64,000 nt of DNA from Octopus sinensis (lineage: Eukaryota). The stretch is taken from assembly GCF_006345805.1 (NCBI RefSeq), contig NC_043018.1:19220001-19284000 (forward strand), in the 5' to 3' direction. Positions 1 to 64,000 of this stretch are shown here, piece by piece. The first letter of the stretch is position 1; every line of letters begins with the position of its first letter. The notes beneath the pieces were generated by a model. The model saw only the letters and a list, made by a program, of their open reading frames with translations. It did no database searches and had not been told where the DNA came from. Position numbers and translations under genes: made by a program.

Positions 1-182
1 CCACCTGCACAGGAGTCAGTCCAGCAGCACTGGCAACGGCTGGGTGCCAGTCATAGGATTTGGTTCGATTTCGATTTGCTGCAGGAAATATTAGTCTTGA
101 TATTATTAATATTAAACTAAGAAATTTCTATTCTTCTACCAAAGAGACTAAGGTCATTTAATGCTTCCCTTTTTTCTTGTAG

Positions 183-399
183 GGTGGTTGAAAACTCAAA
201 GTGTTCAAGTGTAAAGGAAGATGTGAAGTTATTGTCACCAATTACAAATCCTGATAAATTAATTTGTGTTGGTATGAACTACAAAGACCACTGTGAAGAA
301 ATGAATATTGCTCTGCCCGCAGAACCGGTGATCTTTAGTAAGTTCTCCAGCTGCATTGTTGGTCCAACGGATAATGTTGAATATCCCAAAGAAACGACA
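183..399 (+). CDS. FAHD2: FAHD2-like gene, internal exon A (VVENSK...PDKLICVGMNYKDHC...EPVIFSKFSSCIVGP...KETT)
   Basis: Acceptor ttcttgtAG ends at 182 and donor GTaagc starts at 400. Translation carries the FAH-family motifs CVGMNY.DHC.E and P.IFSK, matching vertebrate FAHD2A (PDKVVCVGMNYVDHC...EPIIFSKFASSIVGP). Confidence 0.93.
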
Positions 400-450
400 G
401 TAAGCATATTCTTGTATTCTTTTATCTTCTTCACTAGTTTCACTGATATC

Positions 451-681
451 TATTTCTTTACTACCCACAAGGGGCTAAACACAGAGAGGACAAACAAGGA
501 CAGACAAACGGATTAAGTCGATTATATCGACCCCAGTGCGTAACTGGTACTTAATTTATCGACCCCGAAAGGCTGAAAGGCAAAGTCGACCACGGTGGAA
601 TTTGAACTCAGGACGTAACGGCAGATGAAATACTGCAAAGCATTTCGCCCGGCGTGCTAATGATTCTGCCAGCTCGCCGCC
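451..681 (-). mobile_element. tRNA-derived SINE family 1, single copy with 14-bp TSD
   Basis: - strand begins ggcggcgagctggcagaa (A box-like), with gagttcaaattc (B box) and the central gcctttcagcctttcggggtcgataaa motif. TSD GTTTCACTGATATC at 437-450 and 682-695. Confidence 0.85.
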
Positions 682-1264
682 GTTTCACTGATATCGCAAC
701 ATGGTAACCACAATCACCGCATTCAGGGGAAAAACCTCGTGACTCACTTACTTTGTCGGTCTCATTGAAAGCTCTTCTGATATCTGACTAAATCTTCTTG
801 CTGTTCTTATCGAAAATGCAACAATTGTCGCTGGTGTTATAAATATGCCAAAAGAAATAATCCAGGGAGACAGCCTGTCTTTGTTTCTGTTTATTTTGGC
901 AAGATATGTGCTATTATTTATTTTGTGTGTGTGGACTGAAGTCTAATATGGGGCAAAGATTTTTACTTTAAGACCAAAGTGGTTTTGGATTCATTTCTAC
1001 TATGAAACATTTTAAGTGTCTTCTACAAAAGCCCAAAGACAACTGAAGCCTTGCGAGTGAATTTCATAGATTGAATCTGTGTAGAAATGTGTCATATATA
1101 TGTATATATATGTGTGTGTATGTGTCAAGTTCGCAAATTCGTTGACTGGTACCTGTGCCAGTTGAGCAGTAAGAGCTGTTGTGGAACATATTGGCCCCAA
1201 GGTAGCAAGTGGTGGGATTGAGCTCAGTGCCACTTGACTACGATGTGGAGAACTCTTCCTTAAA

Positions 1265-1620
1265 CCATGGCTGTTGCCAGCGCTGCCCCGACTGGCCTCA
1301 TGCTGGTGGCACGTAAAAAGCACCATCCATTTGCAGCCGTTGCCAGCCTCATCTGGCACCTGTGCCGGTGGCACATAAAAAGCACCATCCGATCATGGCC
1401 ATTTGCCAGCCTCATCTGGCACCTGTGCAGGTGGCACGTAAAAAGCACCCACTACACTCATGGAGTGGTTGGCGTTAGGAAGGGCATCCAGCCATAGAAA
1501 CACTGCCAAATCAGACTGGAGCCTGGTGCAGCCTTCTGGCTTCCCAGATCCCCGGTCGAACTGTCCAACCCATGCTAGCATGGAAAACAGACGATAAACG
1601 ATGATGATGATGATGATGAT
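1265..1620 (+). mobile_element. Non-autonomous element with RTE-type 3' UTR and (GAT)n tail
   Basis: gttaggaagggcatccagcc...caacccatgctagcatggaaaacagacgataaacgatgatgat, with internal ~60-bp repeats. Related copies near 3060-3400 (-), 6560-6830 (+), 8440-8710 (+), 14230-14350 (-) and 19470-19700 (-). Confidence 0.65.
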
Positions 1621-1701
1621 GAGAGCTAGGGCCTGGCCAACTCTTCATCTCTTGATTAGATAATTCGAAGAATCAAAAAAAAAAAAAGATGTTTGTGCAT
1701 G

Positions 1702-1737
<36 letters not shown>

Positions 1738-2757
1738 GTTTGTAGATTATGCGGTAAAGTGAAACAGATGACAAGAAAATTCAAAATGAAACAAAATGCC
1801 AAACCATTGAAGTTTCTGTGTTTCTATCTGAAAGTCCTCCTCCTCCTCCTTCTCCCCCTCTTGCTGCTGCTTCTTTTTCTTTCTCTCCTCCACCACCACC
1901 CATCCCGCTCCCTTCCACCTCTCCATTTCTCCTCCCTCCCCAGTTATCTCCCCCACCCAGTTCTCCCTTCTCTCCAGTCTCTTCTGCCCCCCCCCCTTGC
2001 CCTCTCAACAGCTTTTGTCAGGTTTCCTATGACCTTTGAGGCCTTAATATTCAGAATTCCTCAAATCCATTGTTTTTAGAAATGTGTCAGGAATATTTAT
2101 CTGATCTCGTGGTCAGAATGTTATCAAAATATTCAAAGAAATTCTCCTGGGGGCAGGTCTTTGATAAATTTGACATTCAAAGAACAAAGATTACATTAAA
2201 AAAATGACTAATGAATAACCAAGATATGGACAGCAAGATTCTGACAGACGGACACCGGCTGGGTCCTGACTGATTAGACACGAACCAGAAGGGATAAAAG
2301 AAAGAAAACTACAAAAAAAAATACCTATTTTACCTCCCCCCTTTTTTTTTGCTGTTGTTTTACCTCATTTGCTGACTCTGAAGGTGTGGAGGAAGGGGTA
2401 ATGCTTGTGATCTTTGCAGACCCTTTGAGTCTGGGGCCAGATTGATGCTGTTAAAGGTCGCCCTTAAAGCCATTGCAGGTCAGTACCTGCCAGGGAGAAG
2501 ATTTAGGCTGTGTGTGGGGAAGGATTGGGTGTAGTGGTTAGTATGAGTTGGGCATGGCTGTGTGGTTAGGGAGCTTGCTTCCTAACTACATGGTTTCGGG
2601 TTCAGTCCCACTGCGTGGCACTTTGGGTAGGTGTCTTCCACTATAGCCCCGAGTCAACCGAAGCTTTGTGATTGAATTCGGTAGGCGGAAGTTACTGCCG
2701 TGTGTGTATGTGTGCGTGTAGGTGCTCAGTGCCTCTCCCAAAGAGAGAGAGGGGGCA

Positions 2758-2798
<41 letters not shown>

Positions 2799-3544
2799 CA
2801 TGTGCAATGAATGTGACAAGAGGTGGAATGATGGGAGTGGGTTGGGATGCCTGAGTAGGGGACCTATGAGAGACCGGTGAGCTCTGAGGAACATAGGCCA
2901 TTATAGAAGCAATAAAAAATAGGAAAAATACCGAGAGATGAGACAAGAAAGAGGCTGGAACATGTCTGTTAATGCTACAGGAAGAGAAATGAAAGCACAT
3001 GACATGCATTGACTAAAACTGAAGAACTAAAGAAAGGCCTGACAGCAGGGATCACCTGTTTCATCACCATCACCATCACCATCACCATCACCATCATTTT
3101 TATTTAACATCCACTTTCCATGCTGGCATGAGTTGGACGGTTTTACTGGAGCTGGTGAGGTAGACCTCAGTGTCTACTTTGGCATAGTTTTCACGACTGG
3201 ATGTCCTTCCTAACACCAATCGCCCAGCAGAGTAGACTGAGTGCTTTTCATGTGGCCCCAGCACAGGCGGGGGCTGTTTTGGCATGGTTCTTACAGCTGG
3301 AAGGGCCTTCCAAATGCCATCCATTTTACAGTGTGGACTGGATGCTTTTTTATGTGGCACCAGCAATGGAAGGGTCACCAAGTAACTTTAGAGACGAAGA
3401 TACTTTGAGAGGGAAGGGGACATTGGAGGAGGGGATCTTGTGCCAGATGATGAAAGGCTAGAGTGTGACAGAGAGACAGAAACAGGTGTCTTGCTCTAGA
3501 GGAGATACATGGTTACCTGGTGTGTATGTGTGTGTGTGTGTGGT

Positions 3545-3608
<64 letters not shown>

Positions 3609-3764
3609 AAGAGATATTTCAACATATTTGATGTACAGGTAGTGATTACCCCATCCATGGAATGGAGGTAACATATTGCTCAGTTTACTGGTTAAGAGAT
3701 GGTAGTTTTTAGATTTGGCTGCTATTTCTAATAGGACAGTGCCAGCTAGTTGACTTGTAAAGTG

Positions 3765-4150
3765 GAAGCACTCCGTCGGTTACAACGATGAGGGTTCCGG
3801 TTGATCCGATCAACGGAACAGCCTGCTCGTGAAATTAACGTGTAAGTGGCTGAGGACTCCACAGACACGTGCACCCTTAACGTAGTTCTCGGGGATATTC
3901 AGCGTGACACAGAGAGTGACAAGGCCAGCCCTTTGAAATACAGGTACAACAGAAACAGGAAGTAAGAGTGAGAGAAAGTTGTGGTGAAAGAGTACAGCAG
4001 GGATCACCACCATCCCCTGCCGGAGCCTCGTGGGGCTTTAGGTGTTTTCGCTTGCTCAATAAACACTCACAACGCCCAGTCTGGGAATCGAAACCGCGAT
4101 CCTACGACCGCGAGTCCGCTGCCCTAACCACTGGGCCATTGCACCTCCAC
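3765..4150 (-). mobile_element. tRNA(Arg)-like SINE family 3
   Basis: - strand head gtggaggtgcaatggcccagtggttagggcagcggactcgcggtcgtaggatcgcggtttcgattccc. The same head occurs at 27650-27945 (-) and 29856-30240 (+). Confidence 0.75.
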
Positions 4151-4900
4151 TTGTAAAGTAATTAATGTAAGAAAGACGGGGAGAAATTTAGTTGCATTTG
4201 TTGGTAATAAAAGATGTTTTAAATCTCTGTCTGAAGTCCTGACTGTTTGAGACATATTTCAATAGGGACACTGTTAATGCTGCTCCCTCTCTCATGCCTA
4301 GCTTTGTCCCTATAGGGGCAGAAAGGAAACAATGTGTGTGTGTGTGTAAGAGAGAGAGAGAGAAAGAGAAGGGGAAAGAGATAGGGAGTTAATCATCTGA
4401 CCCAAATGAATGGGAAAAAATGGAATCTGACGAAAAAAAAGGAAAATGAATTAAAATTCCCATCAATGATTTGACTTCCCATGTGCCATTCCACACGGAT
4501 TTCAGTTTCTGGAAATATCTCCGACTTAACAATTAGGACGATCACAACAACAACAACAACAACAGTAGAATAGATAAGAATGGAAGAATTAAATGTGATG
4601 TGATTCAGAATTTCCATGGATGCTAAGATGGAGGAATAGTGAATGTGTTTCATGTCTACGTTGAAATCACGGGATGCAACGTGATGGATGGGAACTATTT
4701 CGGTAAATGAATCTGATTGAATCCACTGGTGAATATTGCCTGATGCTGAGCAGATGAACAGACAAGAAACCGTCCATGGCCAGGACCAACTTGTTCAGTT
4801 TGTGATCTCTTGCTATCATCTGTAGTCATGGAGAAGATGGGAGAGATATTTCAGCCGGTCAAAGACCGATGTGGCTAAAACCCAAGCCAGACAATCATAC

Positions 4901-5661
4901 CTACTTCTTTACTGCCCACAAGGGGCTAGACACGGAGAGGACAAACAAGGACAGACAAACGGATTAAGTCGATTACATCGACCCCAGTTGGAAACTGGTA
5001 CTTTATTTAATCGACCCCGAAAGGATGAAAGGCAAAGTCAACCTCGGCGGGATTTGAACTCAGAACATAGCGGCAGACGAAATACCTATTTCTTTACTGC
5101 CCACAAGGGGCTAAACACAGAGAGGACAAACAAGGACAGACAAACGGATTAAGTCGATTATATCGACCCCAGTGCGTAACTGGTACTTAATTTATCCACC
5201 CCGAAAGGATGAAAGGTAAAGTCGACCTCGGCGGAATTTGAACTCAGAACGTAACAGCAGACGAAATGCCTATTTCTTTACTGCCCACAAGGGGCTAAAC
5301 ACAGAGAGGACAAACAAGGACAGACAAACGGATTAAGTCGATTATATCGACCCCAGTGCGTAACTGGTACTTAATTTATCGACCCCAAAAGGATGAAAGG
5401 CAAAGTCGACCTTGGCGGAATTTGAACTCAGAACGTAATGGCAGACGAAATACCTATTTCTTTACTGCCCACAAGGGGCTAGACACGGAGAGGACAAACA
5501 AGGACAGACAAACGGATTAAGTCGATTATATCGACCCCAGTGCGTAACTGGTACTTAATTTATCGACCCTGAAAGGATGGAATGCAAAGTCGACCTCAGC
5601 GGAATTTGAACTCAGAACGTAACGGCAGACGAAATACAGCTATGCATTTTGCCCCGCCGCC
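4901..5661 (-). mobile_element. SINE family 1 tandem tetramer inside one TSD
   Basis: Units start at 4902, 5087, 5271 and 5455 (184-185 bp). TSD GCCAGACAATCATAC at 4886-4900 and 5664-5678. Confidence 0.85.
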
Positions 5662-5859
5662 TTGCCAGACAATCATACTACATTGCTCTAACGGGGCATC
5701 TGGCATGGAAGGGTGGCATTGGTCTGAGCAAGTTGCTTAACGAAATGATGATGATGATGATGATGATGATGAGGATGAATGTTAAGAAAGGATAAGAATA
5801 CGGTGTTCGATGGTTGCTAAATTCTCGTTCATTTTGTGTTTTTCTCTTTTATTTTCCAG

Positions 5860-5919
5860 CAACTTGATTGGGAAGTGGAACTGGCCATCGTTGTCGGTAA
5901 AGAAGGGAAGAATATTTCC
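5860..5919 (+). CDS. FAHD2: FAHD2-like exon B (QLDWEVELAIVVGKEGKNIS)
   Basis: Pyrimidine tract plus ttccAG at 5858-5859, donor GTaagt at 5920. The exon is 60 nt, phase 0/0, and encodes the metal-binding D(W/Y)EVELA motif. Confidence 0.95.
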
Positions 5920-6803
5920 GTAAGTATCTTCTTTGTTATTTCAAACATTTCTCTTCTCTTAGACCTTTCTTTCGTGTTTCTTTGTTCCTTTGCTTCTTTT
6001 TAGATTGATTCCATTCTTGACTATCTTCAGATGGTTTTGTTCCTTCATACAAACATGTCTTTTAGACTTTGGATACTTATATCTTAGCCTCCTAGCTCCC
6101 TGATCTCCAAGCCATGAACCCTATCGAGTAACATTACTCCAGAAGGTCCTTTAGAGGACCCCCATTTCAGCTGCTTTCCTCATCAAAATTCAACCAAAGC
6201 ATGGATTTCTTTTACTTTTCTTGACAGAATGCCATTGCTCTCTTCTCCCTTTCCTTAGCAGGATACAGCTCCTTTCTTGGTGGAACTTGACCAGAGCAAG
6301 CCCTTTTCTCTCTTCCACTAGCTAGTCTTAATATCAGACACATTCAGATTGAATGAGACATCAGTTTACTGTATCTCTATTCCTCTAGTTCATGTGCTTG
6401 ATTTCCCTCACTCTTATGGTTCTTGTCTCTCATGTACTTTGTGAAATGAAGTGGTGAGAAAGGACCTTTGGATGCTGGGCCTCACTAAGGAAATGATAGG
6501 GGACCAGGAGATTGGTAATTAGCTGTACTTGATAAAACAAGTCAAGCTAAGTATAATTGCTCACATACAGGCTGATCCTTTCAGGTGCTGGTGCCACATA
6601 AAAGGCACCCATGCCGGTGCTGCGTTAATGCACCCACATTGGTGCTGTGTATATGCATCCATGCTGGTGGCACATAAAAAGGGGTTGCTGTCAGGAAAGG
6701 CATCCAGCCATAGAAACCACGTCACATCAGGTCACTCTCTTGGTTTGCCAGCCTCGTGTCAAACTGTCCAATCCATGCCAACATGGAAAGCAGACATTAA
6801 ACG

Positions 6804-6988
6804 ATGACGACGATGACGACGACGACGATGACGACGATGACGACGACGACGATGACGACAACGACGACGATTATGATGATGATGATGATGATGACGATGA
6901 TGATGATGATGATGACGATGATGATGATGATTAATATGATGATGACGACGACGACGATGATGGTGATGATGATGATGATGACGATGAC

Positions 6989-7023
<35 letters not shown>

Positions 7024-7030
7024 CGACGAC

Positions 7031-7077
<47 letters not shown>

Positions 7078-7099
7078 CGATGACGACGACGATGATGAC

Positions 7100-7197
<98 letters not shown>

Positions 7198-7364
7198 CGA
7201 TGACGACGATGATGATGATTAATATGATGATGATGACGACGACGACGATGATGATGGTGATGATGATGATGATGACGATGACGATGATGATGATGATTAA
7301 TATGATGATGATGACGACGACGACGATGATGATGGTGATGATCATGATCACGATGATGATGGTA

Positions 7365-7393
<29 letters not shown>
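6804..7393. repeat. (GAT/GAC)n compound trinucleotide tract, ~590 bp
   Basis: Directly continues the tail of the RTE-type element ending ...gacattaaac; the variant block taatatgatgatgacgacgacgacgatgatggtg recurs. Confidence 0.95.
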
Positions 7394-7395
<2 letters not shown>

Positions 7396-7719
7396 CAAGA
7401 ATCCGCAACACACACAAAACACTACTTCGACAACATGTTTTTTCCTCGTTTGGTTCTAATTATTTTAATTATTGTAATGTTGATAACTGCAGACTGGTTT
7501 ATGGTATAAACCTTAAACTTTCACCCCGGGGCATCATTTCCTTATCAGCTGATGTCACAAGATACACTCTGCCTGACTGACAGTCACCGCTTCTCTTTTT
7601 GTATGTGCACACACACATACACACACACATACATGCATGCATATATATGTGTGTGTGTGTGTGTACATGTAAGAATGTATGTATGTGTGACTGTGTGTGT
7701 ATGTGTCATTGCTATTGCT

Positions 7720-7750
<31 letters not shown>

Positions 7751-8400
7751 ATGATGAATAAGCTATATATATATATTTGTATTATGAACTTAGAATTTAT
7801 CTGAAACATCAAGAAAAACTGGGTCACCTGTATATTGAACTGATAAGAATCTTTGTTGTTGACCCTTATAACATTCCAAAAAGTTAGTTGCTATTTATAT
7901 CATGTTAATTATATGTTAATTAAATGTAATATAGTGTCCCTTTTTTTTTGATAAATATTGTTTTAATGTATGAGGATATTGGATTCAAATTTCGGTACAA
8001 GAGAGAGATTGTTGATAGGTAGATGGATAGATAGATAGATAGAGAGGTAGAGAGAAAGAGGTTGATAGACAGAGAGAGAGAGAAAGGAAGAGAGTGTGCA
8101 TTATGTATTAGGCTGGCTTGAATCTCTAGCTGGGGTTAACCAAAGACTAGCTGGAGCCGGCTACCTCTCGCTGACTCCCCCCCTCCCGACTGCCATAAGG
8201 GCTGTAAAAGGGACTTAGAAGAGAAGTTTCTGATTGGTCTGTTGTAACCAATGCAGATAGGGTCCAGCTGTTTAGACTATGTTTAGAAGTAGGGGTGTGA
8301 TCTACAGAGGACCAGCTTCATTTTGATGTATGGTACATGATCCTGTGCTGGTAATTATGCCTGTCCTAAACAAAATGGCATTACTTTTTGACTCACCCTC

Positions 8401-8439
<39 letters not shown>

Positions 8440-8717
8440 TGCCGCCTCAACTGGCTTCTGTGCAGGTGGCACGTAAAATGCACCAATCCGACCGTGGCCG
8501 GTGCCAGCCTCGCCTGGCACCAGTGCAGGTGGCATGTAAAAAGCACCCACTACACTCACGGAGTGGTTGGCGTTAGGAAGGGCATCCAGCTGTAGAAACA
8601 TTGCCAGATAAGACCGGAGCCTGGTGCAGCCTTCTGGCTTCCCAGATCCCTGGTCGAACCGTCCAACCCATGCTAGCATGGAGAACGGACGTTAAACGAT
8701 GATGATGATGATATATA

Positions 8718-8756
<39 letters not shown>

Positions 8757-9699
8757 GTGGGACAAGTAGTGAAATGTGATGTTGTTGATAGTTCAATGTA
8801 TGTTGTCGGATGTAGCAGATGAAGATAGGCATGTTGGATGACATCAAAGGAAAAACAATGAGGAAAGCTCCAGAATGTACTTTTAAACAGTTTATTTGGT
8901 TAACAGTTGCATTTACATGTTGGAGACACAAAGCTTGATCTGAAATTTCAATAAAGGCCACTACGCAAAGTCGCCAACTGTTTCGAGTCGATGAAGGTAA
9001 AAACAGGAGAAATAATATGTTGATGTGATGAGATAGCAGAGGGCATCTTTTGTGTCTGTGTGTGCGTTGGTCATTTGGTTGTGTTGTGTTGTTTTTCTGT
9101 CTCATCTGTTCGTGTTCAGCAACTGCTACTGTCTTGTGTCATTGCCCATCTAGCTGGTCACCACTGACTATGTGGCTGTCTGTTGACTGCTTGCCTGTCA
9201 CTAGCTACCTGGCTCTCTGTCATGTGTCCAAGGAAACCAATGTTTATAACTGTCATCCTAGTTAGAAGGATAGGTATTTCATAGGAGTAGTTTGTACTTA
9301 TATAGGTCACCTGCTGGCCAGCTGAACCCTTTGGGAAACTGTTCAGGCTGGAGGCCCAAGTGGAAACTCATCCATCACTTCTGACAGGACAAAGAGATTT
9401 TTTTGTGCCTGGTCAATGAATAGCGGTGGATCAGGCGAGCGAGAATCTTTAGATTCAGTTTCAAATCTCAGTCCAGAGAATAAAATGTAGTTTCCGATGA
9501 TGATGATGATATATATATAAATATAAATATATTTGCGAGACACCAGGGTGAATATATCTCATCAACTGCATCAGCAGCAGTCAGGTGCCCACGATGTATC
9601 TAGGGGTCGGTTACTTAAGATGCTCCAGTTCCCTCTATGTTATATTGCATGCATACAATGGTTTGCGATGCCTTGTATTTTCAAAATAGGGACATGATG

Positions 9700-9921
9700 C
9701 AGCACCGGGCGGCTGGGGGTGTTTGTCTCCCCTTCATAAATGTATATAAGGACACAGGAAAAATGTGTCAAAGCCATCAGGAGGCGTCGAGGCTTCCTAG
9801 GGCTAAACAGCAGTGGTGTACCCCCTACTGTGACGTTCGTGTTAGATTGACAGTATACAACCATTCTATCGCCCCACCACCGTACATGTCTCTATGAGAG
9901 ATTTAGAAATTTAGTATTTCT
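9700..9921 (+). mobile_element. Family A single-arm copy
   Basis: gatgcagcaccgggcggctgggggtgtttgtctcccc...gagagatttagaaatttagtatttct matches the right arm and tail of 20789-21026. Confidence 0.75.
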
Positions 9922-10073
9922 GATATATATATATATATATATCTATATTGTATAGAGGGCATTATTACATATAAATGCCTCACACTAAGAGGGACAAAGT
10001 CATTACTACCAAAATTATACTAATCATACCTAAATGCAGTTTTTCAAAGCAAGACATTTAAAAAAATGAATTT

Positions 10074-10131
10074 AGTTCTGTATCACCATGATTTCACATT
10101 CAACTTACATCTTATGATCATCAGCAGAACT
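10074..10131 (-). ncRNA. Type I hammerhead ribozyme, array copy 1
   Basis: - strand: agttctg CTGATGA tcataagatgtaagttgaatgt GAAA tcatggtga TA cagaact. Stem I is 7 bp; stem III is A-U plus tca/tga; triplet AUA; cleavage predicted between 10081 and 10080. Confidence 0.8.
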
Positions 10132-10554
10132 GATTCTGAACACATCATAAATAAACTACCAACCTTACGTAGCGAAGACGAACAGACAACTGCCCACTCC
10201 GGCCAAGCACATGGAATGTTTATAAATCATATATCCGGTAAATGGCGGGCTTTTTACGAACTGCATGTCGGGTAATGAAAAGTATTTCGGAATAAGTTTA
10301 ACAATTAAGGATAATCTCTTAATAAGGGATCTTAACAAGAAATTATCGGGTAGTTAGCGTGAAAACCTCATAAAAGAAAAGAATTCGAAAATAATTTTTT
10401 TTCTTTTGAACAAATTAATTATATCTATATTGTATAGAGGGCATTATTACATATAAATGCCTCACACTAAGAGGGACAAAGTCATTACTACCAAAATTAT
10501 ACTAATCATACCTAAATGCAGTTTTTCAAAGCAAGACATTTAAAAAATGAATTT

Positions 10555-10612
10555 AGTTCTGTATCACCGTGATTTCACATTCAACTTACGTCTTATGATC
10601 ATCAGCAGAACT
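10555..10612 (-). ncRNA. Type I hammerhead ribozyme, array copy 2
   Basis: - strand: agttctg CTGATGA tcataagacgtaagttgaatgt GAAA tcacggtga TA cagaact. Stem II is capped by gac-GTAA-gtt (GNRA loop). Confidence 0.8.
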
Positions 10613-11034
10613 GATTCTGAACACATCATAAATAAACTACCAACTTACGTAGCGAAGACGAACAGACAACTGCCCACTCCGGCCAAGCACATGGAATGTT
10701 TATAAATCATATATCCGGTAAATGGCGGGCTTTTTACGAACTGCATGTCGGGTAATGAAAAGTATTTCGGAATAAGTTTAACAATTAAGGATAATCTCTT
10801 AATAAGGGATCTTAACAAGAAATTATCGGGTAGTTAGCGTGAAAACCTCATAAAAGAAAAGAATTCGAAAATAATTTTTTTTCTTTTGAACAAATTAATT
10901 ATATCTATATTGTATAGAGGGCATTATTACATATAAATGCCTCACACTAAGAGGGACAAAGTCATTACTACCAAAATTATACTAATCATACCTAAATGCA
11001 GTTTTTCAAAGCAAGACATTTAAAAAATGAATTT

Positions 11035-11086
11035 AGTTCTGTATCACCGTGATTTCACATTCAACTTACGTCTTATGATCCTCAGC

Positions 11087-11087
<1 letters not shown>
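11035..11087 (-). ncRNA. Hammerhead, array copy 3, with 5'-truncated stem I
   Basis: Core CTGAGGA with the same stems II and III as copies 1-2. Only 2 bp of stem I remain before the (TA)n flank. Confidence 0.6.
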
Positions 11088-11121
<34 letters not shown>

Positions 11122-11437
11122 CATACATACATGAATTAGCAATTAACCATTAAGATTCTCAGGTCAAAACTAAAGTAAGTCTAATACTCTTATCTGTTGG
11201 ATAAATTGCTAATCAATGTAATGTCACGTTTTCACCTGTTTGTGGGTTGGGAGTGGAAAGGGTGGGTATTTTGTTAGTGGTATATACACCAAAGTGTTAC
11301 CCCTCATATGATGGGTAACTTTCATAGTATACTTTTGCCAGCAGGTGTAATATCAGGAAATAGGGCATACAGGCAATAATTCTAATTTAAATTCTCTCTC
11401 TCTCTATATATATATACATATATATATATACTCTTTC

Positions 11438-11643
11438 TTTACTCTTTTACTTGTTTCAGTCATTTGACTGCGGCCATGCTGGAGCACCGCCTTTAATCGA
11501 GCAACTCGACCCCGGGACTTATTCTTTTGTAAGCCCGGTACTTATTCTATCGGTCTCTTTTGCCGAACCGCTAAGTAACGGGGACATAAACACACCAGCA
11601 TCGGTTGTCAAGCAATGCTAGGGGGACAAACACAGACACACAA

Positions 11644-11682
<39 letters not shown>

Positions 11683-11834
11683 TGCGACGGGCTTCTTTCA
11701 GTTTCCATCTACCATATCCACTCCCAGGGCTCTGATTGGCCTGAGGCAGTAATAGAAGACACTTGCCCAAGGTGCCATGCAGTGGGACTGAACCCGGAAC
11801 CATGTGGTTGGTAAACAAGCTACTTACCACACAG
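11438..11834 (-). mobile_element. tRNA-derived SINE family 2 (CORE-like ggcaccttgggcaagtgtc, internal (AT)/(GT) tract, ...gactgaaacaagtaaaagag tail)
   Basis: tRNA-like head gtggtaagtagcttg...gggttcagtcccac, then a CORE-like segment. Same-family copies at about 21215-21645 (-), 26862-27110 (+), 43745-44200 (+), 48340-48720 (-) and 2563-2700 (+). Confidence 0.75.
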
Positions 11835-11906
11835 TATATATATATAACAAAACTTCATGCTGCATCAATGATATGTCACATATTTACTTTGTTATTGTTT
11901 ACAATA

Positions 11907-12258
11907 GAATGGTTGTATACTGTCAACTTAACGTGACAGTCCTGTAAGGGAATTTCACCACCGCTGTTTAGCCCTAGGAAGCATCGATGCTTCCTGTCGG
12001 CCTTGACACATTATTCCTGTGTCCTTATATACATTTACGAAGGGAAGACAAACACCCCCAGCAGCCAGGCCTGCATCGTATATAAGGACACAAGAATAAT
12101 GTGTCAAAGCCATCAGGAAGCGTTGATGCTTCCTAGGGCTAAAAAGCGGTGGTGTAACCCCCTACTGTCACGTTCACGTTAGATTGACAGTATACAACCA
12201 TTCTATCGCCCCCACCACCGTATATATCTCTATGAGATATTTAGAAATTTAATATTTC
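11907..12258. mobile_element. Family A fold-back copy with 11-bp TSD; HHR lost at the junction
   Basis: Inverted arms homologous to those at 20567-20968, with the same tail (ttctatcgccc...ttagaaatttaatatttc). TSD TGTTTACAATA at 11896-11906 and 12259-12269. Confidence 0.75.
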
Positions 12259-12361
12259 TGTTTACAATAATTTTCTCTTTAAATGGAGCGGGATGTTTAA
12301 AGTTAGAAACGCACACGAGTTGACGTAACGAATATTTTAGAAATAGATGTTAAATACTGTC

Positions 12362-12422
12362 TCCAACTGAGGATTACAAAGCATGTTTTATCATGCACAG
12401 CATGAAATCAATTGATATTGGG
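12362..12422 (+). ncRNA. Type I hammerhead motif, sense to FAHD2
   Basis: tccaa CTGAGGA ttacaaa-gcatgttttatcatgc-acagcat GAAA tcaattga TA ttggg. Stem I is 5 bp and stem III is palindromic; the base of stem II is imperfect. Confidence 0.65.
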
Positions 12423-12629
12423 CTATGTATTAAAAGTGGCTTCAAATTCCAGGCAGGCTTATTTTTAAAATATTCATTACATTGCTTCTGTGTGTATTTA
12501 TCATAGAATTGGTGGTTTTTATGAAGCTTAATCCTTCTTTTCTTTAAATATTTTATACCTGTTTAGGTAGAAGTCTTGCTAGCCACTTCGTTATCACTGA
12601 TTTTAACAGTAATAATACTTCACATATTT

Positions 12630-12664
<35 letters not shown>

Positions 12665-12762
12665 AATATTAGGGAATAAATCCAAACTTACAGGGAAAAA
12701 TCAGATTTAGGATTGAATCCAATTTTATAGTAAAATATTATATTATATTAGTCTCTAATTTA

Positions 12763-12800
<38 letters not shown>

Positions 12801-12804
<4 letters not shown>

Positions 12805-13190
12805 ACAATTAAGGATAACTTCTTAATAAGGAATCTTAACAAGAAATTATCAGGTAGATAGCGTGAAAAACCTCATAAGAGAAAAATTTCGAAAATAATT
12901 CTTTCTTATTGAACATATTAATTTATATATAGAGGGCATTATTATACATACATGCCTCACGCTAAGAGGGACATCAGTCATTTCTACCAAAAAATTTTAC
13001 TAATCATACCCAATGCAATTTTTCAAAGCAATTTTTGTGGTAAGTGCGAAATCACAGGTGATACAAGACTAAATTCATTTTTTAAATGTCTTGCTTTGAA
13101 AAATTGCATTGGGTATGATTAGTAAAATTTTTTGGTAGAAATGACTGATGTCCCTCTTAGCGTGAGGCATGTATGTATAATAATGCCCTC

Positions 13191-13201
<11 letters not shown>
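12801..13201. mobile_element. Fold-back copy of the 480-bp array family
   Basis: 12801-13031 is homologous to the array unit across its unit junction. Inverted arms at 12921-13031 and 13091-13201; the spacer keeps the HHR 3' half GAAAtcacaggtgaTA at 13048-13063. Confidence 0.75.
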
Positions 13202-13246
<45 letters not shown>

Positions 13247-13255
<9 letters not shown>

Positions 13256-13485
13256 GAAAGAATGGAGTCGAACGACGATTAACAAAATTCCTTGTTAAAG
13301 AATTTTGTTAAATCGTCGTTCGACTCCATTCTTTCATTTATCTATAGTAAAAAAACACACAAATTTCCACACGAAAGCACGTGATTTCTGTCCTTGGCAT
13401 GTAGCTTCAACCGTGCTTTCTGACGTAAATTTGCTACCCGGGTATCGGTTAACCGAATTATCCATACTAGGATAATTCATTCAAC

Positions 13486-13490
<5 letters not shown>
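13247..13490. mobile_element. Family B relative: short fold-back plus tail
   Basis: Palindrome aatgaaagaatggagtcgaacgacgattaacaaaattc/gaattttgttaaatcgtcgttcgactccattctttcatt, then caaatttccacac...gctacccgggtatcggtt, which matches the reverse complement of 49500-49640. Confidence 0.65.
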
Positions 13491-13516
<26 letters not shown>

Positions 13517-14355
13517 GTGTGTATGTGTGTGTGTATGTGTATATATATATATATATATATTTGGTGTGAATGGTTTTGTTATATGGTGCCGTGTTTTACA
13601 ATCCTGTAAATAATAATCTTTTCTTCTCTAGGCACAAGGCCTGAAATTTTTCTGGGAGGAGGGGGGCAGTCGATTAGATCAACTCCAGTATGCAACTGGT
13701 ACTTAATTTATTGACCCCAAAAGGATGAAAGGTTAAGTCGACCTCAGTGGAATTTGAACTCAGAATGTAAAGACAGACGAAATGCTGCTAAGCATCTCAC
13801 CCGGTGTGCTAACGTTTCTGCCAGCTCACCTCTTCCTGTAAATAATAATAATGGTATTTATATAAGCTCAAAGCTTATGACAATCATCGTGCAATGACTA
13901 AAGAAAGTAGTCTAATAAAGGGGCATATAAGCCTTTGACAGAAAAAAGAAGGCTTTCCTATCCTACAATTAAGGTTCAGTTGAATTCCTCCTAAGTTCAT
14001 TCTGTTACAATAATAGCAACAGGAATGTAATTCTTTTATTCTCTAGTTCTGTTGAAAAATTTGCTAAAAAATTATAATGGAGTATCCTGTATGCTTCTGA
14101 GGAGGGAAGCATATTTCAAATTGATGTGATGCTTGCATTGATTCATTGAATGGAGCCACCTGAAACGGCTGTAATGCATTAATACCTGGACATCCTTGTT
14201 ACTTATTTGCTTTATATATATATATGTATATATCATCATCATCATCATCATCATCGTTTAATGTCCCTTTTTCATGCTGGCATGGGTTGGATGGATTGAC
14301 TGAGGACTGGCAAGCCAGGAGACTGCACCAGGCTCCAATCTGATCTGGCAATTAA

Positions 14356-14870
14356 TCTTTGAACATTCTTTGATCATTCTTTGACTGTTCTTTGATCAAT
14401 CTTTGATCAATCTTTGATTGTTCTTTGATTGTTCTTTGATCAATCTTTGATTGTTCTTTGATTGTTCTTTGATCAATCTTTGATTGTTCTTTGATTGTTC
14501 TTTGATCAATCTTTGATTGTTCTTTGATTGTTCTTTGATCAATCTTTGATAGTTCTTTGATTGTTCTTCGATCAATCTTTGATTGTTCTTTGATTGTTCT
14601 TTGATCAATCTTTGAACATTCTTTGATCAATCTTTGATTGTTCTTTGATCAATCTTTGAACATTCTTTGATCATTCTTTGATCAATCTTTGACTGTTCTT
14701 TGATCATTCTTTGACTGCTTTTTGATCATTCTTTGATCAATCTTTGATTGTTCTTTGATCAATCTTTGAACATTCTTTGATCATTCTTTGATCAATCTTT
14801 GACTGTTCTTTGATCATTCTTTGACTACTTTTTGATCATTCTTTGATCAATCTTTGATCATTCTTTGACA
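14356..14870. repeat. 10-bp minisatellite (TCTTTGATCA/TCTTTGATTG variants)
   Basis: About 50 units visible directly; the array ends ~60 bp before the exon C acceptor. Confidence 0.95.
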
Positions 14871-14932
14871 TTTGAGTAGTGTTTCTTTCTTTCTTTGTAT
14901 TCATTCTTTGATGTTCCATATTTCTGTTTCAG

Positions 14933-15095
14933 CTCAAAGAAGCAATGTCTTACGTGTTTGGTTACACTGTTGCCTTTGACGTGAGCGCCCGAGACTGGCA
15001 GCTGCAGAAAAATGGACAACAATGGCTTCTGGGGAAATCTATGGATACGTTTTGTCCTTTGGGACCATGCATTGTTATGAAAGAAGACATTGCTG
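14933..15095 (+). CDS. FAHD2: FAHD2-like exon C ([54 protein letters not shown])
   Basis: Acceptor tttcAG at 14931-14932, donor GTaaat at 15096. The exon is 163 nt, phase 0/1, with DVSARDWQ and [13 protein letters not shown] motifs. Confidence 0.95.
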
Positions 15096-15098
15096 GTA

Positions 15099-15134
<36 letters not shown>

Positions 15135-15287
15135 CATAATAATAATAATAATAATAATCATAATAATAATACTGATAATAATGATAATAATAATCATAAT
15201 AATAATAATAATAATAATAATGATAATAATAATAATAATAATAATAATCATAATCATAATAATAATAATAATAATGATAATATAATC

Positions 15288-15318
<31 letters not shown>

Positions 15319-15656
15319 TAATAATAATCATAATAATAATGATAATAATAATAATGATAATTATAATAATAATAATAATAATAATAATACTGATGATGAT
15401 GATGATGATGATGATGATCTTTTCTACTGGAAGCATAAAGCCTCAAATTTTGGGAAAGGGATAAGTCGATTACATTGACCCCAGTGCTATACTGGTACTT
15501 GCTTAATTGACACCGAAAGGATGAAAGGCAAAGTCGACCCTGGCAGAATTTGAACTCAGAATGTAGCGGCAGACAAAATACTGTTAAGCATTTTGCCTGG
15601 CAGGCTAATGATTCTGTCAGCTCGCCGCCTTAATAATTATCATAATGATAATTATC

Positions 15657-15689
<33 letters not shown>

Positions 15690-16008
15690 GGGGCTGATAG
15701 CTACCTAACTCAGATACTAGGAAACCCCAAAATGGCAGAAATTTAAAAGATAGTGCTCATGGGAACTGCTCATATCCTACGCAAAATACTTTCTATGTAA
15801 TCTCAAGGCTTAAAATAAACAATTTTCGTTTTTTTTAAAGACATTCACTAGTACAACATAAAAAAAACAAAAACAAATATATGGCACACTAGGCATAACA
15901 ACAACGTGAACTTCCAGCCTGTTGTCTCTTGAGGTCTCTGGGAGAGACTTTGAGCCAACTTGTACAAATATAAAGCAAAAGACAAAAGGAATAATAATAA
16001 TAATAATA

Positions 16009-16047
<39 letters not shown>

Positions 16048-16690
16048 TGATTTCTTTATTGACCGTAAAGGGTTTACATTAAAAAAAAACAGGACAGAGA
16101 GTACACGACAAAACAATGAACGTGTGTATGTGTGTATGTATGTATTTATGTATGTGTGTGTTCTGTTATGAGGGTTTTGCGTGTAAACAGGTAATGGGAA
16201 AAAACAAAATAATAATAATAATAATAATTCTTTCTAATCCTGGCATAAATTTTGGAGAAGGAATTTAGTCAGTTTCATTGAGCCCAGTGCCCAACTGGTA
16301 CTTATTTCATTGACCCCAAAAGGATGGAAGCCAAAGTTGACTTTGGCAGAATTTGAACTCAGAACATGAAGACAGATAAAATGCTGCTAAGCATTTTTGC
16401 CCGGCATGCTAACGATTCTGCCAGCTTGCTGCCTTTCTCGTAAAGACAGATGAAATACCTATTTCTTTACGACCCACAAGGGGCTAAACACAGAGAGGAC
16501 AAACAAGGACAGACAAACGGATTAAGTCGATTACATCGACTCCAGTGTGCAACTGGTACTTATTTAATCGACCCAGAAAAGATGAAAGGCAAAGTCGACC
16601 TCAGCGGAATTTGAACTCAGAACGTAACAGCAGACGAAATACCATTAAGAATTCTGTCCGGCATGCCAGCGATTCTGCCAGTTTGCTGGC

Positions 16691-16737
<47 letters not shown>

Positions 16738-18431
16738 CCTTTCAAATTTTGGCACAAGGTCAGAAATTTCAGGGAAGGGTTAAGTCAGTTGCATCGACCC
16801 ATCCCCAGTATTTAACTGGTACTTGATTTATTGACCCCAGATAGAATGAAAGGTAAAGTCGATCTTGGCGAAATTGGAACTCAGAATGCAAAGATGGATG
16901 GAATAGCGTTAAGCATTTGCCTGGTGTGCCAACGATTCTGGCAGCTTGCCGTCTTCTTGACTTCGCTTAAAAATTGCGGGTTAATCCAGAAAAATAATAA
17001 AAGACATTTGCCCCATATAGTAGGTGGTGGGACGGAACTCTTGCCTCTTTCAGTTGCGAAGCAGAATTTTAACCGTTTGGACATGCTGGACGGAGAATAC
17101 TTATATAATTAGATTTTCAGGGGAGACAACTCTTTTCGTAACCAACAAGAATGAAATAGTTTGATGAGAGTTATTTCCCTTAGATCTTACGTTTATTTTA
17201 AAATTCCTTTAGGGAATTCTTTTTCCGGCATATTTTTTCTAATATTAACGCTTGCAACCCTCCATCCACTGACCATTGATTACTAAAACCCTTTGAAATA
17301 TTGAACAATCGATAACCTAGAGATTCCAGAAATCCAATATCCATTAATAAGCCTATATGAATCTTATTCCATTATTTAATATATTTAAGGCGGCGATCTG
17401 GCTGAATCGGTAGCACGCTGGAAAATTGCTTAACAGCATTTCATAAGTCTTTAGGTTCTGAGTTCAAATTCGGCCAAAATCAACTTTGTATTTCGTCCTT
17501 TCGGGGTCGATTAAATAAGTACCTACCAAGTTCTGAGGTTCATACAATTGATTTCTCCAAAAACTGTCGACTTGTACCCAAAATTTGAAGCCAATATAAG
17601 ATACATCAAAGGGGCCAGGGAACAGAAGAAAGAAGACATGCACCCAACACCAGAGCTGAAGACGCCGCCGAAAGTAAGGAAGGGCCGCCACGTCAAAACA
17701 GCAGAGGAGTAGGGGCCGAAACCGGACGTGGTTCCTCCTGATGATGTCTTGAGCTAACTGGATCCTATAAAGGAGCTGTTGTGGTAGCAGACCACGAAAC
17801 ACGGTTGTAATTCCTTCTATAGTGCAAAAAATCTAAGCATAGCTGTCTGGGTATTTCTACGGTTGGATGCACTTCCTGATGCTGACTCTTATCCCTGTTA
17901 AAAAAATAAGGTATTCCTGGTTTGGGATCGCCGAGCTTCCGGACACATTGTTGATGTAGGGCATAAACATTGTCACCGATGGGGGACGGGGATAGGCAGA
18001 TGCAGCAGGCACACATACACACACACATTTGAAATTACATAACCTATCGTACATACTTACACACAGGATGGGCTTCGTACAGTTTCCAGCTACCAAATTC
18101 GTTCATGGCCTGGGGTCACAAGAGAAGAGACATCTTCAAGGTGTGATGTAGTCATATATTAATTCCATTGTTACTTTGAGGAAATTCCTTTGATTCAAGT
18201 GTAACATATTCTTCATGGTTACATCGCTTTTCCTTTCATATTCCATTGTCATATTAACTCTCACTCTTTAAACGCATGTATGTGTGTATAAATATACATA
18301 TATATATAAATATATAGATATATATATATGCGTGTGTGTGTATGATTATACATACATACATACATACATTATATATATATATATATATGTATGTATATGT
18401 ATATATATATGTATATGTATATATATGTATG

Positions 18432-18497
<66 letters not shown>

Positions 18498-18978
18498 TGT
18501 ATGTGGGCGCGTGTTGTGCATGTATGTACATATACACAGCAGACAGACACACTCACACAAACACACACGTGGGTTTGTGCATGAATGCATGTTCCATAAT
18601 GGCTTAGGTGGCCAAAAACGTGGAAGTTACTATCAATAACATTTTTGTTTTAAGAATAATAAATTTGTACTCTACTAAAGTACAGAGCAGCCCATCAGAG
18701 TAATATGAAATTGTTTGTATTATAACCAAATATGAAAATTGTGTGTGTGTGTGTCTGGCTGTCTGTATGTATGTATGCATGTATGCATGTATGTATGTAT
18801 GTATGTATGTATGTATGTATGTATGTATGTATGTATGTATGTATGTATGTATGCATGCATGCATGCATGCATGCATGTATGTATGTATGTATGTATGTAT
18901 GTATGTATGTATGTATATATGTATACTTCAAATTAACAAAAAATTAAAGACAAAGATGGGTGAGGGTACAACAAGCAG

Positions 18979-19199
18979 GGCAGAAACGTTAGCACGCCGG
19001 GCGAAATGCTTAGAGGCATTTCGTCTGCCGTTACGTTCCGAGTTCAAATTCCGCCCAGGTCGACTTTGCCTTTCATCCTTGCGGGGTCGATAAATTAAGT
19101 ACCAGTTACGCACTGGGGTCGATGTAGTCGACTTAATACCCATGTCTGTCCTTGTTTGTCCTCTCTGTGTTTAACCCCTTGTGGGCAGTAAAGAAATAG
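18979..19199 (+). mobile_element. SINE family 1 copy
   Basis: ggcagaaacgttagcacgccgggcgaaatgc...gagttcaaattc...gtaaagaaatag. Further copies lie near 13670, 15470, 16250-16690, 26405, 28606, 32625, 40213, 41280, 50160, 50945 and 55143. Confidence 0.8.
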
Positions 19200-19350
19200 G
19201 TATATACTAGTTTGATGCTTGGGAAGAATGGAAAGCTCTTTGACGTTTCTAGCCTATGCTCTTCGAGAGAAGAGATTAAGGGAGGAAAAACAGAGATAGA
19301 ACAAAAACAAAAATGGAGAGAGAAAAATATACATCGTCCCCCATACATAT

Positions 19351-19419
<69 letters not shown>

Positions 19420-20029
19420 GTCGTCATCATCGTCATCATCGTCATCGTCGTCATCGTCATCGTCATCATCATCATCATCATTTAATGTCCGCCTCCCGTG
19501 GGTGGGACGGCTTGACAAGAGTTGGCCAGGCTACGAGAGTTGCACCAGACTTCTGTGTCTGTTTTGGCAGGATTTTTACAGCTGGATGCCCTTCCTGACG
19601 CCAACCACTTTACAGTGTGGACTGAGTGCTTTTAAAGAGGCACCTGCACTGATGGGGTCACCAAGTACTTGCGAGACAAAAAAAAATCTCTTTTGAGAGG
19701 AGGGATGTTGTGTTGGATGATGAAAGGTTATAGTGAGACAGAGAGACAGAAACAGGTGTCTTGTTGTAAAGAAGGTACAAGGTTACCTGGCCAGAGAAAG
19801 AAAGATAGATAGAGAGAGAGAGAGATAGAGAGATAGATAGATAGATAGATAGAGAAAGAGATAGATAGAGATATATATATATATAGAGAGAGGTAGATAG
19901 ATAGAGAGAGATAGATAGATAGAGAGAGAGAGATAGATAGAGAGAGATAGATAGAGAGATAGAGAGAGAGATAGATAGATAGAGAGAGAGACAGTGAGAG
20001 AGAGAGAGGAAGAAAGAGAGAGAGTGAGG

Positions 20030-20067
<38 letters not shown>

Positions 20068-20566
20068 GAGAGAGAGAGAGCAGTTCAGCAAAAGAGACCA
20101 ATAGAATAAGTTGCAGGCAGAAAAAGTTAAGAAAAAAAAAGTACTGGACTTTGATTCATTCAACTAAAAAGTCTTCAAGTTGCTGCTCCAGCATGGCCAC
20201 AGTCTAATGCCTGAAACAAGTAAAAGACAAAACAGAGAAAAAAAATAATGATAACCAAAATTAAAAGAATTATTCATAGTCATGGTAGAGCTGATAAGAG
20301 AGAAGACAGGTGTTTAACGAGAAGGTAATGAAGGTGATGAAAGCAGGAGATAGAGACTCAACAGGGAAATAATGTACAAGAGACCCACTCCCCACTCCCC
20401 ACCACCACTGCTACATGTTATCCAAAGACCATCCTTCATCCCAACCAAAACTTCTACTTTCATTTTATTCCCATTCCTACATGGTTAGGTAAGACTTCTC
20501 CTGTGCAATGTCTTATCATGAGTTGCGCTCTTTTGTCATTTCGTTAAAGAGATTCAAATATTTTTC

Positions 20567-21027
20567 TGGTTGTATACTGTCAATCTAACACGAACGTGAC
20601 AGTAGGGGGGTACACCACCGCTGTATAGCCCTAGGAAGCATCGACGCCTCCTGATGGCTTTGACACATTTTTCCCCTGTGTCCTTATATACATTTACGAA
20701 GGGGAGACAAACACCCCCGGCCGCCGGAGCTGCATATAGGGACACGTGTTTCAGGATTATTGTCCTTCATCGGCCTAGAGTAGCAGATACGTGTCCCTAG
20801 ATGCAGCTCCGGCGGCCGGGGGTGTTTGTCTCCCCTTCGTAAATGTATATAAGGACACAGGGAAAAATGTGTCAAAGCCATCAGGAGGCGTCGATGCTTC
20901 CTAGGGCTATACAGTGGTGGTGTACCCCCCTACTGTCACGTTCGTGTTAGATTGACAGTATACAACCATTCTATCGCCCCACCACCGTACATGTCTCTAC
21001 GAGAGATTTAGAAATTTAGTATTTCTT
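20567..21027. mobile_element. Asymmetric fold-back element, family A (Penelope pLTR-like), with HHR and 13-bp TSD
   Basis: Inverted arms at 20567-20747 and 20789-20968, a 41-nt spacer containing the HHR, and a ~58-nt one-sided tail. TSD AAATATTTTTCTG at 20556-20568 and 21028-21040. Confidence 0.8.
20735..20779 (-). ncRNA. Minimal type I hammerhead in the spacer of a fold-back element
   Basis: - strand: tctagg CCGATGA agga-caataa-tcct GAAA c-acgt-g TC cctata. U4C core variant, palindromic ACGU stem III, GUC triplet. Confidence 0.75.
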
Positions 21028-21415
21028 AAATATTTTTCTGTTTTCCTTTTGTTCATTAATCAACTGGGTTCTTTTTCTGTCTCTTCATTGGTTTTCTTTT
21101 TCCTGGCCTAATGTTTTATTTTCGTTGGTGAGGGCCATATCTGAGTGCTCTGTATTTCATTCTGTTGTTTTATTTCTAATGGCAGAGTTGACAGTGTTAT
21201 TAACACGCTGTTTATTTACTCTTTTACTTGTTTCAGTCATTTGAATGCGGCCATGCTGGAGCACCGCCTTTAGTCGAGCAAATCGACCCCGGGACTTATT
21301 CTTTGTAAGCCCAGTACTTATTCTATCGGTCTTTTTTGCCGAACCGCTAAGTGACGGGGACGTAAACACACCAGCATCGGTTGTCAAGCAATGCTAGGGG
21401 ACAAACACAGACACA

Positions 21416-21455
<40 letters not shown>

Positions 21456-22374
21456 ACACACATATATATATATACATATATACGACAGGTTTCTTTCAGT
21501 TTCCGTCTACCAAATCCACTCACAAGGCATTGGTCGGCCCGGGGCTATAGCAGAAGACACTTGCCCAAGATGCAACGTAGTGGGACTGAACCTGGAACCA
21601 TGTGGTTGGTTAGCAAGCTACTTACCACACAGCCACTCCTGCGCCTATTTGTTGAGTTTCTTTGTTAAAAACATTAAAAATGTTTATAAATGTTTATTTA
21701 TTTATTTTTGCTAAAGTCTTTTAATTTTTCATTTGATGGAAATTTTTCCATGGGAAAATCCGGGAGTGTCCAGGCACTGGATTTCATGCAGCGATTATGA
21801 ATCATGGTTGATTGATTATAGGTAGGAAGCTTTGTTGCCTTGGTTTCTTTTTTTTTGTTCAAGATTAAAGGATTTAAAAATATGGGGTGGCAATATGGTG
21901 ACAAAATTACTTCTCAACCATAAGGTTCCAGATTCAGTCCTGCCACATGGCACTTTGGGCAAAAGACTTCTGCTATAGTTCTGGGCTGGATAAAGTCGTG
22001 TGAGTGGCTTTCGCAGGCGGAAACTGAAGCCTATTGTATACATAATATACACACATGTATATATACATACATATACATTCATATATATATATAAGCAATA
22101 ATAAATCTCAGAGCGAGTTATAAACAGTAGCTACAACACATCGTGACGTACATTTGCCATTTAAATATGGCTAACCCCTAAGGGTGGATGCTACTGTAGT
22201 TTGTAGCCCCTAAGGGTGTCCTCCTGGTGCTACAAACTACAGTAGCATCCACCCTTAGGGGTTAGCCATATTTAATTGGCAAGGGTTAGCCATATTTAAA
22301 TGGCAAATGTACATATATATATATATATATATATATACAAATGCACATATATATACACATGCACACACACACAC

Positions 22375-22422
<48 letters not shown>

Positions 22423-23513
22423 CACATTCACACACACACACTCACACACACACACACACATATATACTTACATACATACATGTACAGATCACTATATATA
22501 TGTATGTGTCTGTGAGTGTGTGTCTATGTTCATGTTCATGTATGATTGCTGTAAATGAGTGTCACTGTCGTACAAGCAGTGTTGTTCATTTCTGTGAGAT
22601 AATCTGTGAGAACATGTCTGGTTGTGGGGAATTATTACCTTCCTTAGAAACAGGTGAGGGTCTGCAACAGGAAGGGCACCCAGCTGTAGAAAATCTACCT
22701 CACTAGACTCTCTTTAACCAATGCAAGCTTGGAAAAGTGGGCATTAAAAGGATAATGATGATGATGTGTGTGTATTTGTATTCCAAAGATACACCACCTT
22801 ACCTTTCAGTCTAAACCTACCTTTCAGTTTAAATATAACAAATACAACACTCATATTTTTAGTATTAATCAACAAACACTTCCCAACAGAGCATAACTAC
22901 CACAAACTATTAAATAAAAACAATGTAAAAGTTAACTACATCTGCACTTAAAACGTATGCAATCAGTAAATAGTAACTTCCTAAGGAACATGCAACACAG
23001 CTGCAAAGACATGCCACTGTAACAGAACATGCCTGCTTTATGGAAACTACAAAAAAAAAGAAAAAAGAAAACAGCAAATAAGTTTCACAAGAAATACAAA
23101 CTACAAAAAAGAAGATAAAACTCCTCCAAAACTACATCAACACTTCTGTCAGTTTCAAAGATACATATGCACAACATCAAACTCCTTCTGGAATATAAAC
23201 AAATGAAAAGCAATGTTAGTGTTTAAACATATGTGAGAGTCATTTAGTTAGATTATTTCCTAATATCTTTGACATGACATAGTGTTTGCATCTCATTACA
23301 ATTTCTATTTAACAACTTATAAATGATATTTCACCACATTGTTAATTACTATTTCCATTTATAGCTGTTATTGCCATTTTCATATTGTCACAACTTTTAC
23401 CAATTTTCATTAAGTGTTAATATCATCACCATCACCATAATTATTGATGTTGTTGTTGTTGTTGTTGTTGTTGTTCTTCTTCTTCTTCTTCTTCTTCTTC
23501 TTCTTCTTCTTCT

Positions 23514-23544
<31 letters not shown>

Positions 23545-23589
23545 TTTCTTTTTATTATTATTATCATTATTATCATCATCATCATCATC

Positions 23590-23623
<34 letters not shown>

Positions 23624-23916
23624 TATTATTATTATTATTAATTGTGCTCTTATCATTATCATTAAAGTTTGGTATCACTTTCACTAGCAACAATAATACC
23701 TCCATTTTTCCGCTATAGTTATTTTGCGATTCTTCAACAACCACCACCACCACCACCACCACAATTCATAATAATTAGTCAAAAGAGAACGAAGAGCATT
23801 AAATTTGTTAACCTAGTTGTTAGATGTGTATACATATTTGTGTGTGTGTATGTGTGTGTGTGCAATATACATATCTTATAATATGCATATATATATTTAT
23901 ATATACAAGTATATAT

Positions 23917-23958
<42 letters not shown>

Positions 23959-24474
23959 CACAATTCCATATGTATTTATGGATTTTCACATACATACATA
24001 CACACAGAAACACACACATATATATATATATACACACATACATAAATATATATCTTTTATATATGCATGTGTGTGCAATTTACATATATGTATATATAAT
24101 ATACATATATTATAATATGCATATAAATATTTATATATACTTTATCTCTCTCTTTCTCTTACTCTCTCTCTCTCTCTCTCTCTCTTTATATATACACATA
24201 TATATATATATATATTATATATATATATATGTATGTATGTACACAATTCCATATGTATTTATGGATTTTCACATACATACATACACACAGAAACACACAC
24301 ATATATATATATACACACATACATAAATATATATCTTTTATATATGCATGTGTGTGCAATTTACATATATGTATATATAATATACATATATTATAATATG
24401 CATATAAATATTTATATATACTTTATCTCTCTCTTTCTCTTACTCTCTCTCTCTCTCTCTCTCTCTTTATATAT

Positions 24475-24531
<57 letters not shown>

Positions 24532-24682
24532 CACATACATATATATACACATACATACACATATATCTATTTGTGTATATGGATGTTCCCACACACATAT
24601 ATACATACAAATTTGCATATATATCTTTTATCTTTTGTATGTGTGTGTGTGTGTGTGCATATGCATTTACAAGGATATGGAA

Positions 24683-24729
<47 letters not shown>

Positions 24730-24791
24730 TGAGAGGATAAGGAAAGAAACGATAATGTAATAATTTTATATGGAATTGCTTTGTTCTTCAG

Positions 24792-24900
24792 ATATAGGAA
24801 ACCTTGGAATTCGATGCCGAGTGAATGGAGTACCAAAGCAGAATAGTAATACTTCAATGCTTGTACACAGTGTGGAGAAACTAATTGTCTTCATATCTCG
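24792..24900 (+). CDS. FAHD2: FAHD2-like exon D ((D)IGNLGIRCRVNGVPKQNSNTSMLVHSVEKLIVFIS(R))
   Basis: Acceptor ttcttcAG at 24790-24791, donor GTtggt at 24901. The exon is 109 nt, phase 1/2, fits its neighbours, and aligns with FAHD2A [26 protein letters not shown]...LIAWVSQ. Confidence 0.9.
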
Positions 24901-25778
24901 GTTGGTATTTAGTCTTGGAATATTTTCTTGCAGTGCAATTGTCTTTTGATTGCTGTTTATTTTTTTTCATAGAATTTTCCTTCTATTAAATTGTAATTAT
25001 CCGTGGAAGGTTCTTCAGCTATTTCTAAATTTATTTTCTTTACTTTGCTTTTATTTATCCTATCTTATCTTTTAAAATGCTATGCTTTCCGTAGCTCTGG
25101 AGGAGGAGGAGGAGGAGATCATTAAGAGTAGTTTCCATTGTTGTTATGTTGTACACATAATGGAATGCCTATATGAGGCAGCGCTTGAAAGTTCCTGGCT
25201 TTGGGTAAGAGAAAATACAGGAGAATCAGTTAATTATGAGTTTATTCAACAGAGTTCTGTTTCAATACAGAATTATCAATTTACTGGAATGCAACAACTT
25301 CGAATGCCAACCAACCTGTTTGCCAGTTAACCCATTAAAAAAAATAAAGATGCGCCCTTTTAAAGCCTAGCGAGGATCATGGGCCCTGTTTTCCGGTTTC
25401 TATGGGTATTGTCAACTTGGGGGTGGAGGACAAACACACACACACAAACACGCATTCACACACACACACACACACACTCACAAATACACACATGCACACA
25501 CACATACAATGGGCTTCTTTCAGTTTCCATCTACCAAATTCACTTACAAGGCTTGGACGGGACGCCAGTCCATCGCAGCGTTACTCAATTTTGCCAGCTG
25601 AGTGGATTGGATCAACGTGAAATGAAGTGTTTTGCTCAAGAACACAACGCGTCGCCCGGTCCAGGAATCGAAACCACGATCTTACGATCATGATACTGAC
25701 ACCCTAACCACTAAGCCACGTGCCTCTACCCAGTTAACCCATAATGGAGTGAATATGTGAGCAGTATATATATATATA

Positions 25779-26187
25779 TCTTTACTACCCACAAGGGACT
25801 AAACACAGTGAGGATAAACAAGGACAGACATAGGTATTAAGTCGATTACATAGACCCCAGTGCGTAACTGGTACTTAATTTATCGACCCCGAAAGGATGA
25901 AAGGCAAAGTCGACCTCGGCGGAATTTGAACTCACAACGTAACGCAGACGAAATACCTATTTCTTTATTACCCACAAGGGGCTAAACACAGAGGTAACAA
26001 ACAAGGACAGACATAGGTATTAAGTCGATTTCATCGACCCCAGTTCGTAACTGGTACTTAATTTATCGACCCCGAAAGGATGAAAGGCAAAGTCGACCTC
26101 GGCGGAATTTGAACTCACAACGTAACGCAGACGAAATACCGCTAAGCATTTCGCCCGGTGTGCTAACGTTTCTGCCAGCTCGCCGCC
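25779..26187 (-). mobile_element. SINE family 1 tandem dimer
   Basis: Two units joined at gacgaaatacc|tatttctt; flanked by atgtgagca(g/a)tatata at 25755-25770 and 26191-26206. Confidence 0.8.
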
Positions 26188-26714
26188 TTCATGTGAGCAA
26201 TATATATACTCAAAAATACCTGTTGATTAAAGCGGAACCCCAAAATCCACGTGCAAAACAAAGCAGTATGCAAATTAGAAGAACTATTATTTGTACAAAT
26301 TAACAAAATACAAAGACATTTACTAAACAAGGCAAAAGCCACCAAACTCAGTTCGATACCAAGTCAGAACAGAACTGAATTAGAGCAATATAACAAACAG
26401 ACTTAACAGGTGGCGAGCCTGCAGAAACGTTAGCACACCAGGCGAAATGCTCAGCAGTATTTCGTCTGGCGCTACGTTCTGAGTTCAAATTCCGCCGAGG
26501 TCGACTTTGCCTTTCATCCTTTCGGGGTCGATAAATTAAGTACCAGTTATGCACCGGGATCGATGTAGTTGACTTAATCCCTTTGTTTGTCTCTGTGGGC
26601 AATAAAGAGATATATAACAAACAGACTTACACAATTATTGCAACAGTCTTTCAGTTATTCTAAATTATTCGGAATGTTTGGCCTCCAACCAGGCTTCTCG
26701 TGATGCCCCCCGCC

Positions 26715-26825
26715 CTTGCAGCCCCCACCCTTGCAGCACCCACCCTTGCAGCACCCACCCTTGCACCCCCACCCTTGCAGCCCCCACCCTTGCAGCCCCT
26801 ACCCTTGTAGCCCCCACCCTTGTAA
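26715..26825. repeat. 15-bp minisatellite (CCTTGCAGCCCCCAC)
   Basis: About seven tandem copies. Confidence 0.9.
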
Positions 26826-27406
26826 TATTAGAAATATAACATACTGTTATACAGTGGCTGTGTGGTTAAGAAGCCTGCTTCTTAACTATATCGTCCTGGG
26901 GTCAATTCCATTGTGTGGCACCTTGGGCAAAAGTGTCTTCTACTGTAGCCCCAGGTCAAGCCAAGCCTTGTAAGTGAATTTGGTAGATGGAAACTGAAAG
27001 AAGCCCATTGTATGTGTGTGTTTGTGCATGTGTGCATGTGTGTATTTGTGAGTGTGTGTGTGAATGCGTGTTTGTGTGTGTGTGTTTGTCCTCCACCTCC
27101 AGTTGACAATACCTACACGCACCCATGGAAAAAAGCAGAAGCAAGAGTCATGAGTACACAGAAGTACCCCAGTTATATGTAAATGTAAAATCCTTTAGCA
27201 AGTATCAGCACACGTGTGACTAGTCACGAACCACGACTTTTAGTGGTTACCAGTCCCGAAGTGAATGGTAATAAATTTACTTCTAATATAGGATAAAATT
27301 TTTTCAAAAAAAATTTCATCAAAGTGGCCAGCATATTAAAATACCTTTAAAAGCGAAAATTATAAACAATTATATGGGTATTTGTAGGTATTTCATGTAT
27401 TTCTTA

Positions 27407-27476
27407 TCGTATTCTCTACTGAAGAGGGGAAAATCCGTGGGATTAATCCCGAAATTGATTCAATATAGAGATAACG
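27407..27476 (+). ncRNA. Canonical type I hammerhead ribozyme, sense to FAHD2
   Basis: tcgt-at-tctcta CTGAAGA ggga-a-aatcc-gtg-ggatt-aa-tccc GAAA ttg-att-caa TA tagaga-ta-acga. All core nucleotides are canonical, G10.1-C11.1 is present, stem I is 6 bp plus a distal 4 bp; cleavage predicted after 27464. Confidence 0.85.
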
Positions 27477-27943
27477 AATCTTTTTCATTAAAAATTCTGT
27501 TAGCTTGCTTTCCTCGATTTCAGCAGGACGTGTATTCATGGTGAATGTAATGTGGTGATTGACAATTTAAAGTCTATTCTCAGCATATTGGCACAGAAAT
27601 CCTTTTTCTTTTCCACTTGTTTATAATTATATATATATATATATATATCACCGTGACCGACCAGGCTATCAGATGTTGCTACACATCATTGGTCACAATG
27701 CGCTTCGCATTGTTTTAGCCTTCAAATGACGCCACCCCGCTGGCTAAGCGAGCAGGCCAACAGAAGAAAGAGAGAAAGATGTGGCGAAAGAGTACAGCAG
27801 GGATCGCCACCACCCCCTGCCGGAGCCTCGTGGAGCTTTAGGTGTTTCCGCTCAATAAACACCCACAACGCCCGGTCTGGAGATCGAAACCGCGTCCCTA
27901 CAACCGCGAGTCCGCTGCCCTAACCACTGGCCCATTGCGCCTC

Positions 27944-27992
<49 letters not shown>

Positions 27993-27998
27993 ATATAT

Positions 27999-28048
<50 letters not shown>

Positions 28049-28173
28049 TATATATATATATATCTGTCTATATAGTGCATCATCATTTTTTAATGATTAT
28101 TATTTAGCAATAACTTTGATATTTTTGTCAATAAGATGAATTATTTTCTTGTTAATGTTCTGTTTTCTGTTAG

Positions 28174-28261
28174 GTTTGTCACTTTGAAACCCGGGGATGT
28201 AATTCTAACTGGAACCCCTCTCGGGGTTGGTGTCTTCAGAAACCCTCCAGAATTTTTAAAG
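28174..28261 (+). CDS. FAHD2: FAHD2-like exon E ((R)FVTLKPGDVILTGTPLGVGVFRNPPEFLK)
   Basis: Acceptor ctgttAG at 28172-28173, donor GTaagg at 28262. The exon is 88 nt, phase 2/0, with the TL.PGDVILTGTP.GVG motif. Confidence 0.95.
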
Positions 28262-29508
28262 GTAAGGACCATGTAAAGTGTCAAATCAGATTGTTTAACA
28301 AAGTGAATGTCTCTATTGGTGATTGAAGTACTGCAGCTGGCCATGTCTATAAGGTAACAGCCGACAGTCGACTGAGTGGTCAGTTGTGGTGTGTCTGTGA
28401 CCAAAATAGTTTGTATTGGCTCAGGCCATGTAAGTGGGTCTCACAAGGAGTTGTTAATTCACTGCTGTGGCTGCCTTGTAAGATTTAATGCTTTGTTGTT
28501 GTTGCTGTTGTTGCTGTTGTTAATGCTGTTGTTTAACCCCAGGTCAACTATGATTGAGCCAATGGTTCAGCTGTGATCTACAAATCTATTGGTTCAGGTA
28601 TATATGTTTCTTTATTACCCACAAGGGGCTAAACATAGAGGGGACAAACAAGGACAGACAAACGGATTAAGTCGATTACATCGACCCCAGTGCGTAACTG
28701 GTACTTAATTTTATCGACCCCGAAAGGATGAAAGGCAAAGTCGACCTCGGCGGAATTTGAACTCAGAACGTAACGGCAAACGAAATACGGCTACGCATTT
28801 CACCCGGCGTGCTAACGGTTCTGCCAGCTCACCGCCTTATATACCTGGTTCAGGTATATAACCACAGGCACGGCTTTGTGCCTTATAGCTGCAAGCTGGG
28901 TCAAGGAGACTCTGAAGTTTGCTTCTTAATCATGGGGTGGGGGTGGGGGTGTGGGTTTGGTTCTGTTTCAGTGTGGAACATATTGGGCATGGGGTCTTCA
29001 CACAGACTGCTACATCACATGACACAGACTGCTGCATCACATGATCGATCCTCCACGTCACATGACAAACTACTACAACACATGACTGATTATGTATTCC
29101 CACTGGACACCAACAAAACAAGGCCTTGATATGTATATTTACCTACAGACGTGTTCCCTTCAAGGAAAGAAGTGCACCCTTGTGAATAATGTTGTTATGC
29201 CCTTTTCTCCTGGAATTGTATTCCCTTCTGATCTTGTGCCCTTGCTTTGAAAAATTTTGGAGATCACACCACCTGTTCACCCCCACCCCACAGAGTTGAA
29301 TGATAGTTTTTACTTCAATTGTGAGCAGGAGCCAAGGAGGGTGTCTACACGTGTCCTCCAAGATTATTGACAAACACCAACTGGCTCCAAGACTTTTGGC
29401 AAAGTATTCAAAATTATCCATAATCAGGAATATTACTGTAACTTCTTAAAAAAATCACAGCGGGTACATAGGATGATGTATGCCTTGGTACACTTTTCCT
29501 GAGAAAAA

Positions 29509-29608
29509 NNNNNNNNNNNNNNNNNNNNNNNNNNNNNNNNNNNNNNNNNNNNNNNNNNNNNNNNNNNNNNNNNNNNNNNNNNNNNNNNNNNNNNNNNNNN
29601 NNNNNNNN
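29509..29608. other. Assembly gap (100 N)
   Basis: Run of exactly 100 N; this length is a typical placeholder for a gap of unknown size. Confidence 0.99.
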
Positions 29609-30806
29609 AACACTGTTCTGCTGCTGCCTTATCTGGGACAGTGCTGCTGCTCTACATCCAAATATCCAAGATCGAACCCCCAATCAAGGCCACCAGACTA
29701 ATTGATAGGAACTCCAATGTCCCTAATATTGCGCACCGTATAACCTTTCAAACAATAATTATAACACGAAAAAGAACTCATTGGATAATGTAGGCCGGTG
29801 ATGGCCACGATTGGAATACCTAGACTAAACAACAACAACAACAACAACAACATCAAGTGGAGGCGCAATGGCTCAGTGGTTAGGGCAGCGGACTCGCGGT
29901 CGGAGGATTGCGGTTTCGATTCCCAGACCGGGCGTTGTGTGTGTTTATTGAGCGAAAACACCTAAACAGCTTCACGAGGCTCCGGCAGGGGTGGTGGCGA
30001 CCCCTGTTGTACTCTTTCGCTCCAACTTTCTCTCACTCTTTCTTCCTGTTTCTTGTCCCCGACTTCCTATGCAACCGATGAGCCTGGATGCGCATCCATC
30101 CATCCGTCGATGCTCTCGGTGTCGGGGGTTGACCTGCTTTCTCTTCTGTGGATCTTACGAATAGTAAAGAACCACGTTTCGGACTTCTCTCATCTTGCGA
30201 GCTCTGGGTCGAAGACCGTTCGCTCAACGCAACAGCAACAGCAGCAACATCAACAACAACATCAAGAACAAGAGTAGCGGCAGTAGCAGCAACAGCAACA
30301 GGGCCATTCTATCTTTTCAACAGCTACCACCGTAACCGCTGCCCCCCAAGGAGCTAACTGGTCGTCTGCTATTTCTTCTTATGTATTGGTGGCAGACGAC
30401 CCCAAATCTCCCTCGTAGGATCTTATAAAAATGGAAGAGGACATCAGATAATGTGGTCTTAGATACATTGTGTATGCAAACGAAAAGAAAGAAGACGTGA
30501 TGGTGATATTTGAAACGCATTGGTCTGCTGGAATGGAGCTAACAAACAACAATATCACACTTCATAAATTTCAGATGAGTTGTAGATGTTTACCAACAGT
30601 CTGTGGTTTGGAATTTTACTCTCACCAGAATCTATAGCATACACTCATTAATAAAACAAAGAATGAAGACCACACACGCGCCTGCGCACGCACACACACA
30701 AATAGATATACATACATGTATATATTTATATATAATATACATATAAGCACACACGTACATATATGTATGTATGAATGTGTGTGTGTGTGCCTATAATATA
30801 TATATA

Positions 30807-30838
<32 letters not shown>

Positions 30839-31144
30839 GCATATATATATATATTTCTCATATAAAATAGTGTACGTATTTATACGCAAAAGAGGTGACC
30901 TTTAAGAGGACACCTTACATGATAGAAAGGGCAGTTAAAGCCCAAACCACGAATAAGAGTAGTTTCAAAGGGAATGAAAAAATAAAAATATTTTTATAGT
31001 TACCCTTAGACTCGAGTTTCTACATCAATATATATGAAAACACGAAAGAAAATGGAATTCACAGGACACGAATATAAAATTATCATATATATGTATATAG
31101 TATGTATATATATATATATATATATAATATATATATATATATAT

Positions 31145-31264
<120 letters not shown>

Positions 31265-32446
31265 ATACATATACATACACACAGACACACACATATATAT
31301 GTACATATGTATATTTATTTATTTATGTTCAACCGTCTATAATGACAGGCCCTCAGAGATTGGTGCAATCAATATCGATTTGCATAATCTCTAAACCCAT
31401 AGCTTTCGCAAGACCTCAGAGATTTGTGGAATATCAATATCGATTTACACCAGTCTCTGACGGTCTGCAAAAGGCATGGGTCTGCCATCTTCTTCCAGAA
31501 CAATCCGTTAAAAATGATAATAACAAAGAATTCCTTTCTCAGATTCTAATGCTTATGATGTTCTGTTTTCTCTCATCGTGTACAAAATCTGAGGGCATTC
31601 TCTTAACGTGCACAATAAAATATAGTTAGTCCTCTAGACATTATTGTTTCGAGTCCTAGAATTTATAGAACTGGTTACCCAGGTTCCTTGGCATATAAAT
31701 GATCGAAATTCCAACACCCCCCCTCATCCTGAATCGCGGAGAGGGATTCCAGCTCGTCGCGGGGGTACTTATTCATAGATGTGTGAACCGGAGCAACGTA
31801 AAATGAAGTGTTTTGCTCAAGAACACAAAACGCACCGCTCGACGACCGGGAATTGAAACCACGGTTTTTCTACCCCGAATGCCCACGCCTTAACCACTAG
31901 ACCACGTGCCTTCACTTCCCTAACGTATAAAGACATTGAAATAGAAAGTTGGCAGGTTGAAGGCCTGTGCTCCGGTTTTTACAGCCTGAGTTCAAATCTC
32001 ACCGATGTGAAATTTATTTTCCCTCCTGTGTCGATGAAGGAAAATATCAGTCAAATATTAGGGTGGGAGGCGATAAAATCGATTATGACAATCCCCACAA
32101 AATTTCTGACCTTGTGCCTAAATTACAAAAGTTTGGAGTGTCGAGGAAAAAAAAACCTTGCAATATTTCTTCCGACTCTACGTTTTGAGTTCAAATCCGG
32201 CCGAGATCAACTTGATTTTTTTATTCGTCTGAAGCCACTGAAATAAAATACCGTGTTCGATGGCATAAAAGCGCTCATTTTGTTTTTAAAAATAGAGTTA
32301 AAAAAAAAAAACCGCGCCAGGTCCTCCTGTATAAGAAGTTGGGCCTCTTATAACCTGATTTTGTCCCTGACACTCATTTCTAAAGACCAATTCTAATTCT
32401 GATAGTCTCTTCTACTTAACCTTACTCCTAAATAATAATAATGATG

Positions 32447-32504
<58 letters not shown>

Positions 32505-32508
32505 TGAC

Positions 32509-32571
<63 letters not shown>

Positions 32572-33193
32572 AATGGTGGTTTCAAATTTTGGTTTAAGGC
32601 CAACATTTTCGGGTGAGGGGGCAAGTTGACTGCATTGACCCCAGTGCGCAACTGGTACTTATTTTATTGACCCCAAAAGGATAAAAGTCAAAGTCGACTT
32701 CAGTGGAATTTGAACTCAGAATGTAAAGACGGACGAAATTCCACTAAGCAGTGACTCTCATGGCTTCTGATCTTAAGTGATTGGAAGTGTTATCATGTAC
32801 ATTGTTTTGTCTTGGTATGAAAGATGGGCTACAGCAAACATTCTGCTCAATTCCACAGATTCGCTTGTCAGTTGTTTGACTTTAACCAGTTGAGTATGTC
32901 CTTTCATCGCTGCTGATATGTGCATCTCTGATCATGAGCAGAAGTAGTTGGGGAGCATTAGAGCCATCTGTTGAAAGTTTGGGGTTTGGATCATTCACCT
33001 TTGGAAACATGGGTGTTTCGTTCAACATCCTTAAACAACACTTATTCAGGGACCTTTTGAGCGACTTTACCTTTCATCCTTTCGGGGTACCAGTGAAACA
33101 CTGGGGTCGATGTAATCGACTACGCCCCTCCCCCAAAATTTCAGGCCTTGTGTCTATAGTAGGAAGGATTATTATTATTATTATTATTATTAT

Positions 33194-33852
33194 CATTCAG
33201 TAGTTTTATTTTTATAGCGTGCTTTCACTTCACTACCGAGCGCAGCTCTGTGTGCCTTAGGTATGTGTTGTGATTTGTTGTGATGCTCTGATGGTTATTG
33301 TATGGAAGTGTTCTGCGCAGGATGTGTGCAGTGCCTAGTAGTGCAATTTTCTGTATGTTATATGTGTTTGTAAGTCCTGGTGTTTTTGTTATGTATTTGT
33401 CTGAATATTTTTTAATCATGCCTAATGCACCTACTATGATAGGAATTGTTTCTGTTTTTAGATTCCACATTCTGGTTACCTCTATTTCCAGGTCTTTGTA
33501 TTTTGAAAGTTTCTCCATTTCTTTTAGAGACACGTTGTCATCTGCCGGTATTGATACATCAATTAGAAAGCATTTTTTTTTCTTCATGATCTATGACAAC
33601 TATATCTGGTCTGTTGGCCTTAATTCTCTATCTGTGTGTATCGGAATATCCAGAGTATGGTGCTTTCTCGTTTTCTGTTACCTTTTCTGATGTGTGCCTA
33701 TACCATCTTTTTTCTGTTGTTATTCCATAATGTTGGCATAGCTTCCAGTGTATGTAGGTTCCAACTTTGTCATGTCTGTGAATATATTCCTTCTTAGCTA
33801 GGACTGGGCAGCCAGAGATAATATGATTTATTGTTTCTTGTCCATCTCCACA
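33194..33852 (-). mobile_element. 5'-truncated R4/Dong-like non-LTR retrotransposon (CCHC knuckle and RLE endonuclease) in (TAA)n
   Basis: Translates, with frameshifts, to CGDGQETINHIISGCPVLAKKEYIHRHDKVGTYIHWKLC...ANRPDIVV...CFLIDVSIPADDNVSLKEMEKLSKYKDL...IPIIVGALG...IQKIALLGTAHILRRTL. (TAA)n lies on both sides. Confidence 0.85.
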
Positions 33853-33875
33853 TATTATTATTATTATTATTATTA

Positions 33876-33916
<41 letters not shown>

Positions 33917-34481
33917 CATCATCATCATTATTAATTTGACTCGGGTTTGGTCTTATTCCTGGCAGGATTTATATGGGTAGCGGGTTACCACCTCTAACCT
34001 TAGGTATTCCGAAAGCTTTCAATAGTCTTTCAAGTGATTAAATCCCCCCTGATAACAGTTCCCAAATGCACGTTTCATGCCATAACTAAAATACTTTTGT
34101 TATGCTTTCCAATGTCTTTAAATATTATATGCTTTAATGCACTAAAATAAACACCTTTATTCTCCTGAATACGTGCAGCTGAAAGTGGGGCACGTCTTAT
34201 ACGCCGTGCATCTATAATCCAATCAAATACGGTACTAGCCACGTACAGGAATCGATGCAGTCTATAACCTCCTCTCTATAAAAATTGCTGGCCTTGTGCC
34301 TAAATTAGAAACGAGTATTACGTTTATTCTCGCCATTTTATATTGGGATCACCGTTATTTCTTTTTGTTTTTCTTTTTCTTCGGGACATATATTGATCGG
34401 TTACATATCGATTTCACCCGCTTTAAACGTCTTCAACGATACGCAATAAAACGACCGTATTTTTACACACACAACCCACCC

Positions 34482-34517
<36 letters not shown>

Positions 34518-36419
34518 CTCTGTCACCCCAAACAAATAAACACAAGCTCTCTCACACACACACACACATACACATACTCACAAACACACACATACACACA
34601 CACTCACTAGCGCACACATACACATAGACACATACAAACCCACATACCCGACTGTAATTCTAAATCTTAATTTAATCTGTTGCATAAGAAATAAAATATT
34701 TAGGCTTCCCGACAGTTTTACTTATCTAAAACAATTTTATTTTTGTTTCTATCCTCCTCCTCCTCCTCCTCCTCCCCCTCTTTTTTCTTCCCTTTCTTCT
34801 CTTCTTCATCCTCCTCTCCCTCCTCCTCCTCTTTCTTCTTCCATTCTCCTCTTCTTCCTCCTCTCTCCCTCCTCCTTCCCTTTCTTCTCTTCTTCCTCCT
34901 ACCCCTCCCTCTCCTCTTTCTTCTTCCCTTTCTTCTCTTCTTCCTCCTCCTCCTCCTCCTCCTCCTTCTTCCCTTTCTCCTCCTCCCCTCCTTCCTTTTC
35001 TTCTTCCCTTTTTCCTCCTCCTCCTCCTTTTTCTTCTTCCCTTTCTCCTCCTCCTTCTCCCCCCTCCTTCCACTTCTACCTCCACTTCCTCTTCTCCTTT
35101 TCCTGTATTCAATAGACATTGTTTTATTTTTACCGGTTCTGAATATCAATTGGCTTTAATGACTCTCTCTTCTTCATCTTCCTTTTTACCAATTCTCTCT
35201 CTACGACTACAATAAATGGTAAACTGCAATAGAACATCCATAAATATTGCAGTGTCTCTTAATGAAATACTTTGTTTTACTTTCACTCTTCGCAGATACA
35301 TTAATGCTTATTTATTTAAACTGTTGTTATCTTTCGTATCTAATGGCTTCGTGTTTACTTTCTCTTCTATCCTCCATTTTATTCCAAAAGAATATTGGCT
35401 TTTAGAAGCCCGATATATAATTGAAACCATCTAATGTTGTGAATCTTGTTTGTGAAACAAAACTTTTCACTTCAGCTTCTTTTGTTTAGTCGTGGAGAAG
35501 GATTCAGTACGGGTTTTTGTGAAATGAATAGAGATAAATCGTTTAACAAAGACGTTTAACCCATCGTCTGCCCAAAGCGCTTTCGTAAGTTTCTCTTAAA
35601 TCTACCGGCTTCTTTTCCGTCTTCTAGTCATCCCTTCATTCATATGTTTTACTCTTTTACTCTTTTACTATTCTACTTGTTTCAGTCATTTGACTGTGGC
35701 TATGCTGGAGCACTGCCTCTAGTCGAGCAAATTGCTTTCCTTTTGTGATAGACAACTATCACGCAGAAAATACCAGCTTCCAAATCCCATTTTCTGATTA
35801 TGTGAAAATGATCAAACTTTAAACCTCTGTAACATTTTCGTACAATTTTTCTCGAACAAATGAATAACAAAATCGGATTCAGCGTGAAAAATTGCATCAT
35901 TATTCCAAATTTGAAAATTAACTCTTAATTTTAAAATTTCAACTTCTGAAAAGACCAGAGAACAGCAGAGAGACAGTGAGTTATAAGACTTAGGTGTACG
36001 TGAATTGGGGTGGCTCTTTAAATTCTGAGTTCGAATCCTATGGAGGTCAACTTTGTCTTTTACCTCTCCTGGATCGACAAAATAGAGATCCAGTCAGGTA
36101 ATAAGTCGATTTAAGGTCCCCTTTCAAAATTGCTCATCTTGAGCCTAAATTAGAGACGATTTGCACAATGGCTTCAGTGCCGGGAAAAATGCCTTGCGGT
36201 ATATCTTCCGGCTCTTTATATCATAAGTTCAAATCTCGCCAAGCTTAGTTATGCTTTTTATCCTATCGGGGTCCATAAGATGAAGTAACAATCAAATACT
36301 GAGATCGAAGTAACAAGTTAGTCTCTACCTCAAGAAATTCTTGTCCTGGTACGTAAAAATTAGTCACCATTATTTCAAGAACGTTATTCCACCGAGGTTG
36401 ACTTTGCCTTTCATATGTT

Positions 36420-36900
36420 CAGAGTCGATAAAATAAGTACAAGGTTCGGTGGAGGAAGCTTGCCGCTACATCCATTCCACGTAATGTTGTTGGCTGTCTT
36501 TAGATCATCTTGAACTGCCCTTCGCCAAGTGATCTTCGGCTTGCCTTTTTTTTTGTGTCTGCTATAGGGTGGTACCAAAATCATAGCTGTTTTCGAGCGC
36601 TGTTGATCGGTTAGACGGAAAATGTAGCTAACCAGGTGGAATCGGCACTCTGCTAAATCTTCTGTAGTGGACATGACTTGTCTCTTCTCAGAATCTTCTC
36701 ATTTATGACCTGGTCCCGCCAGTTGAGCCTTAAGATTTGTCTGAGTCACCTTCGATGGAATATATTTAGTTTTCTATCCGTCCCTATTGTGTTCTTCAAA
36801 GCCAAGTTGGCAGTGATCGAAGCTGGAAGAACATTGGAACTATACAGAGGAAATTTCACAGCGGTACTGATGTGAATGCATACGCTAGAACACTGCTAGC
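36420..36900 (-). mobile_element. Decayed RTE-clade LINE, C-terminal region
   Basis: LYSSNVL...KLNIFHRR*LRQILRLNWRDQVINEKILRR, followed by ...KGKPKITWRRAVQDDLK...ITW. Confidence 0.65.
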
Positions 36901-37590
36901 ACCGTTCCAATCCCGCAGTCCATATCCAGTTTCGCATCACCAGAGCTGCTTACAACTCGATCCAGGATATTTAAACCAGTGTGGACTTTGCTGAAGACAC
37001 TCAAGAATCTATTGACGCATTTAAAACGAAGAACAAATTAAGTCGACCAACCATATTAATACAAATAGAAGCTTTCACTAACGTTTAGAGATGCATTTAG
37101 TTTGTAGATAAGAAAACAAAACTAAACTAAACATCACGACAGATTTTCTGACGATATATTTGGTATGGCGATAAAATTGCCATCGATGTTTTAGCTATCT
37201 TGCAATGAAATTCTACGTGATGAAATTAAAAGAGTTTTCTTTTCTCTTTTCCTTTTTAACCACGATGTAAAGACTCACGATAAATATACAGCAACGAATT
37301 TATCGAACAAATTCCAAAACATGTATTTTTCTTAAATAGCATATAGGTGTGTAGGTTTTCTTATTTTCTCTATGTGAGACAAAATTTACCGGGTTTAGTC
37401 TATTTTCGTATGTGGTGTGTACAAATTGCTGCTATATAAAAATGATCGTCTGAAAGGAACTTGCTATGAATAAACGATAAAAGTTTTGAATAAGTATAAA
37501 AAAATTCGATCATTATTAGTAAGACTTCGCCTTTCTTAAATAAATAACTGAGTCTGAGAAAATTTGTCCTCTAAACAGGAATGTTATTCG

Positions 37591-37634
<44 letters not shown>

Positions 37635-37723
37635 ATATCATATCATATATATTATAGATATATATATATATATATATGTATATAGTATATATATAGCATA
37701 TAGATACACACATATCCATATAC

Positions 37724-37757
<34 letters not shown>

Positions 37758-37957
37758 ATATATATAAAATAGGAATTAGAGATAAAACTACTATTAGGCA
37801 ACTCAAACCAATACATAAATAACAAATGATATAAATATAATATAGCCATACTCCCTAATATTAGTATTATATATATATATATAATAAGCATACATACTAT
37901 ATATATATATATTAGTATTATATATAATTAGTATTATTATATATATAAGCATACATA

Positions 37958-38013
<56 letters not shown>

Positions 38014-38030
38014 TATATCTGTTTGCATAC

Positions 38031-38082
<52 letters not shown>

Positions 38083-38781
38083 GCATACATACACACGTAC
38101 ATATATACGTCCATGTGTAAATATTTTGCTTAATATTATCATATATATCTTTATATGTTTTAAAAGCATATTCGTCGGTTTTAAGTCATGAGATATCTTC
38201 CTCTAATTCTTTATTTTCCTCTCCTTTTCTTTTTATTCTCTAAAAAAATCAATATCCAACTTTCCAAATATCGTCACATTTTCGGTGATATCTCTGTACT
38301 TAACTTCTTCCTATAATTCCACAAAGATATATTTTTTCTTTTTGTTTTGTTGAATTATTATTTTTTTTGCATGAATATTATGTAATATTTCTGTAAAAAA
38401 TTTTATCCCCGAAGACGCGTTTCTAAACTATAAAATATTTGCCTTATTGTGAGGATTAAAATATATATTTGAGAGCGAACACCTACATGCCGAGTGTGTT
38501 GCTACAGTCCGCCTCCAAATGCAGAAGCCGACCTCCCATCATGTGGTGAAGTAACTCTGTAGGGTTTCGGTCCTCATTCATTCATACATACATACATACA
38601 TGCGTATGTGCGCATACTACATATATATGCATATACACACATGCATATATTCACACATACACACACACACAAAGATGTGTGTGTGTGTAAGTCGTCTAAG
38701 GATCCAAAAGTCAGGAAAAAATGCACATGTATATGTGTCAAGAGAGGGGATATATTATCCAAAGTGTACGGTATCATATAT

Positions 38782-38885
38782 CCATTACGGCCGATCTTAC
38801 CAATCGGTTTCACACTAGGGATTCAACGGAGTGTTATGTAACAATACGATTATGTAACTCTGCGCTCATCAGAGGTATATAATGG
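38782..38885 (-). ncRNA. Partly decayed type I hammerhead
   Basis: - strand: ccattat-atacct CTGATGA gcgc...gtgt GAAA cc-gatt-gg TA agat-cggcc-gtaatgg. GUA triplet; stem II has G-U pairs consistent with CpG decay; proximal stem I has a mismatch. Confidence 0.55.
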
Positions 38886-39701
38886 ATATATAATACTTTG
38901 CACTTCGGATAATATATCATCATCATCATTATCATCATCATCATCATCATTTAGCGTCCGTTTTCCATGCTAGCATGGGTTGGACGGTTTAACATATATT
39001 TAACTGTCTCAAATATAGTGTGTGTGTGTGTACACTCGCGCGTCTATATATTTATATGTACCTATGTATGAATTCATGTGTGTATGCATTTGTTGACTAA
39101 ATTGTGAAAGATCTCTCTTGATAAAGGAAATTTAAAATAAGCAAGTTAATTACAAAGATGCATAAGACGAAGAGGAAAATACAGCGAACTATTATTCATC
39201 AAAGGAATAAAACGAATAAAAACCAAAATATTTCCTTTGGAAATGGTCAGCACATTTTTGAACAAATTGAACCGTTTGGAGTCACAGAAAATAGAAAAAT
39301 AGAAATAAAAATAAGAATAAAACGATTTTATCAGAAAGTGCGCAAAAGCAAAAATTGCAAGTTATTGTCAGTGTCTGGGCAGTAAAGAATACTAAAAGAA
39401 TTAATGGATGGAATCCGGATCGAAGATAAATTATATAAGACAACATCTCCACAACGTGATGTAACAAGAGAAGATGTTATCCAAGAAGCTGAATGCATTT
39501 ATAACTGGAAGTTATTTATTAGTATCAGAATATTGAAGAACTGATTTTATCAGCGATTCAGCGAAAGTGGCTTCTAAATTGTTGGTCAGCCTGCTTGAAG
39601 TGCTGGAGAAAAAGAAAGTGTTGAGTTGTTCTCACGAGAGGGAGAGAGCTGGAACCTAAGCGGTCATTTATATTGCGATTTTATAGTTTTAAAGGAGTGA
39701 C

Positions 39702-39742
<41 letters not shown>

Positions 39743-39749
<7 letters not shown>

Positions 39750-39975
39750 AATGGAAAGACAAGAAAAGACGTCAACAAGAAACTATGACATTACAACCAG
39801 CCAGGAACAGTCTTCGCTACATTTGCGGTACCTGCCAGAGGGAGTGTTTGTCCAGGATAGGACTACACAACCACAGCAGGAAATGTATCAGGACATGAAA
39901 TGTAAAAGCCGGACTAGACTATTTTATGCGCAATTCCATTATCTCCCGAGACAAAAAAGATGCCAACAACATAGT
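39743..39975 (+). mobile_element. RTE LINE 3' end (terminal C2H2-type motif)
   Basis: ...YICGTCQRECLSRIGLHNHSRKC...* matches the RTE C-terminal CxxCxRxCxSRIGLxSHxRxC motif; the 3' UTR ends in gatgccaacaaca. Confidence 0.7.
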
Positions 39976-42084
39976 TCTGTGATGGAGCTAGTGAACTGCG
40001 AGAAGAAAATATGGGCATCATCGTAATCAGCACACAAGTTTGCGTAGTTAGGATCCTATGTAGTTCCCATAGCCACCCAAGAGACCTGCTGGGGAAACTC
40101 ACTCGCAATGATAGACAGTAGAGAGTGAGGACGATATCAGCCAAGTGTGGCTATAAAACCTCTCTTAACTCATATTCAGCAGGCTTCAAAGAAAGGAAAG
40201 GCACTACTATATAATTCTTATTTCTTTATTGCCCACAAGGGGCTAAGCATAAAGGGGACAAACAAGGACAGACAAACGGATTAAGTCGATTATATCGACC
40301 CCAGTGCGTCACTGGTACTTATTTAATCGAAAGGATGAAAGGCAAAGTCGACCTCGGCGGAATTTGAACTCAGAACGTAGCGGCAGACGAAATACCTATT
40401 TCTTTACTACCCACAAGGGGCTAAACACAGAGGGGACAAACAAGGACAGACAAACAAGGACAGACAAACGGATTAAGTCGATTACATCGACTCCAGAGTG
40501 TAACTGGTGCTTAATTTATCGACCCCGAAAGGATGAAAGGCAAAGTCGACCTCGGCGGAATTTTAACTCCGAACCAAACGTTTTATAAAGTTATATTCGG
40601 AGTACAATATTCTTCGTCTTACTTTATACAATGATGATATGATGATGATGATGATGATGAGATGATGGTGATGAATTGTAGTGTGTCTCTTGCAAACTCT
40701 CACGCGACTGCATTATGTCAAAGTTGGTAACCCTGAAGGAGAATCGTTGACAGAAAAGAGTAGCCAAAAAACATAAAAAAAAAATGAAGAAGAAAAACAG
40801 CTAAACAACATTGTAATTGAAACTAACTGGAATAATGATAAATGGTTGATTAGGTCTTGGATTAATTATCAATGGAATTTTGATAATATTTCTGACTAAC
40901 ATATTCAAGACACGGTAACCATGGATAAAATGGCGTCGATAACTTTTATGTTGACATTAGAAATTAGTGCAAACTGACAAAAGGAAGAGGAACCAATACC
41001 TGCCGGAAGTAAACTAATCAAAGATAATTAGGCGTTCAGGTTGTTATCCATTTTAACACTAATGAGCTTAATTGCTAGCGAACACTAATTGGAAGTGAAC
41101 GGGTCGAGAATTTGCAAGAAATAACAATCAACTATCATATTTGTGCTGATTAATTAAAATTTTATATTGGAAATGACAAACAACTAGTTAGAGGAACGGC
41201 GGCGTGGGCTACTATTTCCACCTGGTTAGGCCACCCCGATTGGTTAGAAATAGAAGCTAGTTCTTACTTCGAATGATTCCTTGCGGTCAAATTCCGTAAG
41301 TTCGAATTCCGCCGAGGTCGTCTTTACCTTTCATTCTTTCGGGGTCGATAAGATAAGTACCCGTTGAGCACCGGGATCGATGTAATGGACTTACATCCTC
41401 TCCATAAATTACCGGCCTTGTGCCAAAATCTGAAATAAATTACAGGTTGAATCTATCCAACAGGCTTCTATATAGTTTCCATTCATCCGATTTCGCTGAC
41501 AAAGGTATGTGTCGGTTCGAGGACACTAAAAATGATATTTTCCCGAGATGCTTCGCAGTGAGATCGATCTCTTTTTAACCGTTCAGCCATACTGCAGCAT
41601 AGAGAGTGAAGTAGATCGGCAACAAACTAAGTGATAGGGTTGGTTGAACCGGAAATTTAGGGGGCCAAAATTGCGGACGGAAAGGTTTTGGCTTTAAATA
41701 CGCCTGAGAGCCATTGTTATTTCAAAGAAACTATTAAGAACATAATAAAATCGGACAAGAAAATAATAAAACTAATGAAACTAATATCAAACGATCGTAA
41801 ACAGACAATTGATCACATTGTAACGAGTGCCAAGTTTTAAAGAAAAACTGTAAACAGAAACATGTGAGACAGAATTAGTAGTATTGTGTATTGGGAATGT
41901 TGCCATCACGACTAAGTAAACTCGGGTGAATAGAGAAACCATTTCTTAACAATGAATGCTTTAAGATTTATATCGAAACCTGTTAATAGCGCTCTTTTAA
42001 TCTCCTTTACTTTTAAACTCACGTAATACACAATACATACATACATACATACATACATACATAATACATACATACATACATACC

Positions 42085-42158
<74 letters not shown>

Positions 42159-42159
42159 G

Positions 42160-42238
<79 letters not shown>

Positions 42239-44747
42239 GATATGTATATTATATATATATGTATATATATATGTATGTATATATTTGTATATATCATGAG
42301 GTAGATGGATCGATTCAGAAATAATATACCGGAATTTTACTTGTTTCAGTCGTATAACGGCGGCCATGTTGGGGTCCTCTACCGAAGAGGTTAAGCCGAA
42401 CGAATCAATCTTGGGCCACGTATCTTCTACTATAGGCTTGGGCCAATTAAAGCCTTGTGAGTGGATTTGGTAGACGGAAACTGAAAGAAACTCGTCGTGT
42501 GTGTGTGTGTTGTGTGTGTGTGTGTGTGTATGTAACATTTCTCCGATTTTTCCGTCCTTTACATTCGCTGCTTTCTTCCAAGGAATCTAATGCTCTTAGC
42601 TTAGTTTTTTCTTGGGGCTGGCCAGATTGGAGCAATTTTGAGTATAACCAGCCGAAATTGCAAAGATAATCTGGAACTTGATTGAGGAAACTTAGCGATA
42701 GAACAAGTACCAGGCTTAAAAATATAAAAAATAAGTAATGGGGGTCAATTAGTTCGACTAAAATTCTTCAAGCCGATGCCCCAGCATGACCGCAGTCAAG
42801 TGACTGAAACAAGTAACAGATAGAAGATAACGATAACAGCTGGGAGTAAGGCGAAATAAAACAATATAGATTGAAACACCTTTCAAAGGGACACAAAGGA
42901 ATATTTGCATCCGACGCGAAATCACATTCTATGGTTAACAGCGGAATCCATTCGGTCATACAACATTATTATAGAAAACGGTATTTTTTAGTAACACCTT
43001 CTCAGAATAAAAGAAACAATTTTGTTGTGTCTTGGGAGGGTCATTACACCAATAATAACGACACACGCACTGGTTGACTATTACTCCTTCATTGTTAGCC
43101 AATTGGTTAGATATCTAACCAACTAATCGATTGTTTGTTTAATGCACTGGTTAAACAATCAATCTGTTTTTTTGTCAGTCAAAGTCCTTTCGTTGCACAG
43201 CCATCTCCTCTTCTACAATACATTGTCTCTAACTTTGACATCAGTCATTAGAAATAAGGCTAGAAACATATGAACCCGCTTTCGGTCTCCCTCAACCCAA
43301 TTGACTCAAATGAAATCAAAATTAAAGGAACCATGTCGAAGCGGTGGTCTTTATTGCAGCTGAGGTTTAGAAAAAAAAAGAAAAATCTTTTGAAAAAAGG
43401 CTTTGATACGACATTCCTTCTGAAGATTATTCCGGAACGAATTACTGGGATCAGGAAATTAATGAGAAGGCAGGTATGGGTGTCATTGAATCTGCTAGAA
43501 ATAGCAGTCGAATCTCTTCCAATTCTATTGGCAACTCCTACACCCAATCTTCTCTCTCAGACGTTCTGACATTGCCTTTTCTCTGGCCCTGAGAAACTCA
43601 GGTCGTAAGATAAACCTTGATAACTACAAGGACCAAAGAGAGGTTGTTTAAATTAATCCGGGTTAAGATTATCAACGTCTTAGCTTTAGTGTGATCAGAA
43701 AAAACGATAGACGAGTGCTATTATTGCTATTGAAATTGCACTTAGCTATGGTAAGAAGTCTGCTTCCTAACCAAATGTCTTCGGGTTCAATCCCACTGCG
43801 TGGCATATTGGCAGATGTCTTCTGCTATAGCACTGGGCCGACCAAAGCCTTATGAGTGGATCTGTGGATTTAAGTACACGAAAACTGAAAGAAGCCCGTC
43901 ATATATGTATGTGTGTGTGTGTGTGTATGTGTGTGTGTGTGTATATGTGTGTGTGTGAGTGCGTGTGTGAATGTGTATGTATGGGTGTGTGTGTGTGTTT
44001 GTGTTTGTCTTCCATGACCGCTTGACAACAGATGTTGGCTTGTTTGCATCCCCGTGACGTAGCGGTTCGGCAAAGGAGACAGGTAGATTTGGCATCAGGT
44101 TTCAAAAAAGAAAATAACAACTGGGGGTCGATTCGTTCGGCTACAATACTTCAAGGTGGTGCTCCAGCATGGCCGCAGTCCAGTGAACGAAACAAGGAAA
44201 TGGTCTAAAGTAAAGGGAAAACGTATCACTTCAATCGATTTCTTGACTAATTCCAATATTTTGAACTCTGCCAATTTTTGAATAATGCAATACACAGCAA
44301 AGCAACGTAGTTTTGATTTTTGGCAATCTTCTTGGCTTCGTAATAAATCATTCTGTTAATAATCGGTAATTTAGTAAGGTTAGGTAATGGTCTCGACCTA
44401 AGAATTCTCTACCATAACATTAACGCAACGACGAGTGAAGTTCATAGGAATTTCTCCAAGGAACACGAGTCACACAACATAAATTTAACACAAAAGACAA
44501 AGCGAAACGAATGACGACACCTGGTGGTGTGTCCAGTAACACGGCCTTGCTTGGCTTCACACACATCCACACGAATACACACACACACGCACACATGCAT
44601 ACGCACACACAGACACAAACACACTCACACACACATATGGATACATCCCACCCGCTAAAAGTTACAGCTTTTGACGAAAAAAGCTGTAACCAAACACTGC
44701 AGGATAATCTATTCAATATTTTACTGTTTCAGATATATAATTCTCGG

Positions 44748-44748
<1 letters not shown>

Positions 44749-44836
<88 letters not shown>

Positions 44837-44847
44837 CGATGATGATG

Positions 44848-44893
<46 letters not shown>

Positions 44894-44895
44894 AA

Positions 44896-44926
<31 letters not shown>

Positions 44927-44927
44927 C

Positions 44928-44959
<32 letters not shown>

Positions 44960-45081
44960 TGATGATGATGATGATAATAATAATAATAATAATATATTAA
45001 TAATAGTAATAATAATAATAATGATAATAATAATAATATAATAATAATAATAATAATAATAATGATGATAATAATAATAAT

Positions 45082-45120
<39 letters not shown>

Positions 45121-45142
45121 TAATATTATTATTATTATTATT

Positions 45143-45186
<44 letters not shown>
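44749..45186. repeat. (TAA/TGA)n compound tract
   Basis: Directly visible. Similar tracts lie at 15097-15420, 32434-32575 and 50349-50615; many (TA)n, (CA)n, (TATC)n and (GA)n tracts occur throughout the window. Confidence 0.95.
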
Positions 45187-45448
45187 TAAAGAATTTGGAG
45201 TATGCGAACAGTAAAGGTCGCGCCTATAATAATTGGTCCGCTGGGAACAGTAAACCAAGATTTTGACAAATGGCTGAAGGAGATTGAAATAGAAAGCTCG
45301 GTTGAGCTCCAACAGAAAGTTTTCCTCTTAAGGACAGCAACGATTATCAGGAGATGGGTGTTTCGTTCCAAGTACTTGGAAGACTGCTGAAAACGTGTGG
45401 ACACCTACCGATATAAATATCCTACCAAGAATAAGATCAAACCTGAGC
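45187..45448 (+). mobile_element. R4/Dong-like 3' fragment, second lineage
   Basis: RIWSMRTVKVAPIIIGPLGTVNQDFDKWLKEIEIESSVELQQKVFLLRTATIIRR follows the ~440-bp (TAA)n-rich tract. Confidence 0.7.
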
Positions 45449-45794
45449 TTTGTTTAAATGTAGATTGCAGTACCAGAGAGTGGCTCTCATAGCTTCTGAT
45501 CTTAAATGATTGGAAGTGTTATCATGTACAATTGTTTTGTCTTGGTATAAAAGATGGGCCACAGCAAATATTCTGCTCAATACCACAGATTTGCTTGTCA
45601 GTTGTTTGACTTTAACCAGTTGAGCATGTCCTTTAGTGCTGCCGATATGTGCATCTCTGATCACAAGCAGAAGTAGTGGGGAAGCATGATATCCATGTGT
45701 CTGAAAGGAATTCTTTGGGGTTTATCCTTAAACAACCCTTATTCAGGGTTTTTATCCCAGTGTCACTTTGATGGCATGCACTGCTCTTGCACAC

Positions 45795-45846
<52 letters not shown>

Positions 45847-45862
45847 GTAATAATAATAATAA

Positions 45863-46285
45863 TATACTTGAAGATTAATAGACGTAAGTGTTCCCACTGG
45901 TAAAAATATGCCTGTAAAAGAATTTGACAAATTAAGTAAATATAAGGACCTGGAAATTGAAATACAAAAGATGTGACATCTTAAAGCAAGAACTTTTCCT
46001 GCTATTGTGGGTGTCCTAGGTATGATAAAAAGGGATGTAAAAAACATCTAGACAACATCCCAGGAGAGCCATGTATCAGAGAAATCCAAAAGATAGTACT
46101 AACAGGTACTACCCACAGCCGTAGAAAAACCCTATCAATTTAAATGTCTGTCGTTTCGCTACTGCTCCTGCCACTTCCCCATCCTAAGCTTTTCAGTTAC
46201 ACTGTATCACCTCTTATCCTTCACTCGCCCTAGGACGCTGGGCGTGCCTCGGCGAGGGATTGTAACAAACATGCAGATTAAAAGT
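45863..46285 (+). mobile_element. R4/Dong-like 3' fragment, third lineage
   Basis: LIDVSVPTGKNMPVKEFDKLSKYKDLEIEIQKM*HLKARTFPAIVGVLGMIK...IQKIVLTGTTHSRRKTLSI*, then a 3' UTR; (TAA)n on both sides. Confidence 0.8.
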
Positions 46286-46318
46286 TAATAATAATAATAA
46301 CAACAACAACACAACAAC

Positions 46319-46366
<48 letters not shown>

Positions 46367-46767
46367 TAGCGGGCCCGTGGAAATTCCATAGTGTTAGCAC
46401 ATTTGAAAACGTTATCATATTAAACACAAACAAGGAGTTAAAAAAAAGATCTTTTGAAATCTTGCCATTTAATCAAAACTGTATTTTCAAATATGATCGA
46501 AATGAACTTAGAAGAGATTGCTTATTTTTCTTTCTTTTAATATGTTTGACAGCTACGAGATGTACTTTCTAGTTTAAGGAAATAAAAGATGAATTACACC
46601 GATAAAATTATTCATATTATATATATATATTATATAATATATTATATATATATATATATATAAATAAAGTTAATCCAAACAAGAAAAACAAAAAAACCCA
46701 CAGCAACGCGCGGGACGTGAACAAATAAAGTATTATTGGACGATCAGGAAAGAAGGGAAGAAGGAGG

Positions 46768-46802
46768 GTTTAACGTTTCGAGCGGAGCTCCTCGTCGGAA
46801 AC
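46768..46802 (-). ncRNA. Minimal (dimer-type) hammerhead variant
   Basis: - strand: gttt CCGACGA g-gagc-tcc-gctc GAAA CG T T aaac. Stem I is 4 bp; stem III is only the ACGU palindrome. It sits in a ~200-bp island between (TA)n tracts. Confidence 0.5.
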
Positions 46803-46885
46803 AAAGGAGAAGGAAAGATCCCGAGAAGGGAAGACGGAGGAAAAAAATTGCTGGCGGTGCTCACGGGGTCACACACACACACATG

Positions 46886-46918
<33 letters not shown>

Positions 46919-46930
46919 ATATATATATAA

Positions 46931-46989
<59 letters not shown>

Positions 46990-47121
46990 TAATACGCTTT
47001 TCACTGACCCACTACTATCAAGTTAATTACGAACTGAGATATATTTTCATTTTTTTCATTTCAGTCCACTACTATTTATTGGGTATCTATTAATATTTCT
47101 TTCTATCTGTACATCTGGTGA

Positions 47122-47197
<76 letters not shown>

Positions 47198-47207
47198 CAT
47201 ATATCTA

Positions 47208-47297
<90 letters not shown>

Positions 47298-47324
47298 CCC
47301 ATCTATCTATCTATCTACATCCAT

Positions 47325-47400
<76 letters not shown>

Positions 47401-47406
47401 ATCTGG

Positions 47407-47441
<35 letters not shown>

Positions 47442-47451
47442 CCCATCTATC

Positions 47452-47576
<125 letters not shown>

Positions 47577-47984
47577 TTGTCTGTCTGTCTGTCTGTCTAA
47601 CAAGCTAGCTATCATATCTACATTCTCTGCTGTATCGCTCTACTCTCACAATACCGATAAGTATTTAAACCTAATAACAAAATAAAAAAAAAAAATTAAA
47701 ACAAATAATGGCAGTGTCCCAGCTTGGTCACAGCCTTTGGTTTGAAACATGTTAAAGCTAAAAGCGCATCATCTACAGCTACTTGCTAAATATATTTTCA
47801 CTTTGATTTAATTATCTATCGATACATCTTTTAATGCATAAATGCATAAAGTTATAAATCTTCATGGCATTGTTTCACAATGTTAAACTTTCCGACTTCA
47901 ATTCGAACACAGAAAGCAGAATAATATAGACCTTCTCCCTTTCTCTCTCTTCTGTGTGTCTCTTTCTCTCTCTCTCTCTCTATG

Positions 47985-48028
<44 letters not shown>

Positions 48029-48129
48029 TATATATATATACATAATATATATATGTATGTATATATGTATATATATATATATATTATATGTATATATATA
48101 TGATATATATACATATATATATGTATGTT

Positions 48130-48163
<34 letters not shown>

Positions 48164-49210
48164 TATATATATATATACATATATATATGGATTGTATATA
48201 TATATATATATAATATTATATATATATACATATTATATATGTATGTATATATGTATATATTATATATATATGTATATAGTATATATATATATATACATAT
48301 ATATATGTATGTATATGTGTATATATATATATATATATGCTCTTTTAATCTTTTACTTGTTTCAGTCACTTGACTACGGCATGCTGGAGCACCGCCTTTA
48401 GTCGAGCTAATCGACCCCGGGACTTATTATTTGTATGCCCAGTACTTATTCTATCGGTATTTTGCCTAACCGCTAAGTTACGGGGACATAAACACACCAG
48501 CATCGGTTGTCAAGCAATGCTAGAGGGACAAACACAGACCCACAAACATACACACACACACATGTATATACATATATAAGACGGGCGTCTTTCAGTTTCC
48601 GTCTACCAAATCCACTCACAAGGCTTTGGTCGTCCCGGGGCTATAGCAGAAGACACTTGCCCAAGATGCCACGCAGTGGGACTGAACCCGGAAGCAAGTT
48701 ACTTACCACACAGCCACTCCAAACAGCTGAGTAAACTGGAGTACCTTGCTCATGAACACAACACAGCCCGGTCCAAGAATCGAACTCACAACCTCACGAT
48801 TGTAAACTCGACGCTCTAACCACTGAGCCATGCACCTTCATACTTAATATATATTTACACTATTGACAGGCAAGCTATTCTTACGGAGTGTTTTATTTAA
48901 AGACACAATATATAGATCAGAAGAAGACGAAAACAGCAGTAAATAAGGGCAAATATATAAATATATAAAAAGAAAAAATGCCAATATACTGAGAATAGAC
49001 TTTATATCGTCAATCACCACATACAATATACTTCTCTATGAATACACGTCGTGGTGAAATCGAGGAAGGCAAGCCAACAGAATTGTATATATATAGTACG
49101 TTTAAATATTTGCTGTGCAAGATTTTTTATGTGAAGTCTTGTGTTGAAACAGATATTGTGCGTGTGTCTTTATTGGCTAAACTGGCAATATGACCATTCC
49201 GAAATATAAC

Positions 49211-49264
<54 letters not shown>

Positions 49265-49436
49265 ATATATCTATATATATTAATATATATATTATATATA
49301 TATTAATATATATATATATATATATATATAATTATATATATATACATATTTAGTCCTTTGACTATTTTCTCCTTTCTACTAGGCCGCTGGTAGCGATAAA
49401 TTTTAACTGAATTTTTTGCTACCCTAAATTGATAAT

Positions 49437-49491
<55 letters not shown>

Positions 49492-49499
49492 AAGTAGAT

Positions 49500-49975
49500 A
49501 AATGAATTATCTATTTCGGATTATTCAAATGATAACCGATACCTGGGTAGCAAAATCACAACAGAAAGCACAGTTGAGGTTAGGACCATGGGGCCTAAAA
49601 TCCGTGCCTTAGTGTGGAAATTTGAATTTTTATATATTTAGTGTAGGAAGAAATGGAGCTGAACGAAGATTAACAAAAATTCCTTTTATTATTTTCTACA
49701 TATGTTTCAAAGGCTGCAAAGTCCCTAATTCGGATTGAATAAGGAGTCCATTTTGCAGCCTTCTCTTAATTCTCCAACAAAGTTTGTCGAAAAGCTTGCT
49801 GTGCATTTTGTTTGTTGCAGAATTAAGTTCCTGGATTTTCCTGAAGAGAAGGCTGCAAAATGGACTCCTTATTCAATCCGAATTTGGGATTTGCAGCCTT
49901 TGAAACATATGTAGAAAATAATAAAAAGGAATTTTGTTAATTCTTCGTTCAGCTCCATTTCTTCCTACACTAATA
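49500..49975. mobile_element. Asymmetric fold-back HHR element, family B
   Basis: Inverted arms at about 49631-49767 and 49845-49975, with a one-sided extension to ~49500, embedded in (TA)n. A homologous inverted copy lies at 13247-13490. Confidence 0.7.
49835..49919 (+). ncRNA. Canonical type I hammerhead ribozyme
   Basis: attttc CTGAAGA gaaggctgcaaa...tttgcagccttt GAAA c-atat-g TA gaaaat. Stem I is 6 bp, stem II is 12 bp, GUA triplet; cleavage predicted after 49913. Confidence 0.82.
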
Positions 49976-50394
49976 TATATATATAATATATATATAATAT
50001 ATATATATCTATATATATATATATTTCTGCATTCGAGTTATTCCCTCTCTTGGCGTAAGTGTAGCAAACTGGCAAAACAAACAAAAAATGTAGGAACGAT
50101 TAGAATAATATTATAGACAATCCTCTTTATCGTATGTACAAGGACTGAAGTTTTGAGGAAGGGGACTGACTTGTCGATTACATTGACCCCAGTGCTCGAG
50201 TGATGTTTGTTTTATCGATCCCCGCCATCCAAAGGGATGAAAGGTAAAGCCAACTTAGGCAGCAATTGAACTCAGAAAGTGAAGAAGGACGAAATGCCGC
50301 TAAGCCTTATCGTCCGACGTATTAACGATTTTACCAGCTCACCGCCTTAATAATAATAATTATAATAATAAAAATAAAAATAAAAAAAATAAAA

Positions 50395-50437
<43 letters not shown>

Positions 50438-50569
50438 TAATAATAATGAATAATAATAATAATAATAATAATATAATAATAATAATAATAATAATAGAGC
50501 TTCTCTGCCCTAGGTGTATGGAAACACTCGGTGAGAAACGGAAGAAAATTTGAAGAAAGAAGGAAAAAC

Positions 50570-50606
<37 letters not shown>

Positions 50607-52053
50607 TAATAATAATGGTTTCAGGTTTTGGCACAAGGCGAGCAATTTCAGGGGGGAGGAGTAAGTCGATTACATCGACCTCGGTGCTCGGCAATAATGA
50701 TGTCCTCCTCTTCCAACGAAGACAATGTGTGCGTGTTTAGCTTTGCTGCCGCATGACCTGCACAAATGATTTGTCTCTAGTGAATAAATCTATGTACCGT
50801 ACATTAGCTTACTCCCCCTCCAATCAAATCGACGTTGCCTGAGCGTGTGCAGCATGGTGTACCACTCGTTAGATATCAGAGGGAATCGCAGGGCAAACGT
50901 TGAAGTGTTTTGCTCAAGAAACCACCGATATTGCAAGCAACACGCTAACTACTAAGCCGGGCGAAATGCGTAGCCGTATTTCGTCTGCCGTTACGTTCTG
51001 AGTTCATATTCCGCCGAGGTCGACTTTGCCTTTCATTCTCTCAGGGTCGATAAATAAAGTACCAGTTTCGCACTGGGTCGATGTAATCGACTTATTTGTC
51101 TGCCCTTGTTTGTCCCCTCTATGTTTAGCTCCTTGTGGGTAGTAAAGAAATGGGCATTTCGTCTGCCGCTACGTTCTGAGTTCAAATTCCGCCGAGGTCG
51201 ACTTTGCCTTTCATCCTCTCGGGGTCGATAAATAAAGTACCAGTTTCGCACTGGGGTCGATGTAATCGACTTAATCCCTTTGTCTGCCCTTGTTTGTCCC
51301 CTCTATGTTTAGCCCCTTGTGGGTAGTAAAGAAATACATAATAATAATAATAATAGAAATTCCTCGCCTTTGTCTGTATCAATTATTTGTAGCTGTTATC
51401 CTCCTCGTTTTCAAATATAATTGTTGTAAATCTATTTTCCTCGGCTTCCAAATTCTATAGCCAATTACATCAAATGTTATTTTCTTTCTATTTCCCGTTA
51501 CCAAAATATAACTGCTGCCTTCGAATATTGGTTTATACTCAATCATTGAACCAGACTATCGATCACAATAATGAATGTTAAATTCGCTAATTATGAACGT
51601 ATTATTTCCACTGAACTAAATCTATTCATGAATACATCTGAAAAGAATTATTTAAGTAAAGGCTAATTATTAAACCAATTAAAATAATAGGACGGGAATT
51701 ACTTGATAAGGTGTTTCCAAAGCCGGATACCATTTTCTTTTAAAACAACGTATAAACATTTAAATAAGTTAGAAAAATTACAAATTTTTACGAGAGTTCA
51801 AAATGGCGTTTTGTTTTGCACATCCAATTATTTGAATTTTAAATGTAAAGGTGAATCAATGTATAGACATGTTAACGTAACATAACATTTGCGAAAATTC
51901 AATATATTTTGTAAGTTAACGAAAAAAAAAACGTATTTTAACATGATAAACTCTGTGCAAAACATACATGTGTGTAAATGTGTATGTGTGTATGTGCGTG
52001 TGTCTATATTTACATGCAGACCTACAAACACTCTCTTCGCTTTCACAAACTCG

Positions 52054-52107
<54 letters not shown>

Positions 52108-53859
52108 TCTGTCTGTATGTAAACTTGCAAATATATCTATATTTAAATTGTTTTTACAGACCTGATAATTGCTTATAAATAAGTTTGTAAGTTTGTATCT
52201 GTGTACATATGCTCACACACACACACACACACACACATGATAAAAGCAGACAAGTGGGTTATAATGTATTGCTACAAATGTTTTCCTAGGTGTTTTTATT
52301 GACCCATAAGAATATCGCTCAGTGACTTGCTTATTTGGTAGCCTGATGAGTTGGGAGTTACGTAACATATTACGCGATCTAAATTAATTATATTATGCGT
52401 GTGTTACAATAAAGATTCCTCCATCAAACAATTGTAGCAATACCAGACAATCCATTCGCCAGTTTTCATAATGTTTTTAGGCCACGCTTAAGTGTCTATT
52501 CATCATTGGATATTTTTGGATACAGTTGGAATTGTGGAAACCCTAACAACAGTGAACTTCCTTCATTGATGCATTCTGGGATTAGATAATGGATTATATA
52601 ACTGTTTTGCGTCATTTTGTTTAGTCAATATGTGGCGTGCTTCACTTTCATATGCCTTGATCCTTTATAACCAAAAAACTATATATATTTTGTAACAAAA
52701 AAAACTATATATGTATACACACATACGCACACATATACATACATATATAATACATACATACATACATACATATACATATACATATTTGTCAGCCTCCCCT
52801 CTCCGCGCCACTGATATTGTCCAAGGGAAAGGCAAAGGGGCCGATACAGCTTGGCATCAGTGACGTCGCAACTCATTTCTACAGCTGAGTAAACTGGAGT
52901 ACCTTGCTCATGAACACAACACAGCCCGGTCCAAGAATCGAACTCGCAACCTCACGATTGTTAACTCGACGCTCTAACCACTGAGCCATACTTAATATAT
53001 ATTTACACTATTGACAGGCAAGCTATTGCAGGTTTCGTCCGAGATAAATTTCTTACGGAGTGCTTTATTTAAAGACACAATATATAGATCAGAAGAAGAC
53101 GAAAACCGCAGTAGCTTGCTTGCGAACAGTGTTTATACATTAAATATGATACATAGATGGCTATTTTAATTTAATACTGCTTCAATTATTTACACCAGAT
53201 TATTTATTCAGTCCGGTAGCTATCTACAATATCAGTGAATGTTTCATTCCCGGTTTCCTTTATCGAAAGTGATAGGCCTCGCCTAAGCATGAGGCTGCAT
53301 GTACACGTCAATGATAAGACCAAAGAAAGCTGAACTGCATCCGGCGTTTCCGCTGACCGCTGCTGGGACAATTTTCGTCTCCATCCGATATATACTGTAT
53401 TTTTAAACATAGCACACCCACAAAAGATTTTATCTCAGATGAAAACCACAGTAATTTGCCTGTCAACAGTGAATATATCTTAATTATAGTACGTTGATGG
53501 CTATTTTAGTTCAATACTACATCGGTTACATACACTGGATTATATACAGAAGTCCTCCCTACGGGCTATACATTGCCTAAGTAAGTGGTTTTGCAAAGAG
53601 CTAAATATGATGGGACAAGTCCTAGACAATATGGAATGAGTAGCACTTTTCCCCATTCGAACAAGTCCAGAATACTTTTGGTGACTTGTGCAGTGTTTTA
53701 TTAAAGCAGTTTTCTATCCAAAGAAGTCTTCAAACAGGTAAGTTACTGACGAAGGATATCCAAAGGGATTGTTTGATTCGGCACTAAAAAGAGCTCAAAA
53801 TGAAAAATAACTCCTACAGTATTCTGCCAAATATAATCAGGTGAGGCCCCCACCCTTCA

Positions 53860-54420
53860 TAGTTGTGATACATATTCTTGATTTGGGTTTAACCACTGTA
53901 TTTCGCGGACAAGGATTTTTGTAAAGAATTCATTTCTCATCTCTACTCGCGATCCGGTTTGAAAAGTGAGGTTTGGTGTTTCCGTATATGGAGGGGTTCA
54001 CAGCAGCGAAGCTTTTGCTGGTGATTCACAGATGAAAAAAAACCTCCAAAACTTGAGGAACCTATTTTCCATACTTTAAAATATTCTTTAGTTTCATCAG
54101 ATAATTTTGAATAACCATAATGCCAACATCAACTTCGATAGAAACCTCTCTCACTGTAATAACAGGAATTCTATTTCTAAGAGTTCTCACTAGCATTTCG
54201 GCATCCATAATTCGGAAAAATTTTCTCGGCACATCAAGCAAATTGAAATTGGCACGTTTGAATTTTTCATTTCATTCGCAGCTTCATTCACTGCTAACCA
54301 AAAGCTTTATGAAAATCTCTGGTTGCTTCGCTTCCAATAAGAACCTCGATGAAATTTCTAAAGTACAATGCCACAAAAATTCTCTTTGCTAGGTTACTGC
54401 TCAACAGGAAATTTTCATGA
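53860..54420 (-). pseudogene. Decayed mariner (DD34D-type) transposase, N-terminal half
   Basis: NFNLLDVPR...ITVREVSIEVDVG...LKYGK*VPQVL (WVPHEL motif) and NRIASRDEK*ILYKN (RIVTGDEKW motif); several stops and frameshifts. Confidence 0.7.
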
Positions 54421-54706
54421 AGGGATTTTACATCAATGAATGACACCAACATTTAGGGATCTTACAACCCCTCTTCCACCCCACCAAAATGCAGAGACAA
54501 AAACAGGTTTCATACTCGTCATACAAAAGAATTTTCCTGACATATACCTCCATTTTTTACGGCCCTCATCTCGTGTTAGAGTTGCTAGGGCAATGCCGGG
54601 TTATAGGGTGTGCCTGAGGCATTGAAACCAAGCGGATCCTATCCCTCTCCAGATCTGTCTACAGCCAGAAGGGATATATATATATATATATTATATATAT
54701 ATATAT

Positions 54707-54743
<37 letters not shown>

Positions 54744-54745
<2 letters not shown>

Positions 54746-54937
54746 TTATTTTATAGAAGGAGCTTCTACAGGACTAGAACTGTTTCATTCAAAAGAAATC
54801 ACCAGGAGCTTCTGATGATTTCTTTTGAATGAAACAGTTCTAGTCCTGTAGAAGCTCCTTCTATAAAATAAATTAATTACTCTGCTATGTATTGAGTACC
54901 TTATTTACTGTGGTTAACCCCGACTCAACCCGGGACC

Positions 54938-54940
<3 letters not shown>
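54744..54940. mobile_element. Asymmetric fold-back HHR element, family E
   Basis: Inverted arms at 54744-54801 and 54816-54873, then a ~65-nt one-sided tail; (TA)n on both sides. Confidence 0.65.
54805..54858 (+). ncRNA. Hammerhead motif with damaged stem I, at a fold-back junction
   Basis: ggagctt CTGATGA t-ttc-tttt-gaa-t GAAA c-agttcta-g TC ctgtagaagctcc. The proximal part of stem I cannot pair; only ggagctt/aagctcc pairs, at an offset. Confidence 0.5.
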
Positions 54941-55000
<60 letters not shown>

Positions 55001-56880
55001 TGAGGTGAAAACATTCGACCCAAAAAGGATGTAAAGCAAATGAAGCCAACCTCGGTGGTATTTGAACTCAGAGCCTAGAGAACCGTAATGAATATCGCAG
55101 GAATATTATGGGCCGCTTTAACGACTCTGCCACTTCACCGCCTGGCAGAAATGTTAGCACGCCGGGCGAAATGCTTAGCGGTATTTCGTTTTGCCGCTAC
55201 GTTCTGAGTTCAAATTCCGCCGAGGTCAACTTTGCCTTTCATCCTTTCGGGGTCGATAAATTAAGTACCAGTTACGCACTGGGGTCGATATAATCGACTT
55301 AATTCTTTGTCTGTCCTTGTTTGTCCTCTCTATGTTTAGCCCCTTGTGGGTAGTAAGAAATATATACGTTGCTTCTCTCAACACACATTTATTTATATGT
55401 AGCCGACGTGGAAAAACAGAAGTTGAGAAAGACAATCATTCGATGGCTTGTGTGATCTCCTTGTGTAATGAGCTTCACCTAGTATGAACTGAACGTGGTG
55501 TGAGCTCTAAGGTATCACACGTATTCTGCTAGTTGTAGCAGGCACGGGATCGAATGCAAAGCAGGTTGAGACGATTTTTTAGGAATTTAGTCTGCAGAGA
55601 GCTACTACAATTCCACCCCGAGATTTACAGGAGAAGCAGAATCCGGCGGCACAAGTTCGTCGATTGTACAGCCGTATCGTTGCTTACAACAGTGATTTGC
55701 TAATATCAAGCAGCCCCTCGGATCGAAACCCGGATGTCTGGAAAGCGAAGTTGTATTCGACGTGAAAGTGGATTATGATGAGAGCAAAATTCAATAACGA
55801 AGGTGCATGACCCAGTGGTTTCAGTGCTGGACCCACGATCGCTAAATCGTGGGTTCTATTCTCAGGCCGAGCCGCGTGTTGTGTCCTTGAGCAAGGCACG
55901 CTACTTCCCGTCACTTCTGCCCACTCGGATGAAAAGGGGTTACAGCAGCTGGTGGAGCGAAATTGACGTCCTGTTCTGGAGCGGGAGGGATTTGTGCTTT
56001 CAGTGGCTTAAAAGCCACGGATAATGAAATAAGCCCCAACTTCATGGACCCAGCAGGCTCGAGACAACGCAAAAAAAAGGAAAAAAAAAACAACTTAATT
56101 TCCAGTTAAAAATCTAATGCTTTTAAAGTGCAAATTCTGACAATATTTGCGAATTTCGGTGTTAGTAATCTTCTTATTTTTCTTATTTGTTATTTATTTA
56201 TTTATTTCTAGCGCCTCCAAAAATGTATTCTAATTTCTTAAGTGTTTGTGCATTTCTGTTACATTAATTATACCTCGAAATGGACAAGGAATCTTTTCAA
56301 AAGATGTAGACAACGATTTTGACATCAATTTGTATTGACATATTTTAAGCACCTATTTTTACACGAAACGTTAATAGATAACTAAAAGCTGTCGAAGGAG
56401 CTAGAAAGAAAGAACAAAAAAAAAAAAACAACAAATAAATAAATATATAAAAAAAACGAAAATCGTGTGTTACAGTATGAGAATAATATCGAACAATCAA
56501 TAAACGAAAATTTACCTTTCCATAATATTTAGATATTTCAATGAGTCGAGCAAATCGGTTGTTGTTACAAGTACATTCAAGTACATTCAAACAAGGCGTC
56601 CAAGGGAACTGGACAAAGAACGTTCTCTTCACGCGCCAAAAAACTCAAATGTTACGAATGTTTATAAATACAAAATGTTCAACAAAAATCTCATCGGAGA
56701 AAATATTCACGCACGCACACACACACGCACGCACACACACACGCACGCACACACACACGCACGCACATACACACACTCAAAGAGACATAGTTACTTGTAG
56801 ACATACATAAACATCATATACAACATACATACATATATATATATAAATGATATATACATATCTATATCTATATCTATCTA

Positions 56881-56942
<62 letters not shown>

Positions 56943-57015
56943 TATGTATATTAAAAGTCTGTATGTGTATATATTATGTATATGTGTGTAAAGATACAAG
57001 TTATACATTAATATC

Positions 57016-57079
<64 letters not shown>

Positions 57080-57190
57080 TATATATATACATATATAATA
57101 CATATATATATTATATAATATATATATGTATGAGTCTGTGTATATGTATAAATGCATATATATGTATATATATATATATATATAAATATG

Positions 57191-57222
<32 letters not shown>

Positions 57223-57460
57223 TATATACATCCATATATCTCTCTCTGTCTCTCTCTCTTCCTGTCCCTGTCTCTCTCCCTCTCTCTTTTTGTCTCTGTC
57301 TCTCTCTTATATATATATGCGATTAGGCTGGGATATCGTCTTCAATGATTTTTAATATATTTTCGTGAACAATTTATTTCATTCAGTATTTTACCAATTG
57401 GCCAATTAGTTACATTTTTACCCAACACTGCTTACACACACACACACACGCACACACACA

Positions 57461-57499
<39 letters not shown>

Positions 57500-58758
57500 T
57501 ACACACACACACATGCACGCACACACACACGCACTCTCTCTCTCTCTGTAACACACACACATATATACACGCACACACATACACTTTCACACTCGTACAT
57601 ATTTGTGGGGAGACGAACAACTTGGCTTATATCCTCTCACAATTTAAAACAGCGCTTATACCGCTGGGAGATCCAGATGGTCTCATGTCAGGGTGCTCAG
57701 GATACCCTTAACTCTCTACAGCAGGAGAGACACAAGAAACGACGTTGAACATAGAGTTGACCTAAGACCATCAACGAATGTTGTAGTGAGGGGAAAAAAA
57801 ACCATCAATCACAATGAGAAGAACGACCCATCCATTCCAAAGGACCAAATGCAGGGTAGTGAATTGGTGGAATTATTAGAGCGTTAGGGACTAGATACCT
57901 TGTAGTATTCGTTCCAGATGTTTGCGATATGAGTTCCTGGGTAATGAAATTAATGCATTGCCATGTTTCAAATCCAGCACGCGGGTTCTTAGGTCCCGTC
58001 AGCGGAGTTCGCTCGGCTGCAAGCATTGGAGCCAGTTTTCCGGTTTGAAGATAGAAACAGCAGCCAGCCCCCAAATTTGTTATAGATCGCAACTGTACCC
58101 TCTCGGGGGATAAAGGCACTATATTCTCCTCTCTAGATATCCGAAACTAAATTTGGACAACATAATATTTAGAACATACACGATGCCTGAATAAAAGACG
58201 AGATGGTCATCGCTGGAAAGTTTTGGCGATTAGTTTACTCAATCCGAAGTTGTCCCGGAGCTAAACTAATGCAGCGATAATTGAAAAAGCAGGAGACGTC
58301 GTTACCTCATCGCCGTAATTACATGTTGTACTATGTGAATAGAATATCTCTTTATTATAGATCTCAACTGTACCCTCTCGGAGGATAAAGGCACTATATT
58401 CTCCTCTTTAGATATCCGAAACTACTATGTGAATAGAATATCTCTTTATTCTACGAACAAACTGTTGTTCGAAGCCATAATTGATAAATGTATCATCAAT
58501 GTTTCGCACTTAACAGACGCATCTTGTCTTCGAGCAGTGAGGAATATTGTTTCACGCAATGAATAACGAAATATGTATGTTGGAGGGGGCTGGGAGGTTA
58601 TGGAGCTGGGTGGGGAGGATAGAAAACAAAAACATAGTTAATAATTTCAATCTACACCTAAATGATAACTTGAACATACCCATTGATATACATACATGTA
58701 TATATATATACATACACACACACATACACACACATATATATCTATCTATCTATCTATC

Positions 58759-58790
<32 letters not shown>

Positions 58791-58929
58791 TATATATGTA
58801 TATATACATACATGCATACATATAATATATATTTGTATATGTGTATATATATATATACATATGTATATATATATGTACATATATGATATATATGTGGTAT
58901 ATATATATACATGTATATATGTATATAAT

Positions 58930-58961
<32 letters not shown>

Positions 58962-59229
58962 CCCCTATATATATATGCATATATTCATTATACTCATGCA
59001 TATACTCATGCATACATGCATATAATATATTCATAGGTATATATGTATATGCCTATGTAAATGCGTTTGCGTACATACATATATACATGTATGTGTATGC
59101 GGGTATATACACACACACATATATATCTATATATGCGATTTGAGCATGTGTGCATGCTTATCATTATAATTATACATATATTTGCCTGTTAGCGCGTATG
59201 TGTGGTGTTGTGTGTTTGTAGTGCATATA

Positions 59230-59275
<46 letters not shown>

Positions 59276-60804
59276 TAAACAGTAAAATTAAATACAGACA
59301 TGGACAAGAACATGAAACAACCACAGAGACGACACAAGAACCACAGGACGGGACATTCGAAGCCCTCAGTCATCAGTCAAGAACCAGATCATCTTAGCAT
59401 TTCGGCTGATTAATCTTGAGATTGCTCCGATATGGCCAGCCCGCCAGGGGAAATCTAAGCCAAGCGCATTAGATCCCCTGGAAGAAAGCTTCGAATGTTA
59501 CAACGAAAGGACGGAAAACGATCGAAGTACACAAACAAAAATACAGAATACGTGACACCAATAAGAATACAAAAACGTAAAAACAATAACGGTATATATA
59601 TATATACATGCATACTCAGCATCTACAACAACAAAATTCATTTTCCTTCCAATCCTGCTTTGGTTTCCATCACTTTGCTCCATCGTTTCTTTCACCACCA
59701 CCACCACCACCATCCGCCTCCCTCCTCCTCCTCTTCCTCATCATCATCATCATCATCATCGCTCCTTCTATGATATCATGGTGTCATCACGCCAGTTGTC
59801 GTTCAGTATCCTATATCAGCGCAAATCTATCACACACGATATCTCGTGTTGTACGAAGCATCCGAGGCGATAATCTTAAAACCATCATACCATTACTATC
59901 GAATATAGGCTGGCTTTACCTCTAAACATCTATGTTTCCCTTGAAGAAGCTTTTAGCAGTGATTTCCTATCGAACAATAGTAGTATAGTAGTAGTAGTAG
60001 TAGTAGTAGGATAAGAAAATATATTGATATTCAATGTGAAGAATCGTGGTATTTCTTTTTTTTAGTATTACTCAGAAATTTATTTTAGTCGACTGATATT
60101 CCTACTAAACTTCAAAGTGAAGAAAAACACGCGAATTTCTATTAAATTTGTTTCATATGGTATGTAAAAATTTTTTATTAAAAATTGTTTTTCTTGGATC
60201 GGTTAATATCGTAAAATATTAAAAACTGTCAAACGTGCTGACGTAGGAATGGCATAAAAAATAATAATTAATGTAAAAATATAATTGAAGAACTCGAGAA
60301 TTTTCTTCAAAACATTTCCCTGTGTAGATTTGCTAAAAATAACGCTGCTTCATATATGATATGACAACACGAAGATCAGAACATTTTAATATCGTAGCAA
60401 CTTGGTGCTGTCTTCATTTCTTCGCCCATTTTGGGTTTGTTTTTGGTGTATTGGGCGCATTTTTTTGGTTCAAATAAGGAGAATTATTTGGGGTGAATAT
60501 GAAAAAAAAAAAAAAAGTGTCGACGAGAATTATTAAGGTCTCAATTTCCAATTTCTCAAGAATTAATATGGATTAGTTTTCAAGTTCACAAAGAATATTA
60601 TGAATCAATTTTCAACATGGCAAGGCTTGGTATGAAGAAATTATGCTACACATGTCAAAAATAGGAAAAAAAAAAGCCTAAAAACAAAATTAAAAGGTTA
60701 AAAAAATGAAGAATTTCATTTCAAACTACTCCACTTTGATTTGAAAAAAAAAACCCCAAAAAAAACTCTCCCAAAAACATGTTGATGTTTAATTTTTTTT
60801 TTTT

Positions 60805-61130
60805 ACATAACAAAAATTTAGGGATTTTTAATGTCAGAGCAGCTTGAATTCTGTCTTCAAGTTTCAACCAATTTCTTTACTCTGTTTTTAAGTTTGCAAA
60901 TGTAGAAAATTCTTTTTTCCACATCAGGCTGCAGTAGAGTTGACGTTTCCATATGCGAAGGTTTGAAATCATTCGTAGCTTTTGACAACTAAAACGAAGA
61001 GAGATCTGTCTTATTCTGGAATACCATAAAATGATTCACTGTAGAAGCGAATTCCAAGAAATGCCTCTTGTAATACTTCAGGCTCTTTGAGCACACCATA
61101 CATTTCTCTGTTTAAGGAATTATTTATTGC
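60805..61130 (-). pseudogene. hAT transposase C-terminal (dimerization) remnant
   Basis: FSTFANLKTE*RNWLKLEDRIQAALTLKIP resembles the Buster/Charlie CExxFS...KTKxRNRL..EDDxRxAL motif. Confidence 0.5.
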
Positions 61131-61193
61131 TTTATGCGCGAAGAATTTACACTCTTCGGGCAATTTTCTCTTCTTTCTATGAATATATATCTA

Positions 61194-61268
<75 letters not shown>

Positions 61269-61630
61269 TTGCAAAAAAAAAAAAAGAAATATAACATGTG
61301 ACTTCATTGACCGAGGTTACCGTGGTCTTTTCCGTAGGCTTTTCTTTCCACGGGTAAACCTCACCTGTCCTCCCCTTTACACTTCATATTGAGATTTCTG
61401 TGATAACGATCCCTATTGATCAATTTTTTTTCCTCTCCCCCTTTTTTTTAACCCCCCCTTTTTGTTCTCTTTCTTTCCTTTTACGATCCCTTTTGATCGA
61501 ACCCCCCCTTTTTTTTTAAACCCCCAAAAGAAAAGCTCTACCTTGTAATTTGTTCTATCTGTGTGCAGCCCTGTGTGGCTAATAAAGAAAAATATCTATC
61601 TATCTATCTATCTATCTGTCTATCTATCTG

Positions 61631-61717
<87 letters not shown>

Positions 61718-61858
61718 GCCTATATATGTCTATCTGTATATCTATCTGGCTGTCGTCTGTCTGTCTATCTATCTATCCTATCTATCTATCTATCTATCTG
61801 TCATCTATCTATCTATCTATCTATCTATCTACTATCTATCTATCTATCTATTCTCTAT

Positions 61859-61897
<39 letters not shown>

Positions 61898-62119
61898 GTC
61901 TATCTATCTGTCTATCTATCTGTCTATCTATACGAGGAGGTGTTGAAATGTTCCCGGCTTTAAGGTGTCGCGAAAGGCCTGGTTGGAGGACCAACATTCC
62001 GAGTTCTTTTACACTGTTCCACAGGGAAAAGTTGTAGGTCTTAGAGCTAAAAAAAAACTGATTTTAATCTATTCGGTGCAGTGAGAGTCGCCTATCTCTC
62101 TTAGGTCAACTGTTTAAAT

Positions 62120-62410
62120 CAGTGGCTTCTAATCTTATTTTGGTTCCCGCCTCCCTTGACACCCAGGCTACATTCCTAGCGTCCCTACTCCAACTAACCA
62201 TCACAAACACAGACCTCTTCCTGAAGCAAATTGAAGGCAACTGTATTTCACAAATAAAACTTAACTTAATGAAGCCATTATTTTGATGTTTTCACATGAA
62301 TCACCACCCTATTATCGCCCTAATTTTTACATGAATCGCTTCCTCATCATCGCCCCACTTTTCTTCAACGCCCTCTTGGAACTTTCTCCGGCCCAGTTTG
62401 AGAGGCACTG
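62120..62410. mobile_element. hAT (Charlie-like) MITE
   Basis: TIRs cagtggcttctaa / ttgagaggcactg; perfect 8-bp TSD GTTTAAAT at 62112-62119 and 62411-62418. Confidence 0.85.
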
Positions 62411-62454
62411 GTTTAAATGATCACTGAAAATGAGATCATAATTTAGACTGATCA

Positions 62455-62706
62455 TCATCATCATTGTTCGACCGTGGTCGAGACAATGGAATTTACCATG
62501 CTACGCCAGACTTCACGGTCCATCATGGCATTACGGAGGTCCTGTTGCTGGATGCCTGTATCCCTGGAGATTACATCAGTGTAGGAGAGTGTGCGCCCTC
62601 TGGTATTACGAGTAGATGGCTTCCAGAGGAGAAGAGTAGAAATTACTTCTTTTTTCAGCTCTACAACAATGTCCAGCAAACTGGACTCTCCTACCTTTCA
62701 CAAGAC
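62455..62706 (-). mobile_element. RTE LINE 3' end
   Basis: RRVQFAGHCCRAEK/EVISTLLLWKP...GRTLSYTDVISRDTG...AMMDREVWRSMV...* with one frameshift and a short tga/gat tail. Confidence 0.75.
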
Positions 62707-63044
62707 TGATGGGTAAATGAGACAAAGAAGGGAATCTAAATTTAACGATGGAGACAAGAAAAAAGGCTTGGAGGTGATTCTAGAGATTAAGAGTTTAGTG
62801 CAAGTCGTCTGTTTTGAGTAAAGATGGTGATGTAAATTTAGAATTAAAGCAATATTTGTAGAAAAAAGATTTATAAAAAATATGGATTTTTAAGATTTTA
62901 CTATAATCTTAAATTTATCCAAAAGTTGTTCAAAATTTAGGTTATGCAACTCATGGTCATTATACGTAAGATATAAAGTTTCAACTGCGGTAGGCACTCT
63001 TAAAGCTTCTCACCTTACATGAGTGAAATCATACATAAAATATA

Positions 63045-63276
63045 TATTTCTTTACTACCCACAAGGGGCTAAACATAGAGGGGACAAACAAGGACAGACA
63101 AACGGATTAAGTCGATTACATCGATCCCAGTGCGTAACTGGTACTTAATTTATCGACCCCGAAATGATGAAAGGCAAAGTCGACCTCGACGGAATTTGAA
63201 CTCAGAACGTAACGGCAGACGAAATACGGCTACGCATTTCGCCCGGCGTGCTAAATGTTTCTGCCAGCTCGCCGCC
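63045..63276 (-). mobile_element. SINE family 1 copy with 14-bp TSD
   Basis: Full-length unit; TSD ATACATAAAATATA at 63031-63044 and 63279-63292. Confidence 0.85.
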
Positions 63277-63854
63277 CTATACATAAAATATAGTTTTGCT
63301 CTCATTACAATGAAGCTGTGTAAACGTCGGAAGATGTAGCATGAGGTTATAAAAACCAAAACAAAACAAAACAAAAAGAAGCAAAATAGTATTATTGTAA
63401 AAAATTGCGAATAAATAACGGAATAAGAGAATAAGATCACGAGTGCAAAACTATCTGCATACATATTGCTTTAATTCTTCCGATTTTCGGTACTATCATT
63501 GCTCAAAATCGATGCCAGAAGATCTCAGCGCTTGGAAACTGGTTTCATCAAGATTGCACATACAATGTTTACATTAACACAGATCCTCGAAGCATCATGG
63601 GATATACATCTGCACTAAACAGATTCTTCTTTTCATGATTAATGCATGCAATTCTAGGGCGAGGTTCTCATTTCGTAACCTACATCATAACGATTCATTT
63701 TCTTGTTTGTTACTTTATGATTTTTTACTCAAAACTATTCCGGAACCACGCTTATTGTCTCAGCGCTCTATGGTGAATTATCAATTGCTTGCTACCGTTA
63801 TTTCGTCATCCTCTGTTAATGACACGCATGCTCAATTCTAAACACACGTACTCT

Positions 63855-63900
<46 letters not shown>

Positions 63901-64000
63901 TAATTCACAAACACATACATAATATACAAACTATACATGCATACACACATACACAAATATATAGATATATTATATATATATATATATATTATATATATAT

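What the first reader, a model, noticed from the sequence alone, without database searches (positions are those of the whole stretch)
27407..27476. Fully canonical hammerhead on the sense strand of a FAHD2 intron
Seen: complete CUGAAGA/GAAA core, G10.1-C11.1, extended stem II, 4-bp stem III, 6+4-bp stem I with an internal loop, and an AUA triplet. It lies in the intron between exons D and E on the transcribed strand. Inference: every FAHD2 pre-mRNA would carry it and could be cut at 27464/27465 about 700 nt before the 28174 acceptor. Either splicing tolerates a severed intron or the cut modulates output. It lies in a ~470-bp unique-looking block ending in (TA)n, probably a PLE pLTR remnant.
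Basis: partly seen in the sequence, partly recalled or inferred. Interest (0 to 1): 0.75.

Follow-up and report, generated by a model that had tools for sequence, protein, structure and literature searches.

The report
Transposon-borne hammerhead ribozyme in FAHD2 intron
A complete hammerhead self-cleaving RNA motif does sit on the transcribed strand of a FAHD2 intron, but it looks like one of several ribozyme-carrying mobile-element copies scattered through this stretch of cephalopod genome, so it is a new example of a known kind, not a new regulatory device.

Summary
The motif is real. Window 27407-27477 (+) has the full hammerhead core (CUGAAGA, GAAA, A15.1-U16.1, A17), a G10.1-C11.1 pair and three helices in type I topology. 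Helix I is 6 bp, an internal loop, then 4 bp. Helix II is 4 bp, an A-rich internal loop, then 5 bp. Helix III is 4 bp. Chance is unlikely: 3.3 Gb of random sequence gave no motif this good.

It lies in the sense strand of the GT-AG intron 24901-28173 of FAHD2, 708 nt before the acceptor.

A covariance model built from it found relatives in the same window:
- a 480-bp x 2.4 tandem array (9938-11087, minus strand) with one hammerhead per unit;
- a decayed copy at 12355-12429;
- a third type at 49829-49930, inside an inverted-repeat pair.

All abut (TA)n, as does the candidate's roughly 500-bp block. Helices covary between copies. The orthologous Argonauta hians intron (861 bp) lacks the motif.

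Best reading: a solo unit of a retrozyme / Penelope-like non-autonomous element, carried passively in the intron. Self-cleavage and any effect on FAHD2 are untested. New member of a known kind; moderate-to-low interest.

The parts
27407..27477 (+). Whole type I hammerhead motif (71 nt)
   Evidence: Sequence reading. It is the only descriptor hit in the window. With the core held unpaired, the lowest-energy fold is exactly the three-helix hammerhead, -16.4 kcal/mol.
27407..27418 (+). Helix I 5' strand: outer UCGU 27407-27410, internal loop AU 27411-27412, inner UCUCUA 27413-27418
   Evidence: It pairs with 27466-27477. Pair probabilities are 0.9-0.99 in the isolated motif and with upstream flanks of 20-200 nt.
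27419..27425 (+). Catalytic core strand C3-U4-G5-A6-A7-G8-A9 (CUGAAGA)
   Evidence: Direct reading.
27426..27450 (+). Helix II. Canonical register: G10.1-C11.1, G-C, G-C, G.U, then an AA/AA internal loop, AAUCC/GGAUU and a GUG loop. Alternative register: G27426 bulged, then GGGA/UCCC.
   Evidence: The bulged register is 0.8 kcal/mol more stable. [quoted passage not shown]
27451..27454 (+). G12-A13-A14 and A15.1 (GAAA)
   Evidence: Direct reading.
27454..27464 (+). Helix III hairpin: A15.1-U16.1, U-A, U-A, G-C, with loop AUU
   Evidence: Direct reading.
27465..27466 (+). A17 (27465) and predicted scissile bond 27465/27466; the cleavage triplet AUA is 27463-27465
Evidence: This follows from the established rule that hammerheads cut 3' of H17.
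27466..27477 (+). Helix I 3' strand: UAGAGA, internal loop UA, ACGA
27119..27622 (+). Roughly 500-bp non-coding block carrying the hammerhead. The motif sits about 290 nt from the block's 5' edge and 144 nt from its 3' edge. Putative solo unit of a hammerhead-bearing non-autonomous retroelement.
   Evidence: The 5' edge is inferred from where the neighbouring (CA)n-containing SINE copy stops matching other copies. The 3' edge is at (TA)n. ORFs across it have no protein relatives.
27493..27593 (+). 3' sub-segment of the block with a second copy in the window
   Evidence: It is 86% identical over 106 nt to 49084-48979 (minus strand). That copy starts right after a TA run and also ends in T/TA-rich sequence, as a 5'-truncated retro-copy would.
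27623..27648 (.). (TA)n microsatellite at the 3' end of the block. It continues at 27946-28074 beyond an inserted tRNA-derived SINE (27650-27945, minus strand).
24901..28173 (+). FAHD2 intron (GT...AG, 3273 nt) holding the motif, between exons 24792-24900 and 28174-28261
   Evidence: tblastn with Argonauta hians FAHD2 (P0001) and reading of the splice sites.
9938..11087 (-). Relative: tandem array of 2.4 units of 480 bp, 99% identical, each with a type I hammerhead (10068-10136, 10549-10617, and a 5'-cut copy 11029-11086), with (TA)n on both sides
12355..12429 (+). Relative: decayed hammerhead of the same architecture (only 2 of 4 pairs at the base of helix II), about 205 nt upstream of (TA)n
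49829..49930 (+). Relative of a third type: complete core, 6-bp helix I, 11-12-bp helix II with a large loop, palindromic helix III. It lies in the right arm of inverted repeat 49638-49767 / 49844-49973, which is flanked by (TA)n.
   Evidence: Rfam Hammerhead_1 scores 20.3 bits, below the gathering score of 34.

Best explanation
The 71-nt motif is a genuine type I hammerhead ribozyme. It belongs to a roughly 500-bp non-coding retroelement unit of the retrozyme / Penelope-like non-autonomous kind. The unit inserted into a (TA)n microsatellite inside a FAHD2 intron, in the same orientation as the gene.

In the element's own life cycle the ribozyme cuts multimeric element transcripts into unit-length RNAs. 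Here there is only one copy, so it can at most cut the intron once, between 27465 and 27466. That would leave a 2',3'-cyclic phosphate on the upstream piece and a 5'-OH on the downstream piece.

For the host it is most likely a neutral passenger. Either it cuts too slowly to matter in the few seconds to tens of seconds before the acceptor 708 nt downstream is made, or splicing tolerates the cut.

Shown: the motif, its improbability by chance, its strand and intron position, relatives with covarying helices in the window, the (TA)n association, and its absence from the Argonauta intron.

Inferred: the retroelement origin of this particular block, catalytic competence, and the lack of host function.
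For: 1. Complete core and three helices; the only hit in the window; about 3e-6 expected per window by chance.
2. With the core held single-stranded, the best fold is the hammerhead. Helices I and II stay at 0.7-0.99 probability with upstream flanks, so they can form as transcribed.
3. A covariance model from this one sequence finds 10549-10617 and 10068-10136 (24 bits, E about 1e-3) and 12355-12429 (17 bits, E about 0.06).
4. The first two hits fall in a 480-bp x 2.4 tandem array at 99% identity, bounded by (TA)n, whose first copy is 5'-truncated. This is the organisation described for non-LTR retrozymes and Penelope partial tandems (PMC7229834; PMC8557442; 10.64898/2026.07.22.740005).
5. Across the four aligned copies 90% of cells pair, against 29-43% when partners are slid. 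17 of 23 pairs change on both sides.
6. Shared details not demanded by any descriptor:
- an AUA triplet;
- a 4-bp helix III with a 3-nt loop;
- a 6-bp helix I followed by an internal loop and a 4-bp closing helix;
- a 4-position helix II base followed by a purine internal loop and an inner hairpin.
7. A relaxed descriptor finds 4 instances in the window against 0.01 expected.
8. The 3' part of the block has a 5'-truncated second copy next to TA repeats.
9. Penelope-like elements are abundant and recently active in Octopus (PMC13282606). Their hammerheads lie near 3' ends, and several clades prefer microsatellite targets.
10. About 43% of Xenopus retrozyme copies overlap introns, and monomers are spread evenly along chromosomes.
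11. The Argonauta hians orthologous intron is 861 bp of (GGT)n-like repeat with no motif.
Against: - No full-length second copy of this block, and no copy of its own family that carries the hammerhead, could be found. So the claim that the hammerhead belongs to the element's consensus is unproven.
- Outside the hammerhead the block shows no significant similarity to the 480-bp unit or to the 12355 element. Anchored identity just upstream is only weakly raised (19/40; 5 of 566 offsets do as well).
- No Penelope RT/EN coding remnant is in the window.
- No Rfam hammerhead model reports the candidate even at E<=10 on 96 nt.
- The nearest-neighbour model prefers, by about 3 kcal/mol, a fold in which U4-A7 pair with the 3' strand of helix III. 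The young tandem copies show the same or a larger gap, so this says little.
- The covariation counts come from an alignment fitted to the structure and from only three independent sequences.
- No genome of the same or a sister species was reachable, so age and conservation within Octopodidae are unknown.
Confidence: 0.75

Rival explanations
1. Domesticated intronic ribozyme. The hammerhead is kept by the host because co-transcriptional cutting of the intron tunes how much FAHD2 mRNA is made, as proposed for the amniote intronic hammerheads and shown for the intronic CPEB3 ribozyme.
For: - Sense orientation in an intron of an intact, conserved gene.
- The core and all helices are intact, and this is the best-formed of the hammerheads in the window.
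- Published work shows fast intronic ribozymes lower expression while slow ones do not (Fong et al. 2009, as cited in PMC10919898).
Against: - Absent from the Argonauta orthologous intron.
- It sits in a transposon-like block at a (TA)n site, among SINE insertions, in a window with several similar element-borne hammerheads, including an antisense array and a decayed sense copy in another intron of the same gene.
- No match to Rfam HH9 or HH10.
- The cut site is only 708 nt from the acceptor, so only a very fast ribozyme could beat definition of the 3' splice site.
Confidence: 0.04
2. Chance resemblance. The sequence satisfies the hammerhead descriptor by accident and has no ribozyme ancestry.
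For: - No Rfam hammerhead hit.
- The overall folding z-score is only -1.4.
- No homologous copy with the motif was found.
- The first-stage scan may have looked at many windows.
Against: - Expected frequency is about 0.07 per 3.3 Gb of random sequence for the helix and core criteria alone. The extra closing helix on helix I and the inner hairpin of helix II come on top of that.
- Three other loci in the same 64 kb carry hammerheads of the same or a related build, against 0.01 expected.
- It shares unforced details with the tandem-array hammerhead.
Confidence: 0.05
3. Part of a still-active element. The block is a live source copy whose transcripts, driven by FAHD2 read-through or its own promoter, are processed by the ribozyme and retro-copied.
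For: - Intact ribozyme.
- Penelope-like families are recently active in Octopus.
- The neighbouring 480-bp array is 99% identical between units, hence young.
Against: - A single hammerhead cannot release a unit-length RNA or a circle. The preprint defines active non-LTR retrozymes as tandem units each with a hammerhead and treats monomers as non-mobile offspring.
- The only other copy of this family in the window is 14% diverged and truncated.
- A SINE has since inserted into its terminal (TA)n.
Confidence: 0.08
4. Dead relic. It is ribozyme-derived and element-borne, as in the best explanation, but catalytically inactive as it stands, for example because loop-loop contacts are lost or it misfolds. 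The intron would then never be cut.
For: - The alternative fold is favoured by about 3 kcal/mol.
- Metazoan Penelope hammerheads showed low or no activity as single motifs in vitro (PMC4209133).
- The tertiary contacts cannot be verified.
- The family appears roughly 7% diverged from its consensus.
Against: - All invariant core positions are intact.
- Helix III is 4 bp, so no dimer is needed.
- The internal loops sit 6 bp (helix I) and 4 bp (helix II) from the core, the spacing described for canonical type I motifs.
Confidence: 0.3

Closest known systems
Non-LTR retrozymes of metazoans (type I hammerhead in each unit of a short tandem repeat; PMC7229834; 10.64898/2026.07.22.740005)
   Same: - Type I hammerhead in a non-coding, AT-rich unit of a few hundred bp. 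Published consensus lengths are 51-972 bp; this block is about 500 bp.
- Solo monomers are common and often intronic.
- A bona fide tandem array of a related hammerhead (480-bp units) lies 16 kb away in the same gene.
   Different: - The candidate is a single unit, not a tandem.
- It has no detectable sequence similarity to the neighbouring array outside the ribozyme.
- There are no RNA data for circles.
- No report for cephalopods turned up in the library I could search.
Hammerheads of Penelope-like element pseudo-LTRs (PMC4209133; PMC8557442)
   Same: - The motif lies near the 3' end of the unit.
- (TA)n/microsatellite target preference.
- 5'-truncated copies; partial tandems and inverted pairs at neighbouring loci.
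- Long helix II, and an optional unpaired base between A9 and 10.1 with G10.1-C11.1 kept.
   Different: - Metazoan Penelope 'min-HHRs' have no helix III, or a 1-2-bp palindromic one, and a 4-5-bp helix I. They need dimers.
- This motif has a 4-bp helix III and a 6+4-bp helix I, so it can fold alone.
- No RT/GIY-YIG ORF is nearby.
Amniote intronic hammerheads HH9/HH10 (RECK, CTCL, DTNB introns; reviewed in PMC6155905)
   Same: A type I hammerhead on the sense strand of an intron of a protein-coding gene, thought to derive from retroelement hammerheads.
   Different: Those are conserved at orthologous sites across birds, reptiles and mammals. This one is missing from the only orthologue available and gives no Rfam HH9/HH10 match.
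Schistosoma Sm-alpha / canonical metazoan type I hammerhead
   Same: Helix I is 6 bp followed by an internal loop and a closing helix; helix II is 4 bp before its loop. This is the 6/4 architecture stated in PMC4209133. The finer comparison with Sm-alpha is from memory and is a lead, not a test.
   Different: 'Loop 2' here is an A-rich internal loop closed by a further 5-bp hairpin. The conserved loop nucleotides could not be checked. Rfam Hammerhead_1 does not score it.
CPEB3 HDV-like intronic ribozyme (PMC10919898)
   Same: Concept only: self-scission inside an intron competing with co-transcriptional splicing.
   Different: A different ribozyme fold, conserved in mammals, about 10 kb from the next exon, with a demonstrated effect on expression.

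Membership tests
Hammerhead ribozyme, type I (structural class) | Core C3 U4 G5 A6 N7 G8 A9 ... G12 A13 A14 | tested here: met
   CUGAAGA at 27419-27425 and GAA at 27451-27453.
Hammerhead ribozyme, type I (structural class) | A15.1-U16.1 pair and a non-G nucleotide at position 17 | tested here: met
   A27454-U27464 and A27465.
Hammerhead ribozyme, type I (structural class) | Three helices around the core, with helix I open-ended | tested here: met
   Descriptor hit with helix I 6 bp, helix II 4 bp, helix III 4 bp. The constrained minimum-energy fold equals the hammerhead.
Hammerhead ribozyme, type I (structural class) | G10.1-C11.1 pair | tested here: met
   G27426-C27450, or G27427-C27450 in the bulged register.
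Hammerhead ribozyme, type I (structural class) | Loop-loop tertiary contacts between helices I and II | tested here: inconclusive
   Internal loops sit 6 bp (helix I) and 4 bp (helix II) from the core, the canonical spacing. The contacts themselves cannot be computed here.
Hammerhead ribozyme, type I (structural class) | Site-specific self-cleavage | not testable with these tools
   Needs an in vitro transcription/cleavage assay.
Rfam Hammerhead_1 (RF00163), HH9, HH10 and other curated hammerhead families | Covariance-model score at or above the gathering threshold | tested here: not met
   No hammerhead family is listed at gathering, nor at E<=10 on 601 nt or 96 nt. The tool does report Hammerhead_1 at 20.3 bits for the neighbour at 49835-49919, so the miss is specific to this variant.
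Non-LTR retrozyme | Type I hammerhead in the repeat unit | tested here: met
Non-LTR retrozyme | Tandem arrangement of units, each with a hammerhead | tested here: not met
   There is a single unit at the candidate locus: no tandem repeat there and no second hammerhead within the intron. The feature is met by the neighbour at 9938-11087.
Non-LTR retrozyme | No coding capacity | tested here: met
   Only short ORFs. The two ORFs across the motif have no relatives in 5.8 billion and 1.8 billion protein sets.
Non-LTR retrozyme | Sequence homology of the unit to a tandem retrozyme family | tested here: not met
   No significant similarity to the 480-bp unit outside the ribozyme. The genome-wide search was not possible.
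Non-LTR retrozyme | Expression as unit-length circular RNA | not testable with these tools
   No RNA data.
Penelope-like element (pLTR remnant) | Adjacent RT plus GIY-YIG endonuclease ORF or its remnants | tested here: not met
   No ORF of 130 aa or more resembles RT or EN. Motif scans for YxDD, YIGxT, GxYxIxC and DKG are empty on all six frames. This was a motif test only, not a profile search.
Penelope-like element (pLTR remnant) | Hammerhead near the 3' end of the unit | tested here: met
   The motif ends 144 nt before the terminal (TA)n; compare PMC8557442 Fig. 1 legend.
Penelope-like element (pLTR remnant) | Metazoan min-HHR build: helix III absent or 1-2 bp and palindromic, helix I 4-5 bp, helix II 6-8 bp, extra base between 9 and 10.1 | tested here: not met
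   Helix III is 4 bp with a 3-nt loop and helix I is 6+4 bp. Only the long helix II and the optional bulged G fit.
Penelope-like element (pLTR remnant) | Insertion into microsatellites; partial tandem or inverted 5'-truncated copies | tested here: inconclusive
   (TA)n lies at the 3' end, and there is a 5'-truncated copy of the 3' part at 48979-49084. There is no tandem or inverted partner at the locus itself; both are seen at the neighbours.
Host-retained intronic hammerhead (HH9/HH10-like) | Sense orientation inside an intron | tested here: met
Host-retained intronic hammerhead (HH9/HH10-like) | Conservation at the orthologous intron in other species | tested here: not met
   The Argonauta hians intron (L001 14461-15321) has no motif and no similarity.

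The most novel reading that the evidence does not exclude
The hammerhead is catalytically fast and retained by the host, so that co-transcriptional cutting of this intron sets FAHD2 mRNA output in an octopod. It would be the first invertebrate counterpart of the amniote intronic hammerheads or the CPEB3 ribozyme.
Probability: 0.04. Interest if true: 0.65.

Novelty: new member of a known kind. Interest (0 to 1): 0.35.

Why it matters
On its own, little. Hammerheads carried by Penelope-like elements and retrozymes are widespread in animals, and many copies sit in introns.

Two modest points of interest remain.

First, I found no report of cephalopod hammerhead elements in the held literature. 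Yet this one 64-kb window holds at least three distinct types, including a young 480-bp tandem array. Octopod genomes may therefore hold a rich, undescribed set of (TA)n-targeting ribozyme elements that current Rfam models largely miss.

Second, the candidate is a monomer-competent hammerhead on the sense strand of an intron in an intact housekeeping gene. That makes it a convenient natural test of whether splicing tolerates a self-cutting intron.

Tried and rejected
1. Rfam scans at gathering and at E<=10 gave no hammerhead family at the candidate. The tandem-array copy also gave none. Only the 49.8-kb motif gave a sub-threshold Hammerhead_1 match.
2. I tried to reach other genomic copies through translated ORFs across the motif. 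The + strand 56-aa ORF against the 5.8-billion protein set gave nothing. The minus-strand 48-aa ORF against 1.84 billion representatives gave nothing.
3. An exact look-up of the exon-6 ORF in public assemblies found nothing on record.
4. Exact-pattern scans of JGI metagenome contigs, one for the hammerhead and one for the conserved 3' segment, gave 0 hits each. This was as expected, since those collections are not animal genomes.
5. The orthologous intron could be fetched only from Argonauta hians. It has no similarity and no motif. No Octopus FAHD2 protein was in the database.
6. A Penelope RT/EN motif search found nothing in the window or in the Argonauta locus.
7. I tested homology of the block's flanks to the 480-bp unit and to the 12355 element by local and global alignment against shuffles. 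It was not significant. Anchored ungapped identity upstream was weak.
8. tRNA-like head: ARAGORN found none in 24000-30500.
9. I tested a downstream 'anti-ribozyme' pairing (27509-28 with the core). Its energy advantage is no larger than with shuffled downstream sequence, so I dropped it.
10. I also dropped the MFE-versus-hammerhead energy gap as an activity predictor. The young array copies show the same gap.
11. The last FAHD2 exon was not found in the window. A 100-N gap at 29509-29608 may hide it.

Full report
**Observation**

Reading 27407-27477 on the + strand gives UCGU-AU-UCUCUA / CUGAAGA / GGGGAAAAUCCGUGGGAUUAAUCCC / GAAA / UUGAUUCAAU / A / UAGAGA-UA-ACGA. This is a hammerhead in type I topology, with helix I open.
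- All invariant core positions are present: C3-A9, G12-A14, A15.1-U16.1, and A at position 17.
- G10.1-C11.1 is present.
- Helix I is 6 bp, then a 2x2 internal loop, then 4 bp.
- Helix II is 4 bp (the last a G.U), then an AA/AA internal loop, a 5-bp inner stem and a GUG loop.
- Helix III is 4 bp with a 3-nt loop.

- The last outer pair needs 27477.
- Hammerheads cut 3' of position 17, so the predicted bond is 27465/27466.
- Part of the 'unique' block (27493-27593) has a second copy in the window.

**Is it more than chance?**

My type I descriptor hits only this site in 64 kb on both strands. A loose version gives 0.0175 hits per dinucleotide-shuffled window. In 3.3 Gb of first-order Markov sequence with the window's composition there were 454 loose hits. 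None reached helix I >=6 bp, helix II >=4 bp with G10.1-C11.1, and helix III >=4 bp together. The product of the marginal fractions predicts about 0.07 per 3.3 Gb.

The closing 4 bp of helix I and the inner hairpin of helix II are extra. The strict thresholds were set after seeing the motif, so the number is generous. Even so, chance is a poor explanation.

**Folding**

The unconstrained minimum-energy fold keeps helices I and II but pairs U4-A7 with the 3' strand of helix III (-19.5 to -20.3 kcal/mol). With the core held single-stranded, the best fold is exactly the hammerhead (-16.4), in a register with G27426 bulged and GGGA/UCCC paired.

An unpaired base between positions 9 and 10.1 with G10.1-C11.1 retained is a stated trait of Penelope-element hammerheads (PMC4209133). 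Upstream flanks of 20-200 nt do not disturb helices I and II. The 3-kcal gap says little, because the young tandem-array hammerheads show a 4.6-kcal gap. A possible downstream competitor pairing is no stronger than with shuffled sequence.

**Gene context**

FAH-domain exons lie on the + strand. A 192-aa concatenate finds FAHD2 proteins, the best being Argonauta hians at 79% identity.

tblastn with that protein places exons at 175-399, about 5863-5925, about 14936-15094, 24792-24900 and 28174-28261. The intron 24901-28173 starts GT and ends AG. The motif is therefore on the transcribed strand, 708 nt before the acceptor.

The last exon was not found. A 100-N gap lies at 29509-29608.

**Relatives in the window (the key result)**

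No Rfam hammerhead model reports the candidate. A covariance model built from the candidate alone (R1) and run without filters found three further sites:
- 10549-10617 (minus strand), 24.1 bits, E about 1e-3;
- 10068-10136 (minus strand), 23.4 bits;
- 12355-12429 (+), 17.2 bits, E about 0.06.

The two minus-strand hits are 481 nt apart inside a tandem array at 9938-11087: period 480, 2.4 copies, 99% identical. The array has (TA)n at both ends. Its 5'-most copy is cut off inside the ribozyme, starting at C3. That is the organisation of a non-LTR retrozyme or a Penelope-type partial tandem (PMC7229834; PMC8557442; 10.64898/2026.07.22.740005).

The array's hammerhead shares features with the candidate that no descriptor demands:
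- an AUA triplet;
- a 4-bp helix III with a 3-nt loop;
- a 6-bp helix I followed by an internal loop and a 4-bp closing helix;
- a four-position helix II base, then a purine internal loop, then an inner hairpin.

The base pairs themselves are mostly different and compensatory. On the four-sequence alignment 90% of cells pair, against 29-43% with slid partners. 17 of 23 pairs change on both sides. Two caveats apply. The alignment was fitted to the structure, and there are only three independent sequences.

The array's helix II opens with a U.U mismatch. This variant is described for axolotl retrozyme hammerheads (PMC7229834).

A second model (R2) also picked up 49829-49930 (+). It has a complete core, a 6-bp helix I, an 11-12-bp helix II with a large loop and a palindromic helix III. 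Rfam Hammerhead_1 scores it 20.3 bits, below the gathering score of 34. It sits in one arm of an inverted repeat, 49638-49767 / 49844-49973, flanked by (TA)n. This resembles the inverted 5'-truncated pairs described for Penelope-like elements.

A relaxed descriptor counts four instances in the window against 0.01 expected.

**The candidate's own block**

The motif sits in a non-coding block of about 500 bp (about 27119-27622). It is about 290 nt from the block's 5' edge and 144 nt from its 3' edge. In the 480-bp unit the corresponding distances are 284 and 128 nt.

The block ends in (TA)n. A tRNA-derived SINE later inserted into that (TA)n.

Segment 27493-27593 recurs at 49084-48979 (minus strand, 86% identity). 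That copy starts directly after a TA run and ends in T/TA-rich sequence, as expected of a 5'-truncated retro-copy.

Outside the ribozyme I found no significant similarity between this block and the other hammerhead elements. They are therefore separate families or very diverged. No Penelope RT/EN remnant is in the window.

**Comparison across species**

Only the Argonauta hians locus could be fetched. Its orthologous intron is 861 bp of (GGT)n-like repeat, with no motif and no similarity to the block.

**Interpretation**

The best-supported reading is a solo unit of a hammerhead-bearing, (TA)n-targeting non-autonomous retroelement of the retrozyme / Penelope-like kind, inserted in sense orientation in a FAHD2 intron.

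Penelope-like elements are abundant and recently active in Octopus (PMC13282606). In Xenopus about 43% of retrozyme copies overlap introns, and monomers are regarded as immobile offspring.

With one ribozyme, the only possible reaction is a single cut of the intron at 27465/27466. Whether it happens is untested. The intact core, the self-sufficient helix III and the canonical 6/4 spacing of the internal loops speak for some activity. The low in vitro activity of metazoan Penelope hammerheads and the unverifiable tertiary contacts speak for caution. I put measurable self-cleavage at roughly 60%.

An effect on FAHD2 would need a rate of several per minute, because the acceptor is only 708 nt away. 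Published work shows that fast intronic ribozymes lower expression while slow ones do not. The gene's exons and splice sites are intact, and another sense-strand (decayed) hammerhead and an antisense array sit in another intron of the same gene. A neutral passenger is therefore the economical view.

**Verdict**

The regulatory inference is unsupported. This is a new member of a known kind, of moderate-to-low interest. The more interesting by-product is the density and variety of hammerhead elements in this window.

Noticed in passing
window 9938-11087 (minus strand): A tandem array of 2.4 units of 480 bp, 99% identical. Each unit has a type I hammerhead (10068-10136, 10549-10617, and a 5'-cut copy at 11029-11086). 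(TA)n lies on both sides. It is antisense to FAHD2, inside the intron between the exons at about 5925 and about 14936. It looks like a young non-LTR retrozyme or Penelope-type partial tandem. The predicted unit RNA is 481 nt (10561 to 10081).
   Followed up: partly
window 12355-12429 (+): A decayed hammerhead of the same build: core and AUA triplet intact, a palindromic helix III (AUCAAUUGAU), and only 2 of 4 pairs at the base of helix II. It lies about 205 nt upstream of (TA)n at 12634. Like the candidate, it is sense to FAHD2.
   Followed up: partly
window 49638-49973: An inverted-repeat pair (arms 92-96% complementary) flanked by (TA)n. The right arm carries a complete hammerhead (49829-49930; Rfam Hammerhead_1 at 20.3 bits, sub-threshold). 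The left arm is its 5'-truncated mirror. A 5'-truncated copy of the candidate's 3' segment lies about 550 bp away (48979-49084), so this looks like a nest of (TA)n-targeting elements.
   Followed up: partly
window 11904-12032 / 12078-12206, and 9705-9818: A foldback (MITE-like) element with 129-nt arms, 84% complementary. A further 114-nt copy is 89% complementary. These copies abut both the tandem hammerhead array and the 12355 element.
   Followed up: no
window 25775-26140, 4940-5624 and 14 other sites: A SINE-like unit of 183-185 bp occurs in short tandems (2 copies at 93% identity; 4 copies near 5 kb) and 16 times in the window. Related copies occur in the Argonauta locus at about 70-78% identity.
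   Followed up: no
window 27650-27945 (minus strand): A tRNA-derived SINE (tRNA-like head with A and B boxes) inserted into the (TA)n that ends the candidate block. A similar copy lies near 29700-29960.
   Followed up: no
window 28262-64000; N run 29509-29608: The last FAHD2 exon (about 19 aa in Argonauta) could not be found downstream of exon 28174-28261. A 100-N assembly gap lies where it would be expected.
   Followed up: partly
locus L001 14461-15321 (Argonauta hians): The orthologous intron is 861 bp made almost entirely of (GGT)n-like microsatellite, against 3273 bp of stacked transposon copies in the window.
   Followed up: yes
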